A stretch of DNA of 60,930 bases, filler included. It is 14 parts of 14 records of this genome, joined end to end, with 100 filler letters (N's around TTAATTAATTAA, not from the genome) between each part and the next. Parts side by side here need not be neighbours in the genome. Positions count along the whole stretch, not along the records: positions 22,120 to 25,319 come from SRR7504441_18547; 13 more parts are not named here. One strand, 5' to 3'. The notes below the pieces were generated by a model, which was given only the letters and a program-made list of their open reading frames with translations, did not search any database and was not told the DNA's origin. Numbering within the stretch: the first letter of the stretch is position 1; every line of letters starts with the position of its first letter. The translations under genes and the position numbers were made by a program. Below are positions 1-60,930 of the stretch, piece after piece.

Positions 1-49
1 CCGAGCAGCGCGGCGCTGAGTTTTGTTGCGGCGGGGGGCAAGACGCAGC

Positions 50-723
50 ATGATAGTGGGGCTCGGCGTCATCTGCCGCGACGTGAGCCTACTCCCCAGC
101 CGCCTGCCGCGCCAGGCTGGCCGTCACTCTGCTGGGCAGAACCACCCTCTGTACATCAAGAGCTGGGGCACAGACGACCCTGACCCGTTCAAGTGCCCCC
201 GCCCCCCGCGGCTGGCGGCCCAGGCCGGCCAGATTTCACCGGATCATCCACCGGGCGCTGGACTTCATCGAGGAGCGAGGTGCCGCCAGCCCAGCGGCCC
301 GCTGACCACCCGCAGTCAAAACCCGGCCCTCCGACCAGAAGCTGAGCAAAATGTGAGCGCAGCACCGGCCGGGGCCAGAGCTGCGGGTATAGGTATATCG
401 GGTTTCTGTATCCGACAGAGGACTACAAGACGTGGGTGCCTGGGGCGCGCCCGCTCACGAGTGGCGGCAGCTATGGTTACCTCACCCAGACTGGCACTAA
501 GCTGGTGCTCGTGCTGACCGACACCTCAGCTAACGACGGCAACATCAATCATGTGGCCCGGCCCGGTGCTCGTAGCTCACAGAGACTGGGGCAGTTTTTC
601 AAGCGGTTTCACGAAATCTATTGCAGGGCGGTCTGCAACCCTTTCTACAAGCTAGGGACCCCGATCACGGCCAAGCGCTTCGAGGAGCAGCTGGACGATT
701 TAGTCAAGCGGTGCAGTAAGTGA
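50..723 (+). CDS. TRAPPC2L: Trafficking protein particle complex subunit 2-like (sedlin family), 7 exons
   Basis: Removing GT-AG introns 83-139, 193-232, 280-315, 353-392, 432-470 and 553-594 gives MIVGLGVICRDNHPLYIK...FHRIIHRALDFIEER...[28 protein letters not shown]...FFKRFHEIYCRAVCNPFY, a typical sedlin-family sequence. Confidence 0.88.
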
Positions 724-918
724 CATTGTTCGGTTTCAAGCATCATTTAATTCAATTAAATAATTATTGACCCATGGTCACAATTTGGGAACGCTCTAGA
801 ATACAAACTGTTCTTCACTTGCTATATATGTATGACATTGTATTAGAGCTTACTAAGAGCTTACGCCCACAGAGATTTCAACTAAGATTACAACGAAGAG
901 TTGAATAGCTCCCTTGAA

Positions 919-2343
919 TCACAAGAACTGGTTGTATGCACCGCGGAACTGGGCTTCATTGTACGCCAGCTCGTCCATCAGTCGCCCGCTAGGCCTGGGC
1001 GGGTAGTTGCCCCCCGCCTGCAGGTAGCCAGACTGATCCCTCCTCTCGTACCCTGTCGAGCGAACTTGTGACATTTCTGCCTGGAACTTGAAACGCTCGT
1101 CCTCGATCCGCTGGGCCAGCGACAGCTGCGGGTCGACCTCGTACTCCGCCGCCATCCAGGCCCGCTCCTGCGCTCGCCACTCTCTCTCCACGCCCGGCGG
1201 CAGCGGCGCCCACTCGCGCGGTGCTTCAAAGCCACGAGGGCTCGGAGGCGGGCTCGGAAACGGGCTGGCTGCAGGGCTGGGGAACGGGCTCGGAACCATC
1301 CGGCGCGGCTCCATCGGGGGCATGGGCGGGGCTTCGACGGACGGGCCGTAGCTCTGTTTGTACCCGTCGCGCTCTCTGAGCAGCCGCTCGTATTGAGCAG
1401 CCAGCTCCTGACACCCGGCCTCGGCATCCGCCGCGCGCTGGGCCTCGGCCGCTGACCGCTGAGCCTCGGCCGCGGCCGCCATGGCCATCTGGTCCCGCTC
1501 CTGCTCCAGCTGGGCCAGCGATGCCTTGAGCCTCTCGGCCCTCTCTCTCTCGAGCTCGAGCACCCTCGAGTGCTCCAACTGCTGGAGCTGGTCGGCGTGC
1601 AGACGGACCTGGTTCTGGTGCCCGGCCAGTTCCTGCCCCAGCGCCATCCGGTCCATCTCCACCTGCCCGGCTTCGCGGAGCGCGATCCTCTCAGCCTCGA
1701 ACCGCGAGTGCTCGACAACCGCTGCCCGTTCCATTACCTGCCGGTCGGCGTCGACCAACCGGATGTGCATCGCCCGGTGCCGCGACTCGGCGTTCGCCTC
1801 CAGCTCGTGACAGAACCGGTCGGCCCGGGCGTCCGACTCGGCCCGGGTCTCCGCCGAGTTTTGGTCCCACCGCAGCCGGATCGCGTCCAGCCGGGCGTTC
1901 CGCTCGGCGCGCTTGACCTCGTTGTTGTGGCAGGCCACGTCGCGCGAGATCAGGTCGTGCACGTGTTGCTGCTTGTCCATTTCGGCGCTGGCGAGCATCC
2001 GCTGCTGCTCTTCCAGCTGCTCGCGCAGGCTGAGCTCGCGCAGCTCGGCCTTGACTCTGTCGATCTCGGCCATCCTGTGCGCGTGCCGGGCCGAGCTCCC
2101 GACCACCTCCCCTCGCAGCTCGGCCTCCAGCTCGCGCACAGCCGGGTCCCATGCGGCCCCGGCCTGGTGCACCGCCGGCCGGGTCAGCCTGTCCTGCCAG
2201 AGCCGGTGGGTCTCGCCGGCCACCTGCCGGGCCGTCTCCCCGGCCGGCCGCTCCAGCTGGGCGACCGCCGACCGGGATTTGCGCTCCTGCTCGTGCCGGG
2301 CCGCCGAACGAGCCCGCAGCTGGTCCAGCATCGAGGCCGTCAT
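919..2343 (-). CDS. Uncharacterised coiled-coil protein with proline-rich C-terminal segment
   Basis: Long E/R/Q/A-rich ORF with PSPFPSP repeats; ATG at 2343; AT-rich 3' flank. Confidence 0.65.
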   Translation of the reverse strand: MTASMLDQLRARSAARHEQERKSRSAVAQLERPAGETARQVAGETHRLWQDRLTRPAVHQAGAAWDPAVRELEAELRGEVVGSSARHAHRMAEIDRVKAELRELSLREQLEEQQRMLASAEMDKQQHVHDLISRDVACHNNEVKRAERNARLDAIRLRWDQNSAETRAESDARADRFCHELEANAESRHRAMHIRLVDADRQVMERAAVVEHSRFEAERIALREAGQVEMDRMALGQELAGHQNQVRLHADQLQQLEHSRVLELERERAERLKASLAQLEQERDQMAMAAAAEAQRSAAEAQRAADAEAGCQELAAQYERLLRERDGYKQSYGPSVEAPPMPPMEPRRMVPSPFPSPAASPFPSPPPSPRGFEAPREWAPLPPGVEREWRAQERAWMAAEYEVDPQLSLAQRIEDERFKFQAEMSQVRSTGYERRDQSGYLQAGGNYPPRPSGRLMDELAYNEAQFRGAYNQFL

Positions 2344-2426
2344 GCGCACTCGAGGCAGTGGAGCTGTCAGCTGAGCGGAGCACCAACGGTTTTCAACGGC
2401 CCACGCGACGGGCCTCCGGACTTGAA

Positions 2427-3515
2427 ATGCGTGTTGGCCTGCCGGGGCTCGGCAGCCTGCTGGGAGTGGTGCTCGCGGCGGCCGTCGCGCACAGCGAGCC
2501 GATCATCGGGGGCAGCGGGGCGTGGCGCTGGCAGTACATGCCAGAGCTGCTGGAGCTGCCGGAGGGGGCCGAGCCGCAGCACTGCCACGGGCTCGAGCTG
2601 GACCACGCCGGACGGATCTACCTCAACTACGTCAACTGGAACAACGGCATACAGACCAACGGAACCGACCAGCACTGCCTGGTCCGCTGGGGCCCGGACG
2701 GTACCAACGGCTCATTCATTGACCGGCCCGGGCTGTGCGCCGGCACGCCGCACGGGCTGACCCTGGCCAAGGAAGGCGGCCAGCTGTTCTTCTACCACGC
2801 CAATTGTGGGACCAAGCCCCCGCGGTATGGCTCGGGCATGCTCAGCAAGACTGGGATCGATGGCGAGATCCTCTGGCAGCACACCGGCCCTATCAGCCCG
2901 CCCATGTCCCCCGCCAACTATCGACCCACCTGGTGGGCGGTGCCGCCTACCGGTGATTTCGTCTACCTCGGCGATGGGTACGGCTCGTCGAACGTTTACG
3001 TCTTCAGCAGGGACGGTGTGTTCATGAACCGCACGTTCGGTGGCAAGGGCAGCGCGCATGGCAGGTTTGAGAATTGCCATGGGCTGCACTGGGATCCTCG
3101 GGCCGGCCAGCTGGTGATCGCCGACCGGGAGAACCACCGGATTGAGTTCTACGCGGTGGACGACACCGGGTCCAAGTTCGATTATGTCTCGACAGTCACT
3201 CCGACCTACGGCGTTGCAGGGACACAGCGGCCGTGCAATGTGAGGGTTTGCGAAGGATCTGGAAACGCCACGCTGGACGGGCTGGCTGTGGTGGCCGACC
3301 TCGGGGCCGACGACCAGAGCAAACCGGGCGTGGCGCGAGGCCAGGTGGCAGTGCTAGATCAGCAGAACCGGCTGCTGTCGGTGATTGCGGTGTCTGAGCT
3401 GCTGGGCGACCAAGGAAGCATTCACCCGCATGATGCAATCATGCTGGCCAACGGGGATATCGTGGTGGCCACTTGGCACCCCGGGCACGTCTCCTACTGG
3501 CGGCTGCTGCACTGA
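2427..3515 (+). CDS. Secreted NHL-repeat beta-propeller, peptidyl-alpha-hydroxyglycine alpha-amidating lyase (PAL)-like
   Basis: Signal peptide MRVGLPGLGSLLGVVLAAAVAHS; NHL motifs VYLGDGYGSSNVYVF, FENCHGL, LVIADRENHRIEF, HPHDA; intronless. Confidence 0.75.
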   Translation: MRVGLPGLGSLLGVVLAAAVAHSEPIIGGSGAWRWQYMPELLELPEGAEPQHCHGLELDHAGRIYLNYVNWNNGIQTNGTDQHCLVRWGPDGTNGSFIDRPGLCAGTPHGLTLAKEGGQLFFYHANCGTKPPRYGSGMLSKTGIDGEILWQHTGPISPPMSPANYRPTWWAVPPTGDFVYLGDGYGSSNVYVFSRDGVFMNRTFGGKGSAHGRFENCHGLHWDPRAGQLVIADRENHRIEFYAVDDTGSKFDYVSTVTPTYGVAGTQRPCNVRVCEGSGNATLDGLAVVADLGADDQSKPGVARGQVAVLDQQNRLLSVIAVSELLGDQGSIHPHDAIMLANGDIVVATWHPGHVSYWRLLH

Positions 3516-3897
3516 CTCTGATCCACCGCCAAGCAGTTGCTACGAGCAGTCAGCTTCGAGCTCAGAATCTGATGATCATGACATCATTGTACGAGTAACT
3601 ATTATACCGTACTTGTAATTGTAACCGGCCTCTGGTCAACTACAGTACATTTTAAGTACATTTGACATCGCCGTTGTGCACACAAGCCTAGATTATATAT
3701 GAAGCCTTTATTCATGAATAATAGACCATTAAATTTCTCTGCATATGCATTCATAATGCATTCACATGATTATGCACACACCGCCAAAGGTGTTGAATTC
3801 ATAGGTGATTGAATTAATTATCTTGCAAACTCGTGCCGTTAATTAAACTTGCCGCCATGCCAGTCTCTCGGAGGCCGGCAGTGGCCACACTCTGGAA

Positions 3898-5414
3898 TCA
3901 GAGCATCAACCCCTCGACTCCGTCCGACACTCTTAGCACGTCTAGTATATTATCATCGTCTTTGCTCTCACTGCTCACACGGAGTAGGTCTTGCTCGATG
4001 TTAGCCTGCACACTCGTCAGCCACACACTACGCGCACTGGCCTGGATCTCGGATCTGGGCACTTGCTCGTTATGGTTAATATGCTCCATGGTGATCGGGG
4101 TGGGCAGCGCGGCGCTGGTCTCGTTGTTGACCATGTTGACCATCATGCTGTGCTCCGCAGGGTACCCGTCGGAGATCCGAACCAGGTCTGTCTGCATCCC
4201 CTGCTGGTCGCACCCGGCCAGGATCATCGACTCCTCCTGCCCCCGCTCAGCCAGCCAGCTGGACCTCCCGCACCTCGTTGCTCCCGCCGGAGCACCGGAG
4301 CAGGAAGTCCTCCAACATCTCTGCAGAGCCACGCAGCTCGTCCGCTTGGCCGGACTTGCCCGAGATTCTAAGCAAATCGTCGGTCAGCAGCTCCTCCACC
4401 ACGTCTGAGCTCCGGAGCAGCTCGGTGACGAACTCGTCGCTTATCTGAGTCTGGTCGGGGATCGGCTCGTCACCGCTAAATCTGAGTGCCATTGCCTGCT
4501 CTAGCCTCTCCCTCTGAAAGTCGTTCAACTTGCCCCACTCGTCGCTCAGCCGGTTGGCGTCCACCGACTGGTACTGGTGGTACTCGACTGGCTGTTGCTG
4601 GAACCAGCTGCCCAGGTTCTCCACCTGCTGCTGCTGACCAAACCAGCTGCTTACGGCGGCTGCAGGATTGGCCTGGCCTCGCTTAGTCGGCTTGCGCCGC
4701 TTGGAAGTGGGGGTTTCGCCTAAGCTCAGCTGCTGCTGGCCCGGCGGGCTGTCCCCTGGCGAGCTCCCGGGCGAGCTAGTGTCGTACAGCTCGGACCCGA
4801 CGGTCGTGTCTGACTCTGCGCTCGTCCTAATCCCCGGTCCCCAACCAGTCTGAGTGCAGTTTGCCCAAGGGTGGGTGCTCCCTTCCCAGAGCCCGCTGCT
4901 CGGACTGGCCACCGGCACCGCCGCGTTCCTCCCGCCCGCCTGGTTGGGCTTCCTGTTGGCCCTCCGCTTGCGCTGCTGCTGGTTGGCAGCCGTCGGCAAG
5001 ATCATTATGACCTGCTCCTTCCCGATCTGAGAGCAGGTGGCCTCCCTGGACACTGGAATGGTCCAGTCAAGCACCCCGTAGTCCCGCATGTGCGGCAGCG
5101 TCCCGTCGTTGGCGCAGTCGACGCAACGGCACGCCGCACTGCAGGCAACCCCGGCCTGGAAGCATTCGCAATACTTTTTGCGGCAGCTCGACCGCTGGCA
5201 GTTGCACCCTCGCGAGTGCGACAAGCCAGACTTACCGTTGCTCCCCACGGTGGCCTTGAACTTGGGCCGGAAGGCGGTCCGGTTCCGGGAAAGCTTCTGC
5301 TGCACCGCTTTCCGCCTGGCCTCGGTATGTTGGGCTGTATTCTCGCAGTCCTTGCATTTGCACCCGGCGCTGCACAGCAGGTTGGCCGCAAAGCACTCGC
5401 AGTAGAGCTTGAGG
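3898..5414 (-). CDS. Tesmin/TSO1/LIN54-like CXC (CRC) domain DNA-binding protein, 5'-truncated
   Basis: Two CXC domains (LKLYCECFAANLLCSAGCKCKDCEN; GCNCQRSSCRKKYCECFQAGVACSAACRCVDCAN) with RNRTAFRPK linker; one short GT-AG intron near 4237-4272. Confidence 0.85.
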
Positions 5415-5514
5415 NNNNNNNNNNNNNNNNNNNNNNNNNNNNNNNNNNNNNNNNNNNNTTAATTAATTAANNNNNNNNNNNNNNNNNNNNNNNNNNNNNN
5501 NNNNNNNNNNNNNN
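5415..5514. other. Artificial contig linker (N-run + TTAATTAATTAA six-frame stop + N-run); first of 13. Others at 10252-10351, 14014-14113, 18789-18888, 22020-22119, 25320-25419, 29634-29733, 32770-32869, 38439-38538, 44939-45038, 49278-49377, 52718-52817, 56646-56745
   Basis: Identical 100-nt structure each time; genes are truncated at these points. Confidence 0.98.
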
Positions 5515-5830
5515 GCCCGGTGGGCTGCTACGCCCGGTCTCAGTCTAGATATCGACCTTGTTGACGTAGTTCTAGACGTCTAGAACGCTCCGGTTAGAAA
5601 GCGGCGCAGAATAGGCTACAGTATTGCGTACTGCGTAACATTGAAGCCTTGAATTGATATATGGACCTTCAGTTTAATGCTGTAATACGCCTGTCTATCG
5701 GGAACCTGGTAGTGCCGGTGTATATAGTGCCAGAGCGACGGATCGGATCAATTGGTCAATTGATTCCAAGTGTACGTACGCCTCGCTATCGGTGGTACGC
5801 TAACACTACCCAGCGTCCCCAAAGCCACAC

Positions 5831-6439
5831 TCACTGCATCTGGCAATCCGGCATTTCCTGTCCTCCCCCAACTGAGGCCGTGAACTCCTGGGCGCCGTCC
5901 TTCATCCACTGGTCGAACTCAGCCCTAGAGACCTGCGAGCGCTCAGCCCCATACCGGCCCTGGACGCGCCTTATCGTTGCCGTCCTTGTCCATGTGGGCA
6001 AACAGCTTATTCGCCTGCCCCCTGGCTCGACCGGCCGGTCAGCTCGAGGCTGCACCCCCTCCTCAGATTTCATCGTCTCTGCCAGTGCCTCCATCATCGG
6101 CTTCAGTGCCTCCAGCATCTTCTTGCCCCCAAACATCTCCATTTGCTCACGTTCCTCCGAGCTCATCTTGTCCCAGGCCTGGTCGATCCCCTTCTCGTAC
6201 GCCTCAACCATCGCGCCGGCGAGGTCCTTCCCGACCTGCTTGGCCTCGTCCTTGGACAGGTACCCGGACTCGTCTTTGTCGTATTCTTTCCAGAGCTTGT
6301 CCGAGTCGATGTCCTCGTTCGTCATCATGTGTTCCACCCAAAGGTCCTGCGACGACGTGCCACCCTGCCAGCCACTCGCATCAGCACTCCGGCGGATCGC
6401 ACCATCGCGACTGTCGTTAGACGTGCGTTTTAACGACAT
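5831..6439 (-). CDS. Small EF-hand calcium-binding protein (start 6439 or 6328)
   Basis: EF loop DKDESGYLSKDE; second loop DKDGNDKVSRAE is restored after removing introns 6015-6055 (GT-AG) and 5933-5969 (GC-AG). Confidence 0.75.
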   Translation of the reverse strand: MSLKRTSNDSRDGAIRRSADASGWQGGTSSQDLWVEHMMTNEDIDSDKLWKEYDKDESGYLSKDEAKQVGKDLAGAMVEAYEKGIDQAWDKMSSEEREQMEMFGGKKMLEALKPMMEALAETMKSEEGVQPRADRPVEPGGRRISCLPTWTRTATIRRVQGRYGAERSQVSRAEFDQWMKDGAQEFTASVGGGQEMPDCQMQ

Positions 6440-6583
6440 TTCGACTGACAGAGCCTGAGACTACATGCGTGTAGATCGATCCGATCGATCGGAGCGGTTA
6501 AAAATCTACATGTAAGTACGTTTTCATAGTTTGACGTCAACTGAAACTAGTAATGCAATTGATTAAGCTGAAGTGCCAACGAA

Positions 6584-6935
6584 TTACGGTTCGATCGGCA
6601 CTCTGAAGGTTTGCACACAACGGCGACCGATCACATCCCACTGCTTTATGGTCCCGTCCTGCCCCCGGCTCATTCCCCCCCAAGGTGGTCCACACCAGTG
6701 CTCCCGAATACAAGAGCCCGTCGGCGAAGCATAGCGTTCGCACAGCATTTGCGTGCCCCCGGTATCGCACCGCCGCCGCCCCAGCCATCTCCGGGGTCGG
6801 GCCCACCTGGGCAACCCAGGGCATGTCTTCGCAGCTCTGGCCGATGAAGTAGGCCTGCCGGTGCCGCCGCTCCGGCTTGGGCCGGTCCGGCTGCTGCAGC
6901 GGCTCCGCAAACCGCACCAGTGTCTGCCGATCCAT
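6584..6935 (-). CDS. Short WD40-repeat-containing protein (start uncertain)
   Basis: YRGHANAVRTLCFADGLLYSGAL, then an intron, then DGTIKQWD: one WD40 repeat. Confidence 0.5.
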
Positions 6936-7240
6936 CTGATTTTGTTTGCCGCAAGGGCCCCTGAATCCACACGACGACAGTCTGATCCAGGTATGATGAG
7001 CTCAGCACTCGGGCTTGCGTGATGACACAGCTGTGAGCCGCACCCTTGGCTCATCCATGTTAACTTATTCACATTTAATCGTGGCGAAAGCCTTGATTCC
7101 GAGTACTCCAGTGGAGCTATAGTGCGTCTGAGGCTTATTTGCACAAAAGTAACTGTTTAACGTTGTCGTAAATGTCGTAAATCGTAAATCGTAATGCTTC
7201 GGCTTAATAGAATGCGCAATGCTTGTAGCCACAGCGCCAT

Positions 7241-8164
7241 TCACCCACTCTTGGACTCCCCCTCGCTTCCAGGGGGAGACGCAGAGCCATATGGCACGTA
7301 TCCACGTACGAATGGGATTCCAATCGGCGTTCTCGAAGCAAATTGCACGTACTCATCTTTGTAGATCTGGACAAGAGAGAGTTCTTCCGAAGGAATCCGG
7401 TCGCTGAAGAACCTGTAGGCCACATATCCGAATCCGAGCACGCAAATCGGGTTCGCGAGCAAAACCTGCAGACCAGTTGGGGGGCCTAGGGGCAAGTCGA
7501 GAGGCACCTGAGAGCAAACAGTCCAATAGAACCAGCCGAAATACGCCGGGTGCCGAACGTGCCGGTACAGCCCGCCGGTAACCAGCTGGTGCCCCTGCTT
7601 GCGCTTGTGCATCACGATGTGGTCAAAGTTGGCCCCACACTGCGCCATCCCCACCAGTCGCACCCCGAGAGCGACCAAACACCCGGCCGTGGCCACCAGC
7701 ACGAGCAACAGACTGCCCTTGAGCCCCGGCAGCAGCGCCTGTTCGACCCAGAACTCGGCCGCGGCCGCCAGCTGGGCCGCCGTGTACGCAGTCGAGTGGT
7801 TGAGCAGCCATGAGCGGTACTGGAGCTCGTCCGGCCGGTAGGCGGCCGTGATGTACCACTCCCCCACGTGGAACCAGGCCAGCAAGCAGAGGTACACGCA
7901 CCACTGGACGCTCGCCACGGAGTAGAGCTGCCGGCCCGGTCGGCCCGGGGACTCGCCGGCAGCGGCACCTGGGCGTGCAGCAGCATGCAGCTGCTGAAAC
8001 CGATCACACCGCCCAGCGCCAGCCCGGCCAGCCCGTGCCTGGGCCCCGCGGGTGGGCCCAGCCCGGGGGAGGGGGTACCGGCCGGGCCCATTCGGGTCGG
8101 CAAAGTGCTTGGACTTGGCCCAGTCGAAGTCGAGTACCGACTGCACCCGCACCAGTGCCTGCAT
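7241..8164 (-). CDS. ICMT: Protein-S-isoprenylcysteine O-methyltransferase (Ste14/ICMT)
   Basis: NFDHIV...HQLVTGGLYRHVRHPAYFGWFYW and RIPSEELSL motifs; introns 8039-8078, 7928-7968, 7466-7507. Confidence 0.9.
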   Translation of the reverse strand: MQALVRVQSVLDFDWAKSKHFADPNGPGRYPLPRAGPTRGAQARAGRAGAGRCDRFQQLHAAARPGAAAGESPGRPGRQLYSVASVQWCVYLCLLAWFHVGEWYITAAYRPDELQYRSWLLNHSTAYTAAQLAAAAEFWVEQALLPGLKGSLLLVLVATAGCLVALGVRLVGMAQCGANFDHIVMHKRKQGHQLVTGGLYRHVRHPAYFGWFYWTVCSQVPLDLPLGPPTGLQVLLANPICVLGFGYVAYRFFSDRIPSEELSLVQIYKDEYVQFASRTPIGIPFVRGYVPYGSASPPGSEGESKSG

Positions 8165-8206
8165 ATCGTTCGGTTGTGGCAACCCGACCGGACCGGATCT
8201 CGGCGG

Positions 8207-9274
8207 ATGGAGAGGGTGAAGTGGCGGCGCTTGCTGCTGGGCTTGGCCCTGGTGCAGGCCGTACTGCTGCTGTTCGGGTGGCTGGCGGAATCGGGCATCG
8301 GCCAGTCCCAGCCGACGGTGCTAGTGACTGGCGGACTGGGCTTTATTGGCTCACACGTCGTCGAGGAGCTGGTCTCGAGAGGGTACCGTGTGGTCATTCT
8401 GGACGACGAATCCAACGGGCACAACCGCCCCCCGAGCCCGGTCCAGGCGATCAAAGGGGATATCATCCGGGTCGACGACCTGGCGATGGTGCCCGGTGCA
8501 CCTGAGTACATTGTGCATCTGGCCGCGGCCATCAGTGTGGCAGAGTCGATGAAGACCCCCGCGAAGTACCGGCGAATCAACGTGGACGGCTCGGCTAAGG
8601 TGCTGGAGTGGGCCCGGACCCGCTGGGGCACAAAGATGGTGGTTGCCGCCAGCAGCGCTGCCGTGTACGGCGACAAGGCCCAGCTTCCGATCCGCGAGAC
8701 GAGCCCCTATGCTGGCCTATCGCCGTATGCCGAGTCCAAGTACAAGATGGAAGCGCTAATGTACAAATGGGCGCTGCATGGCGGTGGCGGGGCGGTGGCG
8801 CTTCGATTCTTCAATGTATACGGACCGAGGCAGGACCCCAAGTCCGAATATAGTGGCGTAATCTCCAAATTTATGCAGGCCGCGCAACAGACAGCAGGGG
8901 GCGCTGCCGAAATCAAGATATTCGGAGATGGCAAGCAGACACGTGACTTCGTCTATGTAAAGGACGTGGCCCGGGCGATCCGTATGGCGCTAGTGTCTGG
9001 CCGCACGGGGTTTGGGGTCTACAATGTGTGCACGGGCCAAAAAACGAGCATACAACAGCTAGCCGAGACTGTGAGGACAGCGTTTGCGGCACCAGGCAAA
9101 ACGATCACAATTGCGAACTTGGCGGCTCGAAGTGGAGACATAAAGGAGTCTGTCTGCGATCCTCACAAGATCCAGGAGGCGCTGGATTGGAAGTTTGACT
9201 ACACGATACAACGTGGCCTCCAGATGACCAAAGAGTGGTTCACGTCTAGCTCACTGGACAGTGGGTTCACGTAG
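8207..9274 (+). CDS. NAD-dependent nucleotide-sugar epimerase/dehydratase (GalE-like) with N-terminal membrane anchor
   Basis: TGGLGFIGSH, HLAA, SSAAVYG, YAESK (YxxxK), LRFFNVYGPRQ, GDGKQTRDFVYV; intronless. Confidence 0.9.
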   Translation: MERVKWRRLLLGLALVQAVLLLFGWLAESGIGQSQPTVLVTGGLGFIGSHVVEELVSRGYRVVILDDESNGHNRPPSPVQAIKGDIIRVDDLAMVPGAPEYIVHLAAAISVAESMKTPAKYRRINVDGSAKVLEWARTRWGTKMVVAASSAAVYGDKAQLPIRETSPYAGLSPYAESKYKMEALMYKWALHGGGGAVALRFFNVYGPRQDPKSEYSGVISKFMQAAQQTAGGAAEIKIFGDGKQTRDFVYVKDVARAIRMALVSGRTGFGVYNVCTGQKTSIQQLAETVRTAFAAPGKTITIANLAARSGDIKESVCDPHKIQEALDWKFDYTIQRGLQMTKEWFTSSSLDSGFT

Positions 9275-9495
9275 AGGGGGACCTAACCTGGCACCGTGAA
9301 ATGAGCGAGGGCGATGCCGCTTATTACTGTAGTAAGACTAGTACTTGTACAATACTGGTATATAATTATTACAATAATTATATTTATACAAGTTCAATAC
9401 ATGTATCTACTGCTACCGTCACTATACCGTCACTAGCGTTTTATCTATGCCGAGTATGCGTCTTTTAAATCATAGCGAAGGTCGACTCAAAGTGA

Positions 9496-10251
9496 TCAAT
9501 CAGGGTATCTTTGTAAGTGATTACATCCCCATGTGTCTCTGCCCTGTGTTAGTTCCCAGTTCACGAGGCGATTCTGTGCCAAGAACTCTGCATCCTGTTT
9601 GAGCAGAGTCGTGATTGAGTCTGGATTGTTTTCTGGCTTCAACCGAGGCTCTCTCCCAGTGAATTTCTGCTGGCTCTTGAACACACCTGAGCCTATCACC
9701 CTGAAGTCGAAGAGCGTCTCATGGGCAACCTGCATGCTGGGGATCGCTGACGGCACAGAGCAGACCCAAGCAAGCTTGTTGATAGTCACTATGAAGGGGA
9801 TTGGGTCAGCAGTATCCGACGTTGTAATCTCGTAAAATCCTATGATCACCTGAAGCATTGTGGTGGGAGCATCAGCTCTAGGAGTCTGATCTGAAGTGGG
9901 GAGTACGCAATTTCGTCTGTGCTGGTGCATGTAATCAGCATATACTTCCATCAAATCGATTAGGTTCTGTTTCTCCTGCTGCGTGACAGACTCCATCCTA
10001 ACGATATGCACCCCATCTTTGTTTGTTACCGAGTAGTTGAACCTGCTGCCTTGATCGATGTCCCGCATACTTAGCCTTGGACCTGTCCATGTCTCGCGTG
10101 CGAACCAGCAGCACCAACTCTTGCTTGAGAGGTTCACCGGTCAAGTCTTTGGGTAACTGTTGCATGGATGCCTGCCCCGGGCTGATGGGCGCCATGCGGG
10201 GCCAGAACCGCAAGTTTTGCATACTCGCTTGTCAGCGCATTAGGGTCCTGA
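9496..10251 (-). CDS. Divergent phosphatidylinositol-phosphate kinase (PIPK)-like fragment, 5'-truncated
   Basis: GSRFNYS...VTQQEKQNLIDLMEVYADYM...IIGFYEI...FIVTIN...LLKQDAEFLAQNRLV resembles the PIP5K fold; interrupted by introns. Confidence 0.5.
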
Positions 10252-10559
10252 NNNNNNNNNNNNNNNNNNNNNNNNNNNNNNNNNNNNNNNNNNNNTTAAT
10301 TAATTAANNNNNNNNNNNNNNNNNNNNNNNNNNNNNNNNNNNNNNNNNNNNAGTAGCGCCATTCCGTAACGGCAGAATCCCGAGATAATCTGATTTAATG
10401 CACCTCGAGCACATCATGATCATGATCAATCAATGACATGAATTGATCGTATATACGTATATCTTGATTATATTCGTAGCGCTAGCCTGTAGTAGATGGT
10501 ATGCTATTCAAACCTCTGTGGTTCAAAATGGTTGCAAATTGGTTGATGCGGTAGACCGG

Positions 10560-12411
10560 TCATTCGACGGAGCCTATGTCTGCGCCCGCAACAATGCCCG
10601 GTGGCAAGTGGGCCGGATTCATCTCGATCGTGCTGACCTGGCTCGGGTTTGCCGAATCGCCGTCATTTGGCACTTCCTCCTTGCGTTGGCTCCTAGACAT
10701 GTACATCAGAGCAGCTGCGACCACCAATCCCACCAGTAGTACCAGCCCTACCGCAACCCCGGCCAGCACTGCCAGTGTGAGCATGCTGTCATCGTCGCCG
10801 CTCGTGCTGTACATGTTGCCAGCCTCGTGGATACTCTCAATCGCCACATTCACTCCGTCTGGGATCGATCCCGAATAAGCCTCGGCCTGCAGCTGAGATA
10901 TCACCATCGTCTGCAGCACGCTCCCAGATTGCTCCAGCGTGATGATACTGCGGCCGGCATCCATCGCAGTGTCGCACTGGAGATGGGCCTCCAAGCCACG
11001 CTCTCCCACGGAGCTTGACACGATCCTGCACTTGTTGGAGCCTGTGAGTTGACGCACCGACCGCTCGACTGCATTCCAGACGGAGCTGGACTCGGACCGG
11101 CGGGTGTTGTTCCCGAGCGGCTGTCGCCCACCAAGAGCGGCCACTGTGACGCCCACAACAAACACAACCACGATACCGAGCGTGGCCAGGGCAGCACACG
11201 GCTGGAATAGTCGCATGACCGGCCACTGCTCCATTTGCTCGTTCCGGAACAGCGGGTGGATCTCGGGAGGCAGCCCCAGGTGCTTGTTCCAGCGTTTGAA
11301 TTGTTCCTTCCACTGCGGATTCAGATCGAGGTCGTCGTTGAAGTTGTCGTGCTGGAACTTGAGGTGCTCGTCGCCCCAGGTGGATCTGAAGAAGTCGTCC
11401 ACCAGCGTGATCGTCCCAATCTCCTCCGGTTCAGCCCCGGGCTCGGCCACCGCCAGCACCCGAAAGATAGGCACGGCAATCGGATTACCTTGGCTATTAA
11501 TGAACGCATCTCCGACTTGCCGGCCCGTGCAACCCTTCAAGCAACCGTCGCCCCTGAGGTTTGTGATGAGCACTTCGAGCCAAGACACTCCTGGCTTGTT
11601 GTCAAATGCGGAGAAGTCCGTGCTTGGCTGGATCATCACATAGAATGGAGTTTTGACTGAGGTGATGTTGACAGGCAGGCCGTCTTCGGTGTACTTGGCC
11701 ATGTCGCTGATCCCGTCCTTGCCGGGCCAACCGGTCTGGTTTTCAAACGATTCGAGGAACTTGTTCACCACCAGCTTTGTGCCAAAGTTAGTAACCCCCC
11801 AGCTGCCGTCGGTGTTGGTGCCCATCATCGTGCTGAAGTTGGACACGAGCAGCCCGGGCCGGCCCTCCCGGGTCTTCCACAGCAGCAGGTTGGCCGAGCG
11901 CATTTTGCTCCGGAGGAACTTGATCGCCACCCCAACGTTGCTCTCCCCGACCAACCGGCCCTCAGAAAGTCTCATCAGACCGATCGCCTCGGCCCGGTTC
12001 CACAGCCCGGTGTACGGGTGTCCCCGTGTACGGGTCCAACGGACTCTCGCGTGCACCCCCTGCCCCCGCGTCAACCGGGCCCGGCGGGCGGCTCACCAGT
12101 GGATGGGTGAACTTGGTCGATCCTGGCTTCATCTCGTCGCTGGCGAACTCGTAAATCTCGCGGTAGCGCTCTCGGCTGGTGAAGAGCGTGTCCAGCGCCC
12201 TTTCGAACAGCGAGGGGAAGACCGCCGACGAGCCTCTTGTTTCTTGGAGCTTTTCGAAGAGCAAGCCCAGCTTCTCGCTGGCGTTCTTGTTCTGGTACTC
12301 CTCGGTGCCAAAGTAGACCTTCTGTTCGTCCCGCCCGGCACCGATCGGGCAGTTAAATCCCCGACAAGAAGACGCCAACAAAACCAGCCCCAGCGCCCAA
12401 GCAATCCTCAT
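10560..12411 (-). CDS. Secreted or membrane-anchored catalase-like (heme-binding superfamily) protein
   Basis: Signal peptide MRIAWALGLVLLASSCRG; KFTHPL|GVHARV (intron 12060-12096), HPYTGL, GLMRLS, GVAIKFLR, WGDEHLKFQH; two C-terminal hydrophobic helices. Confidence 0.65.
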
Positions 12412-12685
12412 GCTTGTGCCACCGTTGCCCCAACCGCACCAGCAATTATTATTATAATAAGCGACACTTGCTCGAGCTCGAGGTGCTACATGTACAGCTG
12501 TATAGGGACCGAGTATAGGCCTACATCGAGGCGATGCGGCGGTAGTTTGGGGCACGAGCACGGATGAGAAGCGGCTGGCTTGCGCTTGCACTGTTGATAT
12601 ACCGTGATCATGACCGTGATCTGACCGCCTGGCTCGTACGTATTTCGGGTCATATTAAACAACGCTTTTAAAAAACAAACTATAA

Positions 12686-13918
12686 TCATGAACTATGCGC
12701 AGCAGTCGCGTTCGCGGCGGCCTCGCGCGGCACAATCCCTTGTTGGCCGATGCCAGCCACAAACCGGTCCCAAGCGGGGCCTCTGAGTTTCTTGGCTTCG
12801 ACCATAAACTCCCACTCGGCCTGCGAAGCCGCGGCGAAGGTGAGCAGCTCATACCACCGGAGCGCCCAGTTGAGCACAGGGTCGGCGATTCCGTTGAGGA
12901 TCGCGAAGTTGCACGTCTCGGTCTGGTGGTGCGTGTTGTGGTGCGCGGCTGGCAGGAACAGGCCGAGCCTCTGCAGCTTCAGCCACAGCCAGGGCACGCG
13001 GTACCGGGCCCTCACTTCGGGGCTCTTCACCCGCTCATACAGGTTCTGCCGGTGCGCGAATCGGTGGGCCACTTGGACGAACTGGATCCAGAAAATGCAA
13101 GCCACCACCACGGCACAGCCCAGTTGGCAAGAGCAGGCGAGAGCGATAATCAGAATCACTGTGAGCAGCCATAGCGCCAGAATCTTGCCTAGCGGCGAGA
13201 CCCAGTCGAGCCGCACCAGTGCCGGGACGGTGGCCAGCAGCGCGGTGAGCGCGAGGATGGCTGGCCAACCAAGACCCGTGGTCGAACTCAAGGAGGGCGC
13301 GTCCAAGAGAAGCACCAATATTGAGAGTGGGGTGCCCCCGATCCAAGGCTCGGCCAAGTGGCTCTGCATGGAAGAGCCCTCGCAGCTCAGGTGGTCCAGG
13401 TGGTGGTAACGGAAGTTGAGCTTGAGGCCGTTCAGCACCGTGTGCACTGGGCCCGGCCGCTTCTCCAGGTGGAACGGCGCCGTGTCGCAGTACAAATGAA
13501 ACAATGCGGTGATCAAATCCGCCGCCAGAAGTCCGATCACCCCGCCTAGCCCGAGCGTCACCGGGCCTCCATTGGCCACCGTCCGCCAGAAGAGCACCCC
13601 CCAGGCGACCATCCCCAGGTACATCCAAGGCACCGTGAACCGCTCCAACCCTTGCTGGTCCGTCCGGTCCAGCGCCGCGATCCGCGCCCCGGGCTTGAGC
13701 TCGCTTCCATTTCGGAGCTGGCGCTGGTCGGCCACCAGGATGATCCCCGGCCACAGCTTAAGCTCTCCCACCGTCCGCCGCCCGGGCTCGGCCGGACCGG
13801 GAGGCGCCAGCAGCGGGCTCTCCTCCTGAGCCAGAACCGTTGGGTCGGCCCCAGAGAGAGTGGGCCCGATCACAAACTCTTGCTCGTTGATCGTGATCAA
13901 GCTGCCACCCCGCCCCAT
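12686..13918 (-). CDS. TMEM189/PEDS1/CarF/FAD4-family lipid desaturase
   Basis: His boxes ADLITALFHLYCDT, FRYHH, AHRFAH, HHNTHH; LQRLGLFL and NFAILNG; several transmembrane segments. Confidence 0.8.
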   Translation of the reverse strand: MGRGGSLITINEQEFVIGPTLSGADPTVLAQEESPLLAPPGPAEPGRRTVGELKLWPGIILVADQRQLRNGSELKPGARIAALDRTDQQGLERFTVPWMYLGMVAWGVLFWRTVANGGPVTLGLGGVIGLLAADLITALFHLYCDTAPFHLEKRPGPVHTVLNGLKLNFRYHHLDHLSCEGSSMQSHLAEPWIGGTPLSILVLLLDAPSLSSTTGLGWPAILALTALLATVPALVRLDWVSPLGKILALWLLTVILIIALACSCQLGCAVVVACIFWIQFVQVAHRFAHRQNLYERVKSPEVRARYRVPWLWLKLQRLGLFLPAAHHNTHHQTETCNFAILNGIADPVLNWALRWYELLTFAAASQAEWEFMVEAKKLRGPAWDRFVAGIGQQGIVPREAAANATAAHSS

Positions 13919-14257
13919 TCTGCGTGCCACAATCCCAGCGGGCTGCGTTGTTGTTGTCGTGAACGTTGTATGAACGTCAGCTCAATGGAGGAACTTAGGG
14001 GGAACTGAACGCCNNNNNNNNNNNNNNNNNNNNNNNNNNNNNNNNNNNNNNNNNNNNTTAATTAATTAANNNNNNNNNNNNNNNNNNNNNNNNNNNNNNN
14101 NNNNNNNNNNNNNGGGGAGTATTCTACCACTAGACCAACGTCGGCTGAACATGAAGGCATATGCAAACCCATTGTATTTAAACGCGCCTCGAAGCTGGAG
14201 CGCGCCGTCCTCGAAAAGAATAGAAATTACCGGCCGGGGGGGGAAGAGAGGGGTGCC

Positions 14258-15416
14258 ATGACCGAGTCCGAGCAGCTGTACAAGGAGGCCAACTCCGCCT
14301 TTGTGGACGAGGACTACGAGACCGCCCTGACGCTCTACGGCAAGTCGATCGAGGCCGGCCCCACCGCTGAGGCTCACGCCAATCGGGCGCACGCGTGCCT
14401 CAAATTGGAGCGGTTCGCCGACGCGGTGCGAAAGCAGGCCCGTCCCGGCTGAGCAGAGGTGCAGGTGGAGGATGGGGGCAAAGCGATCGAGCTCGATCCG
14501 AGCATGACCAAGGCGTTCATCCGCAAGGGCACCGCCGAGTTCGAGCTGGAGCGATTCGCGGACGCCAAAAAGACCTTCGAGCAAGGCCTTGCGCTGGAGC
14601 CCGAGAATAATAGCCTCAAGGAGTGGAACCGCAAGTGCGTGGCCGAGCTGGAGCTCGAAGGCCAGGTGGAGGTGCTCCCCAACGACGGGGCCGCTCCAAA
14701 GCTCCCGGTGCCCAGTGGGGAGGCCGAGCCTGCGCCTGCCCCCGCGGCCCCGGCTACCATGGGTGAGAAGTGCCGCTACGAGTGGTGCGCACCTGGCAGG
14801 CAGCAGCCGGCTGATCTCGGCCGGTAGGTACCAGAACGTGACGCACGTGATTGTGACGATTTTTGCAAAGAACAGGACGAGTGAGCACACCAGCCTGCAG
14901 CTGCAGGAACCGTTCCTGGACTACGCGATTCAGTTCGACGACGGGAGCGAGTTCCGGCTGAGCTGCCCGCTCTTCGACGCAGTGGTGCCAGATGAGAGTA
15001 AGGAGACCATTGGCAAGCCTAAGATAGAGCTTAAACTGAAGAAGAAGAACGATGTCAAGTGGGAGAAGCTGGAGCGCAAGGAGGGCGCAATGCTCCAGTC
15101 AATGGAGCAGGCAGCGCAAGTTAAGAAGGCGGCGACACCGTACGCGTCCAATAAGAACTGGGATCAGATAGATGCGGCATGTGGTGAAGACATAGCAAAC
15201 GACAAGCCGGAGGGTGAGGCGGCACTCAACGCTCTCTTCCAGGACATATATGCCAAGGCGGACGAGAACACCCGCCGGGCCATGAACAAGTCGTTCCAGA
15301 CCTCGGGCGGCACTGTACTGAGCACTAACTGGGGTGAGGTGGGCGAAAAGGACTATGAGAAAGAGGGCATCAAAGGCCCTGATGGGATGGAATGGCGCAA
15401 GTACTCAGACAATTAA
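14258..15416 (+). CDS. SGT1: SGT1 co-chaperone (TPR-CS-SGS)
   Basis: TPR N-terminus; CS domain RYEWYQ...KIELKLKK; SGS domain AALNALFQDIY...RAMNKSFQTSGGTVLSTNW; introns 14426-14464 and 14785-14827. Confidence 0.95.
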
Positions 15417-15696
15417 GAACTAATCCAAACGCTTTGCTCAAGTAGCCAGGAGTGTTACAGGAGTGTGCTCGTGACACCAGGCTGCACACTGCAGTGCGAC
15501 TAAGTGACGTATATATAGGACAATGTGTAGGAATCGTGTAGAATAAGTTACGTGGGCCTTCGGGTTCCGACTTTCTAATAAATGTACTTATAGGAGCGCG
15601 AGTTCATAAGTACGAGCACCGCGGCTAGTAGGCTGACATTTGAACTAGCATTCTAACTACGTAGAATCAGCCCAAACATTAGAAATGAGTTTATTG

Positions 15697-17328
15697 TCAG
15701 GTCATTTCGCTGTGCAGCTCTATTGCCTCCTCTGTCTCTACTAAACCTGAGTCGATGCTTATCTCGATGGTCGCCTTGGAACAAGGTGTTGTGGATTGCA
15801 AGCCATGGGCACCGGACCGATCAGCATCAAGCGGCAACTGGAGTACCATTACAATGCTCACCATAACTAGCGCAGATAGGACAAAATACACAAGCCATTG
15901 CCGACCAGGAAACTCGAGCATGGAGAGTGATAGGCTCCAGATCCAGCCACAGCAAATGGGCGAAACCATCCTGGTCAGCGAGCCGCATGACTGCGCGATT
16001 CCGTTGGCAAACGCCAGTCGGGGGCCCTCACAGCGGCATGCTATCACCATCATGACACAGGTGAATGTGGTGGAGTAGCAGGCTACTTTGACCAGCTGGA
16101 GCAGCGTGATCCCAGTCCACACCATCCATGGCTTGGAGACGTAAGCCAGCGCTGGGAACCCCAAGTACATTGGGACACACATCAGAGAGAGTGCCAGCAT
16201 CAGCTGTCGAGCGCTAAACTGCTCTGAGAGCCATGGGAATACTACAAGTTGAAACGGAAGCAGCATCACTCCTCCAATCATCAACGAGATGCCAACCTGC
16301 GTCGTATCGAACTCGAGCCCGATGCCAGCAGGAGCTTTGCAAAGGACAGACCAGAGCTCCTCATAGGATATCTGGTGCGAGCAGAGCAGCGCGTAGATTG
16401 AAATCGAGGTCAGGGCATACGGGGTCTCACGGAGCCAAGACAGGCCCTCCCAGCACCGCTCCTCCTCAGGGCCCTCACTAGCTCGCTTGGACTCTTCACG
16501 GTCAACGAACGGTGTGGTTTCAGGTAGGTAAAAGTAGCCATAGACAAACCCGGTCAGAGAGACCATCGCCACGCACATGCACGGCAGCATGAACGGCTTA
16601 CTCACAAACAGCGGTATGCTGTCAAACAACGGATATTTCTCCGCAGGCCGTGAGAGCAAGCCCCCCATCGCTGGCGCCACCAGAGTGCCTATCGCCCAGC
16701 AGAAAGAGAGCGTTGAGAATCCGACAGCCCGGTTCGAGTCGTCCACAATCTCAGCCAGATACGTCTTGGAGATTCCGATGTTCCCGTTCAGTAAGCCAGC
16801 AATCACCCGGGCCGCTACGTTCCAGCCGAGCGAGATGTTAGCCTGCCACCGGAGCTCAGCCAGCCCTGACAGCCCGCACCCCGAGCAGAATAATCGAGCC
16901 GGCCGCGGCCAGCACCCCAAACAGCAGAGCCGGCCTCCGGCCAAACCGATCTGCGAACCAGCCCCACACTGGAGACGCGACCAATTGGCCGGCGAAGAAG
17001 CCTGCTGAGAGCACCCCGACCCAGCCGCTGCCGAGTGGTCAGTACGGGCGGGCGCGGGAGGGCACCCGATCTCCTTCTCGGGGATCCCGAGATCGCTCAT
17101 CATGAACGGGGCCATCGACCATATCACGTTAATGTGGAAGCTCTCGCTCAGGTTGATTGCTCCCAGCGCCACCAGCCTGGCCAGGAAGTCGCGGTCGTGG
17201 TACCACGCCGCCGGCCCCTTGCCAGCCTCCTCCATCCCGCCGGCCACCGGCTGCAGCTGCGGGCTGGAGCCGCTGGACGGCTGCCCGGGCTCCTCGCCGC
17301 CCACCGGCGTCCAGCGCGGCGACTTCAT
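15697..17328 (-). CDS. Major facilitator superfamily transporter (ZIFL/DHA1-like)
   Basis: After two short introns: WGWFADRFGRRP (motif A), GLLNGNIGISKTYLAE, APAMGGLLSRP; many transmembrane segments. Confidence 0.88.
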   Translation of the reverse strand: MKSPRWTPVGGEEPGQPSSGSSPQLQPVAGGMEEAGKGPAAWYHDRDFLARLVALGAINLSESFHINVIWSMAPFMMSDLGIPEKEIGCPPAPARTDHSAAAGSGCSQQASSPANWSRLQCGAGSQIGLAGGRLCCLGCWPRPARLFCSGCGLSGLAELRWQANISLGWNVAARVIAGLLNGNIGISKTYLAEIVDDSNRAVGFSTLSFCWAIGTLVAPAMGGLLSRPAEKYPLFDSIPLFVSKPFMLPCMCVAMVSLTGFVYGYFYLPETTPFVDREESKRASEGPEEERCWEGLSWLRETPYALTSISIYALLCSHQISYEELWSVLCKAPAGIGLEFDTTQVGISLMIGGVMLLPFQLVVFPWLSEQFSARQLMLALSLMCVPMYLGFPALAYVSKPWMVWTGITLLQLVKVACYSTTFTCVMMVIACRCEGPRLAFANGIAQSCGSLTRMVSPICCGWIWSLSLSMLEFPGRQWLVYFVLSALVMVSIVMVLQLPLDADRSGAHGLQSTTPCSKATIEISIDSGLVETEEAIELHSEMT

Positions 17329-17506
17329 TGCTTCGGTCGCACTGGTCTCCCGCGACCACGCAATAATAAAAAGTAGGAGGTTACTATTCTCCAGGCTACA
17401 GAGTAGTGCAGAGCAGTGCGGCTGTACAGTGGAATCGGGGCGGGAGTACGCACAGTGTTAGTCTTTCTAAGCACTGCGGCTGTACAAGGAATGACTCAAG
17501 GAGAGT

Positions 17507-18373
17507 TTATGGTCCTTGCTCGCCGACCCGCGTATCGGTCAAGCTAAATACTTTGACAGCGCGCGAGAACGCCATCTTATCAACATCCAATTGCGCTTGC
17601 CAAACATCCAAGTTGTCGGGCATGGCCTCCATCCCGAGCATCAGCTCAAAGTACTTGCCGTGCCCCACAGCCACCAGCGTCGACTCCTCCTGCGCCGCGA
17701 GCCATTGCTTGAACTGCCCGATCCGCTCCCACACCGGCCGATCGTACCCAGACCAGCCTCGCCACCCGACTTGCTCCTGAAGGTACTCGGCCGGGCTCAC
17801 CTCAACCAGCGCCGCCAGCGACTCGGCCGGGCCGAACAGCCCCTCGCAGGTGAGGCAGGTCCGGCTGAGCGGGCTGTGCACCACCTTGGCCCCCGGCGGG
17901 ATTGGCATCCGATCCCTCAACTCGCACGCCCGCGCCAGCTGCTGCCGGCCGGTTTCGGACAGTGCTAGATCGGCCCCTGCAGCCACGTCGCCCAGCAGCT
18001 CGACAGCCGCCCCGATTCCACCGTTGACCGCCGCGGTGGCCTTGGCGTTCTCCTCGGACTGGGCGTGCCGGACCAGCAAGACCAACTTGGCCGCGGGCAG
18101 GGGCGCGTAACGGAACTCGAGCTCCAGCCCGGGCCCGGGCTGTTCGGCCAGCAGCGCCAGCAGCGCCGGCAGCTCGGCCTGAAGCACTGGGCGGCCCTGG
18201 ATAGCCGAGAGCTGCATGCCCACCAATCCAGCCGGACAGCCCGAGTCAGCGGCCACCGCGGCCACCCGCACTCCCGATGGGCCGAGCGGCTCGAGGGTGA
18301 GCCCCAGCCGCTGCGGTCGGGTCCGCCAGACCAACCGCAGCTCGCCGCCTGGTCCCGCGCTCCAGTTGGGCAT
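17507..18373 (-). CDS. Histidine phosphatase (phosphoglycerate mutase family) with N-terminal PDZ-like domain
   Basis: LLVRHAQSEEN, HSPLSRT and VAVGHG motifs; N-terminal LGLTL...VRVAAVAADS...LVGMQLSAIQG is PDZ-like. Confidence 0.7.
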   Translation of the reverse strand: MPNWSAGPGGELRLVWRTRPQRLGLTLEPLGPSGVRVAAVAADSGCPAGLVGMQLSAIQGRPVLQAELPALLALLAEQPGPGLELEFRYAPLPAAKLVLLVRHAQSEENAKATAAVNGGIGAAVELLGDVAAGADLALSETGRQQLARACELRDRMPIPPGAKVVHSPLSRTCLTCEGLFGPAESLAALVEVSPAEYLQEQVGWRGWSGYDRPVWERIGQFKQWLAAQEESTLVAVGHGKYFELMLGMEAMPDNLDVWQAQLDVDKMAFSRAVKVFSLTDTRVGEQGP

Positions 18374-19043
18374 GGTCAAGGTGCCTGTTCCGACTTGAAG
18401 AGCCTGAGTGACTGAATCAGGTGCGTCTGCTGGCACTCTGCAGCACTGGCTATGATTGTTCCGTCGGAGCCCTGTCGTGCAATAGAACTGTCGACGAACT
18501 GTATTCTCATGTAATCCCGATCTCTTTATGTGCATGATGTGCAATCATTGTATTTATTGATCAATGGCCAACGTTGCTGCTACCTTGGTGTGATATCGAA
18601 CGCTTATCGAACGTTAAAATGTCTAGCTACCCACATTGGTGTGGTTTTGCCTAGGTTTTGCCATTCTCATAGCGCAGGTCCGTCTACTTCCACTTCGCTC
18701 CCGCCCTGATCAGTGCCCCAGCTATCTCGGTGTGGTCCCTCCCAGCGGCCATCCTCAACGCAGTCCAGCCCGACTCATCCTGCAGGTCNNNNNNNNNNNN
18801 NNNNNNNNNNNNNNNNNNNNNNNNNNNNNNNNTTAATTAATTAANNNNNNNNNNNNNNNNNNNNNNNNNNNNNNNNNNNNNNNNNNNNCGTTCTACGTTT
18901 TCGTACGGTCTCCTCCAATACATGTACTGTACATGGTCATGAGCAAACCTTCGACTGGCCGGTGGGGCGACGCCAGGTGCGGTAGCCGGACTCAGCCGAA
19001 AGCATGATCCACGAGACAACCTAACTCGCTATAGTTTGGCCCG

Positions 19044-21381
19044 ATGGGCCTGATCGAGGCAGCACTGCGGCTGCAGCTGAACGAGCTGCGTCAGTTGCTG
19101 GCAGACCGGTGCGCCTCCCCGCCCGCGCACAGCTCAGCTGCTCGAGCAGCGCCGACGTGAATGCCCAAGAGTACGGACAGCAAACCGCACTGATGGTGGC
19201 ATGTCGCAAGCGGCACGCGGGGGCGGTAGCCGCTCTCATCAGTGCCAAGGCCGCGCTCGACGTAGCAGACCTGGTCGGTGCCACTGCCCTGCACGAGGCT
19301 GCTGGGTCCGGGGCCGCTGATTGCGTCTTGGCGCTGCTGGCTGCTGGTGTGGGTCGGCCGGACTGTGGCCGGAGGGTGGGCAGGTGCGGACCAGCGGGTG
19401 GCGACTTTGATGGGGGAGACGGCGGTGCGGCGGGCCAGGGCACGTGGGTTTGTGCAGGCGGCTGTGGTGCTGGAGGAGGCGATAGCTGACGGACGATGGG
19501 TGGTAGATGAGGAGGCGCCGGTGGAGCGGTTGTCAGTTGCCGGCGAGGTGGATGCTGTGCGAGACGCGATCTTCTGCGGGCGGGAGATGGGCGGAGCGCT
19601 AGGGCTGGCCACAGCAGCCGGTGAAACTCAGGTTGCAGTTCTCTATCCCTCTAGGACCATTGCGTATGCGCAGGTGGTGAGAGCGCTGCTGGAGGCGAAT
19701 GCTGATCCAAACTGCCCGGCGCACAACAACCACATGTGCCCCCCCAGCCGGACCGGCTCAGCCTGCTGCAGGGCGGAGCCAGCACTGGTGACGGCTGCTC
19801 GGCATGGGTTTGGGCTAATCGTATCACACTTACTCGAGTTCAGCGCCGTGGTTGATGGTCTAGGCAAGCACAGGATGACTGCTTTGGCCCGGGCGAGTCA
19901 CGCTAGGCATGCTGAGGTGGGTTTGGGTAGGCTTTTTGGGGCGATGAGCTCGCTGCAGGTGGTGAAATTGCTCCTGAGAGCCAGGGCGACTGTGACAGCA
20001 GTGGATGATTACGGGGCGCTGCCGTTACAGTGAGATGGCCCTCGACAGGGCTGACGGCTAGGGGGGCAGCTGGGCCAGTAGAGCCGGGGATATAGTCGCG
20101 GTGAAGAGCCTTCTCTCAGCGCAGTGCCCTGGGTGCTCAGATCATGCGAGCATCTGTGCCGCACGGCAGCATCGGCATGTATCGGGCTCTGGGGATTTGG
20201 CGTTGGGCATGGCTGCAGCGCAGGGACGGCTAGAGGTGGCTCAGCTGCTCGTGGCCGTGGCGAGCGACATTGGCCACGTAAACCATCAGCAGGAGACTGC
20301 GCTGGTTCTGGCTGCATCCTGTGGGCATCAGCCTGTAATCAAGTGGCTACTCAGCTTGGTTAGCGACCCCGATCAGCGCAGTGCTGCGCTAATGGCGGCT
20401 TCCCGGGCCGGACAGGCAGCTGCTGTTGAAGAGTTGTTGAAAGAGCTCCGAGCACTGCAAGAGCTGGCGGCTGCGGAGCGCAAGAAGACTGCAAGTCTGC
20501 AACGTGAGGCGGAAGCTCGCAAGCTGCCAGGGCAGGCAGCGCAGGAACAGGACTCGTCGTTGGCCACACAGCTGAAGAAACAGACAGCACTGGCTGTGGC
20601 TGCGGCTGCGCGAGAAGTGGCGCTAAAGCAGCAACTTCTGGAGCCGGGTAGTCCTGACAGGCATTGCCCGTGTCTGGAGCACGCCGTGCGACAGGGGCAT
20701 CTAGAAGTCGTCAAGCTGTTAGTGCAAGCTAATGCGGCTGTGGAAGATCCAACCCTCCCGCCGCTGGCAGTGGCCGCCTCTGCCAACCAGACTGAGATGT
20801 TGCTTCTACTCGTCTCACTGAATGCGTCAGTCGATTCGCGCGACGCCAAGATGCGCAGCCCTCTGATGTTCGGGTGCATTGACGGCAGTCTCGAGGCTGT
20901 CCAGGCTTTGATCGAACTTAAGGCCGATCTAGCCGCAGCTGACTTGACAGGGTGCCAACCTCTCTCAGTGGCGGCGCTTAATGGGCGGGTTGAGTGCATG
21001 GAAGCGCTTCTGGAGGCGCGAGCTGACCCGGACGCCCGTACAGAACTCGGGGACTCGGTGCTGGCTCTGGCCGCGTTCCGAGGACACACCCCGGCGGTGG
21101 AGCTGCTGCTGGCCCGACGGGCAGCGATTGAGCATGTGGGGCACGGGGGACATAATGCACTGATGTTGGCCGCAAGCCAGGGACACGATACAATTGTCCA
21201 GTTGTTAGTCGAAAGGTATGAGGCTAGTGTGATACTCAAGAGCAGCCCACCGATGAATTTGACAGCTGAGCAATTGGCCCGGATACATGAACACGCAAAC
21301 GTGAGCGACATGCTTGCACAGTATGCTGCAAACTCAACAGAGCCAGCTTCTGATGACCTACTGATGACTAGTCGGCGATAG
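19044..21381 (+). CDS. Multi-ankyrin-repeat protein, several short introns
   Basis: Many ANK repeats (GQQTALMVAC, GATALHEAA, SPLMFGC, GHNALMLAASQGH) joined across short GT-AG introns. Confidence 0.8.
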
Positions 21382-22416
21382 AAGCACCCGAGGTATTCAC
21401 TTTATCCACGCCGGTATCGATTTAGTAGACTATTGATTGCACTAGTACTGGCACTAGTGTGCTGTCGTTTATTCGCTCCAATATACTGGTAGTGCTAGCC
21501 TATAACCTAGGTTTGATACATGTAAAAAGCATGGCAGTTCTATATATAACATTAGATGAATGATCCATAGGACACAATCGGCACACACTCATTATCATTC
21601 ATTACCACACATAGTTTATTTAACACCATTCAGTTCTGTCACTCAAGTAACAGAACTTCAGACCGACAGTAGTCCGTTCGGATAGCTCTGGTCTGTTACT
21701 GGTCTGTACGAGTATATTCAGACTGGATATCGCTGAAACCTGCCGCCCCTTTGCTCCTGGTGCGACTGGCCACCAGCAGTTTCCACTGGTTACTGGTGTG
21801 TCGGAGGCTTACATCTGTGAAGTCAGTCTCAACCAGATGTTGCTGCATGGCCTGCGGTGACCTGAGCTAGAACCTTGTCCGCTCCTCTGAACAATGGCGC
21901 CCGATCTGAAGAGACACTCTACTAAAAGAGGCCCCGAGTGCGATAGATTACATACATCTGCTTGTGCAGCCACCGGGCCTGGTATGGGTCCATCCCTAGG
22001 CCATGGCTCGGAGCCTCTCNNNNNNNNNNNNNNNNNNNNNNNNNNNNNNNNNNNNNNNNNNNNTTAATTAATTAANNNNNNNNNNNNNNNNNNNNNNNNN
22101 NNNNNNNNNNNNNNNNNNNCAAACCTGCAGCTCCAACACGATTGTCGAAGAATTGCGGATGAGGATGGCCAGAAACCGGCTATCCTCACCAAAGTCCGAC
22201 TCCGATGATTGGAGCCCAAGTAAAAGCCACTAAGCGCTTGTCCACGCAAACATTTTTCTTATGTTGAAGATTTTAACAAAGTCTTTGAATAAAGCTTACT
22301 AGAGTCCATACATGTATAGAGAGTGGTTTTACTCGGACGAAAGCATCGACATTTACGAGTAATTTACGAGTAATAAGTTAATCATAGTAAATGGGCCAAT
22401 GACACATCGATGCCAC

Positions 22417-25049
22417 TTAGTCCTTGCGCAGCAACATCCGCACCTCACGCTCCAGCTGCACAACCCGGATCGCCTCCGACCGGTCATTCCCCTCGACCAG
22501 TGGCTCGATCGCCCGAGCTAGCCTCTCTGCAGTCTGACGCAGCTGCTCGCCGTCCGGTGAGCGGCTGGCCAGCAATCCGGCAGCCTCTATCATCCAGCCG
22601 ACTGCCACAAGCAGCTGCGGCTTGGTCTGCTCCTCGGGCTCGGTTGGGAGCAGCTCTGCCAGTCCGGCCAGCGCAGGCAGCCAGTCGCCCGCCCCGGCCT
22701 GAGCCATCCTGCAGACGAGCCCCGACCCGCCCAACAGCATCGGCCAGTCGCCCGGCCCGACGGCAAGCTCGACCGCCTGCAGTGCCGGCCCGGCCAGCTC
22801 TGCCAGCGCCAGCTGTAGACCTGGGACCGCCCAGCTGTTGGCGAGACCGCGCAGAGCCATCAGCCGCACTGGCCGGTCGTCAGCCTCGGCCCAGCCGACC
22901 AGCAGTCCAACCAATCGGTCGGGCTCGGTCGCCAGCTGTGCGGCCGCCGAGGGCCTGCAGAGCAGCAGTCGGAGCGCGTCCAGGATCACAAAAAGCCCGT
23001 CGGCCGGCCAACCCTCGAGCAGGTCTAGCAGCACGCCAGGCGACAGCTGGTCCGATCGGCTGCCCCCCGGCTCAGTCTGGCCTGGGCGGCCGACCTTGTG
23101 AGGCAGGCGGCCAGCTCCCCGAGGGTCTCCGCGTGCTCCGGCCCGCCCAGCGTGCCCAGTTTGCCCGCGATCCTGTCCAGATTGCCAGTATCAAAGGTAA
23201 GCGGCCGGCCCAGCTCGGAGGGCGCCCTCAGCTGCACCGGGGGTCAGCCGCTCCAGGGGAGCCGCACCAGGCAAGCCAGGACCGCGTGTGTGTTGCTCAG
23301 CCCGCCGCAGGCCGCCGTGAATCCGAGCCAGGCCGCGCCGTGCCGGAGCCCGAGCCCCGCCAAGTTGAGCTCCACCCCGCCAAGCATCGACTCGCCGTCA
23401 AGGTGCACAGAGAGCTCGGACACGCCCTGCTCGGAGACCGGGCTGAGCAGCACTCGGACAGTCCGGACGCTGTTGTCGGCCAGCCTGGGCAGCTCGGAGG
23501 TGCATCCGATCGAGCATCGGTGGTGGGCGCTGTTGGGCCCGGAGGCCTGGGTGTGGACGCTCAGGTGGTTGCCACTCGGGTCAGCGCTCGCCTCCTGGTT
23601 CATGTAAGTGTCAAAGTCTATGGCCACCGACTGAAGCAGCCCGCCGAAGCCCTGCTCGCTCCCGCCCTGGCCTATGGCCCGGCAACCGACCTGCCAGTCG
23701 CCGTGCAGCACCAGCGCCATCCCGTCTGCCTGCCCGGTGCCCAGCTGAATCTGGCACAGGATCTCAAGCCCGCCCTCCAGCTGGACCGGCCGCCGGAGCC
23801 AGACCGCCCCGGCCTGGTCCGGCTTCTGCTCGGTCAGCTGGCAGCCGTGCTCGGTCCACTTTGCGTCGCCCACCAGCGCCCACTGCTCGCTCTCGCTCAA
23901 CGGAGCCCACTCACCCAGCGCAGCCAGGCCCTCCGGGAGCACCAGAGAGCCGCACTCAGGCGGCCGGCCGCCCAGCTCGCCCCGGCTCCGGCGCCATGCC
24001 TCGGCCCCGGATTGGCGCCCGAGCCTCTCAGCCCTATTCAGCTCAGCCGCGCCGGAGTCACCGTGAGCCGCAAGCTCGGCAGCCTCACTCGCTTGCCGCT
24101 GGGCTAGAATCTCCGGCCTGGCACTGCTAGCCCTGAGCGCCTGGTCCACCAGCCCGACCGCCCGGCCCATCCAGTCCTCCGGCAGCCAGCGCCGGCCGGC
24201 CAGCTTGCTGCTGAAGAAGCAGGTGTACCGCTTGGTCACGTCGGCCATGTTGTCGCGTCCGGCAGAAACCACGTACGTGAGCTCCTTGCCCCAACCGGCC
24301 TCGTAGGTCATCGGGGCGTCCCGCGAGCCCTCGCACGCGTCCGAGTGCACCCAGCGCTGCTCGGGCTCCGACCAGACTTCGGTCCAGACGTGGTCTGTCC
24401 AGTCGCAGCAATACCGCGCCTCTAGCCCCACCGCCCGGCAGCACAGCGTGAAGCAGTTGGCGTACTCGCCGCAACGGCCGGTCCGCGTCTCGAGCAGCTT
24501 GGCCGGGTGGTTGTACCGCGGGAAGCGCGTCAGTTGCCCGCAGCTGTCGCACTGGTAAAGCTCGGTCCGGCCGGCCAGCCATCGGGCCTCCTCCGGAGTC
24601 GGGTCAACGCTCCCGATCCCGCGGGTGCTCGCGGCCCCGCAGTGGACGCAGCCCGGGGCGTCGGTCCAGCGGAAGAACTCGGCCTTGAACCAGCGGACCA
24701 GCTGGCCGTGCAGGGCGGCCATCAGCGCCCCGTGCGAGCCGTCCGGCACCGCCGCCTCGGCCTCGGCGCGCAGCCGTTGGACCGGGATCTGGCGGCGGGC
24801 GGCGAAGATCAGCTGCCAGTCCTCGTACATGAGCACTTGCCGGGCGTTGGCGACCAGTCGCTCGCCCATCTCCATCTGCTCCGAGGTGCACGGCCCGAGC
24901 CCGCCCAGCCGGAGCTGCCCGAGCAGGCCATCCAGCCCGGTCCTTGCCGCCGGCGCCTCGAGCACCGCCCGGATCTGACGGAAGAAAAGCCCCACCTCGT
25001 CCCACCGGTCCGGTCCCTGGCCTGCGGGTGCGGCAGGTGCTGACGCCAT
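22417..25049 (-). CDS. PNG1: Cytosolic peptide:N-glycanase (PNGase) fused to an L-type lectin domain and a PUL domain
   Basis: Zn motifs CVHC and CDSC; FPRYNHPAKLLETRTGRCGE, DHVWTEV, WVHSDACE; lectin motifs QAGAVW, ADGMALV, DFDTYMN, LGFTAACGG; introns 23232-23267 and 23060-23094 continue the frame into LTFDTGNLDRIAGKL...WPADGLFVILDALRL. Confidence 0.88.
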
Positions 25050-25527
25050 TCTGCCCTGATCCTGCGTCTGGACCTGGTCGTGACAAGGCAGGTAGGTAGG
25101 TGCTGACGCCTCGTGATGAACCGAAGACGCTTCGGCCGCTCTAGAGCACCTCGGCCGGGGGACGACTGCGATGATGTGGACCCTGGGCTGCGGGTGCTGC
25201 TCAGCGCCTTCGAGCAGGCCCACGCCGAGCTGGGTCTATCCGCGCTCTGATCTCGAGCCGGCAGGCGAGTTCTCTGACACCGCTACGGTAAACGTGTGAT
25301 TCAAGACTCATAGTTCCGANNNNNNNNNNNNNNNNNNNNNNNNNNNNNNNNNNNNNNNNNNNNTTAATTAATTAANNNNNNNNNNNNNNNNNNNNNNNNN
25401 NNNNNNNNNNNNNNNNNNNATTTACGCCAACACACTGATATGTGTTTTTTGCGCGCAGCCCTTCAGGCTTCCATGGAGCAAATGTAGTTCGTGCAACTTT
25501 ATCATCGATGTCGACTGCATCTGGCCC

Positions 25528-27982
25528 TCATCCAGCTTTGATGATCAAAGGTTCCTGAGTTGTTGGTCTGTGCTTCTCAAGCCAGTGAAGGGCTTGAGCC
25601 CGGATTTGGGCATACTGCTGTGACAGGCCTCCGGCAACTACAAATGCTCGACATGCTGCCTCTAGCCGTGAAGTCGCTTGCAGCACCACCTACAGGCAAC
25701 GAATGAATTTTAAGGCAAACTCGGCACGCACTCCTAGACCGGCATACCCACTCGCTCGCTGCGGATCAAGCTTGATTGTCACCCGGAAGGCCTTCTCGGC
25801 CTCAGGCAGCCGCTTCGCGCTTTCAAGTACCACACCCTTATTGTCCCAAAGCTGTGCGTTATCAGGAGCTACGGCTAGTCCAGCCTGCAGGATCTCAAGA
25901 GCCTCGCTATACTGCTTTTGCTGGTGCAGGTACACACCCAGGTTATTGTACGGATCCGGCTTGTCGGGCGCCAGCGTTAGACAGTGCTCAAACGCCTGCT
26001 TAGCTTCACTCTTACCTAAAGCAGACAAAGATTCACCGATGCCTGTAAATGCTTCAAGAACCACTCTGGAACTGTTAGATTCCCCGGCCAATGCAGCGGC
26101 CTTCTGATACTGAGGAAGCGCTGCAGCAGGTCGCCCTAGCTGAAGCTGCGCAGTGGCTAAATTAGTATGCATCTGAGGTTTGCTGGAGCCAGAATAAATG
26201 AAATCTTTGAGTTCGAGCTGGCTGATGGCTTTTAGATACCATGGCACAGCTTCGGCCAGACGCTCCTGCCGATGAAGTGAGGTAGCTAGCCCGTTCATGG
26301 CCTCGTGCGCATCTGGATTTAGGGTGAGTGCTGTCCTCAGCTTGGCCTCAGCCACTTTTGCAACTGATACGTCATGACTGCTGGCTAGGAGATCAGCAGC
26401 CACCCCAAAGTGGCCCTGATAGCTGTGTGGACACCACTGGGTATTTGAAACCCAAAGTTGTCGAGGCGAGCACCACTCGGTCAGCCGGAGCCCTGTCCGT
26501 ATTGAAAGCATGATGGAGACCAAGAGCATTAAGCAAGTCCCAAGTCGTCCACTCTTATGGGCTAGGCTAACAAGTAACAACGAGAAACCCGCAGCCGGTA
26601 GATACATGACCCGCTCAGCCACAACAAATCCAACGGGAAACAGCAGGTTTGAGGCTGGGATAAATGGAGCTACCATCCACGCCAGACTGATCAACAAAGA
26701 ATGCCCTCCACGCCTCACGCCTACTTGTGCTACCGCGACAAGTGCAAGCACAGTTGCCAATGTGCCCAAGTTCCTCACATCTTCGAGCATCGTTACCTTA
26801 GACAAGCCCGAGTAGTCCAAGCAAAGCCGAACTGGGAGTGGTAACAATCCAGCGTGAAGTGTGGCCAAGTAGGTGTAGTTGATTCGGCGGGCAAAGCTGT
26901 CGTTCTCTGCGTGTGATTCTACTGCGTGGTCGGGCATGGTCCCACCCTGGAGGCTCCATCGCCACCAGCCGAGTGCTGCAACTGTGCCCAGCAATCCCAA
27001 GACCCGAAACGGCCGGACTCGGCGGGATGATACAGCACCAAAGAATTCATAGACCAGCAGTACTGCTGCCAGTGCCGCCCCGGTCTCCTTAGCAAGCATT
27101 GCTGCCATGAGTACCAGGAGAGATGCAAAAGTTGCGGCCAGCCCACCCCTTGTCCACAGCTCGGCAGACACAAAAGAGAGCAGAGCACAGAGCACGTCCC
27201 CGCGATTGGCTACAGAAGCCACTGCCTCAACAGCCACGGGGTGCACCGCAAACACCAATGCCGCGCAACCCGCATATCGTGAATCCGGTAGCAGCCGCAC
27301 CGCCACCCGGAACAGACAGCTAGTGCTCACTGCGTGCAGAGCAGCTGAGGTGACCCGCCACGGCGCCGCGTCCTTGACGCCCCAGGCCAGCCAGTCTAGC
27401 TTGAGTGTGGCGCTGGTGAGCGGCCGGTACGACTTGTGCGATCTCGGATCGTCCATCAGCCCGCCCCAGTAGTCCCTGGTGAGCAGCTCGGCCCAGGGGC
27501 CTGCCAGCAGCCGAGGGTTGCGCTCCACCAGCAGCTTGTCGTCGTACACCCAGCCCAGCGGCCGCTCGCACACGGTTGACGGCACGCCGAGGTAGAGCCC
27601 CAGCGCCGCCAGCAGTGGGACCACCCAGCACAGGTCGGTCGAGAGCCATCCGCCAGCCAGCTCCAACCGGCCAGCTGGGCGCGCCGGTGCAATTGGCCCG
27701 GGCGACGGTGGCGGTGCGGCTTGCTCTGGCGCAGGCTTGGGCGGAGGGGCGAGCTCGGGCGACGGTGGGGGCGTGGTTTGCTCTGGCTCGGGCGGAGGGG
27801 TGAGCGTCTCGCCGAGGAGCTGGCGGCACATCTGTCAGGCCGGGCTGGGGCTGGAAGCTCACCTGGCGCACCGCCTGCCGGAAGTCGCCGTCGGCATCCT
27901 GCAGCGCCTGCCGGTTGGCCGCCGGATCGTCGAACCCGAGGCGGGCCAGCAATTCCAGGTCCAACTCGGCAGAGCTCGCCAT
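25528..27982 (-). CDS. TMTC-type protein O-mannosyltransferase (GT-C/DUF1736 + TPR) with N-terminal UBA domain
   Basis: VYDD, DYWG...SHKSYRPLT, FAVHPV, FIPASNLLFPVGFVVAERVMYLP, C-terminal TPRs; exon 1 encodes a UBA-like motif; introns 27820-27862 and about 25690-25731. Confidence 0.85.
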
Positions 27983-28225
27983 GCTGCCAGGGCTCACTGG
28001 TCGAACACAGGACCCGACAGCTACAATCATGATCAGATGAACTGAACGCTGTACATGCACAGCGCCACAGCCGTACGAACTCGTAGATCTACGTGTAGGT
28101 TAATTCTACTTCGCCTTACCGGTAGCTATAGTCTAGACTTGCTATAATACACTGATTTACTTAATAATACGTACGTACTAGAATGATTTACTGTAGAAGG
28201 TTATGCGTACTATTAGTCCCGACCT

Positions 28226-29633
28226 TTAGAAATAAATCAGCGTCCGTAGCTGCGAGTAGTATGAGAATAGAGCTCTTATCAATAATACGGCCGCGGTGCA
28301 ATAGTTAGTAGGGTTGGTGGATAGAGCTCTCGTCAATAGGGGGGGGGGCAGCCTAGCTAGCGGGTTCGTAAATCTGCTGAATTCGGCTCGATCGATCACA
28401 CCATCCTTGTTCAGGTCCATCGCGTCAAACATGAGGCTGGACTGCACCTCTGGTAGTAAATTAGTTGATGGATTCAACGCACTCAATCGAAGCCCAAGGT
28501 CAGTGCTCGCATGTGGAGTCGACCAGTGGTTGGGAGGCACCTGCATGACACAGTCACTGATTTATGTGACTTGCTCTGCCACCATCTCGGGCCGATGCCA
28601 GTGAGCCGGCTGGCTTCGCCAAGCATGATCTTGTGGATTAGGTTGGGCTGGTATAGAAAACACACGGCGCTGCACCCTGTGCCTGGCCTCGATGAGCAAC
28701 CCCCAAAGCCAATGGTCTAGCTCACTCGGGCTGAATGGAGGGCTCCTGCAAGTAGCAGTTCTCAGCTTGCCATCTCCACAAATCAAATGCCAAGAGCAGG
28801 GCCCAGTGCACCTGACCCACGCTTAAGGGATGGTGTCTCTCAAGCAAGCACCTTGTGCACAACTGCTTTCGTGTGATTGTGTCTTACTCTATCCATCCTC
28901 TGGCATTCAGCTTGCCAAGCAGAGAGTGCCATGACAATGTGCTTTTGCTGTGCCCTGCAAACATTCACTCAAGCAATGAACGCAGTTCCAAGCACTACAA
29001 GTGACTCACCAAGACGAGGCTATGCTGTACTTCTGGCAGAGCTGTGCTCTCTCCGTACTCTGCAGACATACGCGGTTAGTCCAATACAGCGCTCTCATAG
29101 CAGAATTTCAGAGATACCGCAGAATTCCAGCGCATGAAGTAGAAGACCAGCTTCCAAAGCCGCCAGCGCTCAATTGCAGCCACTATTGCTTTGATCCCAA
29201 TCCCTGCTGCGGCAGTTGATGTCCTCCAGGCCAGGAAATTCCGGTGCATCCTTCTCATGGCCAACTTATCAAGTGCTGCTGATGCACTCGCCGATATAGC
29301 AGTTTTGCCTCTATCAGGCCGAAGGATTTGCCAAGCATGGACAAGGCTAAAGTGTCGATGCAAAAGCGCTGTCGCATGCCAAATGCTTACTCGCTGCTTG
29401 ATCGTTTTCCATGTAACAAACGCCCTATGTTTCCGCTTCTGGCAGAGCTTTCGGTAAGTACGAATGAACATCATATATGTCGCAAATGCCGAGGCTGTGG
29501 CAACTCTCCACTGATTCCAAGCACAGCAAAGGGTTCTAAGCCACATGAACTTGACAGCTCGAAAGAGAACCATGCCCTCCTGCATTGTAAGAGCGCACAG
29601 CGAGCGCCACCTCCCAAACGACGATGCAAGCTT
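28226..29633 (-). CDS. Uncharacterised protein with Sfi1-like Trp repeats and a C-terminal EF-hand, 5'-truncated, intron-split
   Basis: Repeated AWNQWR, AFVTWK and NFLAWR motifs; FDAMDLNKDGVIDRAEF. Confidence 0.45.
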
Positions 29634-29941
29634 NNNNNNNNNNNNNNNNNNNNNNNNNNNNNNNNNNNNNNNNNNNNTTAATTAATTAANNNNNNNNNNN
29701 NNNNNNNNNNNNNNNNNNNNNNNNNNNNNNNNNAAATCTAATCTTGAAGAACGAGTCTTATAGCCAGGATGGCTCAAGAACAAAAAGGGAGAGCCGGAAT
29801 GTACATGTAAATCAATATTCGAAATTTATTCGAAATTTCACAAATTACCGGTAATTCTATCATTTTTCTACGGTCAGTTAATTGTTTGAGTCAAATTTGG
29901 CGTGTACCCTACTCTACCATGACCTTTGCACTTGCACATCC

Positions 29942-31505
29942 TCACACGAGTGCGACTTTAACTCTCTCTGCATGCCGCTCAGAGATCCTCATGTCGGGCA
30001 AGAGCTCAGTAGGCTGGGCTAACTCATATATCTCTGGATGCTCTATTATGAACGAGTCAGCCACTGGTGGGGTGTCGAGTGTAGTCCGCCTGGATCCATT
30101 GACCGACTTTGCCGGTTGCAACCCTGTTGGCGGGATTTCTGCCGCTGTTGAGGTTTTCAGCTGCCGCTGTTGTTTTCGACGTTCTCGATCTGCTGTTTCC
30201 TGCTTAGATGCCTTGTCGACCTCTCGCTTGAGCGCCTCCAGCTCACACTGCTTCTGCTTCTCCATGGCAGCCTGTGCCTTCTCCATCTTTTCGGGCGAAT
30301 GCTCCTGCTTGTACTGCTCGGCCAACTGCTTCTTAAGCATCTCGATCTCTTGCTGCTTCTCCGTCTCCATCTGCTCCCTCAGCTGTGCCATCTCATGCTG
30401 ATATAAAGCCTCCCTTTCCTGCTGTTGCCGCTGGACCGCCTCCATCTCGGCCTGGTGCTGGCTCATCAGACTGGCCATCTCCTGGTGCCATGCCATGTTT
30501 GCAGCCGCCTCCTTGTCCACACAAAGCAGCCGCCTCATGCAGTCAATCTCCCCGTAAGTTAACCCAAGAGACAGCGCATACCCGCTGCCCAGCAGTCAGC
30601 CCGGCCGATAGCGCGGGCGCACCGTGCAGCGACGTTGGCAGAGCTGGGCTTGCCCGGGGCGATCTGCTTGAGGTGCTCGATTGTTTGTTGCATCGCCTTC
30701 TCCGGCGATAGCAGCTGCCAGTCCTGACCACCAGCTGAGCTAGGGTTGAGGCTATTCAGGCACCTCGTACTTGGCCATCCGGGGCTGGCCGAGCCGCTTG
30801 GCCTTGAGCAGCTGGACCTCCGAGGCTGCATAGTCGGAGATCACTGTTTGCTCTGGCACTTCACACAGGAGCAACACTAAGGCTACCAGCAGCCCAGTCC
30901 GGTCCTTGCCGTGGATGCAGTGCACCAGTGTAGGGTAATTGGACGGCTCAGCAAAGTACTGCAACGCCTCCAGCAGTTCAGGCCCCGAGTTGTCCAGGAT
31001 GATGCAGTAGAGCCCTCCGAAACCGAGATGATCCCGTATGCTGCACTGCATCTGCAGCTCGGTGTCCGCGCTAAATACATTCGAGATGGCGTCCCCGGTG
31101 GGTATGGCCCGGAAGATGGCCAGACCCGTCGGGCTGGTGGGCACCAGGTTGACCAGGTGCCGCTCCACGTGCTCCGGGCAGCTGGAAGGTGCCACTCCAC
31201 TGGCGGCCGCCTCGGCCTCCTCCACGTCCTTGGGCCGGCGCAGATCCACGATGCACTTGATCACCATTAAATCCTGTACCGAGTACACCTCTGCCCCGGG
31301 CTCAGCCGGGCCGCCGGCCGGGGTGCGCGCCTGACGACCGGTAGAACATGTTGGGCAACAGCCCGCCGATGGCCCCGACGTCCCGCCAGTTGCATGGGCC
31401 CTTCCAGCTTGTGGTGCGGCACGAGCTCAATCGGGTGCTGGGCTTCTCCTGTCCCAGCGGCTTGGGCTTGTTGTCTGCGGGTTGCGCCGACGAGCAGTTG
31501 CCCAT
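29942..31505 (-). CDS. Protein tyrosine/dual-specificity phosphatase (Y_phosphatase3/IphP-like) with C-terminal coiled coil and a predicted N-myristoyl start
   Basis: MGNCSS start; NWRDVG, FYRSS, IVDLR, P-loop VHCIHGKDRTG, ISDYAAS; introns include GC-AG 31291-31330. Confidence 0.8.
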
Positions 31506-31763
31506 CGGTTACGATCGCCGGACCCTCGCCACGGCAGCCGAACGTGCCGTTGGCACTTTGCTGTGGCCAGACTCTCAATCGCAGACTGTCAAGGAAAGTG
31601 ACAGGTCATTCGTCCCACCGCATAAGCGCAGGTCAGGCGACTGGCCGTCACTTTCCTTGCAGCCAACGGCTGTCGGCTCCATTGCCGATTTTCTTTTATC
31701 AACGGTCTGTTTTATTGTGTTTTAGTTAGTTATACAACTCTTTGAAGTATCAACCGAACAATT

Positions 31764-32769
31764 TCATTGCATCCGTGGTAATCGCATCCTCGCATTCACG
31801 TATGCTTGTGTCTGTGGCGTGTACGCTGCCGGAGCATACCGCGACACAGGTGGCTGAGCTGGACTGCCATACCTTCCTTGCCTTAGGGACGCCAGTCGCT
31901 GTGCATAACGGTCCACCTGGCTACCAGACGCATACTCGGCCTCAACCTCATTGTGCCCGCTTGTGTGTGTCTGGTTGCTGGTCTTGGCTGCTGCTTGATC
32001 ATCTCGACCCATGATACCGTTCAGTGCCAGGCTTCCCTGCGCAGTCTGCAGAATGTCTCTCAAGCTCAGATCTGTCTGGGCATCGCCGGCCAGATGGGCT
32101 GGGATCGTAGGTGGGGGCATTGTGCTGGCAGGAGAATCGAATAACGGGTTGGAGCCTAGTGTTACCGACGCTTTAGGCGTGCGATGGGTGAGGGTGGGCT
32201 TTTGGTCCTCCAACAGCATGTCCTGAAATAAGTGGGTGTTGCCTAATAGCACGGTGGCAAGCGCGTGCGCCTTTGCCTTGGCACTGTCGTCGTCCACCCT
32301 TTCCTCCACTGGCCCGTGAGAGCTGGCTAGATTTGACTTTGCGAGCGCTGCTTCCGCCACAGCGAGACGAGCCGTCATCTTTTCAACCTCGGCGCTGACA
32401 TCAATCAATTGGTGGCTTTTGGCAACGTTCTCAGATTGACTCTTGGAGAGGTCCTGCCTTGAGTTTTCTAGATCGCTCATCATCGAGAGCATGGATCGGG
32501 CGTGCTGCGCTTCCATCATGTGCTTGTCTGACTCAAGCTCAGAGACCCGACTCTCCTTGTCACTCAGTCGACTCTCAAGCTCGGCGACAATCTCAGACTG
32601 AGAAGCAGCCGATTCGGCCAAATTATGCTTCTCTGCAATCAAATCAGTAACCTGGTGATTTGCCGTGTCAAGCTGGCTTGCAAGGTCATTCAATTGACGA
32701 GCATATGGCGATCCTGGCGATCCTCTTGCTACTCGGTCATGCAATTGGCTCACTTGCCTCTGCAGCTCT
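31764..32769 (-). CDS. Coiled-coil protein, C-terminal fragment
   Basis: Heptad-rich ORF open from the contig edge; AT-rich 3' flank. Confidence 0.55.
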
Positions 32770-33204
32770 NNNNNNNNNNNNNNNNNNNNNNNNNNNNNNN
32801 NNNNNNNNNNNNNTTAATTAATTAANNNNNNNNNNNNNNNNNNNNNNNNNNNNNNNNNNNNNNNNNNNNCCCCCCCCCCCCCGGGCGGAGTGACTCGAAA
32901 ACCATGTGCAATAAGGTAGCTGCGATCGGCCGAAATTAAAGGTGGGCGATAAATCGATCGAATGTGCGAGTGCGGAGGGGATTTTCTCCGAAATCATATG
33001 AGCATATTTGTGATAATGTGGGTTTATCTCACAGGATAAAACCGTTCTCTCTCTCCCCGGCTAAGATGTACATTTCTATCAATAATACAGTTTCGCACAC
33101 CTCTTCGAAACCGAGCTTCCGTACAACCGCTCCTCAGCACCAAAAAGCTCCACACGCAGCAAAGACCGTCACATGCGCCGGAGATCTGCCTTTCTCGGCC
33201 CGTT

Positions 33205-33912
33205 CTACACGCTATCGGCCAGCACGGCCGCCGTATACCCTGCGGTGACAAGCATACCAATGTAGTCCCAAGCATCCACAATCGCAGTCGAATCGTACGG
33301 CTGGAGGCAGGAGTGCTCGGCCGCGTAGCTGAGCTTGATCAGCGGGATCATGAACGAGTTGGCCGCGTACATGGTAGCCGGCAGATTCCAGTAGTTGTTT
33401 TGCTCGACTAGCCGTGTCACCCAATTCCCCTCGGCCGTGTGCTTGAAATAGTGCCCGCGTGCCAGCATGTAGACCACCGCCACCAGATTGTGCACCGTGT
33501 TCACCAGCCGGTTCAGCTCGGGCAGCCCGGCCGCCCCGAGCCCGGCCAGGCTGGTCGGGATCGCCGGGGTTGTGAGCGTGACCAGCCAGAGCATAGTCAG
33601 ATGGTCCGTGACGTGGTCCAGCAAGTCGCCGAACTGGGAGCACATCCCCAGCTTCCTTGCCAACGGACCGTCGATGAAGTCCAATCCCAACGACCAGGCC
33701 AGGCACCACAGCGCCCGCAGCCCGGCCGGCTGGTCCGAGAGGACAGCTGCCAGCAGGAGCCCAAGCCGGACGTAGCCCACAAGATTGGGCGGCCAGAACA
33801 CCACTGGAAGCCAGCTTGCGAGGCGTTGGCGTCGGGAGGCCGCCGGCCGCGCTTTCTCCGGCCGGGGCGCGAGGCGAGGCGAGGCGTCGCGGCCGCTGCG
33901 TGTTGCCACCAT
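33205..33912 (-). CDS. CDP-alcohol phosphatidyltransferase, phosphatidylinositol synthase-like
   Basis: PNLVGYVR and LDFIDGPLARKLGMCSQFGDLLDHVTD (CDP-alcohol phosphotransferase signature). Confidence 0.85.
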   Translation of the reverse strand: MVATRSGRDASPRLAPRPEKARPAASRRQRLASWLPVVFWPPNLVGYVRLGLLLAAVLSDQPAGLRALWCLAWSLGLDFIDGPLARKLGMCSQFGDLLDHVTDHLTMLWLVTLTTPAIPTSLAGLGAAGLPELNRLVNTVHNLVAVVYMLARGHYFKHTAEGNWVTRLVEQNNYWNLPATMYAANSFMIPLIKLSYAAEHSCLQPYDSTAIVDAWDYIGMLVTAGYTAAVLADSV

Positions 33913-34038
33913 CCCAAGCGCGCGGGCGGGGTCAAGCGTGCAGAGATCCACGTTGCAACCGACTTTCTTTTTATTTTTAATTAATCTTGCCGTTGCACGC
34001 CGTGCTGCCACGCATGAAGACGATGAGAGGAGCCGCGC

Positions 34039-37000
34039 ATGGCTGAGCAGCGACGGCGGATCCCGCGACCGCCGGCCGTGCACGCAGCGGTCGGCCCCGG
34101 GGTGCAGGCCCGCCGGCCGCCTTCCCGCACGGCTGACACCCCGGACAGGTCTCCCGCCCACGGTCGCCGTCCCCACCAGCCCCGAGCGGCACCGGAGTGG
34201 GCTTGGGGGTTGCCCGGGCGGCGGCAGGCGGTGCGGACCGGCGGTGGGGCGGCCGGCTGACCGGGGGGCAGTTGTTGGGGCCTCTGAGCCGGGGCCTGCC
34301 GTGCTCTGGGAGCAGCCGGGCAGCCAGCCGAGCTACAGGTCTGTCAGCCCAAGCGCCACACCGCGGATTGTGCAGTTCCCGGACAAACTGCCGTTGAATG
34401 CCGTTGACCCGACCTCCATGCACAGCCAGCAGATTCAGGCCCTCCAGACCGACCAGGCCGCCCTCCGCGCGCTGGTGGCCGCGGTGCAACACCAGCAAAG
34501 CCCGTCCGGCCAGTTCAACTCCATCGACACGGACGGCGACGGCGTCATCTCCCGGACCGAGTGGGCGGACCATCAGGCCAAGCAGCTGGCCGTCCACCCG
34601 CAGCCCCCCTGGCGCACCCTGCAGGGCCCCCGGCGGGTTGCTGTTCGGAGCATCGCGCCGATCGGTGCCGGGCTCGTCGTCACGGGGTGTGCCGGGGGCA
34701 CCATCCGAGTGTGGGAGCTCGAAAGCGCCGGATGCCTGGCCGAGCTGCCCGCGCACGCCGGGGGTGTCAACGCGGTGGCTGCTGTGCCCGACGGAGCCAT
34801 CAGCGCCGGAGGCGATCGGCTGATCAGGCGGTGGGAGGTGAGCCGGTCGCCTTGGCGTCTCGAGTGCACCGCCGTCCTGGTCGGGCACGGGGCGGCGGTG
34901 CGCGCGCTGGCCACCGGCTGGGCCCCGCCGCCGATGGGCCCGGGCCGGCGGGAGGCCCAGGCCATTTACTCAGGAGGGAATGATCACCTGGTAATTATTA
35001 TTTATTACTCTCGCTGGCCCGCCTGAGAGCTGAGGGTAGGTCTGCCGCTGGGTGCCGGACAACCAGACATACCGGCCGTCCGTCTGGTTCGCCGGGGCCA
35101 AGGGACCAGTGGCCTCCGTGTGCGTGGCCGGGCCGTCGGTGTTTGGCGGTGCCCGTTCCGGCGGGGCGTGCTGACTTAGCGACGGTGGGGCAGGTTGCGA
35201 GGATAGAGCGGTGTACCAATGGGAGGCCGGGACCGGGCAGCTTGTGCGCGAGTTGCGAGGCCACACCGGCCCGGTGATCGGGCTGGCCATGGTCCCGCCG
35301 CAGGGCGTGGCGTCCGTCTCGCGGGACGGGGCTTGCCTCGAGTGGGAGCCCCAAGGGTCCGTGCGGCTCAGGCGTCAGCACCAGGTGAATTAATTATATA
35401 TATCTTTGAATAGTCGGCGAGCCGGGCGGGCAGGTGGGTGTGAGCGCCGTGTGTGCTGTGTGCGCCGCGGGCCGGGTGATCACCGGACACACGAACGGTG
35501 CCGTGTACGGAGACACTGCTAGCGAGCCTCTACAAGCGCACCATACTGGGGCTGTGACGGCACTGGCGGTCGAAGGCGGGTTGTTGCTTACAGGAGGGGA
35601 CGACGGGAGTGTGCGAGTGTGGCACGAGCCGTTCGATGGATGGGCGGGCGAGCAGGCTGGGGCGGGTCTTGAGGGGAAACTGGAGGAGTTGGAGAGCTCG
35701 AGGGATGAGATGTTTAACCAAATGGTGCAGGTGCTTGCCATAGCACAGACCGTAGCGCGTATATATATATACACGCTGTGTATACAGTGTGAGGTACTGA
35801 CCAGATCGTGTGCAGGCGAAGGTCGAGGCGGAGCAGCTCAGATACCAGCTGCACAAGCTACAGAATCAAGAACGCAGCCCCACCCCGCCCAGGCCCCGCC
35901 CGCCCTCCCCGACCGGCTTCCAGGCCATCGACACCGACCAAGATGGCCAGCTCTCACGCTCCGAGTGGGTTCACAGCCAGCCGCCGGCCAAGGGCGCGGC
36001 CGCGCTCCGGAGTTTCCACAACGCCGATGTCGACGCTGATGGCAAGCTGTCGCCGGAGGAGTATCGGCTGCACCAGACAGGCGGAACGGCCAAGGCGCGG
36101 CTGGGCAGGCTGCGGGACAAGGTGCTGGTGGGGGCTCGTATGGGTCTGTTCGGGAGACAGGCAGCCAATCTGGAGCAGCGGGCAGCGAGCGCCAAGGCCA
36201 GCCTGGCTAAGGTTCGGAATGCGGTGGTGGCGGGTGGGACGCTGGCCCGTTTAGCGCAGCAGACGACTGATCAGTTGGAGCGGACCGAGAAGGCGCAGAA
36301 GGCTTTGAATGGGTTGAGAGAAGGCGTGATGACGAGTGCGAAGCTGATGGCGTTTGCGAGGCACGCCGACCAGCTGGATAAGAGACAGCAGGAGGCTACT
36401 GGGGCGGAGCAGAAGGAGCTGGAGCAGCGGGCGAGTCTGGCCAAGGCTGAGCTGGAGCGGCTCAAGGACAAGGTGCTGGCAGGAGCGCAGGCCCAGTCCG
36501 GGCTCGAGCAGCTGGCTCAGCGGGCTGAGAAGGCGAGGACACAGCTGGCAAAGATGAGAGGCGTCGTGAATACAGCGTTCGACGTGGCGAAATTCAGCGC
36601 TAATCTTGAAGCCAAAGCTGAACAAGCCCGGGAGAGATTGGCACAAATGCGAGACCATTCAGACCAGGAGGCCGATCTCGAGAGGCAGGTGATGGAGCTC
36701 GAGAGGAGGGCGAGCGACGCTAAAGATAGCCTGGAGCGGATGCGGAGCAACGACAACCTCACGCCGTACGCGGTCAAAGGCAGCCAGTGCGGCAGCTTTG
36801 CAGACGAGTGCGAGGAGCTCGAATTGCGCGCGAGCGAGGCTCGTCAGCAGCTCCAAAAGATCCGGAGCTCGAGACCGTGGTTTGTCGGGAACGAGCCGAC
36901 GCTGGATGAGTACATGGAGGAGGTGCGCGACGTCGAGGCCGGGTTAGAGCGGCTGCGTGAGATCGAGGCGGATGCTCGCAGGGCGTTCGAGGAGGCTCAA

Positions 37001-38081
37001 GCTACTGAGGCTGAGCTGGAGCGAGTGATGAAGGAGACCAACGCTGAGCTTGAGAAGGCAGGAAAGCAGCCCCTCCCAGCCCAAGAGCCACTCCCGCCCT
37101 GGCTGGGAGGTCCTGAGACTCCGTTATTTGCGGCCCAGAACGAGAACACTCAACTGCAGCACGAGATTGAGGAGCGTGACCGCGAGATCGAACGGCTCCG
37201 CGCGCTGCTCAACAAATCGGCCAGCCCCGAGCCAGCACCGGAGCCGCCGGCGCCGTGGTTCAAGAATGCGCCTGTTGACAAGCCATCTCAGGGTGAGAGG
37301 GCGCTGGGCCGGCTGAGGGAGAAGGTGGTGGGGGCCGCTGAAGCCCAGAACGCGCTGCGTCAGGCGGCGTCGTATGAGAAGCAAGTGGAGGTGTTCAACG
37401 ATGGACTGAGGCGGATGATGGACCAGGCGGACGGACAGCACGACGAGCAGCTTAGTGAGATGGAACAGCGGCTGGAGGAAGCTGACCAGCGCGAGCGCGG
37501 GCTAGAGGTCGAGATTAGCAGCCTGATGCGGCTCAAGGATTCGCTGGCGGCCCAGCTGATCGATGCCAAGGAGGAGATAGACGAGCTGAAGGAGCAGGGA
37601 CCGCCAGCCGCTCCGGCGGCTCCGGTCAGCTCGAGCGGCGACGCAAGTAAGGACGAGTTGGAAGCCAAGCTTGCAGCGGTGGCTATATGATTATTGTGGT
37701 TCGGGCCTGACTTGTGCGGCAGCTGCAAGAGAGTTATGAGAACCTCAAAGGGGCTTCAACCAGGCAGATTTCCACAATGGCAAACAATAATCGGTGAGGA
37801 CTTTGCTGTTAGCTGGGCTGATCCTGGCGCCTCCAGGAGCGAACGAGAGAAGAATGTCAATTTAGCGCAACAAGTTGAAGACCTTGAAGGTGCGCATGCA
37901 TGAATAGCTGGCGGCTCAGTGCGGTGCAGGCCGGAACACGGAGCTCAGGGGCACGCTGGAAAAAATGATGCGCGACCCGAAACTCGCCCAGACGACCTCT
38001 GTGGGCGCGGGGCAAGCCACTCAGGACAAGCCCAACGACAGCCCGTCGCCGCTGCGCGGGGCTCAATCAGTGTGGATGTGA
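34039..38081 (+). CDS. Large EF-hand + WD40 + coiled-coil protein, multi-exon
   Basis: EF loops DTDGDGVISRTE, DTDQDGQLSRSE, DVDADGKLSPEE; WD40 repeats (GTIRVWE, LVGHGAAVRAL, LRGHTGPV, TGGDDGSVRVW); long coiled coil; linked by short introns. Confidence 0.7.
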
Positions 38082-38538
38082 GCTTTGTGCTCGATGGCCT
38101 TGAAACGAATAGATAACATAGAATTGAAGAAGATGAATACAATGAGATTGTCATCATGAATTTATCATGAATTAATTCTAGATACAAGTCATGTACAATG
38201 TTCAATTAGTTTGAATTCGAACTGGTGCCCCGCCGCACACTCCGACCCGGGGCTGGATGCCGCGCCCATGCTACCCCGCTGCCCCCGGGGCTCTTTCGCT
38301 ACTCTTTCGCACAGGAGATCGAGACGAGGAGAACCCTCGACCAAGTAGCGCTCAATCTAGCTGCCGACGGTCCGACGGCCCCGCTGCAACAACCGGGCGA
38401 TCGCCCTTTGCGTCATCCCCCGCCAGTACATGAACACCNNNNNNNNNNNNNNNNNNNNNNNNNNNNNNNNNNNNNNNNNNNNTTAATTAATTAANNNNNN
38501 NNNNNNNNNNNNNNNNNNNNNNNNNNNNNNNNNNNNNN

Positions 38539-41500
38539 TAGCTTGGAGACGTCGGTGAGTAGCTTGGGGAGGAAGGAGACACCCCACCAGGAGACGCTGG
38601 ATTGTAAAATCCACCGGGCGATCCAGGCGAGAACCCTGCATCATACCCGCCTGGGGAACCTGGAGAGAACGAGCCACCGGGCGAGCCCACTGGAGAGAAG
38701 CCTGGGGAAAACATGGGCGAGAACCCTCCTTGAGGCATCCAAGGGCTGTCACCAGTTGTTGGTGTCATGCCAGGGTCCATGTATGGAGTGCCCGGGGTTG
38801 CCCCAGGCTGCCCAGGGAATGAGCCACCGCCAAACCCGAAGCCTCCAGGGTCCTGAGGCTCGTCAGGCTCTTCGCGCTCCATTAGCATTGCTTCGTGCAA
38901 AGTCATGTCGAATACGCCGGTGCCCATTGGGGCCAACTGCCCGAGCATAACCCTTTCAGTGACACCCTTGAGCGTGTCACACATTGAATGTGCACCGGCC
39001 TCGAAAAGAATCTCCACAGTCTCTTCAAAGGAGCACCGTTGCAGCGGACCATTGTCAGTCCTGTTGATTCCGTGCCGCGTGATTGCAGTCAGATAGCCTC
39101 TGAAGGTCATAACGTCGACCAGCAGCGCCACGTGACGGTGATTCACGTAGCTTCCACCTCCAGACAGCACCGTATTGAGCTCGTGCAGCAGCGCTGCCCG
39201 AACCGCTTCGATTCCCATTGTCACGCAAATCTCCACTATGTCGTTTGAAGTCGTCCTCTGAGCGTCTACCTCTGGCTCTGAGAGCACCTGGAGCAGGTTT
39301 ACCCCTTCAGTCACAAGCACCCACTCGTTGGAGCTGCTGAACCCACCAGTCGCTTCGTTTGACTGCACCAATTTCTCTTGCGACATAAACACCTTGTCGA
39401 TCCCTGGAATCCCTGAGAGCGTCGTATTGATCAACAGCTCATTTTCCAATTTTAACAAGAACGTCTGATCGTCCTCTGCATCGTCGCCTTCTTCCGGTTG
39501 CAGGTCTGTAGAGTCCTGCCGGATCCTTACCTGGAGGACGAGTTTGTCTGCATTATCGTCTGACCAGATGACGTGCAAGTCATCATCAAAGTCTTTGATG
39601 ATTGCATCAGCAATCTTCTGCATGTCTAATATCTCGGACTTGTCCGCAAACGCCTGGTTGTCAATCTCGATCCTGAGCATCCACGGCGAGACCTTCTGTA
39701 AGTCCTCCTCGTCAAGGTAAAAGTGCGTCTCGACTAGCTCGCGATCCTCCTCAACCACAGTGTTGAGTGGGTCAGGATCGTAGTAGATCTCGGTCGAGCG
39801 CGTGAGCGAGCGCAGCGTCGTAAACTCGAGCTTGGATTGCACCTCCTTAGCTGCGTTCTGATCATCTCGTAGGTTGCGCTCTTCTGCATCCTCAGAGGCC
39901 TTGAATTTGTCTTTCAGGTAGATAGTGAGCTGTGGTGTGCGTGTGCGCTTGGCAATGTTTATGATCTCCTTGAGCCGAGGCACGCCAGCAGTGCCACCCC
40001 GTGCTCCGGAGAAACCAGCAAGGTGAAATGTGTTGAGTGTCATCTGTGTGGCTGGCTCGCCAATTGCTTGAGCCCCGATAGCGCCTACCATCTCCCCTGG
40101 CGCCACAATTGCCCTATTGAATCGCATCTCTATCTCGCCCAGGATGGATGTGAAAGCGTCTTTGCTCAGCCTGTGCTCTTTCAACACCTTGGTTGAGGCT
40201 AAGGCTGCGTACACACCACACTGAAAGTTCAATGTTGCATTGGCCTGAGCTTGCTTGGACAGGTCGTCATCTCCCGGAATCACCACCAGCCGCTCCACCA
40301 GCTGCTGCACTTCATTGATGATCTCAATTGGACTCAAATCTGACACGGCGTCGGCCTGAATTCCAAACTGCTTCTTGCCGTTGGTAATCATTCTGCCTAA
40401 ATTGACTGGAAGGAACATATTGTCTTCACCAATCCTTCGGGTTCCCGCAATCCCAACCAGTGAGTTCCGAAGCGAATGCCGGCACTGCTTTAGATTCTCA
40501 AACTCCTCTTCTAGTTTCTCGGCAAGTGCAGGCTCGGCCGCCAACTGCTCAAGCACCTCCGGGGTGAGGAGCTGGCTGGCTGGCTGGCCCTGGAGCTGAG
40601 AGACTTCAAACCTGTACTCGGCCTCGAACTTGGCGTCTGTTTGCTTGATCAGAGGCACCTTCTGGCCTTCGACATGCGACGCGTCCAGCCCGTCCTCGCC
40701 ATAAATAAACTGAACCACCTCTCCGAGTGAGTTCCGCACTGTCCCATCGTAACATGCTGTCACGTCCTCCATAGCCTTGACCAAACGCCGCTGGATGTAT
40801 CCAGTCTCTGCGGTCTTGACTGCGGTGTCGACAAGACCCTCACGCCCACCCATGGCGTGGAAGAACACCTCTTGAGGAGTAAGGCCTCGCAAGTAGGAAT
40901 TCTCCACAAATCCGCGGCTCTCTGGCCCAAAGTCGTTCTTGGCAAAGTGAGGGAGTGTGCGGTCCTTGAACCCATAGGGCATCCGCTGGCCCTCAACGTT
41001 CTGTTGGCCGACACAGGCTGACATCTGGGAGATGTTGATGTGGGAGCCTTTGGAGCCTGAGTTCACCATCGCGAGGACGTTGTTGTTGGCGTGCAGAGAG
41101 TTTTTGGCCAGCTTACCTGACTCCTGCACCGCTGCGTTCAAGTCCTTGTTCACGTAAGCTTCAAACGTTGCCAGCAAGGACAAGCCGGGCTCGCGAATCA
41201 TCGCGCCCTTTTGGGCGTTCTGGACATGGACCTTCACCTTCTCCTTGGCATCGTTGATCGACTTTGAAATCCGGGTGATCGTGTTAGCGTCAGGAATCAT
41301 GTCAGCGACGCCGACTGTAAAGCTAGTCTGGAGGATCCACTGGTTCATCACCAATTGCACGTGGTTGAGGAACATCTTGGCCGCCTCCGGTCCGAAATCC
41401 TTCCACAGCACATGCACCACCCCACCCTGAGACGAACCAATGTTCTTTTTGTCTATGATTCCGCACAGCAGCTCGCCTTGCTCTATGTGTACCCTCGTAT

Positions 41501-43394
41501 CCCGTGGTGAGTTCCACTTGTCCATCGACTTATCCTCGGCGTCGTCGTGGTCATTGGACACCCTCGACAAGTTGATCTCATGAGGAATCAACAGAGAGAA
41601 AATCTGCTTGCCCGTCCATAGCTCTTGCGGCTTAAGAATTGCCGGTTTGGGAAGCACGCCGTCCCAGCCTGGCAGCCACATGAGCATGTGCATGACCAGC
41701 GCGCGATCCACAAAGCATGAGCGGAGCGTGAACTTGCGTGAACCCATCAGGGTGTCCTGGATAATGCCCATCACTGGCTTGTTCGCCTGAGGGCTCACGA
41801 TCTGGCGCGGCGAGAGCATAATCTGCTGGACCTCTGCCCGTGTCAGGTGCGACTGTGGCACGTGCATATTCATCTCGTCCCCGTCAAAGTCAGCGTTGTA
41901 CGGCGAAGTGCAGCTCAAATTGAGCCTAAAGGTTGAGTAAGGCAGAATGCGGACTTTGTGGCCCATCAACGACATCTTGTGCAGCGACGGCTGCCGGTTG
42001 AACATAATGTAGTCGCCCGTCACGATGTGCCGCTCTACCTTGTATCCGGGCCGCACGTCTAGGTCCGAAGGTCGCTTGACGAATCTCACGTCGATCCTCG
42101 TGCCGTCGTCCCGGATAATGTATTTAGCTCCAGGGTGCTCGGATGGGTTCTGGACCAGTTTGCGCATTCGCTCCAGGTTGAACGGAGTGACCACCTCAGG
42201 GTATGTCAGGTTGACCGCCATGCTCTTCGGCACCCCGACCTCGTCGATCGACAGGATAGGGTCCGGCGTGATCACCGACCGCGCTGTGAAGTCGAGCCGT
42301 TTGCCCATCAAGTTGCCTCGAATCCGGCCTTGTTTGCCCTTGAGCCTTTGACGCACCGATTTGAGCGGCTTCCCAGACCGCTGCTGCGCCTGCGGCAGCC
42401 CCGAGACCTCGTTGTCAGTGAACGTGGCGCAGTGGTACTGCAGCAACTGAATGAATTCCGACAGGATGTGACTGGGCGCTCCCACGTCTGTCTGCTGCTT
42501 CAGCTTGGCGTTCGCCTTGCAAATCTCGTGCAGCTTGTGGGTCAGATCGTCCCGCCCGGACATCATCGAGTCCATCTGAATCGCAGGTCGGACCGGCGGC
42601 GGCGGCACAGGGAACACAGTGAGAATGAACCACTCTGGCCGCGCCCACTTTGGATCCAGACCGAGCTTCACGCAGTCGGCGTCGGAGATCGCCGCCAGGA
42701 TTTTATATGCCTGATCAGCTGACAGCTCCTTGGCCCTGTCCAGGTCCTCCAATTCTTTGATCCTCCAGGTGGTCGTCACTTTCAGATCGACCTTCCTGTA
42801 CTGCGGCTGTGGCCGGCCGCACCCGCCGTGCCCCACGCCGGCCTCGGCCCCAGCGATCTCGTCCCCGCCAGCGCACGTGTGCTTGGGTCGACAGCAGTCG
42901 AGGACCCTTTTGAATCTGTCCTTGGGCCGCTTGGCCTTCAGAGCTTCGCGGAATTTGGGGTCGTTCTCTTCGTCGCAGAGGATTTTGGAGCAGTGGTAGC
43001 AGACACACCGAAGCAGCTTCAGCACCGTATCCAACAGCCCGATGTTGTACACCTAACGCGAAGTCAGCGCACGCGGCCCATCTACTAGCCCAGGCTACAG
43101 CGCGGTGCAGGGAGGGTTGGCTACCGGCTGGGCGAGCTCGATGTGCCCAAAGTGGCCCGGGCACTCCTGCATCCCACCCCCGCACGACTGGCACTTGTAG
43201 AACCGGTCGCAGGTCCCCATCCGCGGATCGTCCAGCCCTCCGGGGATCGGCCGCCCCCGGTCGAAGCTCTCCGGCCGGGTGACTTCGCAGACCGACATGT
43301 CGCGGATGGCGTCGGGCGAGAGGATGCCAAACTGGACATGCTTCACCCGGCCCCGCTCCGCCTTGGACTTGTTCCCGCCCCCCCCGGCGAACAT
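38539..43394 (-). CDS. RPB1: RNA polymerase II largest subunit; CTD truncated by the contig end
   Basis: [10 protein letters not shown] active site, [10 protein letters not shown], bridge helix [22 protein letters not shown], start of YSPTSPS heptads; one intron 43053-43124. Confidence 0.98.
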
Positions 43395-43537
43395 GGCTGC
43401 GGCTACAGCTACGCGAGTAGCATACCAGCGCCGGAGGCTAGCTGAACGCCAGCAACGGATTCAGCTGGATGCAGAAGGCCCATCGGATGGGATTGAGGCG
43501 TGCAGCCTGATTGTGATTGTGCGCTGGTTTCGCTGCG

Positions 43538-44898
43538 ATGCCGCTGTCTGAGCTGATCGAGGCGCTCACGCCGCGGAGCCGGCGGCAGCGAGATGGGTAC
43601 CAGCCGCTTGAGTCGGCCGGCGACACCTCTGGCCCGTCGGATCACCAGCTGGTCAGCGACCGCAGCTCGGGCACCCTGCCGTCCTCCGGCTCCACCCCCC
43701 ACGATGAAGCGGCACCCCCTGAAGACGGTTGCCACCCAGGGCAGGCTATCGACTCACTGGGGGGACAGCCGAGCTGCCCACGCCGCGCAGTCGTGGGCTC
43801 GACACACTCCAGCTGGTGCTGCCCCCTCCCCTGCGGTGGCCTGAATGCGAGGACCAGGCCCGGCAGCGGCGAAGCAAAATCAAGCAGCGCCGATTGAGGG
43901 ACGTGGCAGAGGTGGGGCTGCCCGACTCGGCGCGGCCGGTCCACCAGATGGCTACCGAGATGGCGTCGCTGCTCTGCCCCTCGGAACAGCACCGGCCAGC
44001 CGCGCGAATCCAGCCTGCAGGCGAGGCGCACAGCCATAGCGAGATGGCGCGGGTGATCCAGTCCCGGCACGAGTACATAGTGAAGCAAGGGCTGTCGACA
44101 CTCGAGTCCGACCAGCCTGAGTGGGGAGAGAGGGACCTGGCTCGAGTCAAGTGCAATCTGCTGGTGGCCGGCAGCCCATGGGGGCTCGAGAGCTGGATCA
44201 AGATCCGCGAGGGGCTCAGTAAGGCCAAGCCGCGGGCAATCGTGCACGCGGTGGCTAATTGGCTGCCCATAACTGTGAGTGAAGTGCATGCGGCGCTCTC
44301 GACTCACCGGGATGATTCGCCATACGAGTTGCTGTGCCGGCTGATTCGGCAGCGTGGGGGGGATGTGTATGAGGGCAGCATGCCAGCGGCGCAAGGGAGC
44401 AAAATCTGGGTGGACGGAGCCAGACTTTGGCAAGAGTACGAACAGCACTGCTCCGTGCACAGGCGGTGGCTGACTGTGCTGCAAGTGAAGGAGCAGCTGC
44501 TGCAGCTCACTGGCACCCCGATTCAGCACCAGGAGCTCAGCTACAACGGGCACGTGCTAGACGACTGCTGGCTGCTGGCAGACGTGGTGTCGGGGGACTT
44601 GCTCAGCTACCTGCTGATGCGGGAGCGGCCAGAGGTGCTCAATCTGCTCCAGGGTCTGTATCTCAAGCACGCGATAGCCTTTGAGGATTTAGACCTGGCG
44701 GTCCGGGACGACATCGAGCAAGACGGGCTCGAAGCTTGTGGGTTGTTGGATGAGGACGATCCCGACAATGATCATGATCTGCGAGGCGTGCACAAGGAGC
44801 TTGACAGGTACATTGAAACCCTAATCCAAGGAGAAAACCCGGCCAGCTTCGAAGACAACGTGCGTGAGATGCACTGGATGGCGAAGCTGCGCCGGTGA
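43538..44898 (+). CDS. Uncharacterised protein with a ubiquitin-like segment
   Basis: Intron 43728-43768 joins two ORFs; TVLQVKEQLLQLTGTPIQHQELSYNGHVLDD matches the UBL consensus. Confidence 0.6.
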
Positions 44899-45038
44899 GT
44901 CCCCGATCTGTTGCCTGAGGGCGACAGAGCCCTAGAAGNNNNNNNNNNNNNNNNNNNNNNNNNNNNNNNNNNNNNNNNNNNNTTAATTAATTAANNNNNN
45001 NNNNNNNNNNNNNNNNNNNNNNNNNNNNNNNNNNNNNN

Positions 45039-47025
45039 CTGCTCTGCAGCATGCAGCTTCGCCTCCAGCGCATTCCTTCGCTCCATAGACTCTGCCAGCT
45101 GTCCTTCCAGCGATTCAACCTCTTCACTCCACTCAGTGCGCATCGCATCCAACTCTGCCTCAAGACCACTCACCACCTCAGCATGCTCCAGCTCGTCTTC
45201 CGCCCGAGCCGGGCTAGCTGACCCTCCAGGCTTCTGGCTCGGGGCGCATGCCCCAGCCAGAGCTGCGAGGCGATCGTGCCTGGCTTGGATAGCATCATGC
45301 TCAGCGCTCGGCTCGCCGTCCATGGATTTGAGCTCAGCCTGTAGTACATCGCGCTCCGCTGCAATAGCCCGAATCGCCACAGCCAGCTGGGCTGGGTCGA
45401 CGCCAGTGCCACTTGATAGGCCCGTGTGGGTTGCCAGCCTCTGTTCAGATTCATTGGACCTGAGCCAGAGGTTGGCAAGCCACTCTGGCCTATCGAGTGA
45501 CAACTGACGGCGCCACTCCCAGATTGCAGCCCCTGTCAGCCCGCGCATGATTGCGGTGAACGCCCACCTCAGCTGTCGCATGGCACCTGCCAACGCCTCA
45601 GGTGATGCAAGGGCAACCGACTCACTCGATCGACTTTCCACCTTGACAGCCTGTTGCAACGTCGTGCTGACGGTGCAATGCTGCAACGCATCTTCGCGCA
45701 AGGCATCCTGTTCACGCCTGGCGTCGGCAGCCGAATCTATCGCGCTCTCCAACTGACGAGATATCCGAATCAGCTCACCCTTTGTCTCACGGCCGGCCAC
45801 TTCTTTGCCCACTGCAAAAGAAAGCTTGGCCACCATATCTTTGTACGCCTCATTCCGCCAGGTCCAGATGGCCACCCAGGCCTTCTTCTCGTACAAGGTC
45901 TGTAGCACCCACTGCAGCTGCCGGGCCGCATACTTGTTCATGTGCAATGTCGTGAAGAACAGCCGCGCCTCCTGCACAGACTGCTTCTCCTGCTCCTCGG
46001 CTCGCTGTGACACCCACTCCACCTGAAAACGGCAGGCTGAGCTCAGCGCCAGGATGCTTAGATGGGCGGCGGCAGCGCGTGCAAATTGATCATCGCGCCT
46101 CAGAGCGGAGCATGCTCACCTGGAGTTGCCGCAAGCTCTTCAGCTTGTCTCGATTCCTCACACAAGCCGCGCAGCCGCCCTGGGCCGAACTCCTGGGTGT
46201 CTCTGCACGTGGGCCGGTCAGAGGCTGGCCCGGGCAGTGTGCAAGCACCCATCTCCTCGAGCGCATCTTGGAGCCGATTCAGTTGTAGTTCGTGCTCCTT
46301 GTTGAGCGCTTCTATAGTGCGAAGCGCCTCCAGCTTGTCGTCCTGCTCCCGCTCCAGCTCGAGCTCCAGCCAGACCACCCTATCGGCTGGGTCGTCCCCG
46401 GACTCTGGCTTGGCCTGCACCCGCAGTGACGGGCTCGCCAGCGCCAGGCGGCGCCTGCTGGTGCAACTGAGCTCGGATGTCGTCGTGGATCCGGAGCGCC
46501 TGCTGCTCGGCCTCGAGCAGGTGCTCGTAGGTCACTCTCGGGATCGATATGATCTCGCCGTCGCCCTGCCCACCGCTGGCGCCCTCCTGACCCGGCAATC
46601 ACCTCTGCCGGGGCGGGCAGATCTGCGGAGCTGGCCTCGGGGATCCGGAGGTGTGCGATCTACCCGGCCGCTGAGCCCGTCCCCACCGGGGCGGGGGGCA
46701 CCCAAGGCTGGGCGTGGTCCAGGTTTGGCCAGTTGAGCTCCCATTTGGTCTTGTCCCGGGTGCACACCGCGAACAGCGCCGGCCACTTGGGGGCTTGATC
46801 CACCGACACCAGCTGGTCCAGCAGCAGCTCCCGGGCTGGCGGCTCCCCCCGGTCGAACTCGGCCTGCTGCTCGTACCACAGCAGTTTCTCCGAGGTCAGC
46901 ACTAGGAACCTGCCCGCCGCGTCGGCCCAGCTCCGGAGAGCGCCGGACCGCTCTTTGAAACGGGAGAAGAACCCGTGGCGGGCCTGGACCCGGCCGCTGT
47001 AAACGACCGCTTCCGGAGGCTCCAT
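45039..47025 (-). CDS. PH-domain + coiled-coil protein, 3'-truncated
   Basis: PH motifs RSWADAAGRFLVLTSEKLLWYE...FAVCTRDKTKWELN; coiled coils; short introns including GC-AG 46415-46454. Confidence 0.65.
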
Positions 47026-47150
47026 CGTGCACTGCTAGCCCGGAGGCTCCTCCGCTCGCCTCATCTCAGGCCGTCTGGTTGGTGCATGGAAAACTCTGCG
47101 TCGTCTGCCGTTTGGCTGCAAATCTTTCCGTTGGAGACAAGCTACGAGAG

Positions 47151-49055
47151 ATGCATCGGGCCGGAGGTGCGCGCCAAAGCAAGTTCAAGCAAGGGATCCG
47201 GGCGGAGGACGGCCTCGCCAGGCACAGGTCGCCCCCGCCCCTGCACTCTGCGGATCCCCGGTCCGCAGGCAGGCCGCCCAGGGCCGGCGGAACAGCGGGC
47301 GGGAGAGGCTAGTGTCGGCCAAGCGTCAGCGGGCGGCCGAGGCCGAGTCCAGCTACGCCGGCAGCCTGGCCCAGCTGGTCCAGGGGATCGTGCAAGGTGC
47401 CAGCCCTGTGGGCCCGCCCAGCCGCCGGGGCAGCCCCGCCAGAGCAACGGGTTGGGCTGTTCGGCCAGCTGCGCGATCGGCTCGGGGCGACTGACCCTCC
47501 GATCGACGAGGCGCTGGCCGCGGGGGCAGTGCCAGTGCTGCAGCAGGCGGGCGGCTGGGCCCGGGCTGGCGTCAACGGTATGGCAGGTGCTCGAGGGTGG
47601 CCCGGCCGAGCTGGCGGTGGACGCGGCCTGGTGCGTGACTAACATCGCGGCCGGCACCCAGAAGCAGACCGAGGCAGTGCTGTGCACTGTGCCGGCGCTA
47701 GTGCGGCTGGTTGGGGCCGAGTGCCCGCTCCAGCAGCAGGCGGTCTGGGCGCTCGGGAACATCGCGGCCGACCATCACGTGTTCCGAGATGCCGTGCTCG
47801 CCCACCAGCCGCTCCCGCTGCTGCTCCCGCTGCTCCAGCCAGAGCTCGGCCCGATCTGCCTGACCGCGGCCTGGACTGTCACCAACTTAATCAGGGGCCG
47901 GGTGGGCTGCCAGCCGGCCAGCCAACTAGCCCGGACCAGGACCCGCCACTCACCCATTTCTTTGACTGTGGGGCCCCGGCGCGGCTAGCGGTGCTGCTCG
48001 AGGCGGATTCGCTCGAGCTGGTGACAGAGGTGTGCCCGAGCAGTTGGAGAGGGCCAGCAGCGCGGCAGGCGGCGTGGGGTTTCAGCTACTTGAGCGCCCA
48101 TGGGCCGGTGTTTGTAGCTGAGCTGCTCACTCAGGGGCTGCTCCATCGGGCGATCCAGGCGCTCGCCCGATGGCGGACGGAGGACCAGGCGTGCACCCCG
48201 CTGCTCCGGCTGATGGGCAATCTAGTGCGGCTATACTCGGGGTGCTTGACCGGGCTGCCAGGTCGGGGCTCAGCCTGAGGCGGCTGGTGTGATCATTGCT
48301 GAGCCGCAGCTGCTTGAGCACGTCAAGGCGTTGCTCGCCCAGGGGCACAGGGCTCAGCGGCGGGAGGTGCCGGGGGCGGCATCCACCGGGCGAGCCGGCT
48401 GCAGGCGGCCTGGCTGGTGTCGAATCTAGCGTGCGGTGAGCCAAGCCACGTCGACGCCATCCTAGCTGCCGGGCTGGCGCAACAGCTCGTGCATACGCTC
48501 CAGCACGAACCATTCGACCTCAAGACGGTTTCAAGCTCTTGGCGCGGGCCTCACGCCAGGGGCTGCAGGAGGCGTGCTTCGCTGTGGCTAACCTGGCTCA
48601 GGACGGGCGACACCTCGAGGCGGACTCAGTCCTGGCTGGCAGCGAGCCGGTGGCAGGCACTGCTGCAGGCCGAGGTGCTGCCTTGCTTCCTCGAGCTAAT
48701 GCGAGCCCAAGCGGTCGAGGCCGCCGACGCTGCGCTCGGGTTTGTGACCCAGGTGCTCGAGTCGGGCCCGAAGGTTGCGCCTTGGCATCTGCAGCTGCGA
48801 GAGGCTGGTTGGTAGGGTGTGGCAATGGTAGAGGCCGCCGATGGGATTGATGCAATCGAGGTGCCCTGCCTGGGGCTCGGTCGTTGAGCCTTGTCGTTTG
48901 AGGCGCTGCACTTCCATCCCAACGAATCAATTGCACGTAAATCGCGCGAGTTAGTGGATCAATATTACGGGGAAGACTACGGGATCGGTCCTGATGATGC
49001 AATAGATCTAGAGCCGCCGCCAACGTCGGAGTATCCCGCTTGGCGGCAACGATAA
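47151..49055 (+). CDS. Importin alpha (ARM repeats), IMPA9/TMCO6-like, about 10 introns
   Basis: Basic IBB-like start; AAWCVTNIAAG, AVWALGNIAAD, AAWTVTNL, AAWLVSNLACG; C-terminal LVDQYYGEDYG. Confidence 0.85.
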
Positions 49056-49377
49056 TGTCACAGCTGGCGTGTCGTTTGACACAAAAGATTATTATTTGTG
49101 TTGCTCAGGACTCATTATTACGTAGTCGAAGTTGTGAATGCTTTAATTAATTAATTAATTAATTAATTTGAAAGCGAGTACGCTAGTTGGCGTTATAGCT
49201 GATCATCATCCCCGCTACCAACTACGTCTGTACTTGAGCTTGTGATTCCGGGCTTCTCGAGCGTCGGACTAGCAGTCNNNNNNNNNNNNNNNNNNNNNNN
49301 NNNNNNNNNNNNNNNNNNNNNTTAATTAATTAANNNNNNNNNNNNNNNNNNNNNNNNNNNNNNNNNNNNNNNNNNNN

Positions 49378-49971
49378 GGAGGAGGAGGAGGAGGAGGAGG
49401 TTGCTCCCAAGCCACGGCCCAGCAGGAGCCGCGCACGTCGCCGAGCCACAAAGCCGAGCAGCCCGTGCAAGGCACTGTCCAGCAAGCCGGCCGCGCCGTG
49501 GAACCGGGACGCGCAGCGGGCGGCCGACCTCGTCCGGATGAGCGAGGCCCCCGGCGGGCTGCGCTGGCGCTGAGCGGCTGGCAGGTGACCACAAAGCTGC
49601 TCAGCTTCAGGGAGCCGCACGAGCAGCCCGCCGCGCCAGCAGCCAAGGTGCGGCCAATTGGGCCTAGCCGACACCGGCGTAGATCAGCAAGCCTGACCGA
49701 AGGTCGAACGCGGCACCGGAGCAAAAGGTTTGACCAACGGCTAAGGGTGGCAATGAGAGGAGGCCGCAGCTTGGTGGCGGACAGAGCCGGGGAGTGGCCC
49801 CGCGAGGCGAATTGGGCGCCGGGCTGCTATCGCTGCTGTCGTGGCAGGCACGGCTGTGAAGATGGCAGCGGGTTAATATGGGCTGGGACAGGGGCGATCG
49901 AGAACGGCTGGTTCGATAAACAACCGCGATGCGAGCTGCAAGCCACCGGTCCGGCAATTAGCTCAAGTTAA
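49378..49971 (+). CDS. Possible 3' fragment of an unknown gene
   Basis: GC-rich open frames followed by an AT-rich flank; no recognisable motif. Confidence 0.25.
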   Translation, partial: GGGGGGGGCSQATAQQEPRTSPSHKAEQPVQGTVQQAGRAVEPGRAAGGRPRPDERGPRRAALALSGWQVTTKLLSFREPHEQPAAPAAKVRPIGPSRHRRRSASLTEGRTRHRSKRFDQRLRVAMRGGRSLVADRAGEWPREANWAPGCYRCCRGRHGCEDGSGLIWAGTGAIENGWFDKQPRCELQATGPAISSS

Positions 49972-50291
49972 GAGGTTATGATGTGTGATCAATGATGTGT
50001 GTCTGCACTCCGGTACATGATTGTGATAATCGGTGCTACCCGCGACGTATATTGTACGCCGACGGTACTACAAGCCAATGATACTACACGAATCTTGATT
50101 ACACTTATAGATGAACAGAGTGATCTCGTGAGTGGGCTCGACAACATCGAGAGGTTAGCCTAGAAAGGCATTAGCAACGTAGCAAGAGTACATAGCAAGA
50201 GTAGAGTGCGAGTGCGCATGCATGCATATGCAGGCCGCGGATGAAGCTGATCCGAGACCCGTACTGTAACGGACATTTTGGACCAGCAGAG

Positions 50292-51121
50292 ATGTCGCAC
50301 GCTCTGCGGCGGCTCGGGGGCGTCCGCCGGCTGACCCGGTACCACACCGGGGAGCTTCTGTTCCAGCCGGGGACCCCGCGGGCGTTGGTGCTTCTCAACT
50401 CGCCGCTCGGCCCGGTGGGGCTGTTTGATCGGATCTGGCGGGCTGCACAGCTCCGAGTCTGCGCCGACGGCGGGGCCAATCGACTGTACGACAGCTTCCC
50501 GCCGGGCGAGCGGGAGCGCCGGCTGCCGGAGGCGGTGTGCGGGGACCTGGACTCGGCCCGTCCCGAGGTGCTGGACTACTACCGGGCCCGGGGGGTGGAG
50601 GTGGAACACCGGCCCGCCCAGAGCGCCAACGATCTGAACAAGTGCCTGCGGTACGTGGCCGACCGGCTGGACCCGGCGGGGGTGGTGCTGGTCTGGGGCG
50701 GGTTCGGCGGCAGACTGGACCAAACCATGGCCAACATCAACCAGCTCCACTGCTGGGACCGGCCCACTGCCGTCTTAATGGGCCGAGAGGGCCTGGCCGT
50801 GCTGATCCCCGCGGAGGTGGCCGCCTGCCCGGCCCGGCGCAGGGGGGGCAGGAGCGGTGCGAGCTGGTGCCGGATCGGGAGCTGGAGACGGGCGTGTGTG
50901 GCCTGATCCCGGTGGGTGAGCCTGCAGAGAGCGTGGAGACTGCCGGTGCTGCGGGCGGGGGCCGGGGGCGAGTGGGGGCAGGGCTGGAGTGGAACCTGAG
51001 CGGGGGCGGGCTGAGGTTCGGCGGGATGGTGAGCAGCTCGAACCGAGTGGTGGAGGACAAGGTGACGGTCAAGAGCTCGAGCCGGCTGCTGTGGTCGTCC
51101 TGCTTCGCCTGTAACCTCTAG
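50292..51121 (+). CDS. TPK1: Thiamine pyrophosphokinase
   Basis: VCADGGANRLY, GDLDS, QSANDLNKCL, GGRLDQTMANI, GLEWNL, FGGMVSSSN; two G-rich introns. Confidence 0.93.
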
Positions 51122-51231
51122 ACTCGACCACACTCGCGATGTTGCTTACATTTATTTAATCTATCTAAGGTGTTCAAGTGCGTAGACTACGTATATGTAT
51201 GGGTACATGGAGCTCTTCGGCCGGAGCTCAA

Positions 51232-51717
51232 TCACACGAGCATCGAGAGCGCCCCCACTGCGACCACCAGGAAGAACAGCAGCCGCAGGTCGCCGCCCCC
51301 GAGCAGAAACCCGACGGCCTGGACGATGAGCATCCACGGCAGCCGCTCGCGCAGCGTGAGTCCGTTGCTCAGACACCAGAAGGCCGCCAGCCCCGAGGCG
51401 GCGGGCCAGAACACGCCAGCCATGAAACAAGTGTACGCGACGTCGTCGGCCGCATTGGCGGCCTTGCCCAGCTTGCTCCCAAAGTAGCCGAAAGCGCCGC
51501 CGCCTCCTTTCACCGCCCCGGGGTTCGGGGTCGCTGCCCCGGAGTCAGCAGGCAAGCTTGGCCGCGACACACCGGGTCGGCAGCCGGAGCCGAGCAGCAC
51601 GCTCAAGCCGCCCACCACTGCCCAAATCAGCTCGGCGAGCATCCCGTACAGCCCGGCATAGTGGTATGCGGGCACCAAGGCCCCCACCACCAGCGCCAGC
51701 CCCACAAACCAGACCAT
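51232..51717 (-). CDS. Small multi-pass membrane protein of unknown function (start uncertain)
   Basis: Four to five hydrophobic segments. Confidence 0.4.
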   Translation of the reverse strand: MVWFVGLALVVGALVPAYHYAGLYGMLAELIWAVVGGLSVLLGSGCRPGVSRPSLPADSGAATPNPGAVKGGGGAFGYFGSKLGKAANAADDVAYTCFMAGVFWPAASGLAAFWCLSNGLTLRERLPWMLIVQAVGFLLGGGDLRLLFFLVVAVGALSMLV

Positions 51718-51835
51718 CAGGAAGCTTCGGATATCAGCTTCGGAGATCAGCCTTGGAGGAGACCCAACAACAGCCCTCCCACTCTCTGATGAACTCAGCT
51801 GACTGAAGCGGTTGGCCCGCGATGCCGTTCGCGCG

Positions 51836-52717
51836 ATGAGATCTGGACCCGCCTTCGCTCCCAGCGATGGGGTGCTGTCCCGGGCCGGCCGGGCGCGGGT
51901 GGAGTCAGGGCCCGGGCTGGAGCGGCAGCTGGCCGGCAACCGTCGAATGGCGGCTTCGCTGGTCCGGGCGATGCAGGCCGAGATAGAGTGTGTGCAGCGG
52001 AGCCCGGAGCCGGCCCGCGGGCTGGGCGAGCTTCGGGCCGAGCTGGATCGGATGGACCGGCGGGCCGATCCGGTGGACGCCGAGTGTGATGACTGGTGCC
52101 AGTCGCGGGGGCTGGTGCTGGCGCTGGACCCCGCGCAAGACCCGGCGCTCACCAGCACCGAGGCGCGGCTGGCGCTTGCCGAGAGCGAATTGGGTCAGCT
52201 GCGGACGGCCAGGGCGAGGGATCGGGAGCAGATGGAGCTGGCTCTGGAGCGGGAGCGCCAGACCCGCGCGATACATGAGCGGGCGGTCGCGGCGGAGGCT
52301 CGGGCAGAACGATCGGAGGCGGGCATGCGCCAGCTGGGACTGGTGGTGGATCAGATCCTGGAGGCGTCCAACCGGGCGATCGGGCTGAACCACTCCGAAC
52401 AGGGCGGCGCCGGGACGACGGCGAGTGCTCTCGAGTTCGCGTCGGCGGGTCTCAGGGCGGACCGGGCGGTTGTGATGGCTGCAGTTGAGTGCAACGGGAG
52501 TGCTCTCCAGTTCGCGGCCCCGGCGCTCAAGGACGACCGGGAGGTGGTCGAGGCCGCGATCAGAGACGACCCCGCGGCGGTGGCATTTGCGTCCGACCAG
52601 CTGAAGGCTGAGCTGCGGCCAGAGAGTGCCTGCCAGGCTGAGCAGATGGTGCAGGCTCGTATGGAGGGCTCCGTCAGCAAGGAGATTCAGGACGCGATCA
52701 AGGCTGGGCTGGTGGCG
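51836..52717 (+). CDS. Coiled-coil + DUF4116-like repeat protein, 3'-truncated
   Basis: ALEFASAGLRADRAVVMAAV and ALQFAAPALKDDREVVEAAI repeats. Confidence 0.65.
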
Positions 52718-52817
52718 NNNNNNNNNNNNNNNNNNNNNNNNNNNNNNNNNNNNNNNNNNNNTTAATTAATTAANNNNNNNNNNNNNNNNNNNNNNNNNNN
52801 NNNNNNNNNNNNNNNNN

Positions 52818-53913
52818 CGGCTATCAGCAGGGTGGTGTCACGCCGGTGCAAGGAGCACGGCCGGTGCGTGGCGGTGGACATTGGCAGCGGAACCGGGTTG
52901 CTGGCTATGATAGCCGCTGCCGCCGGTGCCTCTCCAGTGATTGGATTTGAGATGGTTCCGGTTTTGCACGAGGCAGCCCTCAGCATAGTCAAGGCCAACG
53001 GTGGCTGCACGAATGAGCTATGTAACGGTGGTGTGCAGGGTTTGAGGAGCAGGTCCAGCTGCACGGGATCCCGTCGACCCAGGCCTCGCTCGCGCCTGAG
53101 CACCGGGCCGATCTGATCCTAAGTGAAGTGCTCGACGACTTGTTGGTAAACATACTCTGTTTGGTCTGTCTATCTCAAGGCGTGTCAGGTGGGCGAGGGG
53201 GCGCTGCACTCGATGGCGCACGCCAAGCGGCAGCTGGCTAAACCAGACGCGGTGTTCCTGCCGAGTAGCGCCGTGCTGTACGTCCAGATGATCTATCTTG
53301 AGCCATTCGAAGGTGCCCCGCCCCGTGTGCTCTGGCAGCGGCCACCTCTGGTGCAGTGTGCGGCGTTTCGCTCGATGCGGTCAATGAAGCTTTTCAGCCA
53401 CACTTCCAGTGGACCACAGTGGCGGTGGATAGAGCTAGGCACCAGACCCGCTCCGACCCGCAGATAGTGATGACGGTTGACTTTGCGAACGCGGCTGAAA
53501 TGCTTGCTGATCCGGCCGGCAATATCACCCAGGTGTCGGGCACTCGGGTTGAGGCCGACCCGTGATGCTAGGTGCTGCTGCAAGCTACATCGAGCGGCAT
53601 GTGCAACGGGTTACTCTTTTGGTGGGATGTCCGGCTTGACGAAGCGACCCCGTGGTACAATAGCTGGTATGATATATGCTGATTCGGTGTGTGCAGCTGG
53701 ACTGGTCCGGGCTGCGCTCAAAACACTTGGAAGCCGATTGTGAGTTATGCTCCAGACACCAAGTTAGCAATGGGTGATTGCCGCCCTATCTGCGTTCGGC
53801 TTACCGACGCGCACCTCGATGTCATACCTCTATGGAAAGACGAGCACACTGGACGGATAGGCTTGCCAAGCTATGCCCCGAGTGCTAGTAAGAACTATCA
53901 AAGAACCGCGTGA
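52818..53913 (+). CDS. Protein arginine N-methyltransferase (PRMT7/9-like), 5'-truncated
   Basis: AVDIGSGTGLLAM; double-E loop ADLILSEVLDDLL|VGEG; intron-split. Confidence 0.75.
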
Positions 53914-54031
53914 CGTTACTATCTAGACTTGAGTTGAAATCACGCACACAACTGAATAATTGACACCTCATCGAGCTCTTGTTTTTTGGTGGGTGATCTG
54001 TACGGGATCCGGAACGAACATCAGCCGCACG

Positions 54032-55999
54032 ATGCAGGAGCTGGTGTCGCGGTTCTCGAAGGCGTGCCCTCGGGAGCTGCTGTACGCGCTGGCGGTCGGA
54101 TTCGTGCTTGGGCCGCTGCGCTGGCGGGAGGGGCTAGCCCGGGCCGCGCGGCTCCTCCCGTTGCTCCTGCTCGATCTACTGCTTCGCCCAGCCCGCCCCC
54201 CAGCGCCACCCCAGACGAAGCGCCGGCCGGTTGGGTCCCGGGCGACACTGGCCGAGTCGCCGAGCGGCGGGGGAGCGGACCGATGTGAACTGCTTGTATA
54301 CAATGTGTCGCACGCCGACCTTTACCTCGGGTATGGCCACGAGCAGCTCGCCCGGCCAGGGTTTAACCAATTCGACCAGGCGAGCCGGGCGCCCAGGGCG
54401 AGCACCAGCCGGGCGGCAGGTTGGCCGGGCGGTGCTGGCCTTCCTGGAGAGCACCGGGGACCCGAGCAGCCGGGCAGTATACCACCAGGCGGCCAACGGG
54501 TGCGACCAGCCGGGGCCAGCCGAGCCTCGGGCAGGACTGAGGTGCCGATCGGGTTCGAGGTTGAGGTCCGGGTGAGCCAGGACAAGCTCAGGGCCCGGGG
54601 GCGGCACGACAGCAACTGGAACAAGCTGCCGGTCGAGAGCCCGGACAGGCCAAAGCTGCAGGTGACTACTGTGTACCTGCCACTGCTCGCGATGCTCTTG
54701 CCGCGCTGGCTGGACCTGAGCCAGCACGGCGGATCGGTCACCCGGCGGTCGGTGATCCTAGTCAGCGGGGCCTCCACCCCGCGAAACCCGCACCACCGGC
54801 CGGCCGACAACTCGACTTGCTCTACAGCTCGGCTCTTCCAGGTCGCCAGAAAGCACTCGAGCTCGCTCAGCGGCTGGCCAGGTGTTTATCCAATGCTTCT
54901 TCCCGCAGATCAGCGTCACGCTGATCAACTCGGAGGAAGGCATCCTGCACTATGAAGACAACATGCGGCGCCCCCCCCCCTCCGGGCCGGCTACAGCTCT
55001 GGCAGGTTTGTTTTGCACACTCTCCGGCCTCACATCGAGCTAGAGCGGCGCGAGCTGGTCAAGCGGCACGGCGAGCGCTGGGCCGACAAACTCCAGCTCA
55101 CGCTCTCGCTGGGATCCGGCACACCGGCTAGAGTGGCCGCTATCAACGCCGGGCTGAGGCAATTCCGGCCGACTTGGCTGCACATCTGGCAGCCCAAACG
55201 ATTCTGGCATGAGTTCCCGCAGATGGCCCCGATCAGCGACGAGGACATCGACTATCACTCGTACTTTGACACCGAGCTGCTCCCAGCAACCCCGGCCGAG
55301 CTGTGCGAGCCTCAGGTACAGCTACTCATCGAGCAGATGGCTGCACACAGGGACAGATTCACTGCAGTGTGGGCCTCAGAGCACAGCTCAGAGCTCCGGT
55401 CCTTCTGGATTCGGAAGACCAAGCAGCCGGTGCTGAGCGTGCTGATGACTCAGCAGCAGGGCCGGCCACCCGACTTCCACTTTGGAGTCAACATGGAGGT
55501 CTCGATGCCGACAGGGTCGCTCTGCGCCGAGCGAAACGCGATCGGGAATGCACTGGCGGCCGATGCATCGCTCCAACGGCGGCACTTCTGCATGGTGGCC
55601 GTGCTCTGCATCCCGGACTATGCCGCGCTGCAATCGACGGCGATGGTCCAAAGCGAGAGCAAACCGCTAGACGGGATGAGCCAGCTATTGCTCCCCTCGT
55701 GCGCAGCCGACTTTGACCGCCCTCCGACCGAGAGCGCAGAGCCGACACAGCCCGGGAGCCCGACCGGAGAGCTAGTGAAACGGTCGCCGCGGTCGCCCAC
55801 GCTGAGGGAAATCAAGCCGGCGCCCGAGGACAAAGGACAGAGCGTGATCAAAGTCCGTTGGAAAGATAAGAACCCGCTGAGCCCGTGCGGCGCTTGCTCT
55901 GAGTGGCTACAAAAGCTCTCGGAAGTCAACCCAGACTTCAAAGTAATCACGTTCACAAGCATCGATTGCAGCCATGCCTACGTCAAGACATTCGTTTAA
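54032..55999 (+). CDS. Large cytidine-deaminase-like protein with extended N-terminal domains
   Basis: Zn motifs GSLCAERNAIG and PCGACSEWL; introns 54380-54419 (GC-AG), 54500-54534, 54842-54881, 54968-55005 (GC-AG) join the ORFs. Confidence 0.8.
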
Positions 56000-56171
56000 T
56001 GAATCACTAATTGTACCTTCCTTTGTACAATTCGCGGTGTCCGTAAGTAAATCGTATCCTCAGACATATGCGTTTGTAATGATGCAAGCATGGTCTTGCT
56101 ATATATGATCTTAGATACTCGCGATCGTATACCACGTGCCTCCTAGCTACTGCCTTCTCTTCGCGTACTCT

Positions 56172-56643
56172 TCACGGCACATCCAAGTCATCCTCGATTT
56201 GGCCGTCGGCCTGCACATCCCGCTCCGGCCTGTTGCTCGGCTGCTCGGCCTCCTCTGGCCGGTCGGCCGGTCCCTCCACCGTCGGGCTCTCACCCAGCTC
56301 CGGCCTGCCCCCAAGGTCCCCCTGAGCCTGCGCCGAGCCGCACCTCTCCCGAACCGGCTTCTGGCCGATCGAGCCAATATCCAGCAGCGCACCCTTGAGC
56401 TCCTGCCGCCTGGTCGGCCGCCTGAGGCCCAGCCCTCTACCGCATCAAGCTGGGCCCGGAAGCTGCCGCGAGGCGCCCGGTCCCCTCCGGCGTGGGGGCC
56501 TGCGTCCAGCTGGCAGACCTCGGGGTCAGCCCGAACCAGCGAGGCCCGGTCACCTCAGAAGGCGAGTCGTCCAGCCCGTCATCCCAGCTCACAGCGCCGG
56601 CCCCGGCGGCCACTAGAACTAGGAAGCAGAGACAACGAGCCAT
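56172..56643 (-). CDS. Small predicted secreted acidic protein
   Basis: Signal peptide MARCLCFLVLVAAGAGA; continues after a probable short intron. Confidence 0.35.
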
Positions 56644-56843
56644 TTNNNNNNNNNNNNNNNNNNNNNNNNNNNNNNNNNNNNNNNNNNNNTTAATTAATTA
56701 ANNNNNNNNNNNNNNNNNNNNNNNNNNNNNNNNNNNNNNNNNNNNCTACTTTTCATTAACTCTAACATCTCTAACAGAAGTATCAGAACTCAATTTTTAC
56801 TACAACCTCGACATCATCAGTTAATCATCAGTGGTTGTTTAAT

Positions 56844-59800
56844 TCATTCTGAATTAGTCATTGTGGTCATGACTTCAACAAACTCTTGAATGCTAACCAA
56901 CCCACTTCCATCCATATCAAGGCCTTCAAAAACCATTTGCTGATCTGCCGCGGAAAGTGCAATTCCCAATCTAGTGAGCGCTTCACTTAGATCTGTGAAA
57001 TTGATCTGACCATCCGAGTGCATGCCGCGATCAGACATGGCAAGAAACATGTCCTGGAGCCGATGTATTTTGTTGCCGTACAGCTCACGCTCAGCGTGTA
57101 CAGCATCTGCCATGTTTTGCAAGGCTGCCGCATAGCTCTTAAATTTGCTCAATGCTGCAACGAACCCTTCGTACGAAATGCCTTGCTTGCCAATATCTAT
57201 GGCATGAAACAGCTGAGAGGCCTCTTCATCTTTGATACCAAAATTACTGAGTGCCTCCTGGAATTCATCTTGCTTTATGACTCCCGAGTTGTTCCCATCT
57301 ACGACCTGAAATGCTGCACGCATGTCATTTACGTTGCTTTTGATCAAGGATCCAGAGGTGTCTTTCTTTGCTGACGCACCAGCTGCATACAATCGCCGAA
57401 GTGAACCCATCATCTGTGAAATCACTTTCCTTCGCTCTTGCTCATTGTGCGCGGCTCGAGTACGATGAACAGAAACTTTGTCGTGGCGCTCACCCAAGTA
57501 CTTGGACCCATACTCGCCCTGACGTATCGCCTCCCTCTGTCTATGTGCAGTCGCGTGCAGTGTCAGTGTCCTGCCAAACTCCTCCACATCAATGCTGCCA
57601 CTACAGTCCTCGTCGAGAGCGTTGAAGAGCACCTGTCCAACACAAAGTTTCAGCGTCCCCGTGATATACGTAGATGTCTAAATTGCAAACAGAATGGATA
57701 CGCATATGTCCAAACTCGGATTATAAAAAATAATTCAAAACGCACCTTCAACGATGCACTCGACATTTGGATTCCAAGTCGTTGAACCGCGGTGGTCAAT
57801 TCATTAAATGTAATCAGACCTTCTTGATCGCGGTCTATTGCTCTGAAGAAGTCATTTAGGCTCCTCATCTTCACTCCAAAGAGTGATCGACCTGATTGCA
57901 TCGCTACAACGAGCTGATTAGCTGTGCTTGCAAATGCTTTGTACTCTGAGACTGCAGCCACAAAGTCGTCATACGTACATTGACCCCTGCCAGTGCGGTC
58001 AATCGATGAGAACAGCTCATGCGCTTCAACTGATGACCAGCTTTTCTCTCCTAAATTGCGCAGTGCGACTGCAAGCTCATCAGCACTCAGGAGCTGATTA
58101 CCATCTGTATCCATTCTGTTAAATGCCTGTCTCATTTCGTTTGCTGGACAGCTGAGCATCTTGTTGTCGCCATAGTCAAGCAATTGGCACAGCATGCGCA
58201 TTTTAGAACACGTATCCTCCGGTCTTCCTTTGTTAACTCTTTCGTGTACTTTACTTTTGACGTGCATATGATTGTTTGTAGGTCTCGCTGCATGGTGGTG
58301 TTTGCCTTTGCCTTGCTCCATGGAACTTAAGCCAACGATCTCTCGCCCTCTTATGTTCTCAGGGGATGCACTTGACTTTCGCCAAGCAGCTTGGGTGTCG
58401 CCTGTCTTCCATCCGGAGCTCGTTTGAGCCCAGTCAATGCTTGATAGGCCCAGCCCAATCTGATGTTGTCTGCTAGGAGGCCGGACAGGAGCCAGCGGGT
58501 CTGGAACAGGCGCTGCGACAGGCTGTGATGCTGGTCGATGTGGGTTCCTTTTCTTTGGTCTTGGTTGTTGCGGGGCAGTCCGGCCCCTGTCAAGTGATTT
58601 GGACCGAGGCAGTTCACTGAGACACGGTGTCTCCACGCTCACACTTTTCTGCTTGCGACGCCATGCCACCTCCTGCTCAGATACCTCTGGAGTCGGTGAC
58701 GCTGAGCGGCTTCGAAGTGAGTAGGGCTTCAGGAAATTTCGAACCCTCTGCGATTGAGTTGCAACGCATATCATGCGGCTTTGCTCAGCTTCAGTGGCGA
58801 GAACATCACATGCCCATCTATTCAGCCAGCCACTGCAGCATTGAGTCAAGAGGTTTTGGACGCATGCACATGCTGGCAGAGTACTCCCTCCATGATTCTG
58901 CAGTTGCCTTGCTTGCTGAACCATCAATATTGCAGCTGACGGTGCCACTTGGCCCATTTCTTCTAAATATTCTACTGCAGCTGCGCAAAGCCCACTTTCG
59001 CCGAGCTCTCCTGCTCCAGCAGCATCATATTGTTGAAACTTAGAGCCCTCAGGCCGACCATATATCAGCCATTCGATGAAATGTGCAAATGGTGACCTCG
59101 ATAGATACATGCTCAGCTCATTCTGTGTTAGCATGCCGTCTCCGTTGCCTTGGTCGCCCACTGCTAGTACTCCTTGAGCAATTTGAGACGCATCTTCCCT
59201 CGAAAAGTGCTGTGCATCCTCACCTTCATGCCTGGTGAATGCTCTGACAGGGACCATTGGGGTGACCAAGCGCCCCGCTTTGTAGCGGCTGCATGCTGTC
59301 CTTAGTTTTGCAACCTGCTGAGCAGCTGCATAGACGAGATCTCTCTCGAGCAGACTTGCCATCTCTCCGAGCACTTTGGCCGAGATTCTGCAGAGCAGAT
59401 GCGATTGAGGAACCTCTGCCTTTGAACTCTTTTCATCAGCACTTGACTGGCTGTTACACCATGAGATTGCATCATCAAGCTGCGTCTGCAATGCGGGCGG
59501 GCCGCCTGTGTCAGCACAGAGCCTCTGCAGCGTTGATAGAGCCCCTATATGAGTGCCCTCAAACGAATTTTTGGAGATACGCGGCACAAATAGCCCGAGA
59601 GAAGACCTCAGGCTGGGAAGGGTGCCATCCTGTTGTCGTGCTTGCTTCTTGCGATGTAAAATTTGAGCCTTTAGCTCGTCTTTCACATTAGTTATGGCCA
59701 GCTTGACTCGAGATGCTCGATACAGGTACCGCTTCCTAGCTCGGTCCTTCTGGTGCTTACCAGTGAGGTCTAGGACCCGCTGTATTTGCATGGGTTCGTT

Positions 59801-60930
59801 CTGTTCCATTTCTTGCAGGTAGCCTTTTACTGCCTGCAGCATTTCATCCTCATCAATCTGACCACTCCCATCGTCAATGAGTGAAAACTTGGAGTAGCGG
59901 CCAGAATGCTCTGCATCGACACGTGGGCGAATGAACCAGTCAACAAAATGGGCAAATGGCGGATAGGCGACCAGATGAGTTTTCATCTCATTGATGTTCA
60001 GTTCTCCATCAGACTTACCCAGATCTCCAAGATCCATGATTGTTGACACTATCTGCAGTTCATCCAGGGGCGTGTAGGTTGTGGATTGTGAGTCCTTTGG
60101 GGCTTCAGCCCTGATGAAGTCGTCAAGCTCTAGGGAACTCAATTTGGTGGCAGCATTCATTGTCTCCTGTCCTTTGTCAGGATTTTCTTCCAGAAAATAC
60201 TGAGCTGCAGTAATCAATGACCTCAGATTCAGAATACCAGTGCTGCAAAAGTGCGCAAAGCGGCTTGCAATGGTTGTTGATCCCCGCATTTGCGGAAAGC
60301 ACAGCCAGCGAAGAAAAGATTCCATCCCTGTGCCATACAGAGCTGTCTCAAGCTCTGGGCCACCCATGGTCTTATTCTCCTGTGGATTCTTGGATTCATT
60401 GCGCTGGGTAGCACATAGCGCAGCCCGCCCGAGCAGTCCCTCATCTGTCAACATTGATGGCAGTGACGAGTCTTTGACAAGCCATGTCGTTAAGGTATTC
60501 TCCAAACCCGCCATAATCTCGGCCCGTTTTGACAGATTTGCCTCGGAACTAAAGGCTGGTTTTCCAGCTGGCTTTAAAATTGGAGCTGGTTCATTTACGA
60601 AGAAAGCCTTTGATTGTGCTGTGCATACTTTTGCCCTTCCCTGATGCTTCTCTGCCCTTCCCTGGAGTTTCTGTGGCCCTGAATGATCTTTTTTATATCT
60701 TTGATGATTTCCGAAAGCTTTCATGCCCGCCAGTGTACTGACATACTCAGCAAAACTCACTTTAGAATCCTTGTTCTGATCGAATTGACGCACAACAGCC
60801 TGCACTTCTGTGACAGAGGGTAGCAGTTTCCGCTGGCACAATCGAATCAGCAACTACCGAGGGAAATGCTGACCTGTCGATGCAGCAACTGGGTCAATTC
60901 CCTTGCATCTATCATCCCAGAACCGTCGGA
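56844..60930 (-). CDS. Large multi-EF-hand protein, 5'-truncated
   Basis: Numerous EF loops (DQNKDSKVSFAE, DTDGNQLLSADE, DRDQEGLITFNE, DEDCSGSIDVEE, DMDGSGLVSIQE); intron about 57633-57744. Confidence 0.8.

What the first reader, a model, noticed from the sequence alone, without database searches (positions are those of the whole stretch)
22417..25049. PNGase-L-lectin-PUL fusion: an apparent convergent rebuild of the NGLY1 ERAD enzyme
Seen: the PNGase core has an intact Cys/His/Asp triad (GRCGE, DHVW, HSDACE) and two CxxC Zn pairs. It runs in frame into a legume/bacterial L-type lectin domain (about 23270-23890; ADG and DFDTYMN sugar/metal motifs present). Two canonical tiny introns (23232-23267, 36 nt; 23060-23094, 35 nt) then extend the frame into a PUL-like helical domain (LTFDTGNLDRIAGKL...WPADGLFVILDALRLLL...LMALRGLAN). 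The ORF track shows these as three separate ORFs. Established: vertebrate NGLY1 has a PUB domain (binds the p97/Cdc48 C-terminus) and a PAW mannose-binding domain; PUL domains of Doa1/PLAA also bind the p97 C-terminus. Inference: this lineage independently assembled glycan recognition, deglycosylation and p97 docking from different modules. I do not know of this architecture being described.
Basis: partly seen in the sequence, partly recalled or inferred. Interest (0 to 1): 0.88.

Follow-up and report, generated by a model that had tools for sequence, protein, structure and literature searches.

The report
Protist PNGase with lectin and PUL domains
This is a real gene for a cytosolic sugar-stripping enzyme (PNGase) fused to a legume-type lectin and a Cdc48/p97-docking PUL domain, but the same three-part design is already annotated in amoebae and other protists, so it is a new member of a known kind rather than a lineage-specific invention.

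Summary
On the minus strand, 25049..22420 reads as one gene of three exons, 853 aa. It has a PNGase core with an intact Cys193/His220/Asp237 triad and two CxxC pairs, an L-type lectin domain, and a PUL domain. Both proposed introns (36 and 35 nt, GT..AG) fit a tiny-intron class that is enriched in this assembly. That class is independently validated in an MFS transporter gene. No RNA contig covers the junctions, so splicing is inferred, not seen.

The same Transglut_core-Rad4-lectin-PUL order occurs in Balamuthia, Arcella, Naegleria, Willaertia, Acrasis and unnamed protists. Some of these carry database names such as "PUL domain-containing protein". The PNGase-lectin fusion was published in 2012 (PMC3502110). 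The PUL fusion appeared in no paper found in five searches. This scan also met the same architecture earlier, in Naegleria.

So lectin and PUL are non-homologous stand-ins for the animal PAW and PUB domains, but this lineage did not assemble them independently. Verdict: new member of a known kind, low interest.

The parts
23268..25049 (-). Exon 1 (594 codons from ATG 25049-25047): N-terminal region, PNGase core and L-type lectin
   Evidence: Translation; Pfam; PDB matches; GC3 0.88. RNA contigs from 4 marine metatranscriptome runs lie on 24281-24877 with 0 or 1 differing letters each.
24075..24857 (-). PNGase catalytic/Zn-binding core (residues 65-325): C134/C137 and C167/C170 CxxC pairs, catalytic C193, H220, D237
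   Evidence: phmmer alignment to mouse PNGase 2f4m (E 1.1e-65) and yeast Png1 1x3w (E 2.9e-52). Pfam Transglut_core and Rad4.
23280..23891 (-). L-type (legume-like) lectin domain, residues 387-590; ADG at 441-443; metal-site motif D478, D480, Y482, N484, D490, H495
   Evidence: Pfam PF18483 E 1.9e-21 (77.4 bits, cut-off 78.3). Legume lectin 7elv E 4.2e-11 with the motif aligned.
23232..23267 (-). Intron 1, 36 nt, GTGCGG...GGCTGAC...CAG; contains the in-frame TGA at 23246-23244
   Evidence: Sequence. Matches the tiny-intron motif that is enriched in the window: 11 observed against 2.6 +/- 1.8 in 100 shuffles. It is the shortest of 4 GT-AG options that keep the frame open. Not seen in RNA.
23095..23231 (-). 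Exon 2 (45 codons plus 2 nt): linker and first PUL helix, FDTGNLDRIAGKL
   Evidence: GC3 0.84. Colinear with the PUL start of 12 fused homologs in MAFFT. The only hhalign hit lies at that same position, E 0.065. Not significant on its own.
23060..23094 (-). Intron 2, 35 nt, GTCGGC...ACTGAG...CAG; its removal shifts the frame into exon 3
   Evidence: Sequence. Of 3 frame-restoring GT-AG candidates, it is the only one that is neither 20 nt long nor deletes conserved PUL sequence. CTGA lies 12 nt before the 3' AG, as in intron 1. Not seen in RNA.
22420..23059 (-). Exon 3 (1 nt plus 213 codons): rest of the PUL (armadillo-repeat) domain
   Evidence: Pfam PUL E 3.2e-10. AlphaFold2 model with pLDDT 85.7, all-helical. 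VIA-align to the PLAA PUL 3ebb_A: Z 17.4, rmsd 2.7, 193 residues aligned. BLASTP to the PUL region of P0010: E 8e-4.
22417..22419 (-). TAA stop codon, followed by a lower-GC 3' flank (22120-22416, GC 0.42)

Best explanation
One spliced gene on a 3.2-kb contig of a GC-rich marine protist encodes an 853-aa cytosolic peptide:N-glycanase of the PNGase-lectin-PUL type.

Inferred mechanism:
- The transglutaminase-like core, with its Cys-His-Asp triad and Zn-binding CxxC pairs, cuts N-glycans off misfolded glycoproteins that have been pulled back into the cytosol.
- The L-type lectin domain, whose Ca/Mn-site residues are intact, holds the glycan. The PAW domain does this job in animal NGLY1.
- The C-terminal PUL armadillo domain docks the enzyme on the C-terminal tail of Cdc48/p97. 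The PUB domain does this job in animals.

What is shown and what is inferred: the domain identities and the conserved residues are shown. Splicing, enzyme activity, sugar binding and Cdc48 binding are inferred.

The gene is a divergent member of an architecture that is widespread and patchily distributed in eukaryotes. It is not a lineage-specific invention.
For: Domains: Pfam; mouse and yeast PNGase cores with triad and CxxC aligned; legume lectin 7elv.

PUL fold: pLDDT 85.7; 3ebb_A at Z 17.4, with the highest identity (18%) among the top rows.

PUL pocket. PMC2804184 lists 12 residues that contact or bridge the p97 tail in PLAA. I mapped them by chaining two alignments: window to Balamuthia P0008, and P0008 to PLAA 3ebb (E 7.8e-15). 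Eight of the 12 are identical in the window protein:
- N547 = N611, I551 = I615, K554 = K618, F611 = F663
- D615 = D667, R618 = R670, L657 = L706, R661 = R710
- L658 is replaced conservatively by M707.
D667 and R670 (D27 and R30 of P0003) are invariant in the 16-sequence alignment A1.

Single gene:
- The spliced protein is colinear with 12 fused homologs across both junctions.
- GC3 is high in all three exons.
- Exon 2 has no ATG, and the first Met of the exon 3 frame lies deep inside the domain.

Intron class:
- The motif is enriched: 11 observed against 2.6 expected, with a maximum of 6 in 100 shuffles.
- About a dozen look-alikes of 32-44 nt lie on several contigs.
- Two look-alikes, at 17028-17065 and 16843-16879, stitch an MFS transporter together. 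The flanking exons match MFS_1 profile positions 34-79 and then 89-347.

Known kind.
Against: No RNA contig covers either junction. The 4 runs laid cover only 24281-24877, so splicing is not observed.

Exon 2 alone has no significant match: Pfam none; BLASTP against P0010, P0008 and P0037 none; hhalign E 0.065. In a home-made PUL HMM it adds only about 6 bits, 31.3 against 25.7.

The PUL part is very divergent. An exhaustive phmmer of 1.84 billion representatives gave 3 hits at E <= 0.001, none a known fused PNGase. phmmer against PDB gave none. Pfam covers only profile positions 65-153 of 277.

The fold match to PLAA is tied with importin-alpha (Z 17.5), so it shows an ARM fold, not PUL specifically.

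Four of the 12 pocket positions differ: Q550 to R, A654 to P, L658 to M, and N697 to W or D (alignment unsure there).

The lectin Pfam score is 0.9 bit below the curated cut-off.

The contig ends 270 nt upstream of the ATG, so a further 5' exon cannot be excluded. The nearest relative, P0010, has an N-terminal ubiquitin domain.
Confidence: 0.8

Rival explanations
1. There are two separate products. A PNGase-lectin protein ends at the TGA 23246-23244, like the Acanthamoeba, dictyostelid and Mucorales forms. The PUL-like ORFs downstream would be a separate gene or a decaying remnant of a former fusion.
For: Many relatives are lectin-only. By my count about 55 of the 120 listed hits carry the lectin (PF18483) without PUL. 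No RNA covers the junctions. The PUL part is unusually divergent.
Against: Exon 2 has no start codon. The first Met in the exon 3 frame lies after the conserved FxxxDxxR helix. GC3 of 0.84 and 0.81 is as in exon 1. Both breaks are exactly bracketed by GT..AG with the CTGA motif of the assembly's validated tiny introns. Pocket residues are retained.
Confidence: 0.1
2. The stop and the frameshift are assembly errors of a short metagenomic contig, or real pseudogene lesions, and the intron-like boundaries are coincidence.
For: The contig is only 3.2 kb, in a pseudo-scaffold of about 14 contigs joined by N44-TTAATTAATTAA-N44 linkers. GC-rich DNA offers many GT..AG pairs by chance: one search listed 426 candidates.
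Against: Two independent lesions both fall inside motif-matching 35-36 nt GT..AG units, each with CTGA 12 nt before the AG. There is no other lesion in 2.6 kb. RNA contigs from 3 studies match exon 1 with 0 or 1 differences.
Confidence: 0.06
3. One reading: this lineage on its own assembled glycan recognition, deglycosylation and p97 docking from new modules, giving a convergent and undescribed rebuild of NGLY1.
For: Lectin and PUL are unrelated in fold family to PAW and PUB. No PUB or PAW was found here apart from an 18-residue marginal PAW hit at E 0.16. No paper describing a PNGase-PUL fusion turned up in 5 searches.
Against: The same domain order occurs in named Amoebozoa and Heterolobosea and in unnamed protists. 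The window protein nests among them in the tree, sister to the fused P0010 with SH-aLRT 80. Database names already exist. The lectin fusion was published in 2012.
Confidence: 0.04

Closest known systems
PNGase-lectin-PUL proteins of Naegleria gruberi (P0037, 'peptide N-glycanase'), Balamuthia mandrillaris (P0008), Arcella intermedia (P0011, 'PUL domain-containing protein'), Willaertia, Acrasis and the unnamed P0010
   Same: Same four Pfam families in the same order. Colinear over the whole length, including the lectin-to-PUL junction. 36-41% identity over about 90% of exon 1.
   Different: The PUL is much more divergent and shorter: 40 bits, against 47-148 bits in the 8 fused homologs scanned. 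The gene is interrupted by two 35-36 nt introns. There is no N-terminal ubiquitin domain as in P0010. The host is an unidentified GC-rich marine protist.
Dictyostelium discoideum PNGase (Gosain et al. 2012, PMC3502110; passages read)
   Same: PNGase core followed by a C-terminal legume-type beta-lectin domain. DdPNGase was shown there to be an active deglycosylating enzyme.
   Different: The paper mentions no PUL domain, and the dictyostelid hits carry none. DdPNGase has a possible N-terminal UBQ-like region.
Animal NGLY1 / mouse PNGase (PDB 2f4m core)
   Same: Catalytic core, E 1.1e-65, with triad and Zn site conserved. Overall logic of core plus glycan-binding module plus p97-tail-binding module.
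   Different: Animals have an N-terminal PUB and a C-terminal PAW. Here there is no PUB, an L-type lectin replaces PAW, and the p97-tail binder (PUL) is C-terminal.
PLAA / Doa1 (Ufd3) PUL domain (PDB 3ebb; PMC2804184)
   Same: Armadillo-repeat fold: Z 17.4, rmsd 2.7 over 193 residues. Pfam PUL. 8 of 12 p97-pocket residues identical by the chained alignment.
   Different: In PLAA/Doa1 the PUL follows WD40 and PFU domains, not a PNGase. The window PUL is not detectable against 3ebb by direct phmmer.

Membership tests
Cytoplasmic PNGase (Png1/NGLY1, transglutaminase-like) | Cys-His-Asp catalytic triad in the transglutaminase-like core | tested here: met
   C193, H220 and D237 align with the conserved CGE, DHVW and DxCE positions of mouse 2f4m and yeast 1x3w. 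The mouse numbering C306/H333/D350 is taken from PMC3502110.
Cytoplasmic PNGase (Png1/NGLY1, transglutaminase-like) | Zn-binding site made of two CxxC pairs | tested here: met
   C134-x-x-C137 and C167-x-x-C170 align with the mouse and yeast CxxC pairs.
Cytoplasmic PNGase (Png1/NGLY1, transglutaminase-like) | Deglycosylating activity on N-glycoproteins | not testable with these tools
   Needs an enzyme assay.
L-type (legume-like) lectin domain | Sequence membership in the family | tested here: met
   PF18483 E 1.9e-21, but 77.4 bits against a curated cut-off of 78.3. Solved legume lectin 7elv E 4.2e-11 over residues 384-588.
L-type (legume-like) lectin domain | Ca/Mn-site residues (acidic-x-D-x-aromatic-x-N ... 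D ... H) and the ADG loop Asp | tested here: met
   D478, D480, Y482, N484, D490, H495 and A441-D442-G443 are aligned with the 7elv motif. The roles of these positions are recalled from concanavalin A, not taken from a call.
PUL domain (PLAA/Doa1/Lub1) | Pfam PUL above the curated threshold | tested here: met
   40.2 bits against 25.5, E 3.2e-10, but only profile positions 65-153 of 277.
PUL domain (PLAA/Doa1/Lub1) | Six-repeat armadillo fold like the PLAA PUL | tested here: inconclusive
   3ebb_A at Z 17.4 covers model residues 1-210. It is tied with importin-alpha at Z 17.5, so the result shows an ARM fold but not PUL specifically. Exon 2 was not in the model.
PUL domain (PLAA/Doa1/Lub1) | Conserved p97 LYG-tail pocket (PLAA I551, D615, L658 and neighbours) | tested here: met
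   8 of 12 listed residues are identical, including I551 and D615; L658 is replaced by M. Mapped by chained alignment.
PUL domain (PLAA/Doa1/Lub1) | Binding of the Cdc48/p97 C-terminal tail | not testable with these tools
   No Cdc48 of this organism is in hand. No complex prediction was run.
PNGase-lectin-PUL architecture (Naegleria/Balamuthia/Arcella type) | Transglut_core, Rad4, L-type lectin and PUL in this order in one polypeptide | tested here: met
   Met if the two introns are spliced. Colinear with 12 fused homologs. Splicing is inferred, not seen in RNA.
Animal-type NGLY1 (PUB-core-PAW) | N-terminal PUB domain and C-terminal PAW domain | tested here: not met
   No PUB hit. PAW appears only as an 18-residue match at E 0.16, 12.2 bits against a cut-off of 31.4.

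The most novel reading that the evidence does not exclude
The lectin-plus-PUL PNGase is an ancient eukaryotic design. It is present in Amoebozoa, in Heterolobosea, and here in a GC-rich marine protist whose other contigs look stramenopile-like. It would be at least as old as the animal PUB/PAW form, and it would represent a second solution for coupling deglycosylation to Cdc48/p97 that has not been studied experimentally. This divergent copy would extend it to a third supergroup.
Probability: 0.3. Interest if true: 0.4.

Novelty: new member of a known kind. Interest (0 to 1): 0.22.

Why it matters
There is little here that is new. The gene adds a divergent, intron-bearing member from an unidentified marine protist to an already annotated PNGase-lectin-PUL family.

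The modest wider point is that PNGases across eukaryotes swap their glycan-binding modules (PAW, L-type lectin, F5/8 type C, jacalin) and their docking modules (PUB, PUL, ubiquitin-like), as the hit list shows. The PUL variant has apparently never been discussed or tested in print. A binding test of a PNGase PUL with a Cdc48 tail would fill that small gap. The well-defined 32-44 nt intron class may help gene calling in this assembly.

Tried and rejected
RNA at the junctions. The best public runs held only 5-9% of the sampled words. The 4 runs laid cover only 24281-24877, so nothing can be said about splicing, transcript ends or the PUL exons.

Whole genome. None is held for this window.

Relatives on other contigs. 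A scan of metagenome contigs with P0001 matched 40 pattern stretches, and none was confirmed by tblastn.

PUL relatives for a PUL-only tree, to test one or several fusion events.
- A region search with Balamuthia PUL residues 720-1015 found only the query itself.
- phmmer of P0003 against 1.84 billion representatives gave 3 weak hits.
- phmmer of P0003 against PDB gave none.
The tree was therefore not built, and gain versus loss of PUL stays open.

Tree with the mixture model. It did not finish in two 300-s calls. The tree reported is the quick LG+G4 one. It has SH-aLRT support only, and several rows including the window's have odd composition.

Exon 2 on its own. No Pfam hit. No significant BLASTP match to 3 of 3 fused homologs. 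hhalign E 0.065.

Foldseek against PDB. No match at E <= 0.001; the top rows were designed ARM proteins, and 3ebb_B was at rank 39.

Blind search for tiny introns by open frames and GC3. It gave 426 candidates and was too noisy to use.

TGA read as a sense codon. Considered and rejected as an explanation: it could bridge the first break but not the frameshift at the second.

Earlier notes on this genome: none.
Full report
What the window is. The 60,930-base window is not one stretch of chromosome. It is about 14 short contigs joined by N44-TTAATTAATTAA-N44 linkers. The finding lies on a 3.2-kb contig, 22120..25319, so the ankyrin and TPR genes beside it in the window are not genomic neighbours. 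No whole genome is held. GC is about 60%.

Checking the observation. On the minus strand, an ATG at 25049 opens a 594-codon exon.
- Pfam finds Transglut_core (E 5.4e-17), Rad4 (3.4e-9) and Lectin_L-type_dom (1.9e-21). The lectin score is 77.4 bits, just under the curated 78.3.
- phmmer against solved structures gives the mouse PNGase core 2f4m (1.1e-65), yeast Png1 (2.9e-52) and a legume lectin 7elv (4.2e-11).
- In those alignments C193 (GRCGE), H220 (DHVW) and D237 (SDACE) sit on the catalytic positions, and C134/C137 plus C167/C170 sit on the Zn-binding CxxC pairs.
- In the lectin, A441-D442-G443 and D478/D480/Y482/N484/D490/H495 match the metal and sugar-site motif of 7elv. The roles of these positions are recalled from concanavalin A.
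- The frame stops at TGA 23246-23244.
Removing 23267..23232 (36 nt) and 23094..23060 (35 nt) gives one open 853-codon frame ending at TAA 22417-22419.
- Exon 3 (P0003) hits Pfam PUL above threshold: 40.2 against 25.5 bits, E 3.2e-10, profile positions 65-153 of 277.

Are the introns real? I could not see them in RNA. Public runs hold only small parts of the gene. The four marine metatranscriptome runs I laid cover 24281-24877 only, with 0 or 1 differences. That shows the organism's exon 1 sequence is present in RNA libraries and nothing more. The support is indirect, in four parts.

1. GC3 is 0.88, 0.84 and 0.81 in exons 1, 2 and 3. GC falls to 0.42 directly after the TAA.

2. The splice sites leave little choice. 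Among GT-AG options, only 4 keep the frame open over the first break, and the 36-nt one is the shortest. For the second break there are 3. The other two are 20 nt long or delete conserved PUL sequence.

3. Both introns carry CTGA 12 nt before the 3' AG, and intron 1 starts GTGCGG.
- The pattern GTGCG..CTGA..YAG occurs 11 times in the window, against 2.6 +/- 1.8 (maximum 6) in 100 local shuffles.
- A slightly relaxed scan lists 24 units of 32-45 nt, about a dozen of them close look-alikes spread over several contigs.
- Two look-alikes are validated by homology. In an MFS transporter gene, units at 17028-17065 (38 nt) and 16843-16879 (37 nt) join frames so that the MFS loop motif GWFADRFGRRP appears. 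The exons on either side of the second unit match MFS_1 profile positions 34-79 and 89-347 in order.

4. The spliced protein is colinear with 12 fused homologs across both junctions.

Exon 2 is the weak link. Alone it has no Pfam hit and no significant BLASTP match to 3 of 3 fused homologs. It adds only about 6 bits to a home-made PUL HMM. Its single hhalign hit, at E 0.065, does fall exactly on the start of the PUL of the homolog profile. I put the single-gene model at about 0.8.

Is the tail a PUL that could dock on Cdc48/p97?
- An AlphaFold2 model of exon 3 with 15 homologs as alignment is confident (pLDDT 85.7, pTM 0.79) and all-helical.
- Foldseek gives only armadillo proteins at weak E-values, with PLAA 3ebb_B at rank 39.
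- VIA-align puts the PLAA PUL 3ebb_A at Z 17.4 (rmsd 2.7, 193 residues, 18% identity, chain 578-795). It is tied with importin-alpha at 17.5. That shows an ARM fold and is compatible with PUL, but it is not specific to PUL.
- The PLAA-p97 paper (PMC2804184, passages) lists the residues around the p97 Leu804/Tyr805 pocket. The Balamuthia PUL aligns to 3ebb at E 7.8e-15. Chaining that to the window alignment gives 8 of 12 identical: N547, I551, K554, F611, D615, R618, L657 and R661. L658 becomes M, Q550 becomes R, A654 becomes P, and N697 is uncertain.
- Three of the identical residues (N, I, K) lie in exon 2's FDTGNLDRIAGKL. This is the best argument that exon 2 is part of the domain.
- D27 and R30 of P0003 are invariant in all 16 aligned sequences.
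Binding itself is inferred.

Comparison with what is known. The search with exon 1 returned 1331 proteins at E <= 0.001, of which 120 are listed.
- By my count about 67 of the 120 carry the L-type lectin.
- 14 carry PUL, and 12 carry both.
- I rescanned 10 of these hits. All 8 with PUL have the order core-Rad4-lectin-PUL, with the PUL starting 10-30 residues after the lectin.
- Named bearers are Balamuthia and Arcella (Amoebozoa), and Naegleria gruberi, N. lovaniensis, Willaertia and Acrasis (Heterolobosea). Several are already named 'peptide N-glycanase' or 'PUL domain-containing protein'.
- Lectin-only forms fill Mucorales, chytrids, dictyostelids, Acanthamoeba and ichthyosporeans.
- Other PNGases in the list carry PUB with lectin and thioredoxin (P0009), ubiquitin with lectin and PUL (P0010), F5/8 type C (dinoflagellates) or jacalin.

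A quick LG+G4 tree of 57 sequences places the window protein as sister to P0010 (SH-aLRT 80). That pair sits next to dinoflagellate and other unnamed PNGases (SH-aLRT 91, not starred). PUL-bearing sequences fall in at least three well-supported places, and the lectin+PUL label needs 5 changes on the tree, at least 3 of them forced by starred branches. The tree cannot tell gain from loss. Two attempts with a mixture model did not finish.

The host lineage is unresolved. An epimerase on another contig has its best named hits in oomycetes and diatoms at 47-51% identity, which is a weak stramenopile hint.

Literature. Gosain et al. 2012 (PMC3502110, passages) describe the active Dictyostelium PNGase with a C-terminal legume beta-lectin domain, and note the same domain in Naegleria gruberi. 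Five full-text searches found no paper describing a PNGase-PUL fusion. An NGLY1 review (PMC9102325, term search only) contains no mention of PUL or legume. Supplements were not consulted. This scan has already met the same architecture three times in Naegleria and drew the same conclusion.

Verdict. The functional analogy with NGLY1 is reasonable. The claim of a lineage-specific, undescribed convergent assembly is not supported. The gene is a divergent new member of a known and annotated architecture whose PUL half is simply under-discussed. Interest is low.

Noticed in passing
whole window; linkers at e.g. 22020-22119 and 25320-25419: The window is a pseudo-scaffold of about 14 contigs of 3-6 kb joined by N44-TTAATTAATTAA-N44 linkers. 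Gene neighbourhood across a linker means nothing.
   Followed up: yes
280-315(+), 4006-4037(-), 4237-4273(-), 6365-6402(-), 14426-14464(+), 16843-16879(-), 17028-17065(-), 30585-30622(-), 34231-34271(+): A class of tiny introns of 32-44 nt with consensus G|GTGC(G/C)...GGCTGA(C/G)...(8-12 nt)...CAG. The strict motif occurs 11 times against 2.6 expected. The fixed branch-like CTGA and the narrow length range are unusual and could help gene calling in this assembly.
   Followed up: partly
15700-17331 (-): An MFS transporter gene split by two of these tiny introns (17028-17065 and 16843-16879). The exons match MFS_1 profile positions 34-79 and 89-347 in order.
   Followed up: yes
53960-55996 (+): Two long ORFs in one frame, separated by a single stop at 54953-54955. 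The second carries an LmjF365940-type CDD/CDA-like deaminase domain (E 1.5e-53). No tiny-intron motif was seen at the stop, so the gene structure is unresolved.
   Followed up: partly
8261-9271 (+): An NAD-dependent epimerase/dehydratase whose best named relatives are oomycetes and diatoms at 47-51% identity, with unnamed marine sequences at up to 64%. This is a weak hint that the organism is a stramenopile.
   Followed up: partly
proteins P0009, P0010, P0079, P0069: PNGases are domain mosaics. Combinations seen: PUB + lectin + thioredoxin (P0009); ubiquitin + lectin + PUL (P0010); F5/8 type C + thioredoxin (Symbiodinium); jacalin (P0069). The PUB-plus-lectin hybrid shows that the two 'styles' are not exclusive.
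   Followed up: no
protein P0124: The best hit of the window PUL in 1.84 billion representatives is a 2200-aa protein that matches residues 57-145 in 12 separate stretches. It is probably an unrelated Ala/Leu-rich ARM or HEAT repeat protein. Not examined.
   Followed up: no
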